Program-made: the position numbers and the translations under genes | Assembly: GCA_963666315.2 (NCBI GenBank) | Contig: CAXXHG010000017.1 | Location: forward strand, 1-55,114 | Origin: Candidatus Binatia bacterium | Lineage (GTDB): Bacteria; Desulfobacterota; Binatia; Bin18 | Direction of reading: 5' to 3' | DNA length: 55,114 bases | Part shown: positions 1 through 55,114 of the stretch, piece after piece | Position numbering within the stretch: position 1 is the stretch's first letter | How the letters are laid out: each line of letters opens with the position of its first letter | The notes under the pieces: model-generated | Seen by the model: the letters and a program-made list of their open reading frames with translations, nothing else | What the model was told of the DNA's origin: nothing | Database searches by the model: none

Positions 1-114
1 CTGCGGATTCCAGCAGGCGGGAAACAGACGCCGACTTCTTCTCAGGGGTGTGAGCTGTACGTGAAAACAGGCGTTCTGCTTGGCCTACGTTCGACTCCAG
101 CCACTGAGACTTGA
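1..114 (+). CDS. 3' end of a probable ChrR-like cupin protein (partial, runs off window start)
   Basis: Frame 1 reads LRIPAGGKQTPTSSQGCELYVKTGVLLGLRSTPATET*, resembling the LRxP..S..GCxLYVKTG C-terminus of ChrR-type cupins. Confidence 0.45.
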   Translation: MRIPAGGKQTPTSSQGCELYVKTGVLLGLRSTPATET

Positions 115-230
115 TCTGGCTTGTATGAAAACGATATTCAGGCTTTGGGACAGGCCAAGGAAAGCGGGCAAACGCGAGTCATCAACAGGCAAGGTCACCA
201 ATAATGTATCAACAATGAGGAGGGACGACG

Positions 231-695
231 ATGATCAAAGGTATTCACCATACCGCTGTTTCAACCGGGGACATGGAACGCTCACTGCGGTTTTATAAAG
301 ATTTGCTCGGTTTTGAAGAAGTCTTTGCCTTGAATTGGGAGGTTGGCTCAAAGTCACTTGATGCACTGGTTGGCCTCAAAGATTCATCCTCGCGAGTGGT
401 GATGCTGAAGGCAGGCAATGCCTGCGTTGAGCTATTTCAGTATGCCACTCCAGAACCGAAGCCGGGAGATCCGAATCGACCGGTATGCGATCACGGCATC
501 ACGCACCTATGCCTACAGGTGAGTGATATTGACGGGGAGTATGAGCGTCTGAAAGCCGCAGGCATGGTCTTCCATTGTCCGCCCATGAAGGCGAGCAAGA
601 ACCTCCGTGCAACCTACGGGCGTGATCCCGACGGAAACGTCATTGAGCTGTTGGAAGTGTTAGATCCGAACGACGCGGTTTCCGTTGTTGCGTAG
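231..695 (+). CDS. VOC/glyoxalase family protein
   Basis: IHHTAVS...FYKDLLGF, ITHLCLQV, RDPDGNVIEL motifs; GAGGAGGG SD upstream. Confidence 0.9.
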   Translation: MIKGIHHTAVSTGDMERSLRFYKDLLGFEEVFALNWEVGSKSLDALVGLKDSSSRVVMLKAGNACVELFQYATPEPKPGDPNRPVCDHGITHLCLQVSDIDGEYERLKAAGMVFHCPPMKASKNLRATYGRDPDGNVIELLEVLDPNDAVSVVA

Positions 696-731
696 CAACA
701 ACGAGAACTTTTCATCTTTCAGGAGGCTGTC

Positions 732-1592
732 ATGACCCATAGCACACCGGACACAAAAGAGCCGTATGTGGGGAAAGAACTTGGCAGTGTCCACTTTCCT
801 GTGACTGAGTCGGTATTGAATGATTACTATAGCGGTCTCGACCTGCCGCGTCCTACCCCAGGCGGGGACGCGATCTCTGTTCCCTCAATGATTGCGAGTG
901 GACCGGACAACGCCTACTTCGAACAATCATCGTTCAGCAATCATTTCGGACATCTGTGGATGCGCCAAGAATGGGAATTGTTCGAACCGCTTATACTTGG
1001 CCAGGACTACACTGCGACCGCGCAGATTACGGATATTTATCAGAAGCGCAACCGCTGTGTGGTACGGCACGATGTCGGATTACGCGGAGACTCGGGGCAA
1101 CTTGCCCTCCGTACCCGGCACCACCAGAGCTATTTGCTTGATCAGCAAGACGGCGAACTCAAGTTTCGTGATCCCAAGACGAAACAAGGTGCGCGTCGCT
1201 TTACGATCCCAAAAGGCGAACCGTTCGGGCCGCTCGAACGTGTTATCAGCCTAGAGATGTGCGACCGCTTTTTTCATGGCGATGCGAACTACCACACGAA
1301 TCGTGAGGAATCGAAAAAACTCGGCTTTGGCGATGTTGTGGTTGGTGGACGTATGACGATGGCTTATGCGGCGCATCTCCTTGAAGAACGGTTTGGGGCT
1401 GCATGGTGGACCAGTGGGCGACTGGATATGAAGTTTACCAATCCGGTTTGGCCGAATGACACTGTGGTTGCACATGGGGTCATTACTGGTCCTCTGGAAG
1501 ATGAATCAGAGCGGACGGGTGCGTTTGTCTGGCTGGCTAAGCTAGATGAGACCGTAGTGCTTATTGCGAATGGAAGCGTTGTGCAGGCGTAG
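732..1592 (+). CDS. Double hotdog-fold (MaoC-like dehydratase) protein
   Basis: C-terminal MaoC-like NYHT..ESKKLGF..VVGGRM and KFTNPVWPND; AGGAGG SD. Confidence 0.75.
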   Translation: MTHSTPDTKEPYVGKELGSVHFPVTESVLNDYYSGLDLPRPTPGGDAISVPSMIASGPDNAYFEQSSFSNHFGHLWMRQEWELFEPLILGQDYTATAQITDIYQKRNRCVVRHDVGLRGDSGQLALRTRHHQSYLLDQQDGELKFRDPKTKQGARRFTIPKGEPFGPLERVISLEMCDRFFHGDANYHTNREESKKLGFGDVVVGGRMTMAYAAHLLEERFGAAWWTSGRLDMKFTNPVWPNDTVVAHGVITGPLEDESERTGAFVWLAKLDETVVLIANGSVVQA

Positions 1593-1693
1593 CAGGGCTC
1601 TCCATTCCGGAGCAGAGAACCGGGCGCTTAAACCTGTCGATATTCCAGTCTGCGTAGAAATCTTACGTAGGAAGATAAGAGGAGAATCGCATA

Positions 1694-2650
1694 GTGTCCT
1701 TACCTGAGCAATTCTGCGATCGGCTATCTCTCCCGCTTATTGCCGCACCCATGTTTCTGGTGTCTGGCCCGGAGCTCGTTATTGAAGCGTGCAAAAACGG
1801 AGTCATCGGAACTTTTCCGACTGCCAACTGTCGTACGGTTGAGCAACTGGGTGAGTGGCTCACTCAGATATATCAGCAACTCCATACCTTCGCCTCGTCC
1901 CATCCGGATCTGCGAGTTGCACCCCCGTGTGCCAACCTTATCGTGCATCGTTCTAATCAGCGTCTCCAAGAAGACCTGGAATTAGTCCGCAAGCATCGCG
2001 TAGAGATTGTCATCGCCAGCGTTGGTAGCCCCCACGCGATTATTGACCCCATCCATGACTACGGTGGGCTCGTCTTCACCGACGTGGCCAGTATGCGACA
2101 TGTAGAAAAGGCCGTAGCTGCCGGAACAGATGGATTGATCCTGCTGACTGCCGGCGCGGGTGGACAAACGGGCTGGGCAAATCCCTTTGCCTTTGTCCGT
2201 CAAGTGCGCGAAGTTTTTGACGGTCCAGTGATATTGGCCGGCGGTGTGGCCGATGGTACCGCACTCCACGCTGCAGAGGTGCTCGGCTGCGATCTGGCGT
2301 ATATGGGAACTCGCTTTATCGCCACCCAGGAAAGCCTGGCGACCGAGGGCTATAAGCGCATGATCGTTGACTCGGGTATGGACGACATTAAGCTCACCCG
2401 CGCCTTCACCGGTCTGGAAACCAATATGATACGGCAGTCGATTGGGGCGGCGGGGCTCGATCCTGATAATCTCCCTGAGCGGGACATGATTGATGTATCG
2501 AAAGACTTAGACCCTGCGAATCAAGACAAGCGGCGCTACCGTGATATCTGGAGCGCTGGCCACACAGCCGGCAGTGTGCATGATGTGCCGACTGTGCATG
2601 ACTTGGTTGATCGTTTAAAGCAGGAGTATGAAAAAGCACGAGGTGCTTAA
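1694..2650 (+). CDS. Nitronate monooxygenase family (NAD(P)H-dependent flavin oxidoreductase)
   Basis: PLIAAPMFLVS, GAGGQTG, ILAGGVADG, AYMGTRFIATQES motifs. Confidence 0.9.
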   Translation: MSLPEQFCDRLSLPLIAAPMFLVSGPELVIEACKNGVIGTFPTANCRTVEQLGEWLTQIYQQLHTFASSHPDLRVAPPCANLIVHRSNQRLQEDLELVRKHRVEIVIASVGSPHAIIDPIHDYGGLVFTDVASMRHVEKAVAAGTDGLILLTAGAGGQTGWANPFAFVRQVREVFDGPVILAGGVADGTALHAAEVLGCDLAYMGTRFIATQESLATEGYKRMIVDSGMDDIKLTRAFTGLETNMIRQSIGAAGLDPDNLPERDMIDVSKDLDPANQDKRRYRDIWSAGHTAGSVHDVPTVHDLVDRLKQEYEKARGA

Positions 2651-2844
2651 GCCTCCTTCTCAGCTAGGGCAAGAAAAGATTCGGACCAAATTATAAGCGA
2701 TAAAAGCCAGGTTAGGGCTGGCGCGACTACGATTTGAAATGTTGCAACATCCCCTCTGTCCCGTGCAGCGTTACATCAGGATATTATTCCCATCTTAAAC
2801 GGGCTATAACATTGGGGCTCCGGCATTTAGGAGGACTCACGCGT

Positions 2845-3675
2845 ATGAGTTATATTGACGTTGTCGAGAAAATAGACGTACCAAAACCGCTGAAGCATTA
2901 TACCGAGCCCCATTTCGAAGAGGTACTTGGTCTTCAGGTCGCTTATCGCCGCGAGGGTGCGGGCGAAGCCACGGTTTTATTCCACGGTGCCGGCTTCACG
3001 CGCATGTGGCTGCCATTCTACGCCATGCTCGCACAGAAACTCGATTTCATTGCCCCTGAGTGCCCCGGCTTCGGTGAAACACCGATGCCGAAGTGGGTGC
3101 GCAGTTTCGATGATCTCACTATTCTCTATGACCAATTATTTGAACAGCTCGAGCTCGATCGCATTCATCTGATCGGATTTTCGATGGGCGGTTGGGCAGC
3201 GTCTGAGTTCGCTTCGTACTATCCGCGACGTCTCAAATCTCTGTCACTGATTACCCCTGTTGGCCTGCGGCTGGAAGACGATCCGGGGGTCGACATTTTT
3301 CAGCTCGCCCCGCCTGAACTTATGGATCGTCTGTTCAAAGACAAAGACGTGATGATGCAATGGTTGCCGGACGGCGAAAATTTCGACGAAGGCATCCATA
3401 TGTATTCGGAATTCTCGGCCGCAGCCCGTCTGATGTGGGCGCCGCGTTATAATCTTGCGCTCGAGCGCAGGTTGCAGCGACTCACCTGTCCGACACAGGT
3501 CATCGGTGCCGAGGAAGATCGTCTCGTGCCGAACGCGATGTCGGACAAATTTGCTGCAGTATTACCCAACTGTACATTAACCCGTCTTGACGGCACCGGG
3601 CACGAACCGTTATTGGAACGCCCACGGGAACTCGCCGACACCCTGGTTGCCTTTATAGGGGAGGCTTCGAAATGA
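2845..3675 (+). CDS. Alpha/beta fold hydrolase
   Basis: FHGAG, PGFGET, nucleophile elbow GFSMGG, GTGHEP; start moved to ATG 2845 after AGGAGG SD; TGA overlaps next ATG (ATGA). Confidence 0.88.
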   Translation: MSYIDVVEKIDVPKPLKHYTEPHFEEVLGLQVAYRREGAGEATVLFHGAGFTRMWLPFYAMLAQKLDFIAPECPGFGETPMPKWVRSFDDLTILYDQLFEQLELDRIHLIGFSMGGWAASEFASYYPRRLKSLSLITPVGLRLEDDPGVDIFQLAPPELMDRLFKDKDVMMQWLPDGENFDEGIHMYSEFSAAARLMWAPRYNLALERRLQRLTCPTQVIGAEEDRLVPNAMSDKFAAVLPNCTLTRLDGTGHEPLLERPRELADTLVAFIGEASK

Positions 3676-5033
3676 ACAAATTACGCTTTTACATTTTCAA
3701 TTTGATGCCCTATCCGCATATCCCCCCGGCTTCTGAAATTCAATCGACGTGGGTGTCTTTGTCGAACAAGTATTATGATCCGCACCGCGGCCAGGCGCTA
3801 TACAAAGAATATATTGATCAGCTCGCCGCAGCGGAACAATTTGGTTTCGACGGCGTTGCCGTCAATGAACATCACGCCAACTTCTACGGCACCATGCCGT
3901 CGCCGAACATCATCGCGGCGATGCTGGTGCAGCGCACCAAGGAGATCCCGATCGCGATCGTCGGGAATGCCATTCCCTTGCACGGCAACCCGCTGCGCGT
4001 GGCTGAAGAAATCGCCATGCTCGACGTCATTTCAGGCGGGCGGATTATTTCCGGTTTCGTACGCGGCATCGGCTGTGAGTATTTCAATAACGGCATCGCA
4101 CCTGCCGATTCGGTTGAACGTTTCAATGAAGCGCACGATCTGATCGTCAAGGCCTGGACCGTCGATGGTCCGTTTACGTGGCAGGGGGACCATTTCTATA
4201 TTCCGAACGTGAATCCAATACCCCGCCCCATCCAGAAACCACACCCACCAATCTGGATCCCGGGTCAGGGCTCGCTCGAAACGCTGCAGTTCATTGCCAA
4301 GCACAAGTACACCTATATGATGGTGTTCTCGCCGTTATGGTTTACCAAGATGGCTTTTGATGGCCTGCGCGAAGAGTGCAATCGACTTGGTTACGACGCA
4401 CCGAAAACCATGTTCAACGCTTGTGTTCCGACCTACGTTGCCGAGACCGACGAGCAGGCGCATCGCGAGGCCAAGGCGCATTTGTCGTGGGTCTTCAATA
4501 CCGGGCTCAAAATTCCTGACCAGTTTTTTTCCCCGCCCGGCTATATGTCCACGAAGTCGTTCCGCAACTTCACCGGCCTGCTGCAGAAAGGCAAGGTCAA
4601 ACGACAAACGGACCTGACCTATGACGAACTGATTGCCGATCGCTACATCATCGTCGGTTCTCCTGAAGCGGTGAAAAACGAATTGGGTCATTACTGCGAT
4701 GAAGTCGGCGCCGGCGGCATCATTGGACCGGGTGCGCCATTCGGGCCGATGCCGAATTGGATGGTCATGAAAAATATGCAAATCTGTAGCGAGGAAGTCC
4801 TACCTGAATTTCGCGAGGCCGATGGCTTGCCGGATTACCAACGTGAGAAGCCGCACTCGTATCGCTCACTCGCTGAGCTCGCGGCGGTGAAGGGTCGCCC
4901 GGAAGAAACTGCCCGTTCACTCGTGACCGGCGGTGGCGACACGCTGATCGAACATCGCATGGCTCACGTCCCCGAAGTGATCGATCCGACGATGGAGCAA
5001 GCGCCAGCCGAACGGCCGGCTTCAGCCGGCTAG
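3672..5033 (+). CDS. Luciferase-like (LLM class) flavin-dependent oxidoreductase with C-terminal extension
   Basis: AEQFGFDGVAVNEHH, PLRVAEEIAMLDVISGGR, PRPIQKPHPPIW. Confidence 0.92.
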   Translation: MNKLRFYIFNLMPYPHIPPASEIQSTWVSLSNKYYDPHRGQALYKEYIDQLAAAEQFGFDGVAVNEHHANFYGTMPSPNIIAAMLVQRTKEIPIAIVGNAIPLHGNPLRVAEEIAMLDVISGGRIISGFVRGIGCEYFNNGIAPADSVERFNEAHDLIVKAWTVDGPFTWQGDHFYIPNVNPIPRPIQKPHPPIWIPGQGSLETLQFIAKHKYTYMMVFSPLWFTKMAFDGLREECNRLGYDAPKTMFNACVPTYVAETDEQAHREAKAHLSWVFNTGLKIPDQFFSPPGYMSTKSFRNFTGLLQKGKVKRQTDLTYDELIADRYIIVGSPEAVKNELGHYCDEVGAGGIIGPGAPFGPMPNWMVMKNMQICSEEVLPEFREADGLPDYQREKPHSYRSLAELAAVKGRPEETARSLVTGGGDTLIEHRMAHVPEVIDPTMEQAPAERPASAG

Positions 5034-5099
5034 TGCGGCGGATCTCTTGAGGTGGCGGTTTCTTTTTGCCCCTTTGTCAATCCTACGATGAAGCGGAAC

Positions 5100-5127
5100 A
5101 AAAAAGGGCGGGTTTGAACCCGCCCCT
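5100..5127 (-). terminator. Intrinsic terminator / REP-like hairpin between convergent LLM and hydantoinase B genes
   Basis: GGGCGGGTT-TG-AACCCGCCC inverted repeat preceded by an A-run on + (U-tail on -). Confidence 0.6.
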
Positions 5128-5155
5128 CCAGACCGCTACGTTTTGTCCTGATGTG

Positions 5156-6967
5156 TTAGTCTGTCGCTCGCATTTCTGCTCGAAGCGCCTGTGTGGCTGT
5201 CACATCAACCGTCTTCGCTGCGGTATCAATGATAACGCCGTAGACGTTTCGTGCCTTCTGCTCAGAGATATACTCGTCTAACACATCGTCGAGGACTTCT
5301 TGCTCTGTGCGATCTAGAGGATTCCCCCAACCACCACCGCCGGTCGTCTCGAACCAGAAGCTGTCGCCGTAGGCGAGTTTATGACCACGCAGCAGGGGAT
5401 TGAGCCATTTTTGCTCCTCCGTGATGCCACCGATAACTTTTTTGGTTCCATCTGGGGAAAGATGCCATAAGCGCTGCGGAACACTGCGCAGCCCACCATT
5501 CACACCCGGCGTGCCCTCACGGGTGCGGGCGGTCTCAACGCTCAGCGTGCCGTCGCACAAGAAACGAACCTTGAAATGAGCACCTACTCCTCCCCGATAA
5601 CGACCATCACCTGCCGAATCTTGACGCATATCATAGGCTTCATAGGCAACGGGGAACATCAATTCTGCGGTCTCGGCTTCCATATTCATGCAGTTGCCGA
5701 GCGGGTCCATGGTCACGTTCATGCCGTCATTGAATGGGGTGCCGCCCCAGCCACCGGCGGGCAGGTCGGAGAGGACGTCGGTCTTGCCGTCCGGCTCACG
5801 TACGCCGCACACAAACCAGTTGCAGTCGCCGCAGGCAGAACCCACCGCACGGTCCGGCAGGGCATGGGCAATCGCTTGCCACACGGCACTGGCGATTTTG
5901 GGTGCGGCCAGGACGGTGCAGCCTATCGTGGGAGCCGGCCATTTGGCGTTGAGCCAGCAGTCGTCCGGCAGGATAACGTTGATTGGGTTGAACATGCCTT
6001 CGTTTTGCGGGGCGGTCGGTTCGAGGAAGAACTGCAGGGAATAAAAGACCGCCGAATAAGTGTTGGCCTTAGGTGAATTAATAGCGCCCAGACATTGCGG
6101 GTCGGAGCCGGCGAGGTCAACCGTGATATCCGAGCCTTTGACCGTGAGTGTGACTTTGACCTTGACAGGATCGTCTGTCTGCCCATCGGTGTCTGCATAA
6201 TCTTCACCTTCGTAGACGCCGTCAGGGATGCTCTCGATTCTCTTGCGGACAATACGCTCCGTATAGGTGATCAGCTCGGCCATTGCCGCTTTGACCGTGT
6301 CTAAGCCGTAGCGCTCCGCCGCCGCTTGCATCTCTACTTCTGCTGCCTTGAGACAACCGACGTGGGCCTGTAGGTCGCCCTGCACAAAATGTGGGGTGCG
6401 GGTGTTGGCCAGGAGAATCTTGAGGATATCTGGTTTGACTTCATTATTCTCAAATGCCTTGATCGGCGGCAGTCTCAGGCCCTCTTCGGCGATATGGGTG
6501 CCCCAGGTTTGGCCGCCTGGCGCTCCGCCGCCAAAGTCCATCCAGTGCCCCCGACTCACTGCGAAGCCCAGCAACTGCGCGCCTTTATAGAAAATGGGTT
6601 TGATCCACGAGATGTCGTTAATATGAGTGCCGCCACGATACGGATCGTTGACCACATAAATATCGCCGTCTTTCATGTTTTCAATACCGAATTCGTCGCG
6701 GACGGCATGTGCGGAGAATTTCATAGCGGCCAGATGGACGGGGACGTTGGCTGCTTGGCTTAACAACCGCATCTCCGGGTCATAGATCGCGTTGGAAAAA
6801 TCAACCATGTCAGACAGGATGGGTGAAAATGATGCACGCTGCAGCACAGTGGTCATGCGATCGCAGGTGTACTCAAACAGATTACGCAAGACCTCAAAGG
6901 TAATATGGTCGAGCCCTTCCCGGGTTGTAATGCCTTCACCGATTTTCTCGAGTGCACTTGATTGCAT
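5156..6967 (-). CDS. Hydantoinase B / oxoprolinase family protein
   Basis: RASFSPIL..DFSNAI, NDPYRGGTHIND, HWMDFGG, GDGRYRGG, TGGGGWGNPLDR. Confidence 0.93.
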   Translation of the reverse strand: MQSSALEKIGEGITTREGLDHITFEVLRNLFEYTCDRMTTVLQRASFSPILSDMVDFSNAIYDPEMRLLSQAANVPVHLAAMKFSAHAVRDEFGIENMKDGDIYVVNDPYRGGTHINDISWIKPIFYKGAQLLGFAVSRGHWMDFGGGAPGGQTWGTHIAEEGLRLPPIKAFENNEVKPDILKILLANTRTPHFVQGDLQAHVGCLKAAEVEMQAAAERYGLDTVKAAMAELITYTERIVRKRIESIPDGVYEGEDYADTDGQTDDPVKVKVTLTVKGSDITVDLAGSDPQCLGAINSPKANTYSAVFYSLQFFLEPTAPQNEGMFNPINVILPDDCWLNAKWPAPTIGCTVLAAPKIASAVWQAIAHALPDRAVGSACGDCNWFVCGVREPDGKTDVLSDLPAGGWGGTPFNDGMNVTMDPLGNCMNMEAETAELMFPVAYEAYDMRQDSAGDGRYRGGVGAHFKVRFLCDGTLSVETARTREGTPGVNGGLRSVPQRLWHLSPDGTKKVIGGITEEQKWLNPLLRGHKLAYGDSFWFETTGGGGWGNPLDRTEQEVLDDVLDEYISEQKARNVYGVIIDTAAKTVDVTATQALRAEMRATD

Positions 6968-7011
6968 GGCCGTCCTCCTGACGATTAGCGCGCTAGCACG
7001 CTTCAGAACAT

Positions 7012-9069
7012 TTATAGTCCTACATCTATAATAAGATTTCCTGTGTTATCAACCCTTGCGTGTGAGCCGGGCGGTAAAACTGCGACCGAATCCACATATT
7101 CGAGGATGGCTGGACCGTGCGTTTCCTCTCCAGGCTGAAGGATCTGACCATTATACACCGGGCAGTCCTGCCATTCACCCGAAAAATATACCGACCGCGT
7201 GCTTTTCATGGCCACCACGTTTGCCTTTGCCGCACTCTGGTATGGAGGCAAGGACTCCGTAGGCGCAGTCGCTGCAACGCTGAGGGAGACAAAAGCGGGA
7301 TCAAAGATGTCCGAACTGACGCCGTGCTCTTGCTTGTGCGTGGCGTGGAACGCACCCGTGATGGTTGTGAGCGCAGTATCCGTTAGTCTCCCTTCCGGGA
7401 TGGATGTCTCAATCTCATACGTTTGGCCGACGTAGCGCATTTGTGCGGTGCGGGTGATAACGATATTTTCTGCTGAAACGCTGTCCTGGGCAAGCAGGTC
7501 ACGCGCAGTTTGTTCTAGCTCGGCATACGCGGTATTCAGCCGATCCAGATCAACTTCACCGACGGGTGAATACATAAACTGCTCAACGTCCTGGCGAAGG
7601 TCCATGACCGTCGCGCCAAAGGCGGACGCCACGCCTGCGGCAGCCGGAACGATGACCTTCGGAATATTCATCGCCCGAGCAACAAAGCAGGCGTGCATGG
7701 GGCCTGCTCCACCAAAGCTGACCAGCACAAAGTCGCGCGGGTCACGGCCTCTATTAATAATGACCTTTTTCACTGCCTGGGCCATAATTTCGCAACTGAT
7801 TTGGACCATGGCATCGGCGGTTTCGACTGGTGATAGACCGATTTGCTGAGCAAGCGGGGTCATGGCTTGCTCAGCAGCCGCCTGGTCAAGATTGATCTTG
7901 CCGCCCAGGGTGGGTTCAAGTCGTCCGAGTAAGAGGTTGGCGTCAGTAATGGTTGGTTCAGTCCCTCCGCTGCCATAACACGCCGGTCCGGGTTGAGAGC
8001 CTGCACTGCGCGGCCCGACGCGCAGTGAGCCCCCCGTGTCCACCCAGCCGATGGAACCTCCACCGGCACCGACGCTGTGAATATCAAGCATGGGTAAGAT
8101 AATCGGCAGGTCAAATTCGAGTTCATGCTCGCGCGTGACGAGTCCCTTGCCGTCTTCGACAATCGAGGCGTCAAAACTGGTGCCACCCATATCTGCGCAA
8201 ATGATACTGCGCTCTTTGATAGCGTCGGCCAGATAGCCCGCATACGCCACGCCGCCCGCAGGACCGGATGCCAAAAGTTCTTCCGGGTGTTCTTTGGCCA
8301 GGTCTACGCCTATCACGCCGCCGCTGCTTTTCAGAATAAGCAGCGAACCCTGAAAGCCTTGTTCTTTGAGGCGATCGAGCAAATGGTCGAAATAAGCGCT
8401 CATGACAGGCTTAAGCGCGGCACTGACAGAGGTGGTGACAAAACGACCGTGCTCGCGAAACAATGGCCGGGTCTCGCCGGACAGCATGATATGGGCATCA
8501 GGCATGTGTTCGAGCAAGATATCGCGCATCTGGCGTTCGTGATCGGCATTGACGTAGGAGTTGATGAAACACACAGCAATAGACTCAATGTCCTCTGCCG
8601 CGATCTGCTGGGCGACTCGGTGTGCCGTAGCTGTATCGAGCGGTCGCTCTTCTTTCCCTTGAACATTCGTTCGTTGCCGAACAGTATAGCGATAGCGGCG
8701 CCGAATCAGTGGTTTAGGCTTGACCTGATACGGGTCGTACAGCTCCTGTCGATGCTGTCTGCCGATCTCGATCGTGTCGCGAAAACCGTCAGTCGTAACC
8801 AAGGCCGGATCCGGATAGGAACGCTCAATCAAGGCATTCGTAGCCGTAGTCGTGCCGTGGACTAAACACGAGATCTGATCGAATGGAATACCCGACTGCT
8901 CGACCGCTTCGAGCGAGTCACGAGCGGCTTTCTTAACCGCTTCGATCACACCAATTGAACGATCCAACGGTGTGGTGAGGACTTTTGCCGTAACCCGCTC
9001 GCTCGTTGTCTCTTCCCAGCCGAAAAGGTCAGTAAACGTTCCGCCAACATCGACGCCCACACGCCACAT
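7012..9069 (-). CDS. Hydantoinase A / oxoprolinase family protein (ATP-dependent)
   Basis: VGVDVGGTFTD, HGTTTATNALIER, DMGGTSFD, GAGGGSI, GPRSAGSQPGPACYG. Confidence 0.95.
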   Translation of the reverse strand: MWRVGVDVGGTFTDLFGWEETTSERVTAKVLTTPLDRSIGVIEAVKKAARDSLEAVEQSGIPFDQISCLVHGTTTATNALIERSYPDPALVTTDGFRDTIEIGRQHRQELYDPYQVKPKPLIRRRYRYTVRQRTNVQGKEERPLDTATAHRVAQQIAAEDIESIAVCFINSYVNADHERQMRDILLEHMPDAHIMLSGETRPLFREHGRFVTTSVSAALKPVMSAYFDHLLDRLKEQGFQGSLLILKSSGGVIGVDLAKEHPEELLASGPAGGVAYAGYLADAIKERSIICADMGGTSFDASIVEDGKGLVTREHELEFDLPIILPMLDIHSVGAGGGSIGWVDTGGSLRVGPRSAGSQPGPACYGSGGTEPTITDANLLLGRLEPTLGGKINLDQAAAEQAMTPLAQQIGLSPVETADAMVQISCEIMAQAVKKVIINRGRDPRDFVLVSFGGAGPMHACFVARAMNIPKVIVPAAAGVASAFGATVMDLRQDVEQFMYSPVGEVDLDRLNTAYAELEQTARDLLAQDSVSAENIVITRTAQMRYVGQTYEIETSIPEGRLTDTALTTITGAFHATHKQEHGVSSDIFDPAFVSLSVAATAPTESLPPYQSAAKANVVAMKSTRSVYFSGEWQDCPVYNGQILQPGEETHGPAILEYVDSVAVLPPGSHARVDNTGNLIIDVGL

Positions 9070-9385
9070 AGGTAAAGCGTCTCCTCTCAGTACTGAATGC
9101 TAGAGGTTCTCCCCTATGGGGCAAGGGGGAGGATTGTCAAGAGGCAGGAACGTGCTGTCTACGAGAGTAAAGATATGAGACGGTATTGACCATTCTTGGG
9201 AAAACCAGTGTATGACAGAAGAGAGTGAGCATTCTGAGGCCAGGGGGACGCCAAGAAGTAAGATCGTTGGAGGGCACCTCTTGGCGGTCTGAGGAACTAT
9301 TTCGTGTTCAGAGTTAAATTGCAAGAAGTTGCAGTGTTTGCCCGTTTCATTCTGCGGTCTAATTGTAGCTAGGCAGCTCGATCCC

Positions 9386-9661
9386 ATGCTGCGCGATAGA
9401 CCCAGGCCGAAGAGAGTCCGCTTCGCCATAGGCGTTGGTCTGCTCATTCTCTCTCCCGTCCCATGGATCGTAGCCGCGATCATGCCGTTCATTGGCTCGT
9501 CTCCAGGGACCGTGGCTGCATCGATCGGGGGGCTCATCGTGACCGCTGAAGTCATCGGAGCCGTCGTGCTCGGTCAAGAGGCTTATGGGATCATTCGGGG
9601 CAAATTTCGGCGCCGAGCACGCCAGCGCTCTGACGAATCGCAGGGTCCACCGAGCCCGTAG
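9386..9661 (+). CDS. Small membrane protein (about 2 TM; transporter-suffix-like) carried in the cassette
   Basis: Hydrophobic FAIGVGLLILSPVPWIVAAIMPF and IGGLIVTAEVIGAVVLG followed by a basic tail; ATG 9386 is in frame with ORF 9329..9661. Confidence 0.6.
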   Translation: MLRDRPRPKRVRFAIGVGLLILSPVPWIVAAIMPFIGSSPGTVAASIGGLIVTAEVIGAVVLGQEAYGIIRGKFRRRARQRSDESQGPPSP

Positions 9662-9708
9662 GTCTCGATCGAGCGCGGCGACGTGAGATTTAGCTTGATC
9701 TGCGAGCT

Positions 9709-9846
9709 GCCTAACAAGGCCTTGCAGCTGACCCCGCCCAGCCTTGCGGTGGCGGTCGTGGTAGCCTTCTGGCGTCGAGAGTATTGGCCCTCTCAGGAAT
9801 CCGGTTAGCGGCTGGCCGGCGCAGCTGAAGGTCGGATCCGTTATGC
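9709..9846 (+). mobile_element. attC recombination site (59-be), 138 bp
   Basis: R'' GCCTAAC (RYYYAAC), L''-like CTTGCAGCTGAC, L'-like GCAGCTGAAG, R' GTTATGC (one mismatch to GTTRRRY); typical attC layout. Confidence 0.8.
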
Positions 9847-9899
9847 GGCAGGGTCGGAGCTATGAATCGCAAAGAGATTCAGAAACTACTTGAAAGGCC

Positions 9900-9936
9900 T
9901 GCTGGTCAACCGGCAAGGGGTGCCGGTTGACCAGCA
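9900..9936. terminator. Perfect 16-bp stem hairpin downstream of the LLM gene
   Basis: TGCTGGTCAACCGGCA-AGGGG-TGCCGGTTGACCAGCA; no clear U-tail. Confidence 0.5.
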
Positions 9937-9995
9937 ACCTATCGATCTTCAAACGCTCCGCTCCCGGCCGGTCGCCCTTATGGGATGAAGAGCAT

Positions 9996-10886
9996 CTATC
10001 CCAACGTATCCTGCATCTTTGCTTTAAAATCGCGCATGACTCGGCATACGGTGTCGGGTTTTGGAGCGGCGCAGGTGGCATACAGGCCATGCAGGCCAGC
10101 ATCTCGGTAGGCGCGAATGTCATCCTGTGTAATGCTGGGATCAACCATAGAGGTAATCTCTAACTCGGCATAATCCCGTCCTCCGGCTTGCATTAAGTTG
10201 CGCAACTCATCAAAGCGGTGCTGGATCTTACTCAAGGGGATAGGCCCGATGTGCCAGCCTTGGCCGAACTCGACCACGCGCTTAAGCGCCGGCGTGGATT
10301 CGCCGCCGACCCAGATGGGCGGATGCGGTTTTTGCGTCGGCTTTGGAGCGAAATGCAGATCGCGATCGATCTGCACGAATTTCCCATCAAAGCGCGGCGT
10401 TTCGCTGGTCCAGACCTCTTTCATTACCGCAATATACTCGCGCGTGCGCGGAGCGCGTTCTTTATACTGCACCCCCAGCAGCTCAAATTCGTCCTCCATC
10501 CAGCCGACACCTGCACCAAAGATCATTCGGCCACCTGAAGCCACATCAAGCGACGCGACGACTCGCGCCATTTCTAAAGGATGACGATAGGGAATAATGG
10601 TCACGCTTGTGCCCAAGCGAACCGTCTTCGTAACAGGAATGAGCAAAGCCAGGACGGTAAACGCGTCCATCCACTCCATAGAAGTAAAGACTTGGTAGGG
10701 ATCTTGGCCTCGTGCTTGGGCCGCATCAACATAGGGATACGTCGCGTCAATCTGTTTCGGGATGGTGATGTGGTCCCCGGTTACAATGCCATGATAGCCC
10801 AGTTCTTCCGCCGTCTCGCCTATTTTGCGTGCACCATCGACCTCGCGCAGAGCCGCCCCACCGCCTAAATGCAGTCCGTAATGCAT
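9996..10886 (-). CDS. LLM class oxidoreductase, probable F420-dependent (Rv2161c-like)
   Basis: AEELGYHGIVTGDH, VRLGTSV, ASLDVASGGR.IFGAGVGW..EF, PKPTQKPHPPIWVGG. Confidence 0.88.
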   Translation of the reverse strand: MHYGLHLGGGAALREVDGARKIGETAEELGYHGIVTGDHITIPKQIDATYPYVDAAQARGQDPYQVFTSMEWMDAFTVLALLIPVTKTVRLGTSVTIIPYRHPLEMARVVASLDVASGGRMIFGAGVGWMEDEFELLGVQYKERAPRTREYIAVMKEVWTSETPRFDGKFVQIDRDLHFAPKPTQKPHPPIWVGGESTPALKRVVEFGQGWHIGPIPLSKIQHRFDELRNLMQAGGRDYAELEITSMVDPSITQDDIRAYRDAGLHGLYATCAAPKPDTVCRVMRDFKAKMQDTLG

Positions 10887-10924
10887 AATAATTCCCCTCC
10901 TTTTTTCTTGCTGGTCCTAGCCAT

Positions 10925-11686
10925 CTACTGGGCAACAATGCCGCCATCGACTGCCATGGCGTGGCCAGTGACAAACGAGGCTGCGTCGGAACACAACCAG
11001 ACTGCGGTTTCCGCAACTTCCTCCGGCTGGCCCATGCGGCCAATAGGTTCTCCGGATTCAATCTTTTGGAACATTTTCGGCCGGCGTTCCCTCAGCCGTC
11101 CGACCATTGAGGTATCGATAATGCCTGGGCAGACGGCGTTCACGCGGATGCCGGATTTGGCATATTCCAATGCGGCTGTTTTAGTCAAACCGACCACGCC
11201 GTGTTTGCTGGCCACGTAAGCCGCCATGCGCGGCGCCCCGAGTAGTCCCGCTACCGAGGCCGTATTGACGATTGCTCCCCCGCCGTTCTTGAGCAGCTGC
11301 GGAATCTCGTGCTTCATGCACAGCCATACCCCGGTCAGATTAATCGCAATCACCGTAGCCCAGTCGTCTTCCGCATAGTCAGCCGTTCGTGCCAGCGCGC
11401 CCTCGATGCCCGCGTTATTATACGCACAGTCCAGTCGGCCATATTTTTCGACGACGCTGTTTACCATAGCTTCGACTTCTGCTGCTTTGGACACATCGGC
11501 TTTGATACAAAATGCCTCGCCGCCTGCGTCGTTAATGAGGCTGATGGTTTCTTGCGCACCTTCGACATTCACATCAGCCACTGCCACCTGCGCACCTTCT
11601 CGGGAGAATATCTGTGCCGTCGCACGACCAATGCCCGAGCCTGCACCGGTGACCAGTGCAACTTTGCCTTTTGCCAAATCCGCCAT
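10925..11686 (-). CDS. SDR family oxidoreductase (paralog 1)
   Basis: TGAGSGIG, NNAG, YVASKHG, NAVCPG; 253 aa. Confidence 0.95.
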   Translation of the reverse strand: MADLAKGKVALVTGAGSGIGRATAQIFSREGAQVAVADVNVEGAQETISLINDAGGEAFCIKADVSKAAEVEAMVNSVVEKYGRLDCAYNNAGIEGALARTADYAEDDWATVIAINLTGVWLCMKHEIPQLLKNGGGAIVNTASVAGLLGAPRMAAYVASKHGVVGLTKTAALEYAKSGIRVNAVCPGIIDTSMVGRLRERRPKMFQKIESGEPIGRMGQPEEVAETAVWLCSDAASFVTGHAMAVDGGIVAQ

Positions 11687-11728
11687 TCTCTTGTCTCCTT
11701 AGATCCTCTTCTTTACTCTTTGCGCCCT

Positions 11729-12490
11729 TTACTGGGCAACGATTCCGCCGTCTACCGCCATCGGGTGGCCCGTCACGAACGATGCCGCGTCAGAGCACAG
11801 CCAGACAACGGCCTCTGCGATCTCTTGCGGCGTGCCCATCCGCCCAACTGGCTCTCCGGCCGCCATCTTTGCCGCTCTGTGTGGACGATGGTCTGTAATG
11901 CGTCCCATCATCGGCGTATCAATAGCGCCCGGACAGACCGCATTTACGCGGATGGCGGACTTGGCATACTCCAGGGCTGCCGTTTTTGTGAGTCCGAGGA
12001 CGCCGTGTTTGCTGGCGACATAGGCCGACCCTGTGCGGAAGCCCAGCAAGCCCGCTACTGAAGAGGTGTTCACGATCGCGCCACCTCCCTGCTGCAGCAT
12101 TTGAGGGATTTCGTACTTCATACACAACCATACCCCGGTCAAGTTAATCGCGATGACACGGTCCCAATCCGCTTCATCGTAGTCAGTGATCTTTGCAGAA
12201 TTGCCTTCAATCCCGGCGTTATTATGCGCACAGTCCAGCCGGCCATATGCCTCGACAGCCTTGGCAATCAGGGCTTCTACCTGTGCCGCTTGCGACACAT
12301 CCGCTTTGATAAACACTGCCTCGCCGCCCGTCTTCTTGATGAGCTGGACCGTCTCTTCTCCACCCTCAACGGCAACGTCGGACACCACGACCTGGGCGCC
12401 TTCTCGCGCAAACGTCAGGGCGGACGCTCTGCCAATACCCGAACCGCTGCCCGTCACAAGGGCCACTTTATCTTTTACTAAATTTGGCAT
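11729..12490 (-). CDS. SDR family oxidoreductase (paralog 2)
   Basis: TGSGSGIG, NNAG, YVASKHG; 253 aa. Confidence 0.95.
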   Translation of the reverse strand: MPNLVKDKVALVTGSGSGIGRASALTFAREGAQVVVSDVAVEGGEETVQLIKKTGGEAVFIKADVSQAAQVEALIAKAVEAYGRLDCAHNNAGIEGNSAKITDYDEADWDRVIAINLTGVWLCMKYEIPQMLQQGGGAIVNTSSVAGLLGFRTGSAYVASKHGVLGLTKTAALEYAKSAIRVNAVCPGAIDTPMMGRITDHRPHRAAKMAAGEPVGRMGTPQEIAEAVVWLCSDAASFVTGHPMAVDGGIVAQ

Positions 12491-12504
12491 GATACATTCT
12501 CCTT

Positions 12505-13224
12505 TTACTCACCGAGACGTGTGTTGAACCTCTCCGCGTAGCCATTTGCAAGTCGATTGAGGGCACTCGCGCAGTCTCCACGGAACGCGGGACCATGCAT
12601 GAGGGCGAGCATGTCAGGTTTCAGGTCTGCAAGCCGCCGAATCGTTGGCGCGGTGTTCGGCGTCAGTGCCGTTGCTCCAAAGATATCTTCTGCCGCCAAA
12701 GCAGGCTCGACCGGATCTTCTGCCGAGACGGCGGGACTGCTGCCTATGCGAGTGAACAGGTCGCCACAGAAGAGGGTTTTTGTGGTTTCCTCAAACATGA
12801 CTCCGGCGTCCCAGCTATGAGGCACATGCGGCGTTGCCACATAGCGTACCTGTTTGTCGCCTAAATCAATGGTCTCACCATCTTCGAGTGGTCGGGGTGG
12901 GCGGATAGCGAGATCGTTGACTGAGGTCATACAGCAGATCGTACCAACGGCAACTTGCGCATCCGGCGCAGCCGCAAGCCAGTCGTTCATTGTTCCGGAC
13001 TCATCGGCCTCGAAATGCCCAAACGAAATCCAGCGCAAGCGCTCAAGCGGGATCACCTTTGCCACCGCCTCAGACACAAGGGGAAAGAGTCCGTGCGTTC
13101 CGCAGTGAAAAAGCAACGGCTGGTCGGCATTGATCAGGTATTGGTTGAACATGAAGTCGGCCTGTTCGATATAGGTTGAGACGCGGTAAATACCGCCAGT
13201 AATCTCATCTACGGTGGTTTTCAT
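12505..13224 (-). CDS. MBL-fold metallo-protein, FprA/ODP-like di-iron domain only
   Basis: GHFEADE, TPHVPH.W, LFCGDLF, LMHG; start ATG 13224 after AGGAGG. Confidence 0.8.
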   Translation of the reverse strand: MKTTVDEITGGIYRVSTYIEQADFMFNQYLINADQPLLFHCGTHGLFPLVSEAVAKVIPLERLRWISFGHFEADESGTMNDWLAAAPDAQVAVGTICCMTSVNDLAIRPPRPLEDGETIDLGDKQVRYVATPHVPHSWDAGVMFEETTKTLFCGDLFTRIGSSPAVSAEDPVEPALAAEDIFGATALTPNTAPTIRRLADLKPDMLALMHGPAFRGDCASALNRLANGYAERFNTRLGE

Positions 13225-13394
13225 AGCGACCTCCTTTTCGGTTGGACTGTCTATGCATGCTGAAACAGGCGCACCCACTCTCCAAACTTATCTCGACGGA
13301 TTATATAGATGCAGGGAGAAATCCGCCAGTTCATTTCTTTGCATTTGACGCTGCGCGAGAAATTGCTAAGAGAGGGCAAAGGAGAAGTGGTCTT

Positions 13395-14354
13395 ATGAGT
13401 AAATGGCAGTACACCAAAGGGCTGCACGATTTGGGGAATAATGTTTACGCCTACTTGCTGCCCGACGGCTCGTGGGGCTGGAGTAATGCCGGTCTTGTAG
13501 TGGACGGTGACCAGTCGTTGCTGGTAGATACGCTTTTTGACCTGTCTTTAACCCAGGAAATGCTGGCTACCATGCAGGATGCAACTGGAGCAGGATCGAT
13601 CAATACTCTGGTGAACACGCATGCCAACGGTGACCATTGGTTTGGCAATCAACTGGTGCAAGGCGCAGAAATCATCGCCTCCAAGGCTTGTGCAGAAGAA
13701 ATGGAAGAACTTCCACCAAATCGTATTGCCGACATGGTGCAAGCGGCGCCCAACATGGGTGAGCTGGGCGAATACCTTACGGAAATTTTAGGCTCGTTCA
13801 GTTTCGAGGGTATTGTTCCCACGCCTCCTTCTCGAACGTTCGAGAAACGGTTGGATCTCAAAGTTGGCGATAAGGACGTACAGCTCATTGAAGTTGGTCC
13901 TGCCCACACACGTGGCGATGTCCTGGCTTATGTGCCCGGAGACCGGACGATTTTTACGGGAGATATTTTATTTATCGATGGTACCACGCTGATGTGGAAC
14001 GGGCCGATTGCCAACTGGATCAAGGCGTGTGATCTCATGCTCGAATTGGATGTGGAAACCGTTGTGCCCGGCCACGGACCGATTACGGATAAGCGCGGCG
14101 TTGAGTCGGTCAAAGGTTATCTGGAATATATCGAGGCCGAGGCCCGCAAACGTTACGACGCTGGGATGTCGGAGACAGAAGCCGCCAATGACATTGCGCT
14201 GAGCGATTACTCTGCCTGGGGGGATGCCGAGCGTATTGTTGTGAATGTGAACACGCTTTACCGAGAATTCAGCGGTAAGACGGCCTCACCCAGTATTGGC
14301 GATCTCTTCGGCGGAATGGCTGCATGGGCGAAGAAGCGGAAGCCGGCGTCGTAA
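13395..14354 (+). CDS. MBL-fold metallo-hydrolase (cyclase-like)
   Basis: WGWSNAG, NTHANGDHWFGN, PAHTRGD, FTGD, VPGHGP; ATG 13395 after GGAG. Confidence 0.88.
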   Translation: MSKWQYTKGLHDLGNNVYAYLLPDGSWGWSNAGLVVDGDQSLLVDTLFDLSLTQEMLATMQDATGAGSINTLVNTHANGDHWFGNQLVQGAEIIASKACAEEMEELPPNRIADMVQAAPNMGELGEYLTEILGSFSFEGIVPTPPSRTFEKRLDLKVGDKDVQLIEVGPAHTRGDVLAYVPGDRTIFTGDILFIDGTTLMWNGPIANWIKACDLMLELDVETVVPGHGPITDKRGVESVKGYLEYIEAEARKRYDAGMSETEAANDIALSDYSAWGDAERIVVNVNTLYREFSGKTASPSIGDLFGGMAAWAKKRKPAS

Positions 14355-14369
14355 TCGTCGTTTCCGAAT

Positions 14370-15104
14370 TCACTCCTGCGGCGCAAACTGCATCCCGAGA
14401 ACGTTTGCACCCTCGGTACCCGCGCGCAGTGTAATTTGTCCGTCCTGTGGGCCAATATAAACCGACGACCATTTGGCATACTCGCCGCCTTCGCATCTGA
14501 CCGAGCCCTGCAGGGGGACGAAGAATTGCCCGCCGCCCGATGCAAGATATGGCGTTTCCAAGGTCGCACCTGCGGGAAGCTGCCAGCAGCGGGCCCATAT
14601 CTCGGCTTCTGCGATTAACGTCGTCTCCGAAGCGCCTGCTGGTGCCCCGCCTGTCACGTTCATGTGTTCGAGGATGATTCGAGGCGGTTTGCCTTTCAGT
14701 TTTTCGCGGATGATGTCGGCGTCCTTGGGCATCACGTGCGTCTCATCGTTGGGTCTTGGCCAGAAAGCGAGGAGGGCGAATCCCTCCTGTAAGACCTCAA
14801 TCGGTCCGTACGGCACCCACTTATCCGTGTACTGGACGGTGATGAGCGAGACCGGCTTCTTGGCCAGATGGGCGGAACCGGTCAGGTAGACTTGCCATTG
14901 GTCAACAGGATGGGAGTGCGTCAGCGCGATGCCTTCTCCGTACTCGGCAAACAGGGCTTGTCCACCGTTGAGATGGACAGGATCGTTGGCGTCTCGGAAG
15001 TCGGCAATCAGATTGGTGATGTGTGTTTCCAACTGTACCGCTGGATACTCGGGAAGCAGATAGCGATTTTTGTGGGCTTCCGGAAAGCTGGCTGCTTTAA
15101 TCAT
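14370..15104 (-). CDS. Hypothetical protein, probable cupin-like beta-barrel
   Basis: HSHPVDQWQV..GS, YTDKWVPYGPI, GGQFFVPLQGS; starts 14 nt after SDR paralog 3. Confidence 0.65.
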   Translation of the reverse strand: MIKAASFPEAHKNRYLLPEYPAVQLETHITNLIADFRDANDPVHLNGGQALFAEYGEGIALTHSHPVDQWQVYLTGSAHLAKKPVSLITVQYTDKWVPYGPIEVLQEGFALLAFWPRPNDETHVMPKDADIIREKLKGKPPRIILEHMNVTGGAPAGASETTLIAEAEIWARCWQLPAGATLETPYLASGGGQFFVPLQGSVRCEGGEYAKWSSVYIGPQDGQITLRAGTEGANVLGMQFAPQE

Positions 15105-15118
15105 GGGATACCCCTTTG

Positions 15119-15880
15119 TTACTGCGTCACCGCTCCACCATCCACGGCCATGGCATGGCCGGTCACAAACGATGCCGCGTCCGAGCACAGCCAGACTACG
15201 GCTGCGGCGATTTCTTCGGGCTGTCCGGAGCGGCCTATCGGTTCCGCGGCGATCATTTTGTCCAAGATGTCAGGCCGGCCGCCAGTCACGCGTTCGACCA
15301 TCGGGGTCTTGATCACGCCAGGGCAGACCGCGTTCACACGAATACCGGACTTGGCATATTCAAGCGCTGCCGTTTTGGTGAGCCCGACGACGCCATGTTT
15401 GCTGGCCACATAGGCGGGCATACGCTTCACTCCGATCAGGCCGGCACCGGAGGCGGTGTTCACAATCGCTCCACTGCCTTGCTGCAGCATTTGCGGAATC
15501 TCATATTTCATGCACAGCCACACGCCAGTGAGATTAATCCGGATAACCTGATCCCACTGGTCTTCTTCATACTCTGCCGTTCGGATGAGTGCCCCTTCAA
15601 CTCCAGCATTGTTGTGGGCGCAATCGAGTCGTCCGTAAGTCTCAACAGTTTTCTTGACCATAGCCTCGACCGAGGCGGCCTCGGCCATATTGGCCTGGAT
15701 GAAACATGCCTGGCCGCCGGCGCCTTTGAATAAAGAAACGGTCTCTTCTCCACCCACAATATTGAGATCGGCCACAGCGACCTTGGCCCCTGCGCTGGCA
15801 AATGCGAGTGCGGTTGCCCGGCCAATGCCTGAGCTGCCTCCCGTCACGAGTGCAACTTTGTCTTGTGCTGAATCTGTCAT
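15119..15880 (-). CDS. SDR family oxidoreductase (paralog 3)
   Basis: TGGSSGIG, NNAG, YVASKHG; 253 aa. Confidence 0.95.
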   Translation of the reverse strand: MTDSAQDKVALVTGGSSGIGRATALAFASAGAKVAVADLNIVGGEETVSLFKGAGGQACFIQANMAEAASVEAMVKKTVETYGRLDCAHNNAGVEGALIRTAEYEEDQWDQVIRINLTGVWLCMKYEIPQMLQQGSGAIVNTASGAGLIGVKRMPAYVASKHGVVGLTKTAALEYAKSGIRVNAVCPGVIKTPMVERVTGGRPDILDKMIAAEPIGRSGQPEEIAAAVVWLCSDAASFVTGHAMAVDGGAVTQ

Positions 15881-15881
15881 G

Positions 15882-15993
15882 TGTCATGATAAATCTGTCA
15901 TGATAAATCTGTCATGATAAATCTGTCATGATAAATCTGTCATGATAAATCTGTCATGATAAATCTGTCATGATAAATCTGTCATGATAAATC
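15882..15993. repeat. Perfect tandem repeat, 8 x 14 bp TGTCATGATAAATC
   Basis: Counted directly; lies between the SD-like TAAGGGGG (about 15993-16000, - strand) and the SDR start codon at 15880. Confidence 0.97.
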
Positions 15994-16085
15994 CCCCTTA
16001 GCCCTCCTTGACGTTTCGGATGAGATCATGCCCATAGTGGATCTGAATCGCAAGAGCGACGAGCCTGAAAAAGGGGGCGAACACT

Positions 16086-16424
16086 ATGGGACTCTATCGA
16101 CTGTATACCGGAGACGACGGACAATCGCACTTTGAAGACCAAACGCTTAGTTCCCACCCAGCCTTAACCGAGTCGCAGGCGACTTCACATATCTCTTTCG
16201 TAGAAGTGCCGGTCGGAACCTTTATGGACTGGCATCCTGCACCGCGCCGTCAATACGTCATTATTTTATCGGGCCAATTAGAAATCGGCTTAGGCGACGG
16301 AACCAAACGACGCTTTGGAGCCGGCGACGCGCGGTTGGTTGAAGACACCACTGGCCAAGGTCATACGACGTGCGTGGTGAGTGACGAGCCTGTGATCATG
16401 GGTGTTGTGCCGTTGGCGGAGTGA
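16086..16424 (+). CDS. Small cupin-like conserved protein
   Basis: YTGDDGQSHFED, WHPAPRRQYVIILSG, EDTTGQGH. Confidence 0.8.
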   Translation: MGLYRLYTGDDGQSHFEDQTLSSHPALTESQATSHISFVEVPVGTFMDWHPAPRRQYVIILSGQLEIGLGDGTKRRFGAGDARLVEDTTGQGHTTCVVSDEPVIMGVVPLAE

Positions 16425-16494
16425 GGGCGAGGAGCAATCTTATGCTGTAACCTCTTTGATCATTGAGAGTGTATGGGAGGGCTGAGCGGATTCC

Positions 16495-19400
16495 GAGCAA
16501 CTCATCCAGCAATGTCTTGGCCTCTTGCAAATCTTTCGTGTCAAAGCCTTCGCTGAATCAATTATAGACGGGGGAGAGTAGGTTGCGAGCATCGATCCGC
16601 TTCCCCTGCTGCAGCCACAGACGGGCCAGGCTGGTGGTGGTGCGCAGTTCCCATGATTTCGCTTGTTGCTGGCGGGCTACGTCGAGGGCCTGGTGAAAAT
16701 ATGCCTCTGCTGCTGCTTCATCTCCTGAGGGCAGCGTCAGCTCTCCCTTCAGCCGATCCAGCTCAGCTTCATAGGCACACTCGTTCAGCGTTTCGACCTC
16801 ATGCAAGGCGTTAGTAAGTTCGGCGAACGCCGCGTCCAGCTGGCCGTTACCTTCATAGGCCTCAGCCGAGAGACCAAGATATTTGGTCCTCCCCATCGTC
16901 AATCCGTGCTCCTGGTAGACAGCCAGACCTTGTTGGAGTTGGGCAATACCTGCTTCGTTCTGGCCTTGCAGGGCCAACGCCCAGCCGAATAATATCTGTC
17001 CAAGCGCCAGCCAGTGCGGAAATTCCTGTTCAGTTGCAACACGGATAGCGGCTTCGGCTTGTCCTTGGGCAAGGTGCGTCTCTCGGCGTAGCTGTTGAAT
17101 CAGGCCGAGGAAGCCAGCGCAAACACTACGCTGAACGGCTGGGCGACGCCCTCAGCCAGCCGAAGACTCTTCTGGATCTGCAAGTGAGCCTTGTCCGGAT
17201 AACCCAGATGCCAGAGGGTGAAGGCGAGGTAGACACCGCACGCCACCCCGCTATCTGACCCGTATAAAAAGGCTAGTGTGTCATGAAGCTGAGGGTCGTA
17301 GAGGGCAACGCCCTGCCCACAGAACTCTCGGGCGACGGTCAGTTCCCCTTGCCAGAACGAGCGTGCCCCCCGCGTAAAGTTCACTTGCACAAGGAGAGCC
17401 GGGTCCTCAGAGGTTTCAGCGAGACCGAGAAGCTGCTCCATTAGCTCTTGTGACTTCTCGCCTTCACCCCGGTGACTATACAAGCGTGATAATGCCCATA
17501 ACACCGGGGCGAGTCGGGTCGTTTCCCCAAACTGCTGACAAAGTTCACGTGCACGGAGGTACGCGCGTTCCACCTCCACGGCGCCATAATTTTTAGTGGC
17601 GGCCAACACGGGTCCCAGATCGAGTTGAAGTAAGAGTTCTTGTCGAGCCTGTTCCGGGCTGTCAGGCAGGGCTTCCAGTAGGTCCAGTCCTGTACTTAGA
17701 TGGTGCTCTGCTTCAACATTAGCCGAACGCTGAGTAGCACGCTGGCCAGCCTGTTGCCATTAGGGAATAGCTTGTTCACTGCGCTGGGCCTCGGTGTAAT
17801 GATGCGCAACGAGTTCCGGTTGCGTCTCTTTTGTCTCGGGAAACTGTTCCTCAAAGACCTGCGCGATCTGGTGATGATAGTGGCGGCGGGCACGTCTCAG
17901 CAACGACTCATACGCTGTATCCTGGATTAGCGCATGCTTAAATTGGTAGCTTGCCTGCGGCGGCTGTTCTTGCTGGTGCACCAGCTCGGCTGCAACGAGC
18001 TGCTGGAGTGCTCCCTCCAAGCTCTCCGCCTCCTCCGGGTGGACGGCCTGGAGCACGTCATAGCGAAATTCCCGCCCAATCACGGCCCCGAGCTTGGCCA
18101 CCCCTTCGCCGGTCCCAGCCGGTCCAACCGCGCCATTAATGCATCTTGCAGCGTCACCGGAATCGTGCCTTCGGCCAGCGGGCCGATGAGCTCATAGTGG
18201 CCATTAACAGCGTGTAATATCCCTGACTCGACGATCGTCTTCGTCAACTCTTCGACAAACAACGGAATGCCATCTGTCTTGGTCACGATCTGCTCTAACA
18301 CCTCAGCCGGGAGCGGTCGGCCTCCTGTCACGTTGGCCACTATTCCCTCAATCTGCCCCGCGCCTAAGCGCGGCAACTCCACGTGCGTCAGATAGGCCGG
18401 TGCTCCCCAGGGCGCAATAAATTCCGGACGATACGTGATGAGGAGACACAGACGGGCTTGCGTTATCTGCTCCAGAAGTAAACTCAGCATCTCCAATGAC
18501 GACGGATCGATCCAATGCAGGTCCTCCCACACGAGCAGCGTTGGCTGGTGGGCGGCTTCTTCGCCCAGCCAGGCGACCAGCGCATCTTGCGTCTTCTGCC
18601 GCTGTTGTTGGGGGGTACCGCCGAGGGCGGGATACTCGTCCGGAGGCGGAAGGGATAAAAACTGCGCAAATAGAGGGACCGTCTCCGCCTCTGGAAACTG
18701 ATACGCTTCTAGTTTTTGTTTAAGTTTCCTGATTTTTGCGTCCGCGCCGTCGGCACGTGCAAATCCCGACCAGTGCTGGAGCAGCTCGGTGAGGGGAGAG
18801 AAAGCACTGTGCTGGGAGTAGGGCGAACAGCGCAGCCGCAGCTGGGTGGCACCCTCGTGTGCGGTCTGCTCACACAGCGCTTCGACTAAGCGCGACTTGC
18901 CGATGCCGGCCTCGCTGCTCACCACGATCACTTGCCGCTGTGCGGCTTGGCTCTGACCCCACTTGTCGCGTAAAAGCGTTATCTCCTCCTCGCGACCGAC
19001 CATCTGCGCCAGGCCCTGGGCAGCTACTACATCGAGCCGGCTCTGGGTAGCACTCTCCTGTACGACCCGGCGGAGGAGCATCGGTTCTGGGACTCCCTTA
19101 AGCGTATGACTCCCCAACTCCTCCCACTCGAAATACCCGGCCACCAACTGGGCGGTAGTGGGACTGATCGCTACTGTCCCGGGTTGCGCCACGCCTTGTA
19201 CCCGCGTGGCCACATTCGGCGTCTCGCCCATGGCGAGCTGATCGGTGCGGCTGCCAGCACCGATCTCGCCTGCCACGACTAAACCGGTATGAATACCCAT
19301 CCGCAGGGCCGCCTCCACGTCGTGTTCTGCTGCTATCCGGCTATTTAGGGGCTGCGTGGCGTCCAGGATAGCCAAGCCCGCGCGCACGGCCCGCTGGGCA

Positions 19401-20236
19401 TCATCTTCATTCGCTGCCGGATACCCAAAGTAGACCAGCAAGCCCGTATCTAAATATTGAGCGATATGGCCGGCATACCGAGCAATCACTTCAGCACTTG
19501 TTGTTTGATAGTCCCGTACGATGGCCAACAGGGCTTCCGGGCTCAGCTGGGCGGCTAACCGGGCCGCCCCGGCTAGTAGGCAGAACCTCACCGTCAGTTG
19601 ACGACGTTCGGCGGCATCGACTCCCTGCTCTCTTGAGTCGGTGGTGCTGGATCCCTGCTACTGCGCGTCTTGAAGCATCGAGCGGACCTGGAACACCCCA
19701 ACAGGGGCGGCAACGCCTTTGATGGCATGGGTACCCCGATCGTCCATCGCATATGTGTCGGAGAGATACTCTGCCGTGGATGTACTGACGACGACCGAGT
19801 TCGGAGTCGCCAGATCTTGAATTCCAGCCGCGATCGTCGGCGTCTCGCCGACGGTCAGTTGTTCGGTGTGACGCGCATCGCCGAGTGCCCCAAACACGGC
19901 TGGCCCCGTGTGCACGCCAATACGCACGGCTAGCGTTACGCCATAATCCTGCTGTAACCGTTCATTGAGTTCGGCCACCGCGGTCACGATCCTCAGCCCA
20001 GCTTGGACCGCATGCTGCGCGTCATCTTCGTGAACCTGGGGATAGCCAAAGTAGACCAACAAACCATCGCCTTGGTATGGCGCGACATGGCCTCCTAAGC
20101 GTTGGAGTATGGCGACACTCACCTGTTGATAAGCGCGCACGATATCCCGCCAGTCTTCCGGATCGAATTGACTCGACAGCTGGGTCGAGCTCACGAGATC
20201 ACTAAACAATACCGTCAGCGTCGTCTCTTCCGCCAT
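16495..20236 (-). pseudogene. Disrupted class III adenylate/guanylate cyclase (two tandem cyclase domains) - AAA ATPase - TPR protein
   Basis: TVLFSDLV/YQGDG/RIGVHTG, second AERRQLTV domain, EAGIGKS, WEDLHW, terminal xFSEGFDTKDL; lesions TAG 19658, frameshift near 18101, TAA 17760, frameshift near 17112, TGA 16558. Confidence 0.88.
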
Positions 20237-20491
20237 AGAGTCTCAGTCTTTGTCTGTGTCTGGTGGGGCGGTGGACAGCTCAAGCAGATAGGTGCGGTCG
20301 GCTAACGACACCCCCGCCCATAAGCCACGGCTTGGTAAGTTAAATTGTTCACACTCACAATCCGACACACCTCACCTCCCCAGGCTGTCCGCGTGGAGAT
20401 GATCATATCCAGAGTGCTGGCAGATCGCACACAGCCGGTCCGGCTGTTCAGACATAGGTTTTTCTTTATGGCCCGACAAGCTTATCTGACC

Positions 20492-20519
20492 GTAGGGGCA
20501 ATTCATGAATTGCCCCTAC
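20492..20519. repeat. GTAG-tagged REP-like perfect palindrome
   Basis: GTAGGGGCAATTCATGAATTGCCCCTAC, 28-bp perfect palindrome just downstream of the UGSC gene. Confidence 0.8.
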
Positions 20520-20531
20520 CCACAAAACTGC

Positions 20532-21053
20532 TTACCCTGTCACCTTCTCAACAATCTGATCAAATACCGCATCCGCCCGTCCATGCACTTCTTCTGGTGT
20601 GAGGGGCTGAATGGGATGCTCAACCAGGATGACTTTGAAGTCAGGAAGACCCAATGCTTTCGCTTGTGCGAGTGCGGCATTGGAGAATTCTGTCGTCGCA
20701 AACACAGCCGAGGGGATACCGGCTTTTTCAAAAAATATTCCGTCGTGCACACTGCACGTGGTACACGACCCTCAATCGGCTAGCGCTTCTATCAGGAAGT
20801 CGCACTTTTGGGCCAGCTCTTGGCGAATGTCTTCCGGAGCCGGGCGGGCGAATGTGGGCTTCATGCGCCGGATGATTTCGCGTGGCTGAAAGCGTTCCGT
20901 TAAGATTTCCTCCACCCGGTCTAGGAAGAAGTTGCCTTTGGCTTTGCTAATATCGAGTAAGCCGATGGTCTTACCCTGCAAATCAGCCAGACGGGCAGCG
21001 AGGGCTGCAGTAGCCTGTTTCGGCGCTGCTGTTGGATCGTAGAGTTTTGCCAT
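20532..21053 (-). CDS. UGSC-family selenoprotein (173 aa, Sec94 at TGA 20772-20774)
   Basis: ORFs 20772..21053 and 20532..20750 are in frame; readthrough gives EALAD-U-GSCTTCSVHDG; hairpin directly after TGA; GGGAGG SD. Confidence 0.88.
20742..20769 (-). promoter_or_regulatory. Candidate bacterial SECIS for the UGSC gene
   Basis: mRNA GUCGUGUAC-CACGUGCAGU-GUGCACGAC: 9-bp stem (one G-U) starting 2 nt after UGA. Confidence 0.55.
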
Positions 21054-21172
21054 ATGTTTTCCTCCCTATAAGTAAGCCGGATACAGCAGAGCAAAATCCG
21101 GGAATAAGTTGATCCTGGATTCTGCTAACGCGCCATCCAGGCTACATAGTCTATCCATAGATCTCTTCAAAC

Positions 21173-22243
21173 TTAATGCGTCTCTATGGGCACAGTCACG
21201 AGTTCACTCTGCCCAGCGCCTCCGCCCCAACCGCACATATGCACGGAAAAGCGGCCAGCTGTCCCGCCTGCCACAACAATAATAATCTTGTCTGCTGAGG
21301 CGACCTTCGGGATGAGGGTGAAGTCGTCTGCGGCGTTTAACCAACCGGGTAGGCTCTCTCGCTTAATCCCTTCACTCCCGTCCGGTCCAGGAAGGAGTTC
21401 GTGCAAAGGCCGGCGGACGTTTTCATATAAATAGCGTTTCACATCCTGTTTGCTCATGCCGTCATTAGCAATGCTCTTCGCATGCTCCGGGCCAAGAACC
21501 ACAATATAGTTTCCAGCCAGATAGGTTTTATCACTCCAGCCCACGGCCATGCTGGCACCTAGGGTGTCTAAAATGCCGCGTGCCGTGCGGCTGCCGTGAT
21601 TACTCACACACTGCGGAGCATCGCAGCAATACACGCTGATCGTGCTTTGCTCCTGGTCGTAGCCTTGCTCGACATGCAACGGCTCCCACGGATTCTCTTC
21701 TTCGTACTCGCCAATGCAATAGGTATACTTGCCGGGATGGCCCATGGTCGATTTATCGATTTTACCCGGATGAGCCCCGCCGATATTGATCATGATCAAA
21801 CGCAGCGCCCGTCCGATGGTGGCGTTGGCTCGCCAGCCCGAACCAAATACGCCGGCTGCGCAGTTAATATCGAGCTGCTGACGGATTGGCCCGTTGACAA
21901 TAAACAGCGGCGTTGCCGTGTGTGTCGTGGCCTGCACGCCATGCAGATTGACCCGTTCGTCACACATGACTTGCACGCCTGCGAGAACGACGGGTAAGAA
22001 TTCCGGTTTACAACCGGCCATGACAGCATTCACCGTAATCTTCTCAATTGTCGCTTCGCCAAAGTTCGGCGGCACGAGGGCGACAACCTCATCTGCTGCC
22101 TTTGAGGCAGCGGCCAGCATTTGCTGCATCCGTTCTTCAGTGGGTGGGACAACGGGTAGCCCGTCGGTGACGCCTTGCTCGAAGTAGTATTCGATGGCGT
22201 CGAGTTCTTCGTTCAGACTGTTGGTATTGGTGTCTTGTGGCAT
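21173..22243 (-). CDS. Conserved hypothetical protein of the TDGLPVVPPT type, partner of UGSC proteins
   Basis: TDGLPVVPPTEERM, NAVMAGC, RANATIGRA, MGHPGKY; start moved to ATG 22243 because the longer ORF overlaps the divergent gene. Confidence 0.8.
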   Translation of the reverse strand: MPQDTNTNSLNEELDAIEYYFEQGVTDGLPVVPPTEERMQQMLAAASKAADEVVALVPPNFGEATIEKITVNAVMAGCKPEFLPVVLAGVQVMCDERVNLHGVQATTHTATPLFIVNGPIRQQLDINCAAGVFGSGWRANATIGRALRLIMINIGGAHPGKIDKSTMGHPGKYTYCIGEYEEENPWEPLHVEQGYDQEQSTISVYCCDAPQCVSNHGSRTARGILDTLGASMAVGWSDKTYLAGNYIVVLGPEHAKSIANDGMSKQDVKRYLYENVRRPLHELLPGPDGSEGIKRESLPGWLNAADDFTLIPKVASADKIIIVVAGGTAGRFSVHMCGWGGGAGQSELVTVPIETH

Positions 22244-22351
22244 GATGCTCTTTAACTTTTCTTGGGCTTTCCGCTCGGATAAGCTATACCCCAACCAGGC
22301 AGTTGGTTCAAACAAGCATAAGGGTTTGCCCATCGGACAAGGAGACGTAGC

Positions 22352-23410
22352 ATGTCTAGTGCATTCAACGACTACTATTCGCATGAGGATCACGGCCCAT
22401 TTGAATTGTTCGATCTCGGTAACTTCACGCTGGAAGAGGGCGGGGCGCTTCATGACGGAAAGCTTGCCTATACGACACAGGGGACTCTGAACGCCCAAAA
22501 GGACAATGCCATTCTCCTGCCGACCTGGTACTCGGGAACCAGTAAGATCATGGCCGATGTTCATGTCGGTAAAGGCCGGGCGATTGATCCAGACGAGTAT
22601 TTTGTCATTATCGCCAACCAGCTGGGCAATGGCTTATCAAGTTCGCCGTCAAACACGCCTGTCCCGTTTAATATGGCGCGTTTTCCTCGGGTGCGGATCG
22701 GCGACGATGTGCGCGCCCAGCACAAACTCTTGACCGAGCAGTTTGGCATTGAACGATTGGAACTGGTGTGTGGCGGCTCCATGGGTGCTCAGCAAACCTA
22801 TGAGTGGGCAGTGCGCTATCCCGATATGGTCAAGCGCGCCGCACCGCTCGCAGGGACGGCCAAGAACACGCCGCACGACTTTTTGTATGTGGCGACGCTG
22901 AGTGAAGCGATCACCTCAGATCCCGCCTGGAATAATGGTTGGTATACAGACCCACATGCGGTCCATGTTGGATTACGCCGCCAGGCCCGCCTATGGGGAG
23001 TGATGGGGTTCTGTACCGAGTTGTTCAAGCAGGAACGGTTCCGCGAGCTGGGCTTCTCGTCCACCGAAGATTTCGTGGTCGGTTTTGTAGAAAACTACTT
23101 TCTGCCTATGGACCCGAATAATCTGCTGTGTATGGCCTGGAAATGGCAGCGCGGTGATGTCAGTCGCCATACCGGCGGTGACCTCAAGCAGGCGCTCGAA
23201 CGTATCACTGCGAAAGTATTTATCCTTCCCATAGACGAAGATATGTTCTTTCCTCCACGCGACTGTGAAGCGGAACAGAAACTCATTCCTAACAGCGAGT
23301 TTCGCGTGATACACAGCATATATGGCCACCTCGGGCTGTTTGGCATAGAGCAGGACTATATGAAACAAATCGATCAGCACTTGGGTGAGCTGCTGGCGAT
23401 ACCGGTGTAG
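22352..23410 (+). CDS. Alpha/beta hydrolase, homoserine O-acetyltransferase-like
   Basis: GTLNAQKDNAILLPTWY, GNGLSSSPSN, GGSMGAQ, DMFFPP, YGHL. Confidence 0.85.
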   Translation: MSSAFNDYYSHEDHGPFELFDLGNFTLEEGGALHDGKLAYTTQGTLNAQKDNAILLPTWYSGTSKIMADVHVGKGRAIDPDEYFVIIANQLGNGLSSSPSNTPVPFNMARFPRVRIGDDVRAQHKLLTEQFGIERLELVCGGSMGAQQTYEWAVRYPDMVKRAAPLAGTAKNTPHDFLYVATLSEAITSDPAWNNGWYTDPHAVHVGLRRQARLWGVMGFCTELFKQERFRELGFSSTEDFVVGFVENYFLPMDPNNLLCMAWKWQRGDVSRHTGGDLKQALERITAKVFILPIDEDMFFPPRDCEAEQKLIPNSEFRVIHSIYGHLGLFGIEQDYMKQIDQHLGELLAIPV

Positions 23411-23424
23411 AGTGGTGCCCTCCC

Positions 23425-23486
23425 GTAGGGTGCACCCTGCGCACCGAGAGTGGGGTGTCGGATTACGCTCCGCTAATCCGACCTAC
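23425..23486. repeat. Inverted pair of GTAG-type REP elements (REPIN/BIME-like)
   Basis: GTAGGGTGCACCCTGCGCACC (+) and GTAGGTCGGATTAGCGGAGCGTAATCCGAC (-) between convergent genes. Confidence 0.75.
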
Positions 23487-23536
23487 GAGATTGGCTCCAC
23501 TTAGGTATGCTGCTGGCTATCGATGTGTTGAACTTT

Positions 23537-24988
23537 CTACTCTGCCTTCCCCAAAAATTCCTTCACCCGATTCATATAGCTCGCATTATCAAACTCGAGA
23601 TACAGGCTGGCGGTAATCATGCTCGGATCACCGGCATAGAACATCTCATACAGCTCATGCCGGGACCCAAAATCAGAACCAACAAGATCCCAAGCCAGCT
23701 TGAAGAGTCGGACTTTGTCTTGGGCTGGAATATGCGCGCCGCGATAATATTTTTCTAAGTCCGCACCAGTCGGCCCGTCAAAAGAAGAAAATGTCGCTGG
23801 AAGCTGCATCAGTCCGCCGGCTCCAATCCGGCGCATCATTTCCATGAGGCGTGGGTAAATACGAGGTCCCCAAACCCGTCCGACTTGCAGCGTGGTGAGG
23901 GCAGGGTAGATGGCTCCATTTGAAGGATCAACTTCGGCCTCTTGTTCCGATGCCAAGAGAATGGATTTAATGATCTCAACATAGCTGGCCGCTTCGCCCA
24001 GCATTTCTTGTACTGCGGGTTTGTCTTGTACGCCGATGGCCTCGGCCATGAGGCTGAGCGTGCCGTAGACAAACTCAATCTTGGATAAGAGCCGCGTATT
24101 AGTTTGATGCGCCGCCCATTCCCGGATGCGCGTGCCCGTATACATCTGTCCGACGAGGTTGACGTCTTTATGTAAAAAGACACGCTCCCACGGCACCAGC
24201 ACGTCATCAAAGACGGCCACGGAATCCATTTCGTCAAATCGAGCGCTTAACGGATGATCTTCAACTGGGCCAGGGCGGGCGAAGGATGCACGGCAAATAA
24301 TATTAAGTCCTGGTGAGGCGACCGGGATAATAAAGACTATGGCGTAACGTGACTCGGCCTCCGTCAGCGTCGGCGGAAACGGCCAGGCCAGAATCTCGTC
24401 CGCGAACGGAGCAGCGGTGGCGATCATTTTCCCGCCCCGAATGACTAAACCCTCGGAAGTCTCGTCAACGATGCCGAGACACTGATACGGGTCGTCCTGC
24501 TCAGCACGGTTTTTCGAGCGGTCTACTTGAGGGTCGACCAATGTATGCGTGAGAAAGAGATCGTTCTCACGGCAGTGCTCATAGTATGCGAGGGCGCGCT
24601 GCGTACATTCCGCGCCTTGCTGGGCAAAATAGTCAGCTTTGGCCGCCCAGGCCGTAACCATAGTATTGAGAAAATCCGCACTGCGACCCATCATGCCGCA
24701 GGTCGCATCAGCCCAGACTTTGACCATCTGTCGCCGCCGAACCAAATCTTCCTGGCTGCGGGGAATTAAAAAGGACAACCCAACCGGATCGCCGCTGGTC
24801 GGAGACGGATAGCAAAACCGCTCCTGAAAGGCCGGATCGTGCTGCATGTCGTAGAGCTGGGCAATGCTTTCAATAGCAGGCCGAAAGGCGGGATGCGTTG
24901 TCACATCCTCAACCCGTTCATTGCCGAGCCAGATTTCGCGATCATCGTGAAGGCCTTGGATGAATTCTGCTCCCGTGCGTGCACCCAT
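23537..24988 (-). CDS. hpaB: 4-hydroxyphenylacetate 3-monooxygenase oxygenase-component family (HpaB-like)
   Basis: DVTTHPAF, GMMGRSADF, DPQVDRS, RGGKMIAT, PLSARFDEMD, VLVPWERVF, SRHELYEMF; true substrate not determinable. Confidence 0.85.
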   Translation of the reverse strand: MGARTGAEFIQGLHDDREIWLGNERVEDVTTHPAFRPAIESIAQLYDMQHDPAFQERFCYPSPTSGDPVGLSFLIPRSQEDLVRRRQMVKVWADATCGMMGRSADFLNTMVTAWAAKADYFAQQGAECTQRALAYYEHCRENDLFLTHTLVDPQVDRSKNRAEQDDPYQCLGIVDETSEGLVIRGGKMIATAAPFADEILAWPFPPTLTEAESRYAIVFIIPVASPGLNIICRASFARPGPVEDHPLSARFDEMDSVAVFDDVLVPWERVFLHKDVNLVGQMYTGTRIREWAAHQTNTRLLSKIEFVYGTLSLMAEAIGVQDKPAVQEMLGEAASYVEIIKSILLASEQEAEVDPSNGAIYPALTTLQVGRVWGPRIYPRLMEMMRRIGAGGLMQLPATFSSFDGPTGADLEKYYRGAHIPAQDKVRLFKLAWDLVGSDFGSRHELYEMFYAGDPSMITASLYLEFDNASYMNRVKEFLGKAE

Positions 24989-25081
24989 AGTGTTTGTATA
25001 CACGCCTGGAAAAGAATTATGCAACGCTAAAAATGCTTGGGCGGCTTAGAGCTGCGTACCAGCGCCCGATAGCGGCAGTAC

Positions 25082-25113
25082 AAAAAAATGGCCTCCCGGT
25101 TGGGGAGGCCATT
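25082..25113 (-). terminator. Rho-independent terminator of the amidohydrolase gene
   Basis: AATGGCCTCCC-GGTTG-GGGAGGCCATT with an A-run on + (U-tail on -). Confidence 0.8.
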
Positions 25114-25140
25114 CGTGTCCTGACTGTAAACCCTGCTGTA

Positions 25141-26892
25141 TCAGGCGTGCCCATGCCGGAGGAGCTTGCCCGGGGTTGCTCCCGTGCATATTCCATCCTC
25201 AAACGTTACCTCGCCATTGACCATGATGGCGTGATAGCCCTTGGCCCGTTGGATTCGACGCCACTCGTTTCCGGGAAAGTCGTGGGTGACTTCGCCTATC
25301 CAGTCGGGGTCGATATCGAGCTCATCCAGATTGTACACAACCACGTCGGCGGCGGCTCCTTCGCGCAGGATGCCCCGGTCGCGGAAGCCTGCGGCGTGGG
25401 CCGGCAGGGCTGACAGCCGATAATGTGCCTCCTCTAGGCTGATCTTTTTTTCATCTCGGACGAGCCAGCGCAAGAAGTCAGTGGTAAACGCACCTCCAGT
25501 AAAGAACTTGGTGTGCGCACCACCGTCTGACACGCCGGGGAAGGTGTATTCTGAGTCAGTGAACATCTCAGCGTTGAAGTCAGCGTTAGAGCCCCGGTCG
25601 GGACCCAAGAATTCAACATTCAGGTCCCCGGCAACCGACAGATCCAGCATCACATCGACGGGCGTCTTGCCCTCTTCCTCGCCAATTTCGCCCAGCGACT
25701 TCCCCACGTATTTCTCCAACTCAGGTTGGTCGTTTACACTTTGCACAATAAGACGGTGAATGGAGCCGCCGACCCCGGCCTGAATAGCCCGGAGCTTGCG
25801 ATTGGCCTTCTCCGTTTCACGATTGACGGCGTCCCGCAACTCAGGATCCTGCATCTTGGCCAGCTTCTCTTCCTTTGTCCCCGTGGTCAGGGCACGCCAG
25901 GCGCGGCTGGCGTCGTACAAATTCCAGTGTTCAAGCGTGAAGGCAAAACCGCTCCGGATGGTGCCGGTCTGACCAAAGATGGGCAGGCCCTTTGCGCGGC
26001 AGCGTTCCAGCCAATCCAGACTGCGGCGGTGGATTTTAGGATCCTTACGGGCGGCGATGATGGCGTTATGTAGTATCGGCCGCTTGGCTGTGTCGGCCAG
26101 CTTTTCCAAGAAGGCGAGGTCTTCTTTGATACGCCCGGTAGCCTGGGTGACCTGGATAAAACCCTCGTCGCGATCGCGCAGCACCTCGGCCAAACACAAG
26201 ATATCCTTATCGCACATGGTATCAGTCACCATGGGTGAGCCATCATAGTCGGCCTGGGTGGAGTTAGGACCCAGCCTCTGGATAGAAAAGCCGCACAAAC
26301 CGGCATCCATGCCCTCATTCAGCAGCCGCTGCATTTCCTGACGCTCGGCCGCAGTAGCCGGCCGGCTCTTGGCAGCTTCGAGTCCCATGACATAGGTCAT
26401 CAGCGAGGCCGTGGGCATGTATTGAATGCAGTTCACGCCCTTAGGCGCATGATCTAAAGAATCCAGATACTCAGGGATGGTCTCCCAGTCCCATTCCATG
26501 CCGGCCTGCATGGACGCGTAGGGGATCGCTTCTGTGCGCGTCATGGTGAGCATGGACCGGTCGCGAAAATCAGGTTTAACCGGGGCAAAGCCAAAACCGC
26601 AGTTGCCGAGGATAACCGAGGTTACGCCGTGCCAGCCCGAGATGGTGCAATACGGGTCCCAGCGAATCTGGGCATCGTAATGGGTATGCAGATCGATAAA
26701 CCCAGGCGCAACGATCAGACCGTCCGCGTCGATCACCTGTTTGGAAGATCCGGGTGAGCGTCCGCCGATCTGGGCAATCTTGCCGTCGTGTATCCATACG
26801 TCGGCTATGTAGCGTGGGACCCGTGTCCCATCGACAACGGTTCCGCCTTTGATGTGGATATCAAAATCAGTCGCAGCCGTTTTCGCAGTCAT
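25141..26892 (-). CDS. N-acyl-D-amino-acid deacylase family amidohydrolase
   Basis: GGTVVDGT, APGFIDLHTHYDAQ, HGVTSVILGNCG, SDGGAH. Confidence 0.92.
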   Translation of the reverse strand: MTAKTAATDFDIHIKGGTVVDGTRVPRYIADVWIHDGKIAQIGGRSPGSSKQVIDADGLIVAPGFIDLHTHYDAQIRWDPYCTISGWHGVTSVILGNCGFGFAPVKPDFRDRSMLTMTRTEAIPYASMQAGMEWDWETIPEYLDSLDHAPKGVNCIQYMPTASLMTYVMGLEAAKSRPATAAERQEMQRLLNEGMDAGLCGFSIQRLGPNSTQADYDGSPMVTDTMCDKDILCLAEVLRDRDEGFIQVTQATGRIKEDLAFLEKLADTAKRPILHNAIIAARKDPKIHRRSLDWLERCRAKGLPIFGQTGTIRSGFAFTLEHWNLYDASRAWRALTTGTKEEKLAKMQDPELRDAVNRETEKANRKLRAIQAGVGGSIHRLIVQSVNDQPELEKYVGKSLGEIGEEEGKTPVDVMLDLSVAGDLNVEFLGPDRGSNADFNAEMFTDSEYTFPGVSDGGAHTKFFTGGAFTTDFLRWLVRDEKKISLEEAHYRLSALPAHAAGFRDRGILREGAAADVVVYNLDELDIDPDWIGEVTHDFPGNEWRRIQRAKGYHAIMVNGEVTFEDGICTGATPGKLLRHGHA

Positions 26893-26935
26893 TCTATTGT
26901 TCCCTCCTCTTGTTGTGGGTAGAGACTATGTACAT

Positions 26936-27436
26936 CTATAAATCATATTGGCTATGCACGACAAGAGACGCGTTCCCCCGTGTATCCTTCGCGAGCGTGC
27001 TCTCAATAGGATCATGGCTCGGAAAGCCCATCTGAACCCTGCGGCGGAAGTTCTTCAGCAGCGGTTGGCGCTGGAAAAAATATAGATGCGAAACACAGGT
27101 GCAGTCTGAGGCACCAAAGCCGGGTAGGGGAATCGATGCTCCCCGCATGTTGCCAAAGACAGCAGCCCAGGAATGTTCCCGGTGGACGGGGTCGTGGGTG
27201 TACCAGACCTGTTTGAGTTCGGCCGTCTGGCGCAGATAGTCAATGTGCCAATGCGGACATTCGGAAATCTTCGCATGATGCCTGACCCGTGCCCGCACAC
27301 CACCCGGCCCAAATGCGCTGCCAACGTAAACATAGAAGCCAGGGCGGGCCGACAGCCGGTCAAGCCGACCGATTTGGACGTCTTGCTGGTGCATTGCCCG
27401 CAGGATCAGCGCGTAGGTGCCGGGATGAGAATTCAT
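26936..27436 (-). CDS. GIY-YIG superfamily nuclease (DUF123/Uri type)
   Basis: GTYAL, GFYVYVGSAFGPGG..R..HH, HWHIDYL, GFGASDC.C.SHL. Confidence 0.88.
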   Translation of the reverse strand: MNSHPGTYALILRAMHQQDVQIGRLDRLSARPGFYVYVGSAFGPGGVRARVRHHAKISECPHWHIDYLRQTAELKQVWYTHDPVHREHSWAAVFGNMRGASIPLPGFGASDCTCVSHLYFFQRQPLLKNFRRRVQMGFPSHDPIESTLAKDTRGNASLVVHSQYDL

Positions 27437-27480
27437 TTTTTATGACTATTCAGGATTTGGAATAAAAATAGCGCTTTCGT

Positions 27481-27565
27481 GTCGTTGCGAGGGAGCATAG
27501 CGACCATGGCAATCTCACTAGCCCGTACAAGTCCCCGAGATTGCTTCGCTACACTCGCAATGACG
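27481..27565. repeat. CGTC-type REP doublet (composite palindrome)
   Basis: GTCGTTGCGAG...GCAATCTC spacer GAGATTGCTTCGCTACACTCGCAATGACG, two inverted units. Confidence 0.75.
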
Positions 27566-27616
27566 TGTACGGCGAGTTTCCAAACATCCTCTAACCGCTG
27601 TCCCAGAGGCTCTGAA

Positions 27617-27652
27617 ACAAAAACGCCTTCCCCCATGCAGAGGGAAGGCGTT
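27617..27652 (-). terminator. Rho-independent terminator of the LLM gene
   Basis: AACGCCTTCCC...GGGAAGGCGTT stem with an A-rich flank on +. Confidence 0.75.
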
Positions 27653-27694
27653 CTGTTATAAGAGAATTCTTCTCTCGATTATTTTCAAGGTGTT

Positions 27695-28798
27695 TTAGGC
27701 CACTGCTTTTTCACCCAGACGCTGCAGCTGAGGCGCGACTTCGCTCGCGAATAGACGCATGCTCTGCTCACTCTCCTCGTAGGGCATGCCGCCATAACTG
27801 AACACGCCAGTGAATGAGTCACAGCCTACTTTGGAGCGAATGTCGAGCACTTTCTCCAAGCATTGATCCGGCGTGCCCCAGACCTGGAGGTTGAGAAAGA
27901 AATCTGTGATGCCGTCGACGCCAGCACCGCCCAGGGTTTCTGACATCTTGCCATAGAACTCGTAGCCTTTGGTTTTTGCGAAGTGATCGCCACCAAACTC
28001 GTAATGCTTGAGAGCCGATTGCCAGTACGCGCCAATATAACGCCGCGCCATCTCTTCGGCCCGTCCGGCGTCCTTATCACAGAAAACCCAGCCCGCGCCA
28101 ACCGGCGGCGGTGCGTCGGTCCCGTTCACCTCACGATATACTGTGCGGTAGGTATTGAGTTCAACAGCCACATCTTCCCACGGTTTCTGCGGAATGATGA
28201 GGATGCCGATACCCAAGCGGGCCATGATCTCTGAGGATTCAGGCGAAACAGCGGCTGCATACGTACGCCCTTTGAAGGACCTGAACGGCTTGGGTCGGAT
28301 GTCCTTACGTGGCTGGGTGAGGAATTTTCCGTTATACTCGCAGTAACCCTGCTCGAGACCGGTTAGGACCATATCGGCCGCCTCGACAAAGCGTTCTCGC
28401 GACTCCCCCATGTCCAGGCGAAACCCATCGAATTCGACTTTCCCAGCACCACGGCCCATACCGAGGATGAGACGGCCGTCACACAGATCGTCCAGCATGG
28501 CGATCTGCTCTGCCACCCGCATCGGGTCGTGCCAAGGAAGAACAACCACCATTGAGCCGAGTTTGATGTTCTTGGTCCGTCCGGCCATATAGGTCAAAAA
28601 CTGCAGGACGTCGGGAACCATGGTGTAGTCGGTAAAGTGGTGCTCTACGCTCCAAATCGAGTCGAAGCCGAGCGGTTCGGCCAAGTCGGCGAGACGGATT
28701 TCGTTTTTATAGACCTCGTAATCCGAGATTTTCTGGTCCGGGTTTTGGCAAATCGTTGCCATACCAACCTGCATAGGGCTGTCTTGGGTTGTCTGCAT
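27695..28798 (-). CDS. LLM class flavin-dependent oxidoreductase
   Basis: AEPLGFDSIWSVEHHF, PWHDPMRVAEQIAMLD, GRLILGMGRG; ATG 28798 after AAGGAGG. Confidence 0.92.
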   Translation of the reverse strand: MQTTQDSPMQVGMATICQNPDQKISDYEVYKNEIRLADLAEPLGFDSIWSVEHHFTDYTMVPDVLQFLTYMAGRTKNIKLGSMVVVLPWHDPMRVAEQIAMLDDLCDGRLILGMGRGAGKVEFDGFRLDMGESRERFVEAADMVLTGLEQGYCEYNGKFLTQPRKDIRPKPFRSFKGRTYAAAVSPESSEIMARLGIGILIIPQKPWEDVAVELNTYRTVYREVNGTDAPPPVGAGWVFCDKDAGRAEEMARRYIGAYWQSALKHYEFGGDHFAKTKGYEFYGKMSETLGGAGVDGITDFFLNLQVWGTPDQCLEKVLDIRSKVGCDSFTGVFSYGGMPYEESEQSMRLFASEVAPQLQRLGEKAVA

Positions 28799-28851
28799 AC
28801 TGAATAACCTCCTTTTTTCTCTACAATAGGAATATGGGCGGCCTATCGGCA

Positions 28852-28871
28852 ACTGAACGGAAACGTTCAGT
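28852..28871. promoter_or_regulatory. Candidate operator palindrome in a divergent promoter region
   Basis: ACTGAACG-GAAA-CGTTCAGT; partial second copy GAACGGAAAC at 28897-28906. Confidence 0.45.
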
Positions 28872-29031
28872 CCATGGATTCCTCAATCTATAGGGCGAAC
28901 GGAAACACTGTCAACATGCGAGGCTATGCATATCCTTACAAGATAGGCAAAGCTTGACGGGCAGTTTGCGAACGGTATAGGGAATAAGAGAGCAGCCAGA
29001 AATAGTAGGTTACGAAGCAGGGGAGAATTTC

Positions 29032-30713
29032 ATGTCCTACGATCTTGTGATTAAGAATGGCACAGTGGTTGATGGTACCGGCGCGCAGCCTGTCCAGGCT
29101 GATATCGCTGTCGCAGATGGCAAGATTGTCGAAATTGGAAAAATCACCGAAGGCGCGAAAAAAGTCATTGACGCGTCTGATTTGACTGTCACACCCGGAT
29201 TCATTGACCATCATACGCACTATGACGCCCAGATCTGCTGGGACCCGCTTGTGTCTCCTTCGTCATGGCACGGTGTGACCAGCGTCATCATGGGTAACTG
29301 CGGCGTGGGCCTGGCTCCTTGCAAGCCTGATGTACGTGAAATCGCGACGTGGGACTTAGTCAATGTCGAAGCGATTCCGTTTGACGTGCTAGCCAAAGGC
29401 GTGACCTGGGAGTGGGAAACGTTTCCCGAGTATATGGACGCGGCAGCCAAGCGTGGCTCCGGAATCAACCTCGGCTTTATGGCTCCACTCACACCGTTTC
29501 GACACTATGTGATGGGTGAAGAGTCTATGGATCGGGCGGCTACACCGGAGGAGACGGTCCAGATTGCGGCCTTATTACGAGAGGCCATGGATGCCGGTGC
29601 GTTCGGCTTCTCTACCACCAACGGCCCACAGCATATTGGTTATCAGGGCCGTCCGCTCGCTTGTCGGCTGGCGAGCCGCGAAGAGTTGTCGGCGTATGGC
29701 GGGGTGCTGAAAGAACTTGGACGAGGCACGATTGAGCTTGCGCTCAACGATCAGCCCGGTGTGGTGACTGAGAGTGACTACGCTTTGCTCGACCACTTAG
29801 GCACCGCGAGCAACCGACCCGTTACCTGGCTGGCCATGCTGTCGCGAGACGACAAACCCGACGTCTGTATGCAGACGCTGAAGCAGACTGAGCCGCTCAT
29901 TAAACGCGGCATTGTCCCCCAAGTGACCTGCAGGCCGTTGAGTGTTCAGGTTAATCTGCGCAATCCGTTTATTTTTGCGAACCTGGAGTGTTGGAACCCG
30001 GCGTTTAATAAATCTGCAGAAGAGCAGATGAAGCTGTATCGTAATCTGGACTTTCGCCAAGCTTGGCGTCAAACGTTTGAGGAACCACGTGTCTTCCCTG
30101 GCAAGTGGGACCGGGTTGATATCCAGGACGTCAGCAACCCGGCGCTCAAGAAGTACGAAGGCAAAACGGTTGACGATGTGGCCCGCGAACGTGGCAAGAC
30201 CGGTCTGGATACCTTCCTCGATTTAGCTATCGAGGATGACCTCAATATCCAGTACACGATGGCGCTGTTTAATGCTGATGAGAACCGCGTCGCCGAACTC
30301 ATCACACACCCAAATACGATGATCGGCCTGTCCGACGGCGGAGCGCATGTGGACATGCTGTGTGACGCCGGTTACTGCACCTATTTGCTAGGTACCTGGG
30401 TGCGCGAAAAGCAGGCTCAGGCCGATAGAGCGTTCGGTCCAACGTATTACCTCAGAAACGGCCCAAATTCTTTGGTGTGCCGAATCGAGGTCTACTCGGC
30501 CCGGGCATGGCGGCCGACATTGTCGTTTTTGATGCGAATACGATCGGCTCGCCCAAGCGACCGGAGATGCGTTATGACCTGCCCGGTGGTGGACGGCGTC
30601 TTGTCGTGCCCGCCTACTGTGTCATGCATACCGTGGTGAATGGTGAGGTGTTATACGCAGACCAGCAGCATACCGGCAGCCTGCCGGGTCAGGTATTGCG
30701 CGCAGGTCAATAA
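29032..30713 (+). pseudogene. N-acyl-D-amino-acid deacylase family amidohydrolase, frameshifted near the C-terminus
   Basis: HTHYDAQ, GNCG, SDGGAH in 29032..; expected IERSVQRITSE appears in the +1 frame (about 30420) and FFGVPNRG..ADIVVFD..VNG in the +2 frame (about 30467-30713). Confidence 0.8.
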
Positions 30714-30750
30714 AAAGATCTCTGCCAGGGCTGTCTAAGTGTCGTGAGAC

Positions 30751-30777
30751 AAGCTCCCCTCCGATGAGAGGAGTTTT
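30751..30777. terminator. Possible terminator between convergent genes
   Basis: AAGCTCCCCTC-CGAT-GAGAGGAGTTTT imperfect stem with T-run. Confidence 0.45.
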
Positions 30778-30783
30778 ATGGAA

Positions 30784-31170
30784 TTAATGTGTCGGCAGCG
30801 GCGAAAAGTGCGCGCTGACGATTTTCCACTGGTCGCCTTCCTTGCCAAAGACCAAGGTGGTTCGTCCATTCAGCGTTTGCACGTTGCCGTCTTTACTCAC
30901 TGCGGTGAAAGTGTCATAGGCGTTTGCCACACCCGCACTGTCCCCAATGACCCGGCAGGACAGTTGACGTAGGCCCGCACTCGCCGAGGCAATGCCTTCC
31001 ATTGCTCCCCGCAAAAAGTCCGCAAACTCCGGCTTACTATCAAACCGATACGGGACGTGATCAATCACCTCGAGGTCCTCGGACAGCATGTCGATGGCCG
31101 CTTGTACGTCCAATTTGGCGAAGGCGTTAAAAAATCCCCTGGCTGCAGCCTCAATCTCTTGTGCACTCAT
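30784..31170 (-). CDS. NTF2/SnoaL-like (DUF4440) protein
   Basis: FFNAF..D, GRTTLVF..E..WKIVSAHFS. Confidence 0.82.
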   Translation of the reverse strand: MSAQEIEAAARGFFNAFAKLDVQAAIDMLSEDLEVIDHVPYRFDSKPEFADFLRGAMEGIASASAGLRQLSCRVIGDSAGVANAYDTFTAVSKDGNVQTLNGRTTLVFGKEGDQWKIVSAHFSPLPTH

Positions 31171-31375
31171 ATCTGCTCTCTCCTTACATAGTGGATTGTG
31201 ATTATGGCTTCCTTAGCGAGACTTGGTGTCAGATGCAAGCTGAGGCCCGCTCTCCCGTGGGTTGCATCTGGAGATTGCATCTAGAGGTTGCATCTGCATG
31301 ATTTTTCAGGCAAGTAGGCTGTTCGGGCACGACAGTCATCGTTTCTGAGCAGAGGCTATCTTAAGGAGGGGGATA

Positions 31376-32035
31376 GTGACAGTTCTTCTACGTGTATCCG
31401 CTGTGCTGCTGAGTTGTCTTGGGCTTTGGCTCCTGCAATCTGTAGGGCAAAGCCAGGAGGCGGTTCAGGAACAGGTTGTGGCGAACTTCTTCCCGTACCG
31501 TGAGGGCTTCCCAAAGATGGGTGATATTCGCCCCGGCATGACCATCGACAGCACTAATCCCTCAAATGCTTCCTCCGTATTGCCACCCGAGATTCTCAAA
31601 TATATAGCAGCTGGTGATTTTTCGATCACGGTTCAGGAGACGACTGATCTGCCTCTACGGCCAGCCTTTATTGAGGCTACGCTGAAACATCACATCGGGG
31701 TGGTGGTGGGAGAGGAAGAGCTGCAGCACTATGTTGCCGGTCGTCCCTTTCCTGTGCTGAATGCCGACGATCCGCAGTGCGGCCTCAAGGCAGCTTGGAA
31801 TCTGCGCTGCCGCGACCAGGGAGATAACGCCCAGATACGGGCAAAGAGTGGCATCGTCAACAGCAGTGGTGCAGTCGAGCGGACCCAGAGCTTTTCCTTT
31901 ATGTCGATGTACGGCATGCATCGCTCTGACCCGGACAAGAATATCCCCCAGTGGGAACGCCAGGGAGTGTATTCTAAGCAGTAGACGATGATGCTCGCCC
32001 CCTCGGACATGTCTCTCATGCTGCAGGGAAAATGA
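31376..32035 (+). pseudogene. Truncated DUF1329-like exported protein
   Basis: Signal peptide, GMTID..N...LPP, YVAGRPFP..DP..GLKAAWN; TAG at 31982 followed in frame by TMMLAPSD then TGA; C-terminal half absent. Confidence 0.65.
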
Positions 32036-33840
32036 GACAGCGGAAATCTTGTATGGATGGGCGCAAAAATAGGAACCGGTGGGGCTGGCTGGGGCTCGTT
32101 GTGGGCATCTTGCTTGGTCTTGAGTCTGGCACGGTTTACGCCGTTTTTCTCGACCCAGAGGAGACGCTGCGTTTTAACGGTCAGGTATACAACCGAACCG
32201 CTATGGCGGTGCAGAGCGCGAGCGATAACACGCGGCTTCAAACGCCGTATAACGACTGGAATATGCTCCAGAATCGGACCTTCATCCAGGCTGAGTTACG
32301 TCATGATCTGACCGATCTTATTGCTGGCCGGGCGACCGGTTTCTTGTCGCCTTTGCAGGCTTTTTTTGCTCCACTCCGAGCGCTCAAAATTGATTCCCTC
32401 GGCTATTTCGTGACCTACCGGGGTGAATACGACGGGGTATGGGACTACGGCCCGGATGTGTTTAGTGAGCGCTCCCCGCTCCTAACCGACTGCGGCGTCC
32501 CAACTAAAGCCAAACATAAACGTCCCCTCAGTTTTGAGGGCTGTAGTCGTTCAGACCCGCGTGGTCGTTTGCGTCACCGCCACCGCTTGTTTGAAGCGTA
32601 TGTGAACTATACGAGCGGCCCGCTCTTTCTTCGCATCGGGCGCCAGAATCTGTCTTGGGGCGAGACCGACGTCTTTCGGCTGTTGGATCAGATTAACCCC
32701 CTGGATGCGAGCTTTGGCGGTTTTCTGGTCCCTCTGGATCAACGCCGTGTACCGCTCGACATGGCCCGGCTGGTGTATGGCTTTGGGGGGGGGGTTGGAC
32801 CGTTGTCTGAACTCAACCTTGAGGGCTTCATGGTGTTCGATGACAAAATCGCCGCGCCAGTCCCGACGGGTTCCCCATGGTCAACGCCTAACCCTCTGGG
32901 CTTTCCCGGCCTCATCAAAAAGCCGTCAAAGAATTTTGCCGACGCCCGTGGCGGGGCCCGGATCATTGGGATCTGGGACGAGTTTATGTTCAGCCTGGTC
33001 CACTACGTGACATATCTTGATACCCCCATGTTGCGCATTGTGACGCCGACCAAGAACCCTATCAATCTTGGTGAATTTACAACCGCCGTAAATACGGGGG
33101 ACACCCCACGTTTCTTAGTCGATCATTTTCAGGCTCATGCGCTGTATCCAAAAATTCATATCAGTGGCGGCACGCTCACCTTCAGCGTACCCCGTATTTC
33201 GGGGATTGTGCGCAGCGAGTTTGCCTATTTCTATGCTGAACCGTTCTTTCACAATTCAGCCCCGGACCAGATTCTCGGACCGGCGTTAAGCGGAGAGATT
33301 ACTCCTGGGTATCAACAAGTGGGGACTGATCCAGTCAGTGGTCAGCCTATCTTACGCTATAGAAGCAAGGTCACGCGCTCGGATGTCATACGCTGGTCGC
33401 TTGGTCTGGACGTGACCCGCTATATCAAGTTGCTGAACCCGCATCAGTCGTTTCTCCTCAGCAGTCAGGTGTTTGGCCGGCACATCATGGACTTTAATGA
33501 TACCTCGCTGGCCTCGGTCGCTCCACAGTTCGGCTTCGGGCAATTTGCCGCCCCTATCAGCGATCCCAACCGGAATAATGCATCCTTTGTCACCATTGAC
33601 GAGCATCAGTTTATCCACACCCTCTTGGTCTCGACCGCCTATCGTTCCGGTGCGATTTTGCCGCAGCTGGTCTTTTTATACGATTGGCAAGGCTCATGGC
33701 TGGTCCAACCCGGCGTGACCTTTGTGCGCGATCCCTTTCGCCTGACCCTGCAGTACAACTACCTGGATGGACAGTATAACGGCATCGGCTTTCTGCGTGA
33801 TCGGGACAATGTCATTGTGCAACTAGAGATGGTGATTTAG
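32032..33840 (+). CDS. DUF1302-family outer-membrane beta-barrel protein
   Basis: Signal peptide, LFEAYV..GPLFLRIGRQNLSWGETD.FRLLDQINPLD, terminal RDRDNV..QLE; start may be ATG 32053. Confidence 0.75.
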   Translation: MRQRKSCMDGRKNRNRWGWLGLVVGILLGLESGTVYAVFLDPEETLRFNGQVYNRTAMAVQSASDNTRLQTPYNDWNMLQNRTFIQAELRHDLTDLIAGRATGFLSPLQAFFAPLRALKIDSLGYFVTYRGEYDGVWDYGPDVFSERSPLLTDCGVPTKAKHKRPLSFEGCSRSDPRGRLRHRHRLFEAYVNYTSGPLFLRIGRQNLSWGETDVFRLLDQINPLDASFGGFLVPLDQRRVPLDMARLVYGFGGGVGPLSELNLEGFMVFDDKIAAPVPTGSPWSTPNPLGFPGLIKKPSKNFADARGGARIIGIWDEFMFSLVHYVTYLDTPMLRIVTPTKNPINLGEFTTAVNTGDTPRFLVDHFQAHALYPKIHISGGTLTFSVPRISGIVRSEFAYFYAEPFFHNSAPDQILGPALSGEITPGYQQVGTDPVSGQPILRYRSKVTRSDVIRWSLGLDVTRYIKLLNPHQSFLLSSQVFGRHIMDFNDTSLASVAPQFGFGQFAAPISDPNRNNASFVTIDEHQFIHTLLVSTAYRSGAILPQLVFLYDWQGSWLVQPGVTFVRDPFRLTLQYNYLDGQYNGIGFLRDRDNVIVQLEMVI

Positions 33841-33903
33841 AGCGCGCAGACTGGGGCAGACTGGGATTGATCGGTGGGCAAGACGCTGTGCCTGGCTTGA
33901 CCT

Positions 33904-34356
33904 TTACGCATCAAGATCTAGGGGATCGAGTCCGTTTGCCTCTCCGCGACGAATGCGTTCCAGACCGTCGGTTCCAATATCGCAATACAGCTCGAGCTGG
34001 TTCCCCTCAGGGTCGAGGAAGTAAATGCTCTTGGTAATACCGTGGTCGATGGTGGCGGTGATCTCCACGTCATGCGCTTTGAGCGTCCGATAGCCCTCTT
34101 TCAACTCATCAAAATTTTCGACCTGGAGGGCGACGTGATGCAGGCCAACTTGCTTGTTTTTGACGGGATCAGCCTCGGGCGGCACCTCTAAGACGGCAAG
34201 ATCGTGATGTTGCTCACCCAGGGTGAAGAATACGCCGCGTGGACGTTTGAGTCGCGTGACAACCTCAAAGCCCAATACCTCAGTATAAAACTGCTCAGCA
34301 CGTGTGAGATCACACGCCTTGAGGACGACATGGCCAATTTTTTTAGGACGAATCAT
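33904..34356 (-). CDS. VOC/glyoxalase family protein (catechol dioxygenase-like single domain)
   Basis: IGHVVL, FYTEVLGF, HHDLA, GLHHVA, DHG..SIYFLDPEGNQLE; AGGAGG SD before ATG 34356. Confidence 0.9.
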   Translation of the reverse strand: MIRPKKIGHVVLKACDLTRAEQFYTEVLGFEVVTRLKRPRGVFFTLGEQHHDLAVLEVPPEADPVKNKQVGLHHVALQVENFDELKEGYRTLKAHDVEITATIDHGITKSIYFLDPEGNQLELYCDIGTDGLERIRRGEANGLDPLDLDA

Positions 34357-34497
34357 AATACCCCTCCTGTATGGCCTGCATACCATGAGGTTCCTGACGG
34401 CGTAAAGTTGTTGCGGGAAGATTCTTGCGCAAAGATTCTTACGCTTGACACAGGCGGAAGCCTCGCGCTATGCCCGGTGTTTAAGGAGGGCGTGAAT

Positions 34498-35616
34498 ATG
34501 GAAATACATATAACCGGGGGATATGTGTCTGCTGACGGGCATGTGGTGGAGCCCGCAGACCTGTGGACAAGCAGGATGGATAAGCGCTTTCGTGACCGGG
34601 CGCCACGCGTCGAGTCCAAACCAGAAGCCGACTTTTACCTCATAGACGGGCTGGAACCGTTACCCGTTGGACTCGAAGGTGTTTCGATGGAAGACAAGCT
34701 TGCTGGGGATATTTTATCGCCGCAGGGCGGCCGGCACGCGGATACGCGGCCTGGTGCGTGGGACCCCCAGGCTCGATTGGCCGACCAGGCGATGGACCAT
34801 CTGCGAGCTGAGGTCATATATCCTGGGGTCGGGCTCTTTCTGAGTGCCGCCCCCGATGCTGAATACCAACGCGAGTGTTTTCGCGTGTATAACGACTGGC
34901 TGAGCGAGTTCTGCGCGGCTGCCCCAGATCGCTTCCTGGGTGTCGGTTTGCTGCCGATGCGAGGGCCTATTGAATGGGCGGTTGAGGAGGCTGAGCGAAT
35001 AGCCAAAAAGGGCCTCAGGTCGGTGTCGATACCATCTGAGATTGCAAACCGATCATATCGGCTGGCCGAGTACGATCCGCTGTGGGCAGCAGTCCAAGAT
35101 TTAGACCTGCCGATTGCCATGCACGTGGGGACGGATGAGCCCTTCTATATGAAGGCGGACCGGATGGGGGTTGGTAAAGCCTTTGTTGACACCAAGATTT
35201 GCGCCATCGAGCGAGCCATGGCCGATATCATCTGGGGCGCCGTCCCACAGCGCTTTCCAAAACTGCGTTTTGTCTTGGCTGAGGGCGGGATAGGCTGGAT
35301 CGCTTCGGTGCTGCGCAGTATGGATCACTGGTGGGCGGACCACCGGCACTGGATGGAACCACGGGTAGATGAAGCCCCCAGTTTTTATTTTCAGCGCCAG
35401 TTCTGGGCTACGTTTGAGGATGACCGGGCTGGGGTTCTAACTCGCGAACTCATCGGCGTTGACCGTTTGATGTGGGGCTCGGATTATCCGCACACCGAGG
35501 GTACGTTCCCGTATTCTCAGGCGCAGGTCATGAAGGACTTTCTGGGCGTACCGGAGGACGAGCTGTATAAAATGGTGGTCGGCAATGCGGCGAGTCTGTA
35601 CGGCTTGGAGACCTAA
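34498..35616 (+). CDS. Amidohydrolase_2 family protein
   Basis: SADGHVVEP, YNDWL.EFC, MHVG, EGGIGW, LMWGSDYPH.EGT; AAGGAGG SD before ATG 34498. Confidence 0.92.
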   Translation: MEIHITGGYVSADGHVVEPADLWTSRMDKRFRDRAPRVESKPEADFYLIDGLEPLPVGLEGVSMEDKLAGDILSPQGGRHADTRPGAWDPQARLADQAMDHLRAEVIYPGVGLFLSAAPDAEYQRECFRVYNDWLSEFCAAAPDRFLGVGLLPMRGPIEWAVEEAERIAKKGLRSVSIPSEIANRSYRLAEYDPLWAAVQDLDLPIAMHVGTDEPFYMKADRMGVGKAFVDTKICAIERAMADIIWGAVPQRFPKLRFVLAEGGIGWIASVLRSMDHWWADHRHWMEPRVDEAPSFYFQRQFWATFEDDRAGVLTRELIGVDRLMWGSDYPHTEGTFPYSQAQVMKDFLGVPEDELYKMVVGNAASLYGLET

Positions 35617-35635
35617 TCGCCGCAATAATGGATGT

Positions 35636-35658
35636 GTAGGGGCAGGGGAACCCTGCCC
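35636..35658 (+). repeat. GTAG-tagged REP-like hairpin
   Basis: GTAG-GGGCAGGG-GAA-CCCTGCCC. Confidence 0.65.
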
Positions 35659-35684
35659 AGCCAAGGAACAGAGAGGAGAGAGTA

Positions 35685-36347
35685 ATGGCAGAATCAGCAG
35701 AGCCTGGAATCTTTGAAATCATATATGCAACACGTGCCATGCGGCGGCTCAAACCCGACCCTATTCCGGAAGAGACGCTCAAGAAAATTGTGGACGCGGG
35801 CATTCGCGCGCCGAGCGGCGGAAATATGCAAGACTGGGCGTTCATCCTGGTGCGGGATACTGGGCTGAAACGTTTCATCCGCGACTATTATTGGAATACG
35901 TGGCAGAAGATCATGGGCGAGCGTGGCATCCCCGACGGTCTGCCGGCTGCTCAGCAACGCATGCTGGGTGCGGCTGCGCATTTAGCGGCGCATTTGGATG
36001 ATGCGCCTGTCGTGTTATTAGCGTGTGCCAAAAAAGAATACACGCCCTTGGCCGAGATGAAGAACGAGCGCGCCAACGCGGCGGTGATCCACGGCACGAT
36101 TTATCCTGCAGTCCAAAATATCCTGCTGGCCTGCCGCGCCTTGGGGGTCGGGGCGACGCTAACCACGATACACTGTCTCTTTGAAGAAGAGCTGAAGAAA
36201 AAATTGAACATTCCGGACGACATGGAAGTCTCGGCGCTGATTCCCATGGGCTATCCGCAAGGCAAGTTCGGTCCGGTGTCACGGGCGCCGGTGGAAGAGG
36301 TCATACACTGGGACACGTGGGATAACAAGCAGACGTACCAAGGGTGA
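35685..36347 (+). CDS. Nitroreductase family protein
   Basis: RAMRRLKPDPI, APSGGNMQDWAF, AVQNILLACRALGVG, IPMGYP. Confidence 0.92.
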   Translation: MAESAEPGIFEIIYATRAMRRLKPDPIPEETLKKIVDAGIRAPSGGNMQDWAFILVRDTGLKRFIRDYYWNTWQKIMGERGIPDGLPAAQQRMLGAAAHLAAHLDDAPVVLLACAKKEYTPLAEMKNERANAAVIHGTIYPAVQNILLACRALGVGATLTTIHCLFEEELKKKLNIPDDMEVSALIPMGYPQGKFGPVSRAPVEEVIHWDTWDNKQTYQG

Positions 36348-36362
36348 GATAAGGAGGACCCT

Positions 36363-36761
36363 ATGAGTGCTGCTGAAAACAAAAAACTAATCCAAGACGT
36401 TTTTGATGCATGGGCAGGTGGGGATGGCATGGCGTTTTTCAACACCTTAGCCGAGGATGTCCAGTGGACGGTGATTGGCACCAGCCCAGTCTCGCGCACT
36501 TACACCAGCCGCCAGGCATTCGTAGATGGGGCGGCCAAGCCGCTGACTGCCAAGCTGGCCGGACCCATTCAACCGACGGTGGTGAATATTATTGCCGAAG
36601 GGGACAACGTCGTCCTGCAGTGGGAAGGCAAAGCCACGACCAAAGCCGGCAAACCCTATAACAACAGTTATTGCTGGGTGATGCGCATCGCGGACGGCAA
36701 GGTCAGAGAAGGTACGGCCTATATCGACACCGATCTGGTGGCTGACTTGTGGCGGTCGTAG
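36363..36761 (+). CDS. NTF2/SnoaL-like (ketosteroid isomerase-like) protein
   Basis: NKKLI..F, LAEDVQW, AEGDNV, GKPYNNSYC, YIDT. Confidence 0.88.
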   Translation: MSAAENKKLIQDVFDAWAGGDGMAFFNTLAEDVQWTVIGTSPVSRTYTSRQAFVDGAAKPLTAKLAGPIQPTVVNIIAEGDNVVLQWEGKATTKAGKPYNNSYCWVMRIADGKVREGTAYIDTDLVADLWRS

Positions 36762-36777
36762 TCTTTGGGTGTTTTCC

Positions 36778-36800
36778 GTAGGGGCGAGGTCACCTCGCCC
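36778..36800 (+). repeat. GTAG-tagged REP-like hairpin
   Basis: GTAG-GGGCGAGGT-C-ACCTCGCCC between convergent genes. Confidence 0.7.
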
Positions 36801-36811
36801 TGGGTGCTAGT

Positions 36812-38014
36812 TTAGGCCCAAATAGCATCGTCATCCGTCATTGGAATGCCAAAGGCCGTCTTGCCCAGTAACTCCAGGGTCTGGTCGGTACCGACGGGAT
36901 GAAACAGGGCCGCGCGCGCATCCCGGTAGTAGCGCTCCAACGGGAGACGTTTAAAATATGAGATTCCACCTACGGCCCGTAGGGCGAGATCGACCACGCG
37001 TACGGCATTCTCCATGGCAACCGTACGTACCGCCACGCTCTTGCGCGCCCACGTCTGGGGTTCTTCAATGTCGGCCTCGGCGGCAGCTTTCCACAGCATG
37101 GCACGGGCGGTCTCGATCAATATGTCCATCTCGCCGACTTTGTTATACACGCTGGGCAGATGGCTCATGGGCTTGTTGAGCGGAAAGCGTGGACGCTCAC
37201 GCATGAACTCGACCACGAAGTCTCGGGCTGCGACAGCGATGCCAATATACGGCGCGGCAATAGTGAACAGCGCTCTCAGAAAGAGGTTGGTGATACCACC
37301 ACGAGTAAAGGCCGGTCGTTGCAGTATCACCGCCGACTCCGGCACAAAAACGTCCTTGAGCTCAGTACCCCGTGACGCAGTGGCGCGCATGCCCATGGTG
37401 TACCAGTCGTCCTTGAAGGTGAGGCCGGGCGTGTCGGGCGGAATGAGGAAGGAGACAATAGTTTCCCCCTCGGGACCGTTCTGCCACAGGGCTTCGCTAA
37501 AATAACGATTCAGGGCAATGCTCTGCGTACTGAAAATTTTTCGTCCACTGACCCGCCAGCCGCCATCGACCCGCTCGGCAGTAGCCCGAGGACGCAAGAC
37601 CGGAATGGCGTTGTCGGGCTCGGAGGCCGAACCACCGCAGATCAACCGTTCAGTGGCGATTTGGCGGAGTATATCCGCCCGTCTGGAGTCTTGGAACTTA
37701 CGCCAGAGGTCGATCAGGAGGCCGATGGCATTAAAGTGCATATTAATAGCCAGGGCAGTCGGACCACAGCCTTGGCCCAGGCGTTCCTGGGCTTTGATCC
37801 GTTCCAGCAGGCTGGCGCCGCTGCCGCCCAGCTCTTCGGGAATGGTCATGATAGTGTAGCCGCTGTCCTTGAGGCGGGCGTAATTTTCATACGGAAAAGA
37901 CCCGTCTTCATCATGCTGAGCAGCACGCTGGGCAAAGTCATCGGCCAGCGTTGCCGCAAGATCGATAAATCGTTGCTCGCGCGTTGTATGGAACTGATGC
38001 ATCACTATCTCCAT
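36812..38014 (-). CDS. Acyl-CoA dehydrogenase family protein
   Basis: IPEELGG.G, SEP, GWRVSGRKIFST, W.TMGMRATAS, LERYYRDAR. Confidence 0.92.
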   Translation of the reverse strand: MEIVMHQFHTTREQRFIDLAATLADDFAQRAAQHDEDGSFPYENYARLKDSGYTIMTIPEELGGSGASLLERIKAQERLGQGCGPTALAINMHFNAIGLLIDLWRKFQDSRRADILRQIATERLICGGSASEPDNAIPVLRPRATAERVDGGWRVSGRKIFSTQSIALNRYFSEALWQNGPEGETIVSFLIPPDTPGLTFKDDWYTMGMRATASRGTELKDVFVPESAVILQRPAFTRGGITNLFLRALFTIAAPYIGIAVAARDFVVEFMRERPRFPLNKPMSHLPSVYNKVGEMDILIETARAMLWKAAAEADIEEPQTWARKSVAVRTVAMENAVRVVDLALRAVGGISYFKRLPLERYYRDARAALFHPVGTDQTLELLGKTAFGIPMTDDDAIWA

Positions 38015-38185
38015 TATCCGCTTGTCTATGGCGGTCTTAGCGAATCTGCTTGCTCAGTGTCAAACTCTACCAAACCCTACAGCCTTGGCCCCTGCTTGGT
38101 CATATGTGACAGCCTCTTGCATTCTGACTGGTTCTCACGGAAAAGATCTACACAGCAGTCCATTGGATAAGCGACAAGAGGAGGG

Positions 38186-39106
38186 ATGATGAAACTCTAC
38201 CGCTCGACCATGTTTGTTCCGGGCAATCGGCCCGACTGGATAGACAAGGCCCCAAAATACGGTCCTGATGCGTTGATGTTAGATCTTGAAGATGCCGTTC
38301 CGATTGCCGAAAAGGTCGAGGCGCGGCAAATCGTGCGCACGGGCATTGAACGCTTACGCGGCAGGGATGTTGGCGTCTTCGTCCGCCTGAACGGTGTGGA
38401 CACCGGCCTGACGGGCGAAGATGTTGAGGCCGTTGTCACTGAGGGACTCGACGCGGTCGCTGTACCCAAGCTGGAGAAGGTTGAGGAAGTGCTCAAGGTT
38501 GACGCCTGGCTGGAGTTATTTGAACACAAAGCCGGACTCCCTATCGGCTCGATTGAAATCATGGTTCTGCCCGAAACCGCACGCGGCATTATGGATGCTT
38601 ATAAGCTCGCCACAGCATGTCCTCGTGTAGGCAACCTCATTGGCGGCGTCGGCGCCAGGTCGGGAGATGTGACCAAGGCCATAGGCTATAAGTGGACGCG
38701 CCAGGGCCTGGAGACGCTCTACCTGGCCTCGCATATTTTATTAGCCGCCCGTGCCGCTGGGATAGAATATCCGATCGGTGGCGGTTCGCTTGAGGTCGGC
38801 GATATCGAGCTGGTGCGTTCGCAAATCCAGCGTGGACGGGAGGTTGGTTTTCGGGGGTGCCTGCTGATTCATCCTTCTGCCGTACCGATTGCGAATGAGA
38901 TCTTTTCACCGTCTCCGGAAGAGATCGAATGGAACAAAGGTATTATGCAAGCCATGGCCGACGCCGAGAAAGCAGGCAAAGCAGCCGTAACGTATGACGG
39001 CATGATGATCGACTACGCCCATGTCCGCAACGCGCTTGAGCTGCTGCAACAAGCCGAGTCGTTTGGCATTGAGGTCGGTGAGTATGCGGACGTAAAGGCA
39101 TTATAA
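38186..39106 (+). CDS. CitE-like CoA-ester lyase (HpcH/HpaI aldolase/citrate lyase family)
   Basis: RSTMFVPG, LDLEDAV, VRLN, PK, ET..G, IHP, GMMID. Confidence 0.9.
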   Translation: MMKLYRSTMFVPGNRPDWIDKAPKYGPDALMLDLEDAVPIAEKVEARQIVRTGIERLRGRDVGVFVRLNGVDTGLTGEDVEAVVTEGLDAVAVPKLEKVEEVLKVDAWLELFEHKAGLPIGSIEIMVLPETARGIMDAYKLATACPRVGNLIGGVGARSGDVTKAIGYKWTRQGLETLYLASHILLAARAAGIEYPIGGGSLEVGDIELVRSQIQRGREVGFRGCLLIHPSAVPIANEIFSPSPEEIEWNKGIMQAMADAEKAGKAAVTYDGMMIDYAHVRNALELLQQAESFGIEVGEYADVKAL

Positions 39107-39289
39107 AGGCCGGACTGCGGAGCATGGTGTTTTTTCACCTCATCCGTCTTGGGATTTTCGGAGGGCTGGTCTTGATTGGGCGTAGGCGAGCGACCTTGTC
39201 TCTGCAAAGTTGAGGTGAGGTGCTTTCTTTATTTGACAAACTGCCGCGTTTCGGAGAGTAATATTTTTCCGAACAACAAAGAAGGAATA

Positions 39290-39508
39290 ATGCTCATGCA
39301 GTCTGACTACACAGCGGTCGTGAAGCGCGACGGAAAATGGTGGATAGGGTGGATTGAGGAAGTGCCTGGTGTCAACTCTCAGGGAGCCACCCGAGAAGAA
39401 CTTTCGATAAATTTGCGATCAGCGCTACAAGAGGCCCTTGAGATGAATCGGGCTGATGCTCTCGCTGCTGCTGAAGGAGAGTATGAGGAAGAGAGTATTT
39501 CCTTGTGA
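39290..39508 (+). CDS. hicB: HicB-family antitoxin (short form)
   Basis: YTAVV..DG.WWIGWIEEVPGVNSQG.T.EEL..NL..AL; AAGGA SD; start 39290 or 39296. Confidence 0.88.
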   Translation: MLMQSDYTAVVKRDGKWWIGWIEEVPGVNSQGATREELSINLRSALQEALEMNRADALAAAEGEYEEESISL

Positions 39509-39690
39509 AGCGAAGAGCATTTCTTGCTCACCTTCGCTCATATGGATGTCTGTTAGTACGCGAAGGAGCGCGGCATCCGTGGTGGGGTAACCCCAGGAAC
39601 AATCATCGCTCCTCAATCCCTCGGCACACAGAAATAGGAAACGATTTAGCAAAAAAGATTTGTCGGGATCTAGATATCCCAAAGCCTTGA
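39505..39690 (+). CDS. hicA: HicA-family mRNA interferase toxin
   Basis: MKRR..L.HL..YGC..VREG.RH.WW.N, IPRHTEI..LAKKICRDLDI; GTGA overlap with hicB. Confidence 0.88.
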   Translation: MKRRAFLAHLRSYGCLLVREGARHPWWGNPRNNHRSSIPRHTEIGNDLAKKICRDLDIPKP

Positions 39691-39787
39691 TACGCTTGGT
39701 CTGTCCTAATGCATCTTCTCATTTTGTTTTCTATGGGAGAAAGGTAAGAGATTTTGGATAGTCCCGTGCGAAATTTATCAGCGTCGT

Positions 39788-41004
39788 TTGTATAAGAAAC
39801 CAGACAGGGCTGAGATTGAGATTCAGTTCCTTACGGAATCGCAGCAGCTACAGGATCTTTGCCGAAAATATTGGCAGATGGATGAGGCGCAAAAGTTTGC
39901 ACATTCCGTTGCTAGCCTAAGCAGTGAGTTCGATGTCCCGAGACACAAAGTTTCTGTTCTTGTGACTCAAAATTGCATCGCCTACTTACCTGATCAATCC
40001 TGTGAATCTTGCGAGTCTCCGCGTCCATATCGAAGTCGGGAAGACTTCCGACAAAGACAAAGCTACTATTCCTGGGGATTGTGGAAATGTGAAGATTGCA
40101 TAAAGGCGGAACAGGAAGTAGCACACGAACAAAAGGCGCGCGCTGTTAATATTCGTCGTACCCTCCTTCAAGAAGAACTCGACACGAAAAGAGTAAAGCG
40201 GACACGTTTGGAGGCCCTCTCGTTCTCTGAAGCTGTCTACCTGCTGAGTCTTCTCCGGGTTGGAGGAGGAGAAGATCTTAGCTTCATACTGCCAGCCGAG
40301 TCATTCCCCTTACCTCATTCACCAACTACGGAGCTTGATCGAGAGATACTTGACCATCTTTATAGGAGACATTTGATTTGTATCCACCCAGAGTCCCAAC
40401 CGGAATCCGTAGTGATTGAAGAGGAAGAATTCACTGAATTTTCCCCCTTTAAGGTCAATTGGAATCTACCGCTATCCTCGGAAGATCCTTCTCCTACACA
40501 ATTTATGGAAAATTTGGAAACGGTGATTAAGGAAGACGAATGGCCTGGAGATTGGCACGAGGAGGCAAAACAGCTCTATCGCCTTATTGCACTTCATGAA
40601 TGCTTGCAATATCTGCGTGTGGTAATGGAAGAGCACGGTTTCGAACTGCGTACAGGGGAGAAAACAAAGCTAGTCCTCCAGTCTGTCCTAAAAGACTACT
40701 CTATAGCACAGGTGTATAATTTCATTTGGCGGGCTGTCAGGGATGCCGCCGCTTTCTACCTTCGGGAATCTACCTCGAAGGCTCATGCCGCGAATATAGT
40801 ACCAGGGTCTATTCAGCGGATGGCAGAACGAGCTTTAAGTGAGGGGGGAATATAAAGGGGTACCGACGAGACTTTCGGGCTCCCGAAAGTCTCGTCGGTC
40901 AGGTCCTGTTTACGACCGCATTAAAGCTTGTTGATACAGGTTTCACTAGTGTCCCTCCCCGGGAAGAAGAGAATGAAGGACAAGAAGAGGGGAAAGATAC
41001 ATAG
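39788..41004 (+). pseudogene. Hypothetical protein with paired CxxC motifs, frameshifted at a G6 tract near the C-terminus
   Basis: 355-aa ORF with CESC and CEDC; the -1 frame after G6 (40843-40848) stays open (NIKGYRRDFRAPES...) to TAG 41004; visibly AT-richer than flanks. Confidence 0.6.
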
Positions 41005-41046
41005 CGTATTAGTTCCTTCCTCTTTCCTACGGCGGACCAGCTCACC

Positions 41047-43062
41047 TTACACCCGCGCAAAATACGAGCGTGCTCGCCCCAACGCTATGAGCGGAAAGTA
41101 GTGGCGGTACATATTGTAGTTGATCATAAAGCCGCGCTGGAGTTCGGTCCCCTGCATAAAGCGTTTTTTCATTTCTTGGACCTGCATATTCGTTCGTAAG
41201 CCTGTGCCGTAGCCGGGAAAACCAGTGCCGGTGTAATACGGCTCATCCCAGGTGCCGTCTTGTTGGGTACGTAGGAGGTAGTCGAGTCCTGTACGAATGG
41301 GGGCATCAAATGCGTGTCCGTCTACCGAGAGCAACGCCATGAGTGCCCAGGCGGTCTGGGAGGCCGTACTCGGCCCTTTGCCGCGTAAACGGTCGTCCAT
41401 ATACGAGGCACACGTCTCACCCCAACCGTCGTCTGCGTTCTGGTGATCCACAATCCACTGACCGGCTTTGTGGACATAGGCCGTGCTCATATCTTCGCCA
41501 ATAGCTTTGAGTGCCGGCAGGACTGCGGCCGTGCCATAGATATGATTCACGCCCCAACGACCGAACCAACTGCCTTCCGGCTCTTGATCCGCCAGAACGT
41601 AGGCAAGGGCACGGGCCATAGCGGGATGCGATTTGTTATACCCCAGCAGACCAAAGGCTTCGAGCACGTGGGCGGTCACATCGACACTGGGAGGATCGAG
41701 CGCCTCTCCGAAATCACAGAACGGAATCTTGGTCAGTAGAACCTTGTCGTTGTTTTTATCAAACGCAGCCCAGCCGCCGTTGTCTGACTGCATCGCCAGC
41801 ACCCAGGCTTTGGCGCGCTCAATCGGTTCATCAAAGCGCGTATCCCCAGGGCTCTGCTCGCGTAAATGCGCCAGGACGATCAGGGCCAGCGCTGTATCAT
41901 CAACATCCGGATACGCGGCATTCTCGCGCTCAAACGCCCAGCCGCCAGGACTTGCGGTCGGGACTTTTACTTGCCAGTCACCCCCCGTACTGACTTCTTT
42001 GCTCAAGATCCACTTCAGCGCGTGCTGCATGGGTTCCGACTGTTGGACCTGAAAATCACAATCGATCATGGCCAGCAGGGACAGCAGCGTATCCCAGATG
42101 GGAGATTCACTAGCTTGAATATGTAAACTCCCGTCACGTTCGTACGACCAGTGGTCGTCGATAGCGGAGAGTCCTTTGGCTACGACGGGATGCGAGAGCG
42201 GATAGCCTTCAATATTGAGGACCATGAGGCTGTAAATCCACGGGGGTTGAATCCCGCCCCACGCACCGTCTGCGTCCTGGTGCCGTATGATCCATTCCAG
42301 GCATTGCCGAACCGCGACTTCGCGACCCCGTATGAAACCAAATTTCAGACCGAGTTTTTGATACCAATGCAAGCATGCATTTGCCGTAAAAAAGAAGACT
42401 GGCCAGAAACCCGACCGCGACGGCAGGTCATAATTCATTTGCTCCCGACCATCCGGAAAGAGTTCGTCTAAGCGGCACTCTGGTGGCAGCGGGCGGCCGA
42501 CGTGCCGAGCTGACAGAATGGTCAGCGGCAGAATTGTTGCCCGTGCCCATGAAGCAAAATTATAAATGCTGAACGGAAACCACTTGGGAAAAAATACCGC
42601 TTCGGGCGGAAGATTGGGTGTTTTCTCCCACGGCCATTCACCGATCAGGGCGAGCCAATAACGGGTGAAAACGCGGATCTCACTGAGACCTCCATGGGCA
42701 AAGATCCAGTCGCGGGCTTTGCGCAGGCGGCCGTCGTTTGGGGGGAAGCCGTTTGCGCGTAAGGCCGCATAGCATTCAACGGTTGTATTAATGTCACCGT
42801 CCGGCGCGTCGTAATAGATTTCCCACGCGCCGTGTTCGCGCTGGGCATTGAGCAAGGTCTGAACAATCTTCTGCTTATGAGGATGTTCATAGCTCAGGAA
42901 GTGCATGGCCAGCAGCCACTGGGCTTCCATGCAGCAGTTGGACTGCAGCATGCCGACCCAGTAACCATCTTCGGCCTGCTCTCGGTACAACCAGGCCGTC
43001 GCGGCGTTGATGCCTTCGTCCAGGCTGGGCGCTATGTCCTGTGCGGCTATCGTGGCTGACAT
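41047..43062 (-). CDS. shc: Squalene-hopene cyclase
   Basis: Catalytic YPDVDDTA, QW-type repeats (Q..DGAWGG, QSDNGGW, QEPEGSW), FGRWGVN.IYGT, YFPL.AL; start ATG 43062. Confidence 0.96.
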   Translation of the reverse strand: MSATIAAQDIAPSLDEGINAATAWLYREQAEDGYWVGMLQSNCCMEAQWLLAMHFLSYEHPHKQKIVQTLLNAQREHGAWEIYYDAPDGDINTTVECYAALRANGFPPNDGRLRKARDWIFAHGGLSEIRVFTRYWLALIGEWPWEKTPNLPPEAVFFPKWFPFSIYNFASWARATILPLTILSARHVGRPLPPECRLDELFPDGREQMNYDLPSRSGFWPVFFFTANACLHWYQKLGLKFGFIRGREVAVRQCLEWIIRHQDADGAWGGIQPPWIYSLMVLNIEGYPLSHPVVAKGLSAIDDHWSYERDGSLHIQASESPIWDTLLSLLAMIDCDFQVQQSEPMQHALKWILSKEVSTGGDWQVKVPTASPGGWAFERENAAYPDVDDTALALIVLAHLREQSPGDTRFDEPIERAKAWVLAMQSDNGGWAAFDKNNDKVLLTKIPFCDFGEALDPPSVDVTAHVLEAFGLLGYNKSHPAMARALAYVLADQEPEGSWFGRWGVNHIYGTAAVLPALKAIGEDMSTAYVHKAGQWIVDHQNADDGWGETCASYMDDRLRGKGPSTASQTAWALMALLSVDGHAFDAPIRTGLDYLLRTQQDGTWDEPYYTGTGFPGYGTGLRTNMQVQEMKKRFMQGTELQRGFMINYNMYRHYFPLIALGRARSYFARV

Positions 43063-43248
43063 AATCGGATCATTCTCCCTCGCCTCCCTCGGGTTATAGT
43101 TGCGGCACAGATTATTGCATAGGGATGAGCAGGCTTCTAGTTGACCGCTTGAGAAAGGAGGAAAGACAGGTGAAGGATGACGATCTTGCTCGCTAACCGC
43201 GATCCGGCATAATATGCCGGACGATCCATGCAAAAAGGGGAGGCCGTT

Positions 43249-44079
43249 ATGGGGATACAAGACGCGGCGGAAACATTCGAGCCGTATAGATTCCAGACGC
43301 GCAACATTAACGAGGGCGAGAACAAAGCCCATACCAGAGAGGGTGCCCAAGCCTTGGGCTTGCGGGGCTCGATCGTGGGTGGTGCGCTGGTGTATGGGCA
43401 GATGATCCGCCCGCTGATTCAACGCTACGGTGAGCAGTGGCTCGGCTGCCACTGGTTTGACCTGCGCTTCAAATCCCCCGCTTATGATGATGACTGGGTT
43501 ACGTCGTCCATTACTCCGGATGTGGACAGTGACCAACCGCACGCTTTTTCAGTGAGAGCGATAAACGAGGCCGGACAGGAACTGATTGCCATGCAAACTC
43601 ACATTCCTGAGGCACCTCCTGGGGTGGACGCTTTGGCAGGACTCGAACCGATAGACTGGGAAGGCGAACGTGTACACGGGACTTGGGAGCGGATGGAACT
43701 CAACACACCGTTTCGGCGCTTCCGCTGGAAGTTGAGTCTATCGCAGCAGTTGAGCTATTGTGAGCGGACGCAGGAGGATGTGGCTATCTTTCGTGAGGGT
43801 GAGACGCCGCCGGTCCATCCTGGTCTGGTCATGGCGCACGGCAGCTTTGCCGTCCAGCATCAATTTGTCATGCCGTTTTGGATACATACCGGAAGTACGA
43901 TCCTGACGCGTGGGATCATTCGGGTCGGTGATGAGGTGGAGCTGCGCTGTGTGCCGATTGTAAAATGGAAGCGTAAAGACAATGAATGGGTGAAGTTTTA
44001 CCAGGTTTATGTGGTGAACGGTCAGCCCCTGGTCGAAGTCTGGAAGTCGTCGATTACGAAGTTCGTACCGCGCAGTTAG
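43249..44079 (+). CDS. Double hotdog-fold hypothetical protein
   Basis: ENKAHT.EGAQALGLRGSIVGG, LRFKSPAYD, PVHPG, PFWIH; GGAGG SD before ATG 43249. Confidence 0.7.
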   Translation: MGIQDAAETFEPYRFQTRNINEGENKAHTREGAQALGLRGSIVGGALVYGQMIRPLIQRYGEQWLGCHWFDLRFKSPAYDDDWVTSSITPDVDSDQPHAFSVRAINEAGQELIAMQTHIPEAPPGVDALAGLEPIDWEGERVHGTWERMELNTPFRRFRWKLSLSQQLSYCERTQEDVAIFREGETPPVHPGLVMAHGSFAVQHQFVMPFWIHTGSTILTRGIIRVGDEVELRCVPIVKWKRKDNEWVKFYQVYVVNGQPLVEVWKSSITKFVPRS

Positions 44080-44443
44080 CGGTAAGCAAAAAAGGCTCAG
44101 CATCTACAAAAGCCGGGTGCCCAAAGCGCGGGCAGACCCCGCCGAAAGTGCTATCCGATATGATGCGAACCCTGGGTGAATCTTGCTGGGATTTGATGCG
44201 TCTATAGATACAGAGTCCCGCTTTTCCTCTTTCTCCATGAGAAGTGGGACGGCCTACCCTCTGGCGGGTAGGGTCTGGTCTCCTTTCCTCCCTATCCGCC
44301 GGGGGGTTTTTCAACCCGGCTCCCCGTGAACAGTCTTCCAGGGACGACAGGTTGACGTCCTTCATCTTTTTTTGCTTTGTTGCTGACACAGTGGTGTCGA
44401 GTTGGGCGAGAGGGCTCACTTCCACACAGAGAGGAGAGGGCAG

Positions 44444-44953
44444 ATGTTCTCCAAACGAGCAGTTGTTATTGGGGCGCTTCTCATCTTGTTCGGCCTGCCC
44501 GGGCCTAGTCGAGGCGATGACCTGAGCGATTCGAAAGAGGTTTTCGACTTAGGCGTTAAAGCCGTGAACGCGCGCAGGTTATCTCTGTTGGCAACGACGT
44601 TTGATCGCCGCTTGTCGGTCTATGCGCCGCATACGCCGACGCTCGTTGGACGCGATCAATACCTGGAGCATTTGCGCAATGTGTTTGGCCTATACGATGA
44701 ATTTACCGTGCATCCAGCTGAGACCGACTTCCAGGTAACAGGAGATACCGCTGTAGTGACGAGCAAATATGTCGTGACCATACGGCCTCCCAAGCGTCAG
44801 CGGTCAAGCACCGTGTTGGCTCGTCTCTCGACAACCTATAAGAAGATCGATGGCGAATGGCTGGCGCTTGAAATCCATTCGTCTATTCCGCTTCTGCCCG
44901 TTGTGCCTGTAGGTGAGCTAGCGGATCGACCGGGATTTTTTTGGGGTGAGTAG
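44444..44953 (+). CDS. Exported NTF2/DUF4440-like protein
   Basis: N-terminal signal-like hydrophobic stretch; GDTAVV, RLSTTYKKIDGEWL..HSS. Confidence 0.75.
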   Translation: MFSKRAVVIGALLILFGLPGPSRGDDLSDSKEVFDLGVKAVNARRLSLLATTFDRRLSVYAPHTPTLVGRDQYLEHLRNVFGLYDEFTVHPAETDFQVTGDTAVVTSKYVVTIRPPKRQRSSTVLARLSTTYKKIDGEWLALEIHSSIPLLPVVPVGELADRPGFFWGE

Positions 44954-45003
44954 GGGGTGCGTTTGGGTGATCGACATTCCCGACATTCCCATAGACCACT
45001 GGA

Positions 45004-45593
45004 TTGATTATAGTGCCCTCCTCATCTAAAGAAGGAGAACGCATCTTGCAGGCAGACAGTGAGCAACTTCAGGCAGAATTGGCGTTGCGCGGTCTCGTGC
45101 TGGGCGATGGCGTGTGTGTCAGCCAGGTCATCCAGGCAGCCTCCGACCGTGTCTGGCAGGCCATCTCGCAACCCGGTCATCTCAAACAATGTCATCCGTT
45201 TTGCCGGGAAATCGTCGTTCTCCAGTGGCCGGGTGTCGGTGCGAAAGATACTCTTACGTACTACAGTGGCGTCCATTATCAACGCGACTTTGTGACGTGG
45301 ATTGAGGGAGTGGGATACGATATAGAAGTCGGTCCCCCACCGGATAAGACCGCACGCGGTTGTGGCGCATCAAAGCGCTGAGCGAGCAGCGCAGCGAGTT
45401 GACGATCGAGGTGCTGCCGTACTTAAAATCGGACTTGTCCGAAAGGCGTAGACAGTCCTATCAACGACGGTTTTTTGGCGACGCGATTGCCCAGTATCTC
45501 AAGAGCGTCGTCCAGGGCGTCAACTACTTCGTTACCACTGGCCAAGCCGTGCGAAAGAATCAGTTCGGCAGACACCCGATTTACTCCGATTGA
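45004..45593 (+). pseudogene. SRPBCC-like protein with one frameshift near 45358
   Basis: VWQAISQPGHL..CHPFC, W.EG.GY in ORF 45004..45381 continues as LWRI...YLKSV..G..Y..TTG..V..NQFG.HP in ORF 45360..45593. Confidence 0.6.
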
Positions 45594-45616
45594 GCACGGC
45601 GCGTAAGGAGGCAAGT

Positions 45617-46669
45617 ATGGATTTCGGATTTATTTCTCTCTCAAATGTTGAAAACTATAAGGCCGTTGTTTTGGCTGAGACCAAAGGCTATACGCACGCT
45701 TGGTTTGGCGACTCCCAGATGGTCTGGGCCGATGTCTACCAGTGCATGGCGCTGAGTGCGGTCAAGACGACGACAATCAAACTGGGCACGAACGTGACCA
45801 ATCCGAGTTCCCGTATCGCACCGGTCACGGCCTGTAATTTTGCGACTCTGAACGTCCTGGCCCCAGGTCGGGTGATCATGGGCATCGGGACGGGGAATAC
45901 CTCCCGACGCACGCTCGGTATGCCAGCGGCTAAGCTCGCAGACCTACGCTCGCATGTGGAAGTCTGCCGCGGGCTGCTAGACGGCGAGACGGTTCCGTAT
46001 CAGGAGGGCGAACGACTGCGTATGATCTGCTTTCTTGATCCTGATAGTGGCATGATCAACGTGCAAGAGCCCGTTCCGATTTACGTTGCCGCCAGCGGAC
46101 CCAAGACCCTCGAGCTTGCGGGTGGAATCGGCGATGGAGTGATCCTGTTCGGGACTGTTGGCGATAGTCTCTTAGAGTATACCTTAGGCCATATCCGGCG
46201 TGGCGCGGAGCGAGCCGGCAAGCGACTGGAAGACCTGTATATCTTGGTCCTGACCGCCTTTCACCTAACCAAACCTGGGGAGGACTTGGCGGCTCTGCAG
46301 CAGGCGGTCGGGCCGCTGGTGACTTCGGAATGTAATATTTTTGCGCTCTCAGTCAGAGATCGAGAGGAATTGCCGGCAGACATCCGGGATGAACTTATGG
46401 CTTTTAAGGATGCTTACCGCACGCCAGATGCCTCTATCGAGACGCGTCATCTTGATCTCTACAGCGGGTATGTGAGTGAGTTTAAGCCGGAACATGCGCC
46501 ACTAGTGACGGAGAAAATGATCAAGGAGACGACGCTGACGGGGACGCCTGAGGAGATTCGGGCTCGGATTCGCAAGATGGCAGAGCTGGGCGTGAAGCAG
46601 GTGGCGATAGCGGGCGGCGAGCCTGAGATCGTTGATTTCGCCACACACGTGATTGCCGAGATGCAGTAG
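45617..46669 (+). CDS. LLM class oxidoreductase (Mer-like)
   Basis: AWFGDSQ, IKLGTNVTNP, ATLN.LAPGR..GIGTG, PIYVAASGPK..ELAG; AAGGAGG SD. Confidence 0.9.
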   Translation: MDFGFISLSNVENYKAVVLAETKGYTHAWFGDSQMVWADVYQCMALSAVKTTTIKLGTNVTNPSSRIAPVTACNFATLNVLAPGRVIMGIGTGNTSRRTLGMPAAKLADLRSHVEVCRGLLDGETVPYQEGERLRMICFLDPDSGMINVQEPVPIYVAASGPKTLELAGGIGDGVILFGTVGDSLLEYTLGHIRRGAERAGKRLEDLYILVLTAFHLTKPGEDLAALQQAVGPLVTSECNIFALSVRDREELPADIRDELMAFKDAYRTPDASIETRHLDLYSGYVSEFKPEHAPLVTEKMIKETTLTGTPEEIRARIRKMAELGVKQVAIAGGEPEIVDFATHVIAEMQ

Positions 46670-47274
46670 CCCGGCCCGGTGGAGGGCTGCACGGCTGGCA
46701 GGGCGCTGTGATGCGTGCTCACGGACGGTGGGTCCTCAGACGTCTGACCTCGTTTTCTTCCCCATCCGATAGATCCCTTCCGGCTACATGTCCACCTGTT
46801 TCCTTCGTAAGTCGAGTCTGACCCTATTTTCCGAGTCTGACTACTTTCCTAACGGGGCGTTTGATAAGCAAGACCGCCTCGTGGCGGTGACACTCTCGGA
46901 GGTGTCGAAGTACATCGACATAGAGGGATTCCCGGCCCAGCTTGTGGAGCGGGTGGACGACGTGCCTGTTGAGGCCAGCCCGGACATCAAGCAGGTAGGC
47001 TAGATCCCTGAATAGCAGGGGCTGGTTTCCGTTCACCCTTAGTGAATCGAATAATCTACTCTTATAGCAGCAGAATGGGCACAAGTGGCCGTGAGTCTCT
47101 TACAGACAACGCTCATTGCTTGAGGCATTTGGCTCATGAGCCAGAGCAACGAGTATCGGCAAGCCAACGCTGAGGTGCTCAAAAGTGTGGCGGACACGCT
47201 CAACACCTATACCGATGCCCTGAAGCAACTCTTGCAAGAGCGAAGCTAACGAAAAACGCCTCTCGGATCGTGAT

Positions 47275-47302
47275 AAGGAGCTTGGAAACCGGCTCCTTTT
47301 TT
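47275..47302 (+). terminator. Rho-independent terminator-like hairpin
   Basis: AAGGAGC-loop-GCTCCTT followed by a T-run. Confidence 0.55.
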
Positions 47303-47457
47303 ATTGGAGGGTGTATCCCCATGGTCTCGTCCATGTATCGAGGGGCTTGTGAATTTGGAGCCTGAATGACGTAATCGGGGCATGGACACAGCGCCCCCCG
47401 TCACCTCCGATACAAACCACCGCCTTCCGGCTGAGATTCGGGTCCATGCGGGGGGTC

Positions 47458-47889
47458 TTAAAATGGCCGCTCTTGCTGCGTTTGACGAACCGGTTGGACA
47501 CGGCTCAAAATGAAATTCCGAGAGTCCTGATAATACAAACCCGTGAGTCGCAGCAGGCGCTTTTCCGGCTCTTCTTTGCGCAGCATTTCTAACATATGCG
47601 CTGGGCCTTTGATGTAGAGACTCGGCTTTCGTCTGCGCGTCTCTGACATAAAGCGGCTGAAGGAAAACTGTGGGTTGCGGCTCTCAAGATCGTGTACCCC
47701 AAATCGCAGCGTCTGTCCGCCAACGTCAAGCATGAGCACCCGAGATCCCGGCCCAAATTGGATCATCCCGTACATCTCGACAAGAATGCCGCCGAGCTGG
47801 GCGCGAGCCGGACGCGTGACGACCAGCTGGACACACTGCGCCAAGGTGCAAGCAGCCAGCAATACGTATAAGCGGACGGCAGGTTTCAT
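47458..47889 (-). CDS. Hypothetical exported protein
   Basis: Signal-peptide-like N-terminus (MKPAVRLYVLLAA...ARAQ); directly downstream of the CoA-transferase. Confidence 0.55.
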   Translation of the reverse strand: MKPAVRLYVLLAACTLAQCVQLVVTRPARAQLGGILVEMYGMIQFGPGSRVLMLDVGGQTLRFGVHDLESRNPQFSFSRFMSETRRRKPSLYIKGPAHMLEMLRKEEPEKRLLRLTGLYYQDSRNFILSRVQPVRQTQQERPF

Positions 47890-47928
47890 AGCAGGCAAGA
47901 CGTATTTCAGAGGGCGCACCCTACTGAG

Positions 47929-49146
47929 TTAAGACAGCACTTCAGTGTCCTTAAGAACAGCAATTTCATCTGCCGAATATCCCAGTACCCGTTGCAGGAC
48001 ATCCTCGGTGTCTTGCCCCAGGCAAGGTGCAGGCCGACGCACCGCGCAAGGGGTGTCAGAGAACATCCAGGGCACGCCGGCATGTTGGCGTACGCCGACT
48101 TCCGGATGCGGAAGCTCAGCAAAAAACCCTCGGCCGCGCATATGTTGATCTTCAGCCAATTCCTTATTGGTTAATGCGGGAAAGGCGGCCACCCCGGCGG
48201 CCTGGAGTGTTGTTGTCACGGCTTCATCTGTACGCGTTTCCGTCCACGCCGTGACAGCGGCTTCTAACGCGTCTTCGTGCTGCTTGCGATCGGCAAGCGT
48301 GGCAAAACGTGTATCGTTTGCCAGCTCAGGTTTGCCCATGGCCGCACACAGCTTGTGCCACTCGATGTCATCCGCCACAACAATACTGATCCAGCGGTCG
48401 TCTCCTTGACATCGGAAGAGTCCATGCGGTGCCATATACAAATCTCGGTTGCCTATGCGCTGTGGTGGGCTGCCGTTCATTTCCTGGGCCATGATCCCTT
48501 CGCCCAGGACGGCTACCGAGGTCTCCCATTGTGACAAATCGATATACTGCCCTTCACCCGTACGGGCGCGATGCATCAGCGCAGCCAAAACAGCAAACGC
48601 ACCATGCAGGCCGCCGTTCGGGTCTCCGTATGAAAACCCGACATTCGTGGGCGGAAAGTTTGGAAATCCGGTCAGGGACGCCAAGCCACTCATCGGCACC
48701 TGCGCCGGGCCGTAAGACACATAAGGGCTTTCCGGTCCGGTTGCTCCGTAGCCGGACAGGGCGATCATAATAATGTCAGACTTGATGGCTTTGAGGGTTT
48801 CATACCCCAGCCCCATTTTGTCCATCACACCGGCCGCAAAGTTCTCAGCGACAATATCGCTTGTAGCGACCAGCTTTTTGGCGATTTCAAGACCTTCGGG
48901 TTTTTTGAGGTTGAGGCAAATAGAGTGCTTGCCTTGGTTGTATTGGTTGAAATAGCCACACCGATTTGGCCCCGCCTCGCCATCAGCGCTGGGCGGGATG
49001 CGCCGGGTTATACACAAGCGGCTTTCAGATTCAATCCGAATGACCTCCGCACCGAGATGGGCAAGCTGCACAGTACAAAACGGTCCAGCCCATACCCAGG
49101 TAAAATCCGCAACACGAACGCCTGATAACGGTAACTGCTCAGCCAT
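47929..49146 (-). CDS. CaiB/BaiF family III CoA-transferase
   Basis: PLSGVRVADF..WAGP, LGAEVIRIE, N.GK.SI.LNLK, ENF, GEGQYIDLS. Confidence 0.94.
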   Translation of the reverse strand: MAEQLPLSGVRVADFTWVWAGPFCTVQLAHLGAEVIRIESESRLCITRRIPPSADGEAGPNRCGYFNQYNQGKHSICLNLKKPEGLEIAKKLVATSDIVAENFAAGVMDKMGLGYETLKAIKSDIIMIALSGYGATGPESPYVSYGPAQVPMSGLASLTGFPNFPPTNVGFSYGDPNGGLHGAFAVLAALMHRARTGEGQYIDLSQWETSVAVLGEGIMAQEMNGSPPQRIGNRDLYMAPHGLFRCQGDDRWISIVVADDIEWHKLCAAMGKPELANDTRFATLADRKQHEDALEAAVTAWTETRTDEAVTTTLQAAGVAAFPALTNKELAEDQHMRGRGFFAELPHPEVGVRQHAGVPWMFSDTPCAVRRPAPCLGQDTEDVLQRVLGYSADEIAVLKDTEVLS

Positions 49147-49258
49147 AGTTCTTCACACCTTAATAATAAGCTTAGCGAACGAGGAATTGGGGGTCAGGGG
49201 TTAGGGTCTGGTATGCCTTTTCTTTTCCCATTCCCAACCCCTAGTCCCTCGCCCCAGA

Positions 49259-50494
49259 TTAGATCACATTCGTTTCTTTCAACGATTTCAATTCTTCTGG
49301 CGACAGCCCAAGCTGTCCGCCGTAGATCTCTTCATTATGTTGACCCAGACACGGCGCCGGACTCCGCAGGGCCCAGGGTGAGGCCGAGAACTTATACGGC
49401 GCGCCCGGATAGCGCAGTGAGCCGCCCTCGGGATGGGCAAGCTCAGCGAAAAATCCCCGCGCATTCAGATGTTCGGATTTTAAGAGATCACCCATGGTCG
49501 AGACCGGAGCAAACGGCACACGCCGTTTTTGCGCGCCGTGGTAAACCTCTTGAACCGATTTATCCTGTAGCCAGTCTTCAAGCAGTGGTTTCAGCGCGTC
49601 CCAGTTGACTGAGCGAGACACAAAATCTTGGAATAGTTCAGTGTCCGCCCACTCAGGGTTGCCCATCAACTCCACCGCGTTTTGCCACTGATGCTCCTCA
49701 ACTGCCAGAACATAAATATAGCCATCCCGGCACTGCAGGACATCTTGGGGGATCAAACGAAAGCCGAGCCGTGACGGCGTGGTGTGATCGTACGGCCACG
49801 CAATATAGTTGTTCTCCATAATGGCGACCAAACACTCTTGGACCGAGATATCGATGTGTTGGCCTTTGCCACTCCTCAGGCGTCCATACAGTGCTCCCAG
49901 AGAGGTCAGGCCTGCGTTGACGCCAGCCTGAAAGCCTGCCTGTTGACCAAACGCCTTGAGCGGCGGCAGGTCGGGGCGTCCACCCGCGCCACCGAGGAAA
50001 ACAAGCCCGCCCGCGCTCCACATGGTGAGATCATGCGCCGTATACTCTCGGCGCGGACCGGTTTGTCCAAATGGAGAAATCGACGTCATCACCAGACGTG
50101 GATTGTGGCGGGCAAGCGTTTCATACTCCAGCCCGAGAGCCGACATCTGGGTTGGATGATAATTGTGAACCAAAGCGTCGGCGTCTTGGACAAGCCGCTG
50201 CAACAGTTCTTGGCCTTTGGACGTTTCCAGATTGAGCGTAATCCCGCGTTTGTTTGTATTCAGGTAAAGAAACAGTCCGCTCTTCTCGGGATGGTGGGTA
50301 TTGCCGGGATACGGGCCGCGTTGGCGCGCGCTATCACCACCCGGTTCTTCGACCTTAATGACCTCAGCTCCTAGGTCGGCCATCAACTTGCCTGCATAGG
50401 CGGCGGCAACCATGTGGCCACATTCAATGACGCGAATACCCTGCAGAGGGCCTGGGGGTTGGGAGTTGGGGGTTGAGGAATTGTGTTCACTCAT
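49259..50494 (-). CDS. CaiB/BaiF family III CoA-transferase (second subunit-like paralog)
   Basis: PLQGIRVIE, ADLGAEVIKVE, LNTNKRGITLNL, GKGQHIDIS, APCLGQHN. Confidence 0.94.
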   Translation of the reverse strand: MSEHNSSTPNSQPPGPLQGIRVIECGHMVAAAYAGKLMADLGAEVIKVEEPGGDSARQRGPYPGNTHHPEKSGLFLYLNTNKRGITLNLETSKGQELLQRLVQDADALVHNYHPTQMSALGLEYETLARHNPRLVMTSISPFGQTGPRREYTAHDLTMWSAGGLVFLGGAGGRPDLPPLKAFGQQAGFQAGVNAGLTSLGALYGRLRSGKGQHIDISVQECLVAIMENNYIAWPYDHTTPSRLGFRLIPQDVLQCRDGYIYVLAVEEHQWQNAVELMGNPEWADTELFQDFVSRSVNWDALKPLLEDWLQDKSVQEVYHGAQKRRVPFAPVSTMGDLLKSEHLNARGFFAELAHPEGGSLRYPGAPYKFSASPWALRSPAPCLGQHNEEIYGGQLGLSPEELKSLKETNVI

Positions 50495-50540
50495 ACGTTA
50501 CCCTGTGTGTCTTGACGGAGATTCAAGCCTCATACCTCGC

Positions 50541-50861
50541 CTAATATCTGGTCATCTCGGGTTCGATCTCAATTGCCCAGACATCGATACCGCCGGCGAG
50601 ACTCAATACGTGTTCAAAGTCGCGTTGATGCAGGAAATGGGCGACTTGCAGGCTGCGCACGCCATGATGGCAATACACGACAATCTCGCTATCGGGATCG
50701 AGCTCGTGCAAACGGCTGGGAATGTCTCCCATCGGAATATGGACGGAATTGGGCAGCTGGACCAGCGCGACTTCCTCCGGCTCACGCACATCGAGCAGGA
50801 CACAGTCTGTTCCAACGTTCTGTTTTGTTTGTAATTCTTGGACGGTGATTTCAAACGACAT
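50541..50861 (-). CDS. Single-domain rhodanese (sulfurtransferase)
   Basis: LLDVREPEE, HIPMG, active loop YCHHGVRS, LAGGIDVW; AAGGA SD before ATG 50861. Confidence 0.9.
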   Translation of the reverse strand: MSFEITVQELQTKQNVGTDCVLLDVREPEEVALVQLPNSVHIPMGDIPSRLHELDPDSEIVVYCHHGVRSLQVAHFLHQRDFEHVLSLAGGIDVWAIEIEPEMTRY

Positions 50862-50868
50862 AGTGTCC

Positions 50869-51402
50869 TTATTCAATGCTACACACCGGGCGTTCCACGT
50901 CTAAAACCATGAGCAAGCGACCCAGGCCAATGTATTGCCCGATCATCATGCCGAGTTCGAGGACTTCCGCATCTGAGAACTCCGCCCGGAGTTCCCGAAA
51001 AAACTCATCATCGATTTCGTGATGGCTGAGCGCCATTTTCTCGGCAAAACGTAAGGCCAATTTTTCTTGTGAGGTAAACGCGTCGCTATCTTGATAGGCA
51101 TCAATCTGGGCTATCTTTTCTTCCGTCAGACCGTCATGCATCACCGATGCAAAGCGCGCCTTCTTTCAGGTGAAGCAATTGTTGAGCTGGGCGATCCGCA
51201 ACCGCGCGAGTTCTTTTATCGCCGGCTTCACAACCCCGCCCTCATGTGTCGTATAGTAGAATTTGAAATACGACTGGAACATGTCCGCCCGATGCCCAAG
51301 CACCTGGAAGACGGTTCCACGCCCGGTTTCCTCGGCCTTTTTGACCCTTTCAGAAAATTCCGGTGTGAGTTTTTCTTTTGGCAGCACCCTGAGACGTGAC
51401 AT
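50869..51402 (-). CDS. AhpD/carboxymuconolactone-decarboxylase-like selenoprotein (177 aa, CxxU, Sec79 at TGA 51166-51168)
   Basis: ORFs 51166..51471 and 50869..51144 are in frame via 7 sense codons; readthrough gives KELARLRIAQLNNC-F-T-U-KKARFAS; hairpin 14 nt after TGA. Confidence 0.85.
51137..51151 (-). promoter_or_regulatory. Candidate bacterial SECIS upper stem-loop for the AhpD-like gene
   Basis: mRNA UGCAUC-GGU-GAUGCA perfect 6-bp stem; G-first loop begins 20 nt after UGA. Confidence 0.65.
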
Positions 51403-51516
51403 GCCCAACCCCTTTCTGTTTTGCGGAAGACGAGTCGGTCTGATACTAGACAACCGACTCTTGTCGGGCAAGGGTCTGAACTATACATATCTAAGGGCAT
51501 ATCAAAGGAGGCAGAA

Positions 51517-51897
51517 ATGGCAGACTCGGAACGGTATAAAAAAGGCGCAGCAAAGATGAAAGAACTCTTCGGTGTCGAACCCCGACCAGGGATGATGCAT
51601 GAAGATTTTCTGAATATTACCGTCGAAAATCTCTTCGGGGATGTGTGGGGACGAGACGGCTTAGCCATTCAAGAACGCTCTATGATCACCATGGCGGCCC
51701 TGACCGTACTGGGCCGAGATCCGGAGCTTAAGGTCCACATCCGTGGCGCACTGAATATTGGTATTAGTCGCGAGAAGATCAATGAGATTATGATCCATCT
51801 CGCCCACTATGGTGGCTGGCCCGTTGGCGTGAACGGCCTGCGGCTGGCTAAAGACGTTTTTGACAGTATTGATAAGAAGAAGGCCAAAAGCGAGTAA
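51517..51897 (+). CDS. Carboxymuconolactone decarboxylase family protein (PcaC-like)
   Basis: LFGDVWGRDGL...RSMIT.AAL, ELKVHIRGALNIG, HLAHYGGWP; AAGGAGG SD. Confidence 0.9.
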   Translation: MADSERYKKGAAKMKELFGVEPRPGMMHEDFLNITVENLFGDVWGRDGLAIQERSMITMAALTVLGRDPELKVHIRGALNIGISREKINEIMIHLAHYGGWPVGVNGLRLAKDVFDSIDKKKAKSE

Positions 51898-51917
51898 AAC
51901 GAGGAGCCAGACATTTA

Positions 51918-52069
51918 CAGGTCAAGTTTGGTCGCCTCCCATATCGTCAAAAAAGTAAGCAGGCCAAGCAGCTGTACGCCAAAGGACTGAGTAAATCGGA
52001 GATTGCCCGACGAGTGGGCATTGGGCGAATTCGGTACGGCGGATTTTGGAGACCGCTCCCTCAGCCTGA
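51918..52069 (+). pseudogene. Remnant C-terminal HTH of a serine resolvase/invertase
   Basis: Frameshifted fragments VKFGR..., KSKQAKQLYAKGLSKSEIARRVGIGR, SVRRILE; no catalytic domain upstream. Confidence 0.6.
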
Positions 52070-52125
52070 TTCCCGCAGAATTCGCTAGACAGGCTTAGGG
52101 GAAGGTGGATACCTGCCTGCCCCTC

Positions 52126-52944
52126 TCAGCGCGCGAGCGCCAGCATCGTGGTACCCCAGCCAGACAAAGCGACACCGGTGGCGGAGCCGAGCCAGTGGCC
52201 GGCGGGGACCATCTTTTGGAACAGCACGAACAGGGCGAGGCCCGCGACCCAGTAGAGGTTCATCACCCCGCTGAAAAAGAGGAGCCCCATCAGGGACCAA
52301 CAGCAGCCGACACAATAAGCGCCGTGTTCGAGGCCCATGCGCAGCGCGCCCCGGGGGCCTCGCCGCCAACGGGTGCTCAGGAAGGCCAGCGGAGATCGGC
52401 AGTGGCGAAGGCAAACCTGCTTTATTGGGGTAAGTTGGTAGGCGCCCGCGACGAGCAGCAGGACGCCGCCGAAGATCACATTGGTCCCGACGAGCATCGG
52501 TGAAAGAATACCGGTCCGCTCGAACCCCCACTGCAGGATCACCGCGACCAGGCTGAAGCCCGCCCACGCAGCGAGATAGCCGAGCGCGAAGATGCTCATC
52601 GCGACATAGGGCTGGCCGGTTTCGCGCTGCTTGCGATTGACCGTCGCGAACAACAGGATCATCGGCGCTGCGCTAGGCAGCATCATCGCCACCATCATGA
52701 TCCACCACATGAAGAACATCAGGACTCCATAGCCGGGCGTCCAGATCGCGGGCGTCATCATCGCTATGCCCCCTGCCATCCCGAGCTGCGCCAGGCGGGT
52801 CATCTCGAACGCCGACATGCCCATGCCGGCGCCGGCCAACAGATACGCCCACGACAGAGCGATCACCGCCGTCAGCGCGGTCACGACGACCAGACGACCA
52901 CGCCTGACCACGGCCTCAAGTGTGGCGTCGACGGGTACCGTCAT
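52126..52944 (-). CDS. DUF2182 family metal-binding integral membrane protein
   Basis: MWWIMMVAMMLPS, GYLAAW, YQLTPIK..CL.HCRSP, YCVGCCW.LM; start ATG 52944. Confidence 0.9.
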   Translation of the reverse strand: MTVPVDATLEAVVRRGRLVVVTALTAVIALSWAYLLAGAGMGMSAFEMTRLAQLGMAGGIAMMTPAIWTPGYGVLMFFMWWIMMVAMMLPSAAPMILLFATVNRKQRETGQPYVAMSIFALGYLAAWAGFSLVAVILQWGFERTGILSPMLVGTNVIFGGVLLLVAGAYQLTPIKQVCLRHCRSPLAFLSTRWRRGPRGALRMGLEHGAYCVGCCWSLMGLLFFSGVMNLYWVAGLALFVLFQKMVPAGHWLGSATGVALSGWGTTMLALAR

Positions 52945-53050
52945 TCCCTTTTCATCCCAGCATGTGCCCCGAATTCCGGGTACGGCGTGGCGGCACCACG
53001 TCGAAACCGGCCCCCGTTGGGGTCCCATGCCAGGACCGGGCGGCCAGCCC

Positions 53051-53690
53051 TCATGGCGTGCGGACCAAGCCATTCTGATTGAAGTGGAGCACGCAAAACT
53101 GGGCAAAGGAATCCGCGTACGCCATGTCCAGTCCACCGGTTACCAAGGTCGTCCCGAGTCCGAGTTCCGCGTACGTAAACTCGATGCTCCCACTCGGGCG
53201 GGCCAACGCAACGTGGAACGGTTCGCCACTGAATTCATTGACCAGCGGTCGGCCGCTGCCCTGCAGGACGCCCGGGATGTTCACCGCTGCAGTTCGGTGC
53301 AACGTTCGTGTCGAGATGAATCGGCAGGAACAGCGTCGCGCAAAATTCCGAGCAGTTGGACCCATAGACGGAGAAAATATTGCTCAGGGGGGTGCATGCC
53401 TCGCCTGAGATAATCGTTTCTAGGGCAACCCGCTGAGATTCATTCGCCCGCTCATTAATAACGATGAGGCGCTTGCCGTTTCCCTCCGCGATTTTCCCCG
53501 GGCACCGATAAAGCCCTGCCCACTTCAGGCCCGCTAGCGGCGTCTGATTGAAATGGCCTTCAACGACGCTACCGACATAGGCCGTCTGACAATAGCCATG
53601 TGTACTGGGCAGGTTAAATTGGCACCCACAGTTCATAGCGCAATTGCAATTATCGTAGCTCTCACTCTTGAATTCCCATTGGTCGGTCAT
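53051..53690 (-). pseudogene. DUF1326 family protein with a frameshift near 53305
   Basis: NCNC..NCGC.F..PSTHGYC, G.IAEGNG, DE/NERA..QR.AL in 53235..53690; C-terminal half in ORF 53051..53365. Confidence 0.78.
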
Positions 53691-53723
53691 CCTCGTCTCC
53701 CTCGGCCGACGTTCCTCTGCGGC

Positions 53724-54496
53724 CTACTCACCGTCGGCCACGGGGCCGAATATTGCCAGCGGGAAATCAGGCTCCAGGCCCAGCAATACTTGGCCAACCG
53801 TCTGATAGCGGCTCTCGGACACAAACCCGTGCTGGCGCAGCGTGTTGATATCCCGGAAGTAGCGCTCCAACGGACCACGTCGATAGATGCCCGTTTTCCC
53901 GGCAAGTCCGAAGATGAGGTCGACGGTTTCTACCGCGCTCCGCACGGTCCCCCGCAAACCAAGACTGTCCCAAGTGTCGATAATCGTCACATCGCTCGTG
54001 GAGATGAAGACGGCCCCCACCGTGTCATCGGGGAGGGCGATGAAAGTCAGCAACCAATCGGCGTCATGAATGTTGCTGGCCAGCTCATTCTGGCCGGACA
54101 CACGATAGCCCCCGTCTATAGGCACCGCCGGCATGGGTCGATGGGCAGATACAGAAATGACCGTATCCGGATTGTGAGCGCAAATCTCTTCGGCTCCCTC
54201 ATCCGGCAGCCGGGCGCAATACCAATTGCCCGAGTTCTCGGCCTGCGAGGTCCAGCCTGTCGCGCTGTCGAAGCGCGACACCTCCTCGATGATGCGGGCA
54301 CACGTGACTGGGTCGGTCTCGAGCCCCCCCCCAGTGAGCGCGGGACGAGCAACCGGAACAGGCCAGCGTCGCGCAACGCGTTGAGCACCACCTGCGGCAC
54401 CCGTCCATCCCGCTCTCCGGTGGCGCTGTGCTCGGCGATCAATGGCCCGAGGTTCGAGGCGGCAGCTACTAGGTCCGTGTCTATTGCGTGTGTCAT
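53724..54496 (-). pseudogene. Acyl-CoA-dehydrogenase-like flavin monooxygenase (HsaA/IacA type), frameshifted and internally deleted
   Basis: DAGLFRLLVPRSLGG then a shift at a homopolymer (about 54325-54332); W..LGLRGT fused directly to the C-terminal helix with LERYFRDI. Confidence 0.72.
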
Positions 54497-54590
54497 GTTG
54501 CTTCCTCCTTAGACTTGTCCCCGTATTGAGAATGACGGGAGCCTACTGCGGGCTATCTGGCCGCCAACATCGTACGTATCGTCTCGACTA

Positions 54591-54613
54591 TCAAGTGCAA
54601 AAAGTGCACTTGA
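54591..54613. promoter_or_regulatory. Candidate operator of the HxlR-like regulator
   Basis: TCAAGTGCA-AAAAG-TGCACTTGA perfect 9-bp inverted repeat between divergent genes. Confidence 0.55.
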
Positions 54614-54646
54614 TTCTTCGTGCGTTCGTCCGGTAGCCTGCAGGCT

Positions 54647-55114
54647 GTGCGAAGCTATAGTCAGTATTGCCCAATTGCGCAGGCGGCAGAGGTCCTGACG
54701 GAACGCTGGACGCTACTCGTGCTGCGCGAGCTGTTGTACCGGGGACACCGCTTTAACGATATCCGCCGCGGCGTGCCCCTCATGTCACAATCCCTCCTGG
54801 CCACGCGGCTGCGCGATCTTGAGGCGGCGAATCTCATCGAGCGCCGCGTACAACCGAACGGGGTCACCGAGTACCATGCGACTCAAGCTGGGCTGGCGCT
54901 CCAGCCGCTCATCCTTCAGTTCGGGGAATGGGGGAAGCAGTGGCTGCGGCGGCCGGCCACCCAGGACCAGCTGGACGCCGGGGTGCTCATGTGGGACATC
55001 CGCGGTGGCGTGGCTCCACGGAGCCTCCCACCCGGTCGGACCGTTGTCCAAGTGGAGTTCACCGACCTCCCCGGTGCGAAGAAGCATTGGTGGCTGGTGA
55101 ACGAGAAGGACGAG
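54647..55114 (+). CDS. HxlR-family winged-helix transcriptional regulator (partial, runs off window end)
   Basis: Not in the ORF track: GTG start, YSQYCPIAQAAEVLTERWTLLVLRELL..RFNDIRRGVPLMSQSLL..RL..LE. Confidence 0.88.
   Translation, partial: MRSYSQYCPIAQAAEVLTERWTLLVLRELLYRGHRFNDIRRGVPLMSQSLLATRLRDLEAANLIERRVQPNGVTEYHATQAGLALQPLILQFGEWGKQWLRRPATQDQLDAGVLMWDIRGGVAPRSLPPGRTVVQVEFTDLPGAKKHWWLVNEKDE

What the first reader, a model, noticed from the sequence alone, without database searches (positions are those of the whole stretch)
20532..22243. UGSC selenoprotein (UxxCxxC) plus conserved partner: a two-gene redox module of unknown function
Seen: an in-frame TGA joins a 93-aa and a 79-aa segment into EALAD-U-GSCTTCSVHDG, a 9-bp stem-loop starts 2 nt after the UGA, and the upstream co-directional gene is a 356-aa TDGLPVVPPT/NAVMAGC protein with several Cys. 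Established: UGSC-containing proteins are a recognised selenoprotein family with no assigned biochemistry. Inference: the two proteins form a complex acting on a small-molecule substrate from the surrounding catabolic genes.
Basis: partly seen in the sequence, partly recalled or inferred. Interest (0 to 1): 0.75.

Follow-up and report, generated by a model that had tools for sequence, protein, structure and literature searches.

The report
UGSC selenoprotein with its dedicated partner
This is an ordinary member of a known selenium-containing protein family, encoded next to the large uncharacterised protein it almost always accompanies; the pair looks like a self-contained redox enzyme whose substrate is still unknown.

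Summary
On the minus strand, 21053..20532 encodes a 173-aa protein if the TGA at 20774..20772 is read as selenocysteine. It scores above the curated cut-offs of the UGSC family. At the same column, 66 of 71 homologous sites in 80 related loci have TGA.

The 356-aa upstream gene has no Pfam, NCBIfam or PDB match. It is the "Unknown_1" domain that Zhang & Gladyshev (2008) showed fused to UGSC.

The link is tight:
- 60 of 80 partner-anchored loci have an adjacent UGSC.
- 12 of 12 UGSC-anchored plasmid loci have an adjacent partner.

Partner relatives are also fused to thioredoxin-like, ferredoxin-thioredoxin-reductase-like and other CxxC domains. trxB or trxA sits beside some pairs. I infer that UGSC passes reducing equivalents to a catalytic cysteine in the partner.

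UGSC models as flavodoxin-like, not thioredoxin-like.

The pair is a known kind with an orphan function.

The parts
21173..22243 (-). Partner gene, 356 aa plus stop. It belongs to the 'Unknown_1' family. Near-invariant residues are D27, T35, N72, C78, T107, R138, N140, R145, C176, E179 and W186.
   Evidence: Translation. No Pfam or NCBIfam match. Conservation. AF2 pLDDT 92.7. The motif matches Fig S1A of PMC2398784.
21054..21172 (-). 119-nt spacer between the partner stop and the UGSC start. It carries a GGGAGG ribosome-binding site at 21066..21061, 7 nt before the ATG.
   Evidence: Read from the sequence.
20532..21053 (-). UGSC-family selenoprotein gene, 173 aa with Sec94, TAA stop at 20534..20532.
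   Evidence: NF041046 167.5 bits (cut-off 125) and PF24696 174.5 bits. AF2 pLDDT 95.3, flavodoxin-like fold.
20772..20774 (-). In-frame TGA read as selenocysteine (codon 94).
   Evidence: The same column is TGA in 66 of 71 UGSC hits in the 80 loci (1 Cys, 1 Ser, 3 not covered).
20744..20758 (-). Inner hairpin. It has a 6-bp stem CGUGCA/UGCACG and loop GUG, and starts 13 nt after the UGA. It is the candidate SECIS core and extends to 20742..20760 in many homologues.
   Evidence: Covariation score 0.218 against 0.104 in shuffles, reached by 0 of 500 shuffles. Pair 21-27 is CG in 39 and GC in 22 sequences. It is in the MFE fold of 45 of 67 sites. In the window it gives -7.4 kcal/mol.
20742..20769 (-). 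It shares its 3' arm with the inner hairpin, so the two exclude each other.
   Evidence: Present in the window MFE fold. It has no covariation support: 73.0% paired against 72.9% in shuffles, reached by 236 of 500 shuffles. It is in the MFE fold of 12 of 67 sites.
20492..20519 (-). 12-bp perfect hairpin 13 nt after the UGSC stop, with no U tract. It may mark the end of the transcript.
   Evidence: -27.8 kcal/mol, z -4.0, 0 of 200 shuffles. Single copy in the window. Not called by the terminator scan.

Best explanation
The locus is a two-gene operon on the minus strand: partner first, then UGSC.

Shown:
- UGSC is a real selenoprotein gene of the known UGSC family, with Sec94 in a U-G-S-C-T-T-C motif.
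- The upstream gene is its dedicated companion. The two occur adjacent or fused across many phyla.

Inferred mechanism:
1. UGSC is a small flavodoxin-like redox carrier. Its Sec94/Cys97 pair sits at the N-terminus of a helix and cycles between the selenol/thiol and selenenylsulfide states. In this subfamily Cys100 lies one turn further along.
2. The 356-aa partner is the catalytic, substrate-binding component. Its near-invariant Cys78, usually helped by Cys176, becomes oxidised during turnover. R145, E179 and N140 hold a polar, probably anionic, substrate.
3. UGSC re-reduces the partner. UGSC is itself recharged by thioredoxin reductase or thioredoxin.

The substrate is unknown and is not indicated by the neighbouring genes.
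For: Family membership:
- HMM scores are above the curated cut-offs.

Sec decoding:
- TGA lies at the same column in 66 of 71 homologous hits.
- Database homologues are mostly ~95-aa stubs ending ...ALAD, and Cys forms exist.
- A hairpin after the UGA is supported by covariation.

Pairing:
- 65 of 91 partner copies, and 60 of 80 loci, have a same-strand UGSC within 800 nt. The order is partner>UGSC in 39 and UGSC>partner in 26.
- 12 of 12 UGSC hits in plasmids have an adjacent partner.
- 40 of the 150 best partner representatives carry UGSC fused, at either end. By Pfam this is 38 of the 66 long ones scanned.
- The fusion is in print (PMC2398784 Fig S1A).

Direction of electron flow:
- Other partner relatives are fused to AhpC-TSA/Redoxin domains. 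Five are called by Pfam. Five more have the same DCP[TA][CST]...PGC layout by eye. Four of the 19 UGSC-less loci show it too.
- One relative is fused to a ferredoxin-thioredoxin-reductase catalytic domain (P0146).
- Four are fused to a small CxxC domain.
- trxB, or trxB plus trxA, lies in the same gene string in Arthrobacter, Roseovarius and Variovorax plasmids.
- A Pyr_redox_2 gene sits directly upstream in L050 and L025.

Partner residues:
- Among 240 sequences, C78 is kept in 232, C176 in 217, R145 and E179 in 240, and N140 in 238.

Models:
- Sec94 lies between strand 86-92 and helix 95-110.
- C78 lies just before helix 80-93.
Against: - No interaction was tested and no model coordinates were available. 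I do not know whether Sec94 can reach Cys78, or whether Cys78 and Cys176 are near each other.
- The direction of electron flow rests on the types of fused domain and on 5 of 92 loci with a thioredoxin-reductase-like neighbour.
- The opposite roles fit much of the same evidence. In that reading UGSC or the Prx-like domain is catalytic and the partner is its helper.
- 26 of 91 partner copies have no UGSC nearby. About 12 loci have no redox domain at all, for example the 315-aa Poribacteria forms. So the partner can work without a dedicated carrier.
- C176 is Val in 16 of 240 sequences.
- No Sec machinery or tRNA-Sec lies in the window.
- No Rfam SECIS model matches.
Confidence: 0.6

Rival explanations
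1. The roles are reversed. UGSC (or the Prx-like domain in other relatives) is the catalytic peroxidase or reductase that meets the substrate. The 356-aa protein is its recycling reductase, chaperone or scaffold.
For: - AhpC-TSA/Redoxin domains fused to the partner belong to families that include peroxidases needing a reductant.
- Sec is typical of the attacking residue in redox enzymes (established knowledge).
- The partner keeps its conserved Cys whether or not UGSC is adjacent.
Against: - The partner has no match to any nucleotide-, flavin- or metal-cofactor family, so it has no evident electron source.
- A ferredoxin-thioredoxin-reductase-like domain and trxB/trxA already supply reductant upstream.
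- A 350-aa protein with invariant R, E and N plus near-invariant D, T and W looks like a substrate-binding enzyme.
- Many partners stand alone (85 of 150).
Confidence: 0.2
2. The pair is a minimal analogue of glycine or D-proline reductase. The partner activates a small molecule, and Sec of UGSC attacks it to cleave a C-X bond reductively. UGSC carries the fragment, as selenoproteins A and B do.
For: - The window's UxxCxxC motif resembles the one I recall for GrdB (recalled, not tested).
- UGSC and PrdB are both among the commonest selenoprotein families in the same GOS samples (Table 3 of PMC2398784).
- The partner has invariant Arg and Glu suited to a carboxylate.
Against: - None of 64 UGSC sequences matches Pfam GRDB, even at E<=10.
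- No GrdB or PrdB chain is among the Foldseek matches.
- The third Cys is absent from the UGSC>partner subfamily, which has W instead.
- There is no sign of a pyruvoyl-type proprotein.
Confidence: 0.07
3. The TGA is a true stop. The locus holds two short separate ORFs or a broken gene, and no selenoprotein is made.
For: - No tRNA-Sec, SelA, SelB or SelD lies in the 55-kb window.
- No Rfam SECIS match.
- The second part could begin at a GTG (72-aa ORF 20532..20750).
Against: - Both halves align to consecutive parts of one family model. Only the read-through passes the cut-off.
- TGA at this exact column recurs in 66 of 71 sites from many phyla, with the frame kept open after it.
- Cys replaces it in cultured organisms, in 8 of 12 plasmid loci.
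- A hairpin with compensatory changes follows the TGA.
- The family is a curated (seleno)protein family.
Confidence: 0.03

Closest known systems
UGSC family (seleno)protein (NCBIfam NF041046, Pfam PF24696; 'UGSC-containing protein' of Zhang & Gladyshev 2007/2008)
   Same: - Full-length match above the curated cut-offs.
- U-G-S-C at the family's Sec/Cys column.
- Size of about 170 aa.
- Function unassigned in the literature passages read.
   Different: - Nothing essential differs. The window's protein belongs to the subgroup with a third Cys (UGSCTTC) that goes with the partner>UGSC gene order.
- The 2008 paper guessed a thioredoxin-like fold. The model here is flavodoxin-like.
UGSC/Unknown_1 fusion proteins (PMC2398784, Fig S1A)
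   Same: - The same two modules. The window's partner carries the Unknown_1 motif (..VNAVMAGCKPEFLP..VNGP..).
- Unknown_1 was also noted as a stand-alone protein in a few organisms.
   Different: - Here the two are separate genes, in the order partner then UGSC.
- The published fusions have UGSC at the N-terminus.
- The paper gave no account of adjacency, other fused redox domains, trxB context or family size.
Thiol-dependent reductases with a dedicated or fused thioredoxin-like donor, for example methionine sulfoxide reductase-thioredoxin fusions (recalled analogy)
   Same: - A catalytic Cys enzyme paired or fused with interchangeable CxxC/UxxC domains.
- A thioredoxin reductase gene lies nearby in some loci.
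   Different: - No sequence or fold relation to any such enzyme was found.
- The substrate is unknown.
- This is a 'works like' comparison only.
Glycine / D-proline reductase selenoprotein B (GrdB/PrdB, Pfam GRDB)
   Same: - Sec in a UxxC(xxC) context (the GrdB motif is recalled).
- It acts together with a second protein.
   Different: - No GRDB match in any of 64 UGSC sequences at E<=10.
- No such chain appears in the fold search.
- It is not a member.
Class I (Fe-S) fumarate hydratase alpha subunit (PDB 7xky_A), the best fold match of the partner
   Same: It is the only Foldseek match at E<=1e-3 (5.5e-4, probability 0.89).
   Different: - TM-scores are 0.29 and 0.34, rmsd 16.6 A and identity 12%.
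- The partner has only two conserved Cys, so there is no three-Cys cluster site.
- This is not a credible relative on the evidence here.

Membership tests
UGSC family (seleno)protein (NF041046 / PF24696) | Full-length match to the family model above the curated cut-off | tested here: met
   NF041046 scores 167.5 bits against a cut-off of 125, over model positions 1-146 of 147. PF24696 scores 174.5 bits against a cut-off of 25, over 2-171 of 172.
UGSC family (seleno)protein (NF041046 / PF24696) | Sec (TGA) or Cys at the U-G-S-C column | tested here: met
   The window has U94-G-S-C97. The column is invariant U/C in 64 aligned sequences. In the 80 loci it is 66 U, 1 C, 1 S and 3 not covered, of 71 hits.
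UGSC family (seleno)protein (NF041046 / PF24696) | SECIS-type hairpin shortly after the UGA | tested here: inconclusive
   A conserved hairpin with compensatory changes exists. The changes largely track two subfamilies, so they reflect few independent events. No Rfam model matches. In the window an alternative stem is more stable.
UGSC family (seleno)protein (NF041046 / PF24696) | The host has Sec-insertion machinery (selA, selB, selD, tRNA-Sec) | not testable with these tools
   None lies in the window (no tRNA; 40 ORFs scanned).
Unknown_1 domain (Zhang & Gladyshev 2008) | Conserved A[VI]N[AG]VMAGC.P[ED][YF][ML]P ... VNGP block with the marked Cys | tested here: met
   Window partner residues 70-119 read against Fig S1A. 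The block N[AG]VMAGCxP was also the pattern that retrieved 560 confirmed relatives.
Unknown_1 domain (Zhang & Gladyshev 2008) | Association with UGSC | tested here: met
   60 of 80 loci; 12 of 12 plasmid loci; fusions in 40 of 150 representatives.
Thioredoxin-fold oxidoreductase (proposed for UGSC in 2008) | Thioredoxin-like fold | tested here: not met
   The AF2 model (pLDDT 95.3) is a repeated strand-helix alpha/beta fold. The best PDB matches shown are mostly flavodoxin-like (AzoR, SsuE, flavodoxin, CheY) at TM about 0.4-0.5, and no thioredoxin appears among the listed matches.
GrdB/PrdB selenoprotein B (Pfam GRDB) | Match to the GRDB model | tested here: not met
   0 of 64 UGSC sequences match at E<=10.
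Class I Fe-S fumarate hydratase (for the partner) | Global fold match and cluster-binding cysteines | tested here: not met
   TM 0.29 and 0.34, rmsd 16.6 A. Only C78 and C176 are conserved. No Pfam Fumerase match in 69 sequences.

The most novel reading that the evidence does not exclude
The partner ('Unknown_1') is a very large, unnamed family. It has 5457 representative clusters at E<=1e-3, no Pfam or NCBIfam model, and no convincing solved structural relative. On this reading it is a new class of cysteine-dependent reductase with its own fold.

It would draw electrons from interchangeable plug-in modules: UGSC, thioredoxin-like, ferredoxin-thioredoxin-reductase-like and a small CxxC domain. 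UGSC, one of the commonest aquatic selenoproteins, would exist solely as its dedicated selenol donor. Finding the substrate would then assign a function to thousands of orphan genes at once.
Probability: 0.35. Interest if true: 0.7.

Novelty: new member of a known kind. Interest (0 to 1): 0.45.

Why it matters
UGSC proteins were ranked among the most abundant selenoproteins in ocean and freshwater metagenomes: 255 Sec and 21 Cys forms in GOS (PMC2398784). Every passage I read still lists their function as unknown, up to a 2026 review.

This gene adds nothing new to the family. Following it up does sharpen the question in three ways:
- UGSC is essentially always tied to one partner family.
- That family swaps UGSC for other dithiol modules.
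- Cultured organisms carry Cys-form pairs next to trxB and trxA, for example Arthrobacter sp. ERGS1:01, Roseovarius sp. THAF8, Paracoccus versutus and haloarchaea.

The biochemistry is therefore directly testable without the need to express a selenoprotein.

Tried and rejected
- The search for longer, fused relatives of UGSC returned nothing. The tool itself calls that weak evidence. Fusion data therefore come from the partner side only.
- The ordinary UGSC search gave only 19 hits, mostly stubs truncated at the TGA.
- PDB sequence and profile searches gave nothing credible for either protein.
- ESM Atlas gave only unnamed clusters, and no usable hit among named clusters.
- Rfam gave no match in the window, and only chance-level matches around the gene.
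- The GrdB/PrdB kinship idea is rejected (no GRDB match).
- Class I fumarate hydratase, Toblerone-fold and YjgF resemblances of the partner are rejected as too weak.
- A search for a conserved third gene found none. TctC, family III CoA-transferase, NMT1/SBP, amidohydrolase and luciferase-like genes recur a few times each, but these are common families in these genomes.
- A crude scan of the window for other in-frame-TGA genes gave 115 candidates. None was convincing apart from UGSC.
- The promoter and terminator pattern scan found nothing useful.
Full report
**What is in the sequence.**
Both genes lie on the minus strand.
- Translating 21053..20532 with TGA read as U gives a 173-aa protein...FLIEALAD-U94-GSCTTCSVHDG..., ending at a TAA. 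The TGA is at 20774..20772.
- Table 11 sees only a 93-aa ORF (20772..21053) and, further on, a 72-aa GTG ORF.
- The upstream co-directional ORF from the ATG at 22243 to 21173 gives 356 aa with TDGLPVVPPT and NAVMAGC.
- A 119-nt spacer holding GGGAGG 7 nt before the ATG separates the two genes.

**Identity of the small protein.**
- The read-through product matches NCBIfam NF041046 "UGSC family (seleno)protein" at 167.5 bits (cut-off 125). It matches Pfam PF24696 at 174.5 bits.
- The two halves alone score 59.7 and 84 bits. They cover model positions 1-68 and 71-146, so the TGA falls exactly at the family's Sec/Cys position.

A search of predicted proteins found 19 relatives. Most are ~95-aa stubs that stop at ...ALAD, as expected if gene callers read the TGA as a stop. 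One is a full-length Cys form (GDCGSCSTNSVHDG).

**Evidence for Sec decoding from relatives.**
I fetched 80 loci around relatives of the partner. The closest are Candidatus Binatia MAGs at 89-94% identity. I scanned them with a UGSC profile built from the window protein and Cys-form fusion proteins, reading TGA as U.
- Of 71 UGSC hits, the key column is U in 66, Cys in 1 and Ser in 1. It is not covered in 3.
- The frame stays open and conserved after the TGA. In the 64-row alignment, U/C94, G95 and F123 are invariant, and C97, D104, H146 and P147 are nearly so.

**The hairpin after the UGA.**
I folded UGA plus 48 nt for 67 sites. I then aligned 63 of them without gaps. Four divergent paralogue rows with an indel were dropped: L050_12271, L045_11841, L043_190 and L079_3438.

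|---|---|---|
| Cells paired, observed vs shuffled | 83.7% vs 76.4% | 73.0% vs 72.9% |
| Covariation score, observed vs shuffled | 0.218 vs 0.104 | 0.097 vs 0.090 |
| Shuffles reaching the observed pairing | 0 of 500 | 236 of 500 |
| Shuffles reaching the observed covariation | 0 of 500 | 76 of 500 |
| Found in MFE folds | 45 of 67 | 12 of 67 |
| Energy in the window | -7.4 kcal/mol | -12.9 kcal/mol |

- In the inner hairpin, pair 21-27 is CG in 39 and GC in 22 sequences, and pair 19-29 has 5 double changes.
- The CG/GC switch follows the Cys(TGC)/Trp(TGG) subfamilies, so it reflects few independent events.
- The two stems share a 3' arm and cannot both form.
- The inner loop begins 19 nt after the UGA with a G. 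As I recall, that fits the published bacterial SECIS rules. This is recall, not a test. Rfam has no matching model.

**The partner.**
It matches no Pfam or NCBIfam family. None of 69 aligned relatives does either, even at E<=10.

The family is very large:
- All 8000 scored candidates were significant in the 90%-identity database. Those that carried a source name were called hypothetical proteins; most had none.
- 5457 clusters at 50% identity matched at E<=1e-3, and 1414 at E<=1e-30.

Conservation:
- Near-invariant residues include D27, T35, N72, C78, T107, R138, N140, R145, C176, E179 and W186.
- Over 240 sequences, C78 is kept in 232, C176 in 217 (Val in 16), R145 and E179 in all 240, and N140 in 238. 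This holds whether or not UGSC is adjacent.

Structure:
- AlphaFold2 gives a confident model (pLDDT 92.7, pTM 0.92).
- Foldseek against the PDB finds only one match at E<=1e-3. It is a class I fumarate hydratase alpha subunit with TM 0.29/0.34 and rmsd 16.6 A.
- PDB sequence and profile searches are empty.

I treat the fold as having no convincing solved relative.

**The link between the two is already in print.**
Zhang & Gladyshev (PLoS Genet 2008, PMC2398784) reported a UGSC/"Unknown_1" fusion. I read passages and the whole of supplementary file 1. Their Fig S1A alignment (AVNGVMAGCRPEYMP...VNGP) is the window partner's NAVMAGCKPEFLP...VNGP block.

My two literature searches on UGSC terms found 9 and 8 papers.
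- I read passages of five: PMC2398784, PMC13188914, PMC9312934, PMC1976440 and PMC7539508.
- The passages that speak of function call it unknown, and none of the five assigns one.
- The 2026 review says the functions of these selenoproteins remain largely uncharacterised.
- The other four I saw only as search listings.

**How tight the link is.**
- From the partner side, the 80 loci hold 91 partner copies. Of these, 65 have a same-strand UGSC within 800 nt: 39 as partner>UGSC (as in the window) and 26 as UGSC>partner.
- By locus, 60 of 80 are adjacent, 1 has UGSC 3.9 kb away and 19 have none. Three of those 19 are cut by contig ends.
- From the UGSC side, a tblastn of UGSC against 72,556 plasmid records found 12 records. 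All 12 have a partner homologue directly adjacent on the same strand, and two have one on both sides. Eight are Cys forms (haloarchaea, Arthrobacter, Embleya, Roseovarius, Variovorax). Four are Sec forms (Paracoccus x3, Acidovorax).
- Among the 150 best partner representatives, 40 carry UGSC fused:
  - 12 have full-length UGSC at the N-terminus.
  - 23 have only the post-TGA part at the N-terminus.
  - 4 have only the pre-TGA part at the C-terminus.
  - 1 is partial.
- Pfam agrees for 38 of the 66 long representatives scanned.
- Gene order tracks the motif. UGSCTTC occurs in 32 of 39 partner>UGSC pairs. UGSCTSW occurs in 16 of 26 UGSC>partner pairs.

**Clues to mechanism.**
Partner relatives without UGSC often carry another dithiol module instead.
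- AhpC-TSA/Redoxin domains are found in 5 representatives by Pfam.
- Five more have the same DCP[TA][CST]...PGC layout by eye.
- L020 and L046 show such a domain by Pfam. L026 and L042 show it by motif.
- One representative has a ferredoxin-thioredoxin-reductase catalytic domain (P0146).
- Four have a ~75-100-aa domain with A-C-x-[DE]-C.

Thioredoxin reductase genes also lie in the same gene strings.
- trxB-trxA-partner-UGSC in Arthrobacter sp. ERGS1:01.
- partner-UGSC-trxB in Roseovarius sp. THAF8.
- trxB two genes upstream in Variovorax sp. SRS16.
- Pyr_redox_2 ORFs directly upstream in L050 and L025.

Ferredoxin-thioredoxin reductase and thioredoxin reductase both deliver electrons to a disulfide (established knowledge). 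The simplest reading is therefore that the partner is the acceptor and catalytic end, and UGSC is its dedicated carrier.

In the UGSC model (pLDDT 95.3), Sec94 sits between strand 86-92 and helix 95-110. That is the usual position for a reactive CxxC-type pair. C78 of the partner sits just before helix 80-93. These steps are inferred. No interaction was tested.

**What is not supported.**
- The genes around the pair are not conserved. The 116 flanking ORFs of UGSC-positive loci and the 76 of UGSC-negative loci show no recurring third gene.
- The window's neighbours are catabolic genes: a MetX-like hydrolase, an HpaB-type monooxygenase, amidohydrolases, luciferase-like oxidoreductases and SDRs. 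They are shared only with its closest relatives (L001, L003).
- The substrate therefore cannot be read from context.
- UGSC is not thioredoxin-like in the model. Its best PDB matches are mostly flavodoxin-like proteins at TM about 0.4-0.5.
- Kinship with GrdB/PrdB found no support.

**Left open.**
- Sec machinery could not be checked beyond the window, which has none.
- The search for longer UGSC fusions returned nothing and is weak evidence.

**Verdict.**
This is a correct observation of an ordinary member of a known selenoprotein family, together with its known but unnamed companion. The interest lies in the orphan status of a very large partner family. The pair also now looks experimentally tractable.

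Noticed in passing
window 20492-20519 (minus strand): A perfect 12-bp hairpin lies 13 nt after the UGSC stop (-27.8 kcal/mol, z -4.0). It has no U tract and is a single copy in the window. It may be a terminator or a protein-binding palindrome.
   Followed up: partly
window 17100-20236 (minus strand): Two cyclase-domain genes lie downstream of UGSC. The second (18080-19591, cyclase plus AAA_16) seems to continue in other frames (17760-18101, 17100-17609 with TPR). The pieces match successive parts of the TOMM kinase/cyclase model. This may be a frameshifted or fragmented gene.
   Followed up: no
L069 3123-6268; L072; representatives P0151, P0176, P0178, P0231, P0239, P0270: Partner genes occur as three tandem copies, and as ~710-aa proteins with two partner domains. 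This hints that the partner works as an oligomer.
   Followed up: no
representatives P0144, P0150, P0161, P0181, P0204, P0228, P0229, P0237, P0265; loci L020, L026, L042, L046: The thioredoxin-like domains fused to the partner share a conserved linker motif, P-G-C-[GAQ] (F-G-C in P0150 and L042). It lies shortly before the partner domain and adds a further conserved Cys.
   Followed up: no
L001-L080, UGSC motif versus gene order: Gene order correlates with the residue three places after Cys97. It is Cys in partner>UGSC pairs and Trp in UGSC>partner pairs. The same codon change is compensated in the RNA hairpin.
   Followed up: partly
L087 (Natrinema zhouii), L090 (Arthrobacter), L081/L087, L082/L086/L087/L088/L018: Some annotated neighbours recur in a few loci: phosphosulfolactate synthase (2), DUF6282 (2 Natrinema) and family III CoA-transferase (5). 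There are too few to call a conserved context.
   Followed up: no
window 22352-23410 (+): A MetX-like alpha/beta hydrolase of family PRK07581 is transcribed divergently from the partner (512.5 bits, cut-off 332). It is also present beside the pair in L003.
   Followed up: no
window 5156-9069 (-) and 41047-43542 (-): There is a pair of hydantoinase/caprolactamase-like subunit genes, which score below the equivalog cut-offs. There is also a squalene-hopene cyclase (652.6 bits, cut-off 431.1).
   Followed up: no
L003 (record title): The locus most similar to the window (94% protein identity) is titled 'uncultured Enterobacteriaceae'. The next closest are Candidatus Binatia MAGs. The label of that bin looks doubtful.
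   Followed up: no

Follow-up and report, generated by a model that had tools for sequence, protein, structure and literature searches.

AhpD-like selenoproteins with a CxxU motif were reported in 2005 from the Sargasso Sea, where 27 sequences were assigned to COG2128 (PMC1088965; Zhang, Fomenko & Gladyshev). The GOS survey of 2008 listed 299 sequences as "AhpD-like 1" and 70 as "AhpD-like 2" and ranked the family as the fourth most numerous among selenoproteins (PMC2398784; Zhang & Gladyshev). According to the available text of a 2026 review, the catalogued types include an "AhpD-like protein, TIGR01926, CxxU" and three other CxxU families related to AhpD/CMD, and the exact functions of such selenoproteins are unknown (PMC13188914). 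The AhpD-like family also serves as the browsing example of BSepDB (PMC13326102).

The locus described here lies in a stretch of 55,114 nucleotides from a Candidatus Binatia bacterium (contig CAXXHG010000017.1), and this whole stretch is referred to below as the window. We are highly confident that positions 51402 to 50869 of the minus strand encode a genuine AhpD-like (CMD-fold) selenoprotein, and that they do so as a single gene. Coordinates of the gene, its main features, its neighbors, and two paralogs from the same genome are collected in Table 1.

Table 1. Features of the predicted selenoprotein locus and of two related genes elsewhere in the genome
Feature	Position	Strand	Details
AhpD-like/CMD-fold selenoprotein gene (predicted)	50869..51402	minus	177 codons + TAA stop; ATG at 51402, TAA at 50871..50869
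UGA codon 79, predicted to be read as selenocysteine; second position of the C76-x-x-U79 redox motif	51166..51168	minus	TGA in 101 and TGC in 7 of 109 loci
TGC codon, Cys76, first residue of the CxxU motif	51175..51177	minus	Cys in 107/109 loci
Purine-rich AAAGGGG, 6 nt upstream of the ATG	51409..51415	minus	Read from the sequence
Predicted bacterial SECIS hairpin, UGCAUC-GGU-GAUGCA	51137..51151	minus	6-bp stem, 51151..51146 pairing with 51142..51137; GGU loop, 51145..51143
Single-domain rhodanese gene	50541..50861	minus	Pfam PF00581, 65.1 bits; active-site loop C-H-H-G-V-R-S
Second CMD-family gene, PcaC-like, no Sec	51517..51897	plus	Pfam PF02627, 65.6 bits; TIGR02425, 83 bits, below cut-off
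AhpD-like Sec paralog, C-N-L-U, same hairpin type	G000:C39:154830-155363 (L132)		
AhpD-like Sec paralog, C-P-F-U	G000:C41:19106-19570 (L133)		

The gene is a single reading frame from ATG to TAA, and its only internal TGA is codon 79, which stands in the context LRIAQLNNC-F-T-U-KKAR. Translation with table 11 cuts this frame in two, producing one ORF of 101 aa (51166..51471, opened by an upstream TTG) and another of 91 aa (50869..51144). The initial annotation had read these two short ORFs as one frame with a single TGA at the second Cys position of the AhpD motif, and its coordinates and details proved correct throughout. The ATG at 51402, which was taken as the start, agrees with the M-[SA]-R-[LI] N termini of homologs, and the AAAGGGG stretch ahead of it is probably the ribosome-binding site.

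A protein database search returned 36 matches, of which about 20 are C-terminal halves of about 100 aa that start right after the TGA position, the typical product of gene callers on split selenoprotein genes; annotation pipelines thus do break up this gene in the way that had been predicted. The six closest full-length homologs in the database (46 to 55% identity) have Cys at position 79 (CxxC). To place the codon in a wider set of relatives, we searched six-frame translations of the window's own genome and of those of 60 relatives; 46 of these 61 genomes contained matches at an E value of ≤1e-10. Most species of the window's genus had four to six matches per genome, nearly every one of them with exactly one TGA. 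Codon 79 was TGA in 29 of 30 loci from the relatives' genomes, the remaining locus being a fragment in which the codon could not be mapped. A scan of species-representative genomes found 161 relatives, and among the best 80 of these 161, which were kept, codon 79 was TGA in 73 and TGC in 7. The closest locus in this set of 80 (93% identity) comes from a MAG labeled Candidatus Binatia and has TGA too. Other TGA forms among the best 80 occur in Rokuibacteriota, in many MAGs of Gammaproteobacteria/Pseudomonadales, and in Desulfobacterales, and the Cys forms occur in Novosphingobium/Sphingomonadaceae, Baekduia, one Deltaproteobacteria MAG, and one Spirochaetales MAG. When the relatives' loci and the best 80 species-representative loci were pooled into 109 loci (with the window's own locus included and the duplicate L052 dropped), 101 had U at position 79 and 7 had C, and in one locus the position could not be mapped. 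The homologs, for which either Cys or a conserved TGA had been anticipated at this position, therefore show both, and never Trp or a variable residue.

Two loci from close relatives depart from this pattern elsewhere in the gene. One (L029; G024:C84) has Tyr for Cys76 and one mismatch in the hairpin stem and runs off the end of its contig, and the other (L047; G020:C73) is a broken copy, interrupted by one TAG and one TGA.

The letters of the codon itself were compared with contigs assembled from other sequencing runs. The region 51137..51168 is covered by contigs from four runs in four studies (95 to 99% alike), and no difference is listed for either the TGA or the hairpin, although one of the four may be the window's own source, so that perhaps fewer than four are independent, and one is labeled "metatranscriptomic" by a guess and may be DNA. 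At 51166..51168, where TGC, TGT, or TGG had been proposed as readings that would speak against selenocysteine, these contigs show no other letter. The nearest difference to the TGA is at 51178, occurs in one run, and is synonymous. Sequencing runs labeled as RNA contained only small shares of the sampled sequence words. Elsewhere in the window, TGA is an ordinary stop that ends 7 of the 31 long ORFs, which indicates that the standard genetic code is used.

Bacterial SECIS elements have been described as stem-loops that follow closely on the UGA and whose small apical loop includes a G (PMC1088965), and the hairpin of the window fits this description. A perfect UGCAUC-GGU-GAUGCA hairpin with its loop 20 nt downstream of the UGA had been noticed at the outset and was located at 51151..51137; its stem begins 14 nt after the UGA, and the 20 nt are counted from the UGA to the first base of the loop. 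By itself, the hairpin does not stand out from chance: the 66-nt fold of 51175..51110 has a predicted energy of -14.3 kcal/mol (z = -0.06 relative to dinucleotide shuffles). An Rfam scan of 50500..51600 with E values of up to 10 gave three chance-level matches to snoRNA/ctRNA families and none to a SECIS family.

The comparison across homologs gave a different picture. We aligned, without gaps, 87 distinct 48-nt stretches from the TGA onward, leaving out the seven TGC sequences. Columns 16 to 23 and 27 to 34, which form the helix, contained standard pairs in 89.7% of cells, compared with 64.8% in shuffles, and all eight of the helix pairs varied on both sides among these 87 sequences. The covariation score was 0.744 versus 0.310 in shuffled alignments (0 of 500 reached 0.744), a control that overstates the significance because the loci are mutually related, and the score fell to 0.175 or less when the partner strand was slid by one to three columns. 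All six core pairs are complete in 69 of 73 TGA loci and five of six are present in the other 4, a degree of conservation that is due in part to protein constraint, as the hairpin lies inside coding sequence. G is the first loop base in every one of the 73 TGA loci. In contrast, the seven TGC loci each retain just one to five of the six core pairs, and none is intact. In one relative (L024), the hairpin is displaced 2 nt upstream. What exceeds chance is the conservation and covariation of TGA and hairpin over the homologs, and not the hairpin taken by itself.

One of the Cys forms, from a Baekduia MAG (L083), retains five of six hairpin pairs, with a stem that is nearly that of a Sec form (L089). 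The likeness between these two sequences suggests a recent Sec-to-Cys conversion.

The genome contains the complete machinery for selenocysteine, and all four of selA, selB, selC, and selD, whose presence had been named as a check, were recovered above curated cut-offs: selA at 592.8 bits, selB at 378.3 bits, selD at 308.3 bits, and the tRNA-Sec gene (selC) at 66.8 bits, with the anticodon tca according to ARAGORN. The tRNA-Sec gene is encoded on the strand opposite to selA, 57 nt past the end of that gene (G000:C43:402598-404077; L001/L014). The selD gene (G000:C28:39602-40519; L009 1390-3663, minus strand) belongs to a 757-aa frame without an internal stop, in which a pyridine-nucleotide-disulfide oxidoreductase domain is fused at the N terminus; this Ndh-SelD fusion type is mentioned in the GOS paper (PMC2398784). 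A second match to RF01852 (C24:117587-117673) scored 50.2 bits, just above the gathering score.

These observations bear on several other explanations of the TGA. It might be a true stop, in which case the locus would be a pseudogene or a pair of small genes made up of an N-terminal part of 78 aa and the C-terminal 91-aa ORF starting from GTG at 51144. Table 11 does yield two ORFs, C-terminal halves of about 100 aa have been deposited as proteins by gene callers, and decaying copies exist in some relatives, as in L047 with its TAG and TGA breaks and L029 with Tyr for Cys76. Set against this, 101 of the 109 loci, from lineages far apart, have TGA at this very codon, both halves are conserved in frame, and Cys is the sole alternative at the position. 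An intact covarying hairpin is a feature of the TGA forms alone, and the predicted structure forms one domain that spans the TGA. We therefore regard termination at codon 79 as very unlikely, for a pseudogene as for two small genes.

Low-level readthrough of UGA occurs in bacteria, and codon 79 might be read through without selenium, either by near-cognate insertion of Trp or Cys or under a reassigned code, although nothing specific to this locus points that way. Such readthrough would have to be reconciled with homologs that switch only between TGA and TGC, with a complete Sec system in the genome, and with a SECIS-type hairpin whose loop begins with G and which stands at a fixed distance in 73 of 73 TGA loci, and we give it scarcely any weight. 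Reassignment of TGA to Trp or Gly was considered separately and rejected, since TGA serves as the stop of 7 of the window's 31 long ORFs and Cys is the only alternative at codon 79. Least probable is a sequencing or assembly error in place of TGC or TGT, a reading for which no support was found and that is opposed by the agreement of the contigs over 51137..51168 and by the TGA in the 93%-identical relative. The homologs, the hairpin, the Sec machinery, the stop usage, and the contigs combined exclude both a sequencing error and a reassigned code. The initial claim of an intact gene for a 177-aa selenoenzyme accordingly stands, with codon 79 (TGA in 101 and TGC in 7 of 109 loci), the covarying hairpin, and the Sec machinery all in agreement.

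The readthrough protein matches the Pfam CMD family (PF02627) over residues 40 to 121 at 32.5 bits (gathering score, 23). Two NCBIfam models align with it below their cut-offs: NF053654, "YciW-related (seleno)protein," at 69.1 bits over residues 35 to 154 (cut-off, 310), and TIGR01926, "peroxidase-related enzyme," at 43.4 bits (cut-off, 81.8), with residues 2 to 164 on positions 1 to 168 of a 178-position profile. Both models also match all 29 aligned members of the clade below threshold (best E values, 2.9e-24 and 5.9e-16, respectively), and NF053654 is the top-scoring NCBIfam model for each of the 29.

An AlphaFold2 model built on the alignment of these 29 members has a mean pLDDT of 92.6 and a pTM of 0.87 and consists of a single all-helical domain that continues across the TGA position, with C76 directly before a short helix (residues 77 to 81). 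In Foldseek searches with this model (probability, 1.00), TMq values were 0.77 to 0.79 for 2prr, 6k40, and 2oyo and 0.76 to 0.79 over the "peroxidase-related" group of 2prr, 6k40, 2oyo, 2pfx, and 3c1l; PA0269, Atu0492, and the debrominase Bmp8 were matched as well, and a profile search of the PDB recovered PA0269 at an E value of 6.7e-22. The protein is thus predicted to have the all-helical AhpD/CMD fold.

Within this fold, E64 corresponds in the alignments to the Glu of PA0269, Atu0492, and 2oyo, and C76 and U79 correspond to the two Cys of their CxxC motif. Glu64 lies 12 residues before C76, which is the spacing of the AhpD Glu. Conservation over the 109 loci is nearly complete at E64 (108 loci), R67 (108), C76 (107, with one Tyr), and E113 (107), and the redox position 79 is U or C in 108. 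The canonical His four residues after the second Cys is absent, and Arg83 stands there instead, aligned with the His of CxxCxxxH in PA0269, Atu0492, and 2oyo. The substitution, which had been pointed out as KKAR in place of the canonical AhpD His, holds for the clade: Arg occupies position 83 in 106 of the 109 loci, all seven Cys forms among them, and of the other three loci two have Val and one could not be mapped. Of the 101 Sec forms, 74 have a Cys in their last 12 residues (C174 here, in P-V-C-S-I-E, window about 50872-50890), whereas no such Cys occurs in the 7 Cys forms; in the AlphaFold2 model, the residue falls in the low-confidence tail. This C-terminal Cys could be a third redox residue, and its distribution could also merely mirror relatedness.

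The genome holds at least two further AhpD-like paralogs that bear Sec (Table 1), and in each a single in-frame TGA takes the second motif position and is followed by a hairpin. A Cys-form relative is also present (G000:C26:6036-6413; L134); it carries the canonical C-P-Y-C-I-G-H, but its frame is interrupted by a TAG where the A-L-R-F-A-E block has its conserved Arg, and it may be a pseudogene or contain an assembly error.

The rhodanese gene next to the selenoprotein gene starts 7 nt past its stop codon, with AAGGA ahead of it, and the two genes are probably cotranscribed. The PcaC-like CMD gene is divergent, at 114 bp from the start of the selenoprotein gene, and the third neighbor considered in the window encodes a CoA-transferase. 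Linkage to these three genes is found only in the closest relatives. When the three neighbors were compared by tblastn with 110 fetched loci (L022-L131), the rhodanese was found only in L022 (the window's own locus), in L023/L052 (one contig fetched twice), and in L047, and it was therefore rejected as a family-wide partner. Ten neighbors in five distant loci, which include SDR, nitroreductase, AMP-binding, luciferase-like, thiolase, HAD, and MoCo-binding proteins and one gene without an assignment, revealed no common partner. A scan of 49000..52000 for promoters and terminators gave counts at or below shuffle expectation.

In Mycobacterium tuberculosis AhpD, Cys133 is the attacking nucleophile and Cys130 the resolving residue, and His137 and Glu118 also have roles in the active site. 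By analogy with that enzyme, U79 and C76 would take the parts of Cys133 and Cys130. We propose that SelB carrying Sec-tRNA(Sec) would bind the hairpin 14 nt downstream of UGA79, so that selenocysteine would be inserted there in place of termination. The product would be a thiol/selenol oxidoreductase of 177 residues with a C76-x-x-U79 center, in which U79 replaces the second Cys of the AhpD CxxC. Its selenolate might attack an oxidized substrate, which could be a peroxiredoxin sulfenate or disulfide, another disulfide, a persulfide, or a peroxide; C76 would then resolve the adduct to a selenenylsulfide that a cellular reductant would reduce. Arg83, at the site of the AhpD His, presumably stabilizes the selenolate. 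The insertion of selenium, the catalytic cycle, and the substrate are all inferences here.

A role as a reductase of AhpC or another peroxiredoxin would follow from analogy only, because there is no peroxiredoxin (ahpC) gene among the 3 window neighbors or the 10 neighbors scanned in five other loci. The Arg-for-His clade might instead be a distinct family of selenoenzymes that are not AhpC reductases, with a selenolate held by Arg83, with small-molecule or persulfide substrates, and with several Sec paralogs per genome in the Binatia genus. We consider this rather unlikely as a whole. As candidate reactions, such a family could catalyze reductive dehalogenation, which its structural relative Bmp8 carries out, or the transfer of sulfur or selenium together with the adjacent rhodanese.

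For annotation, the immediate consequence of an AhpD-like selenoprotein at this locus is that gene callers routinely split the window gene, as they do at least two Sec-bearing paralogs from its genome and roughly a hundred homologs from other genomes, and that no NCBIfam model catches the window clade at its cut-off. The locus also adds to the evidence of wide selenium use in this Binatia lineage. With E64, C76, U79, and R83, it offers a well-conserved test case for the role of AhpD-like selenoproteins.

How does the window gene compare with the systems already described? As far as the text available from the surveys goes, it shares with their AhpD-like family a CxxU motif with Sec in second place, homology to AhpD/CMD, a small SECIS element with G in the apical loop, and the existence of Cys homologs, and many of its homologs are in marine gammaproteobacterial MAGs, the type of community sampled in 2005 and 2008. 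It differs in its relation to TIGR01926, the model of the surveys' family, with which it aligns over nearly its full length and yet scores only 43.4 bits, below the cut-off of 81.8. The available text of the survey papers (PMC1088965 and PMC2398784) contains no biochemistry and no discussion of a replacement of His by Arg. NF053654 (GroundWater_YciW) resembles the window clade in being a family with Sec and Cys forms, and it is a sister family of which the window gene is not a member.

The solved structures of AhpD-like proteins, namely, PA0269 (2ijc, 2o4d, and 7xw1), Atu0492 (2gmy), 2oyo, 2prr, 2pfx, 3c1l, Deinococcus radiodurans AhpD (6k40), and Bmp8 (6ohi), are all-helical and match the predicted model with TMq values of 0.62 to 0.79. 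They have CxxC at the same place and a conserved Glu 12 residues upstream, they are all Cys forms, and their identity to the window protein is 13 to 27%. In PA0269, Atu0492, and 2oyo, the second Cys is followed four residues later by His, for which the window clade has Arg. M. tuberculosis AhpD (1gu9 and 1lw1) belongs to the same superfamily and follows the same logic in its redox motif, but it is a weak structural match to the model (E about 1; TMq, 0.43 to 0.51), and its His is missing from the window protein. Overall, the window gene belongs to the catalogued CxxU AhpD-like kind and is no new kind of system, and its clade is distinguishable within that kind by Arg in place of His and by scores below the NCBIfam cut-offs.
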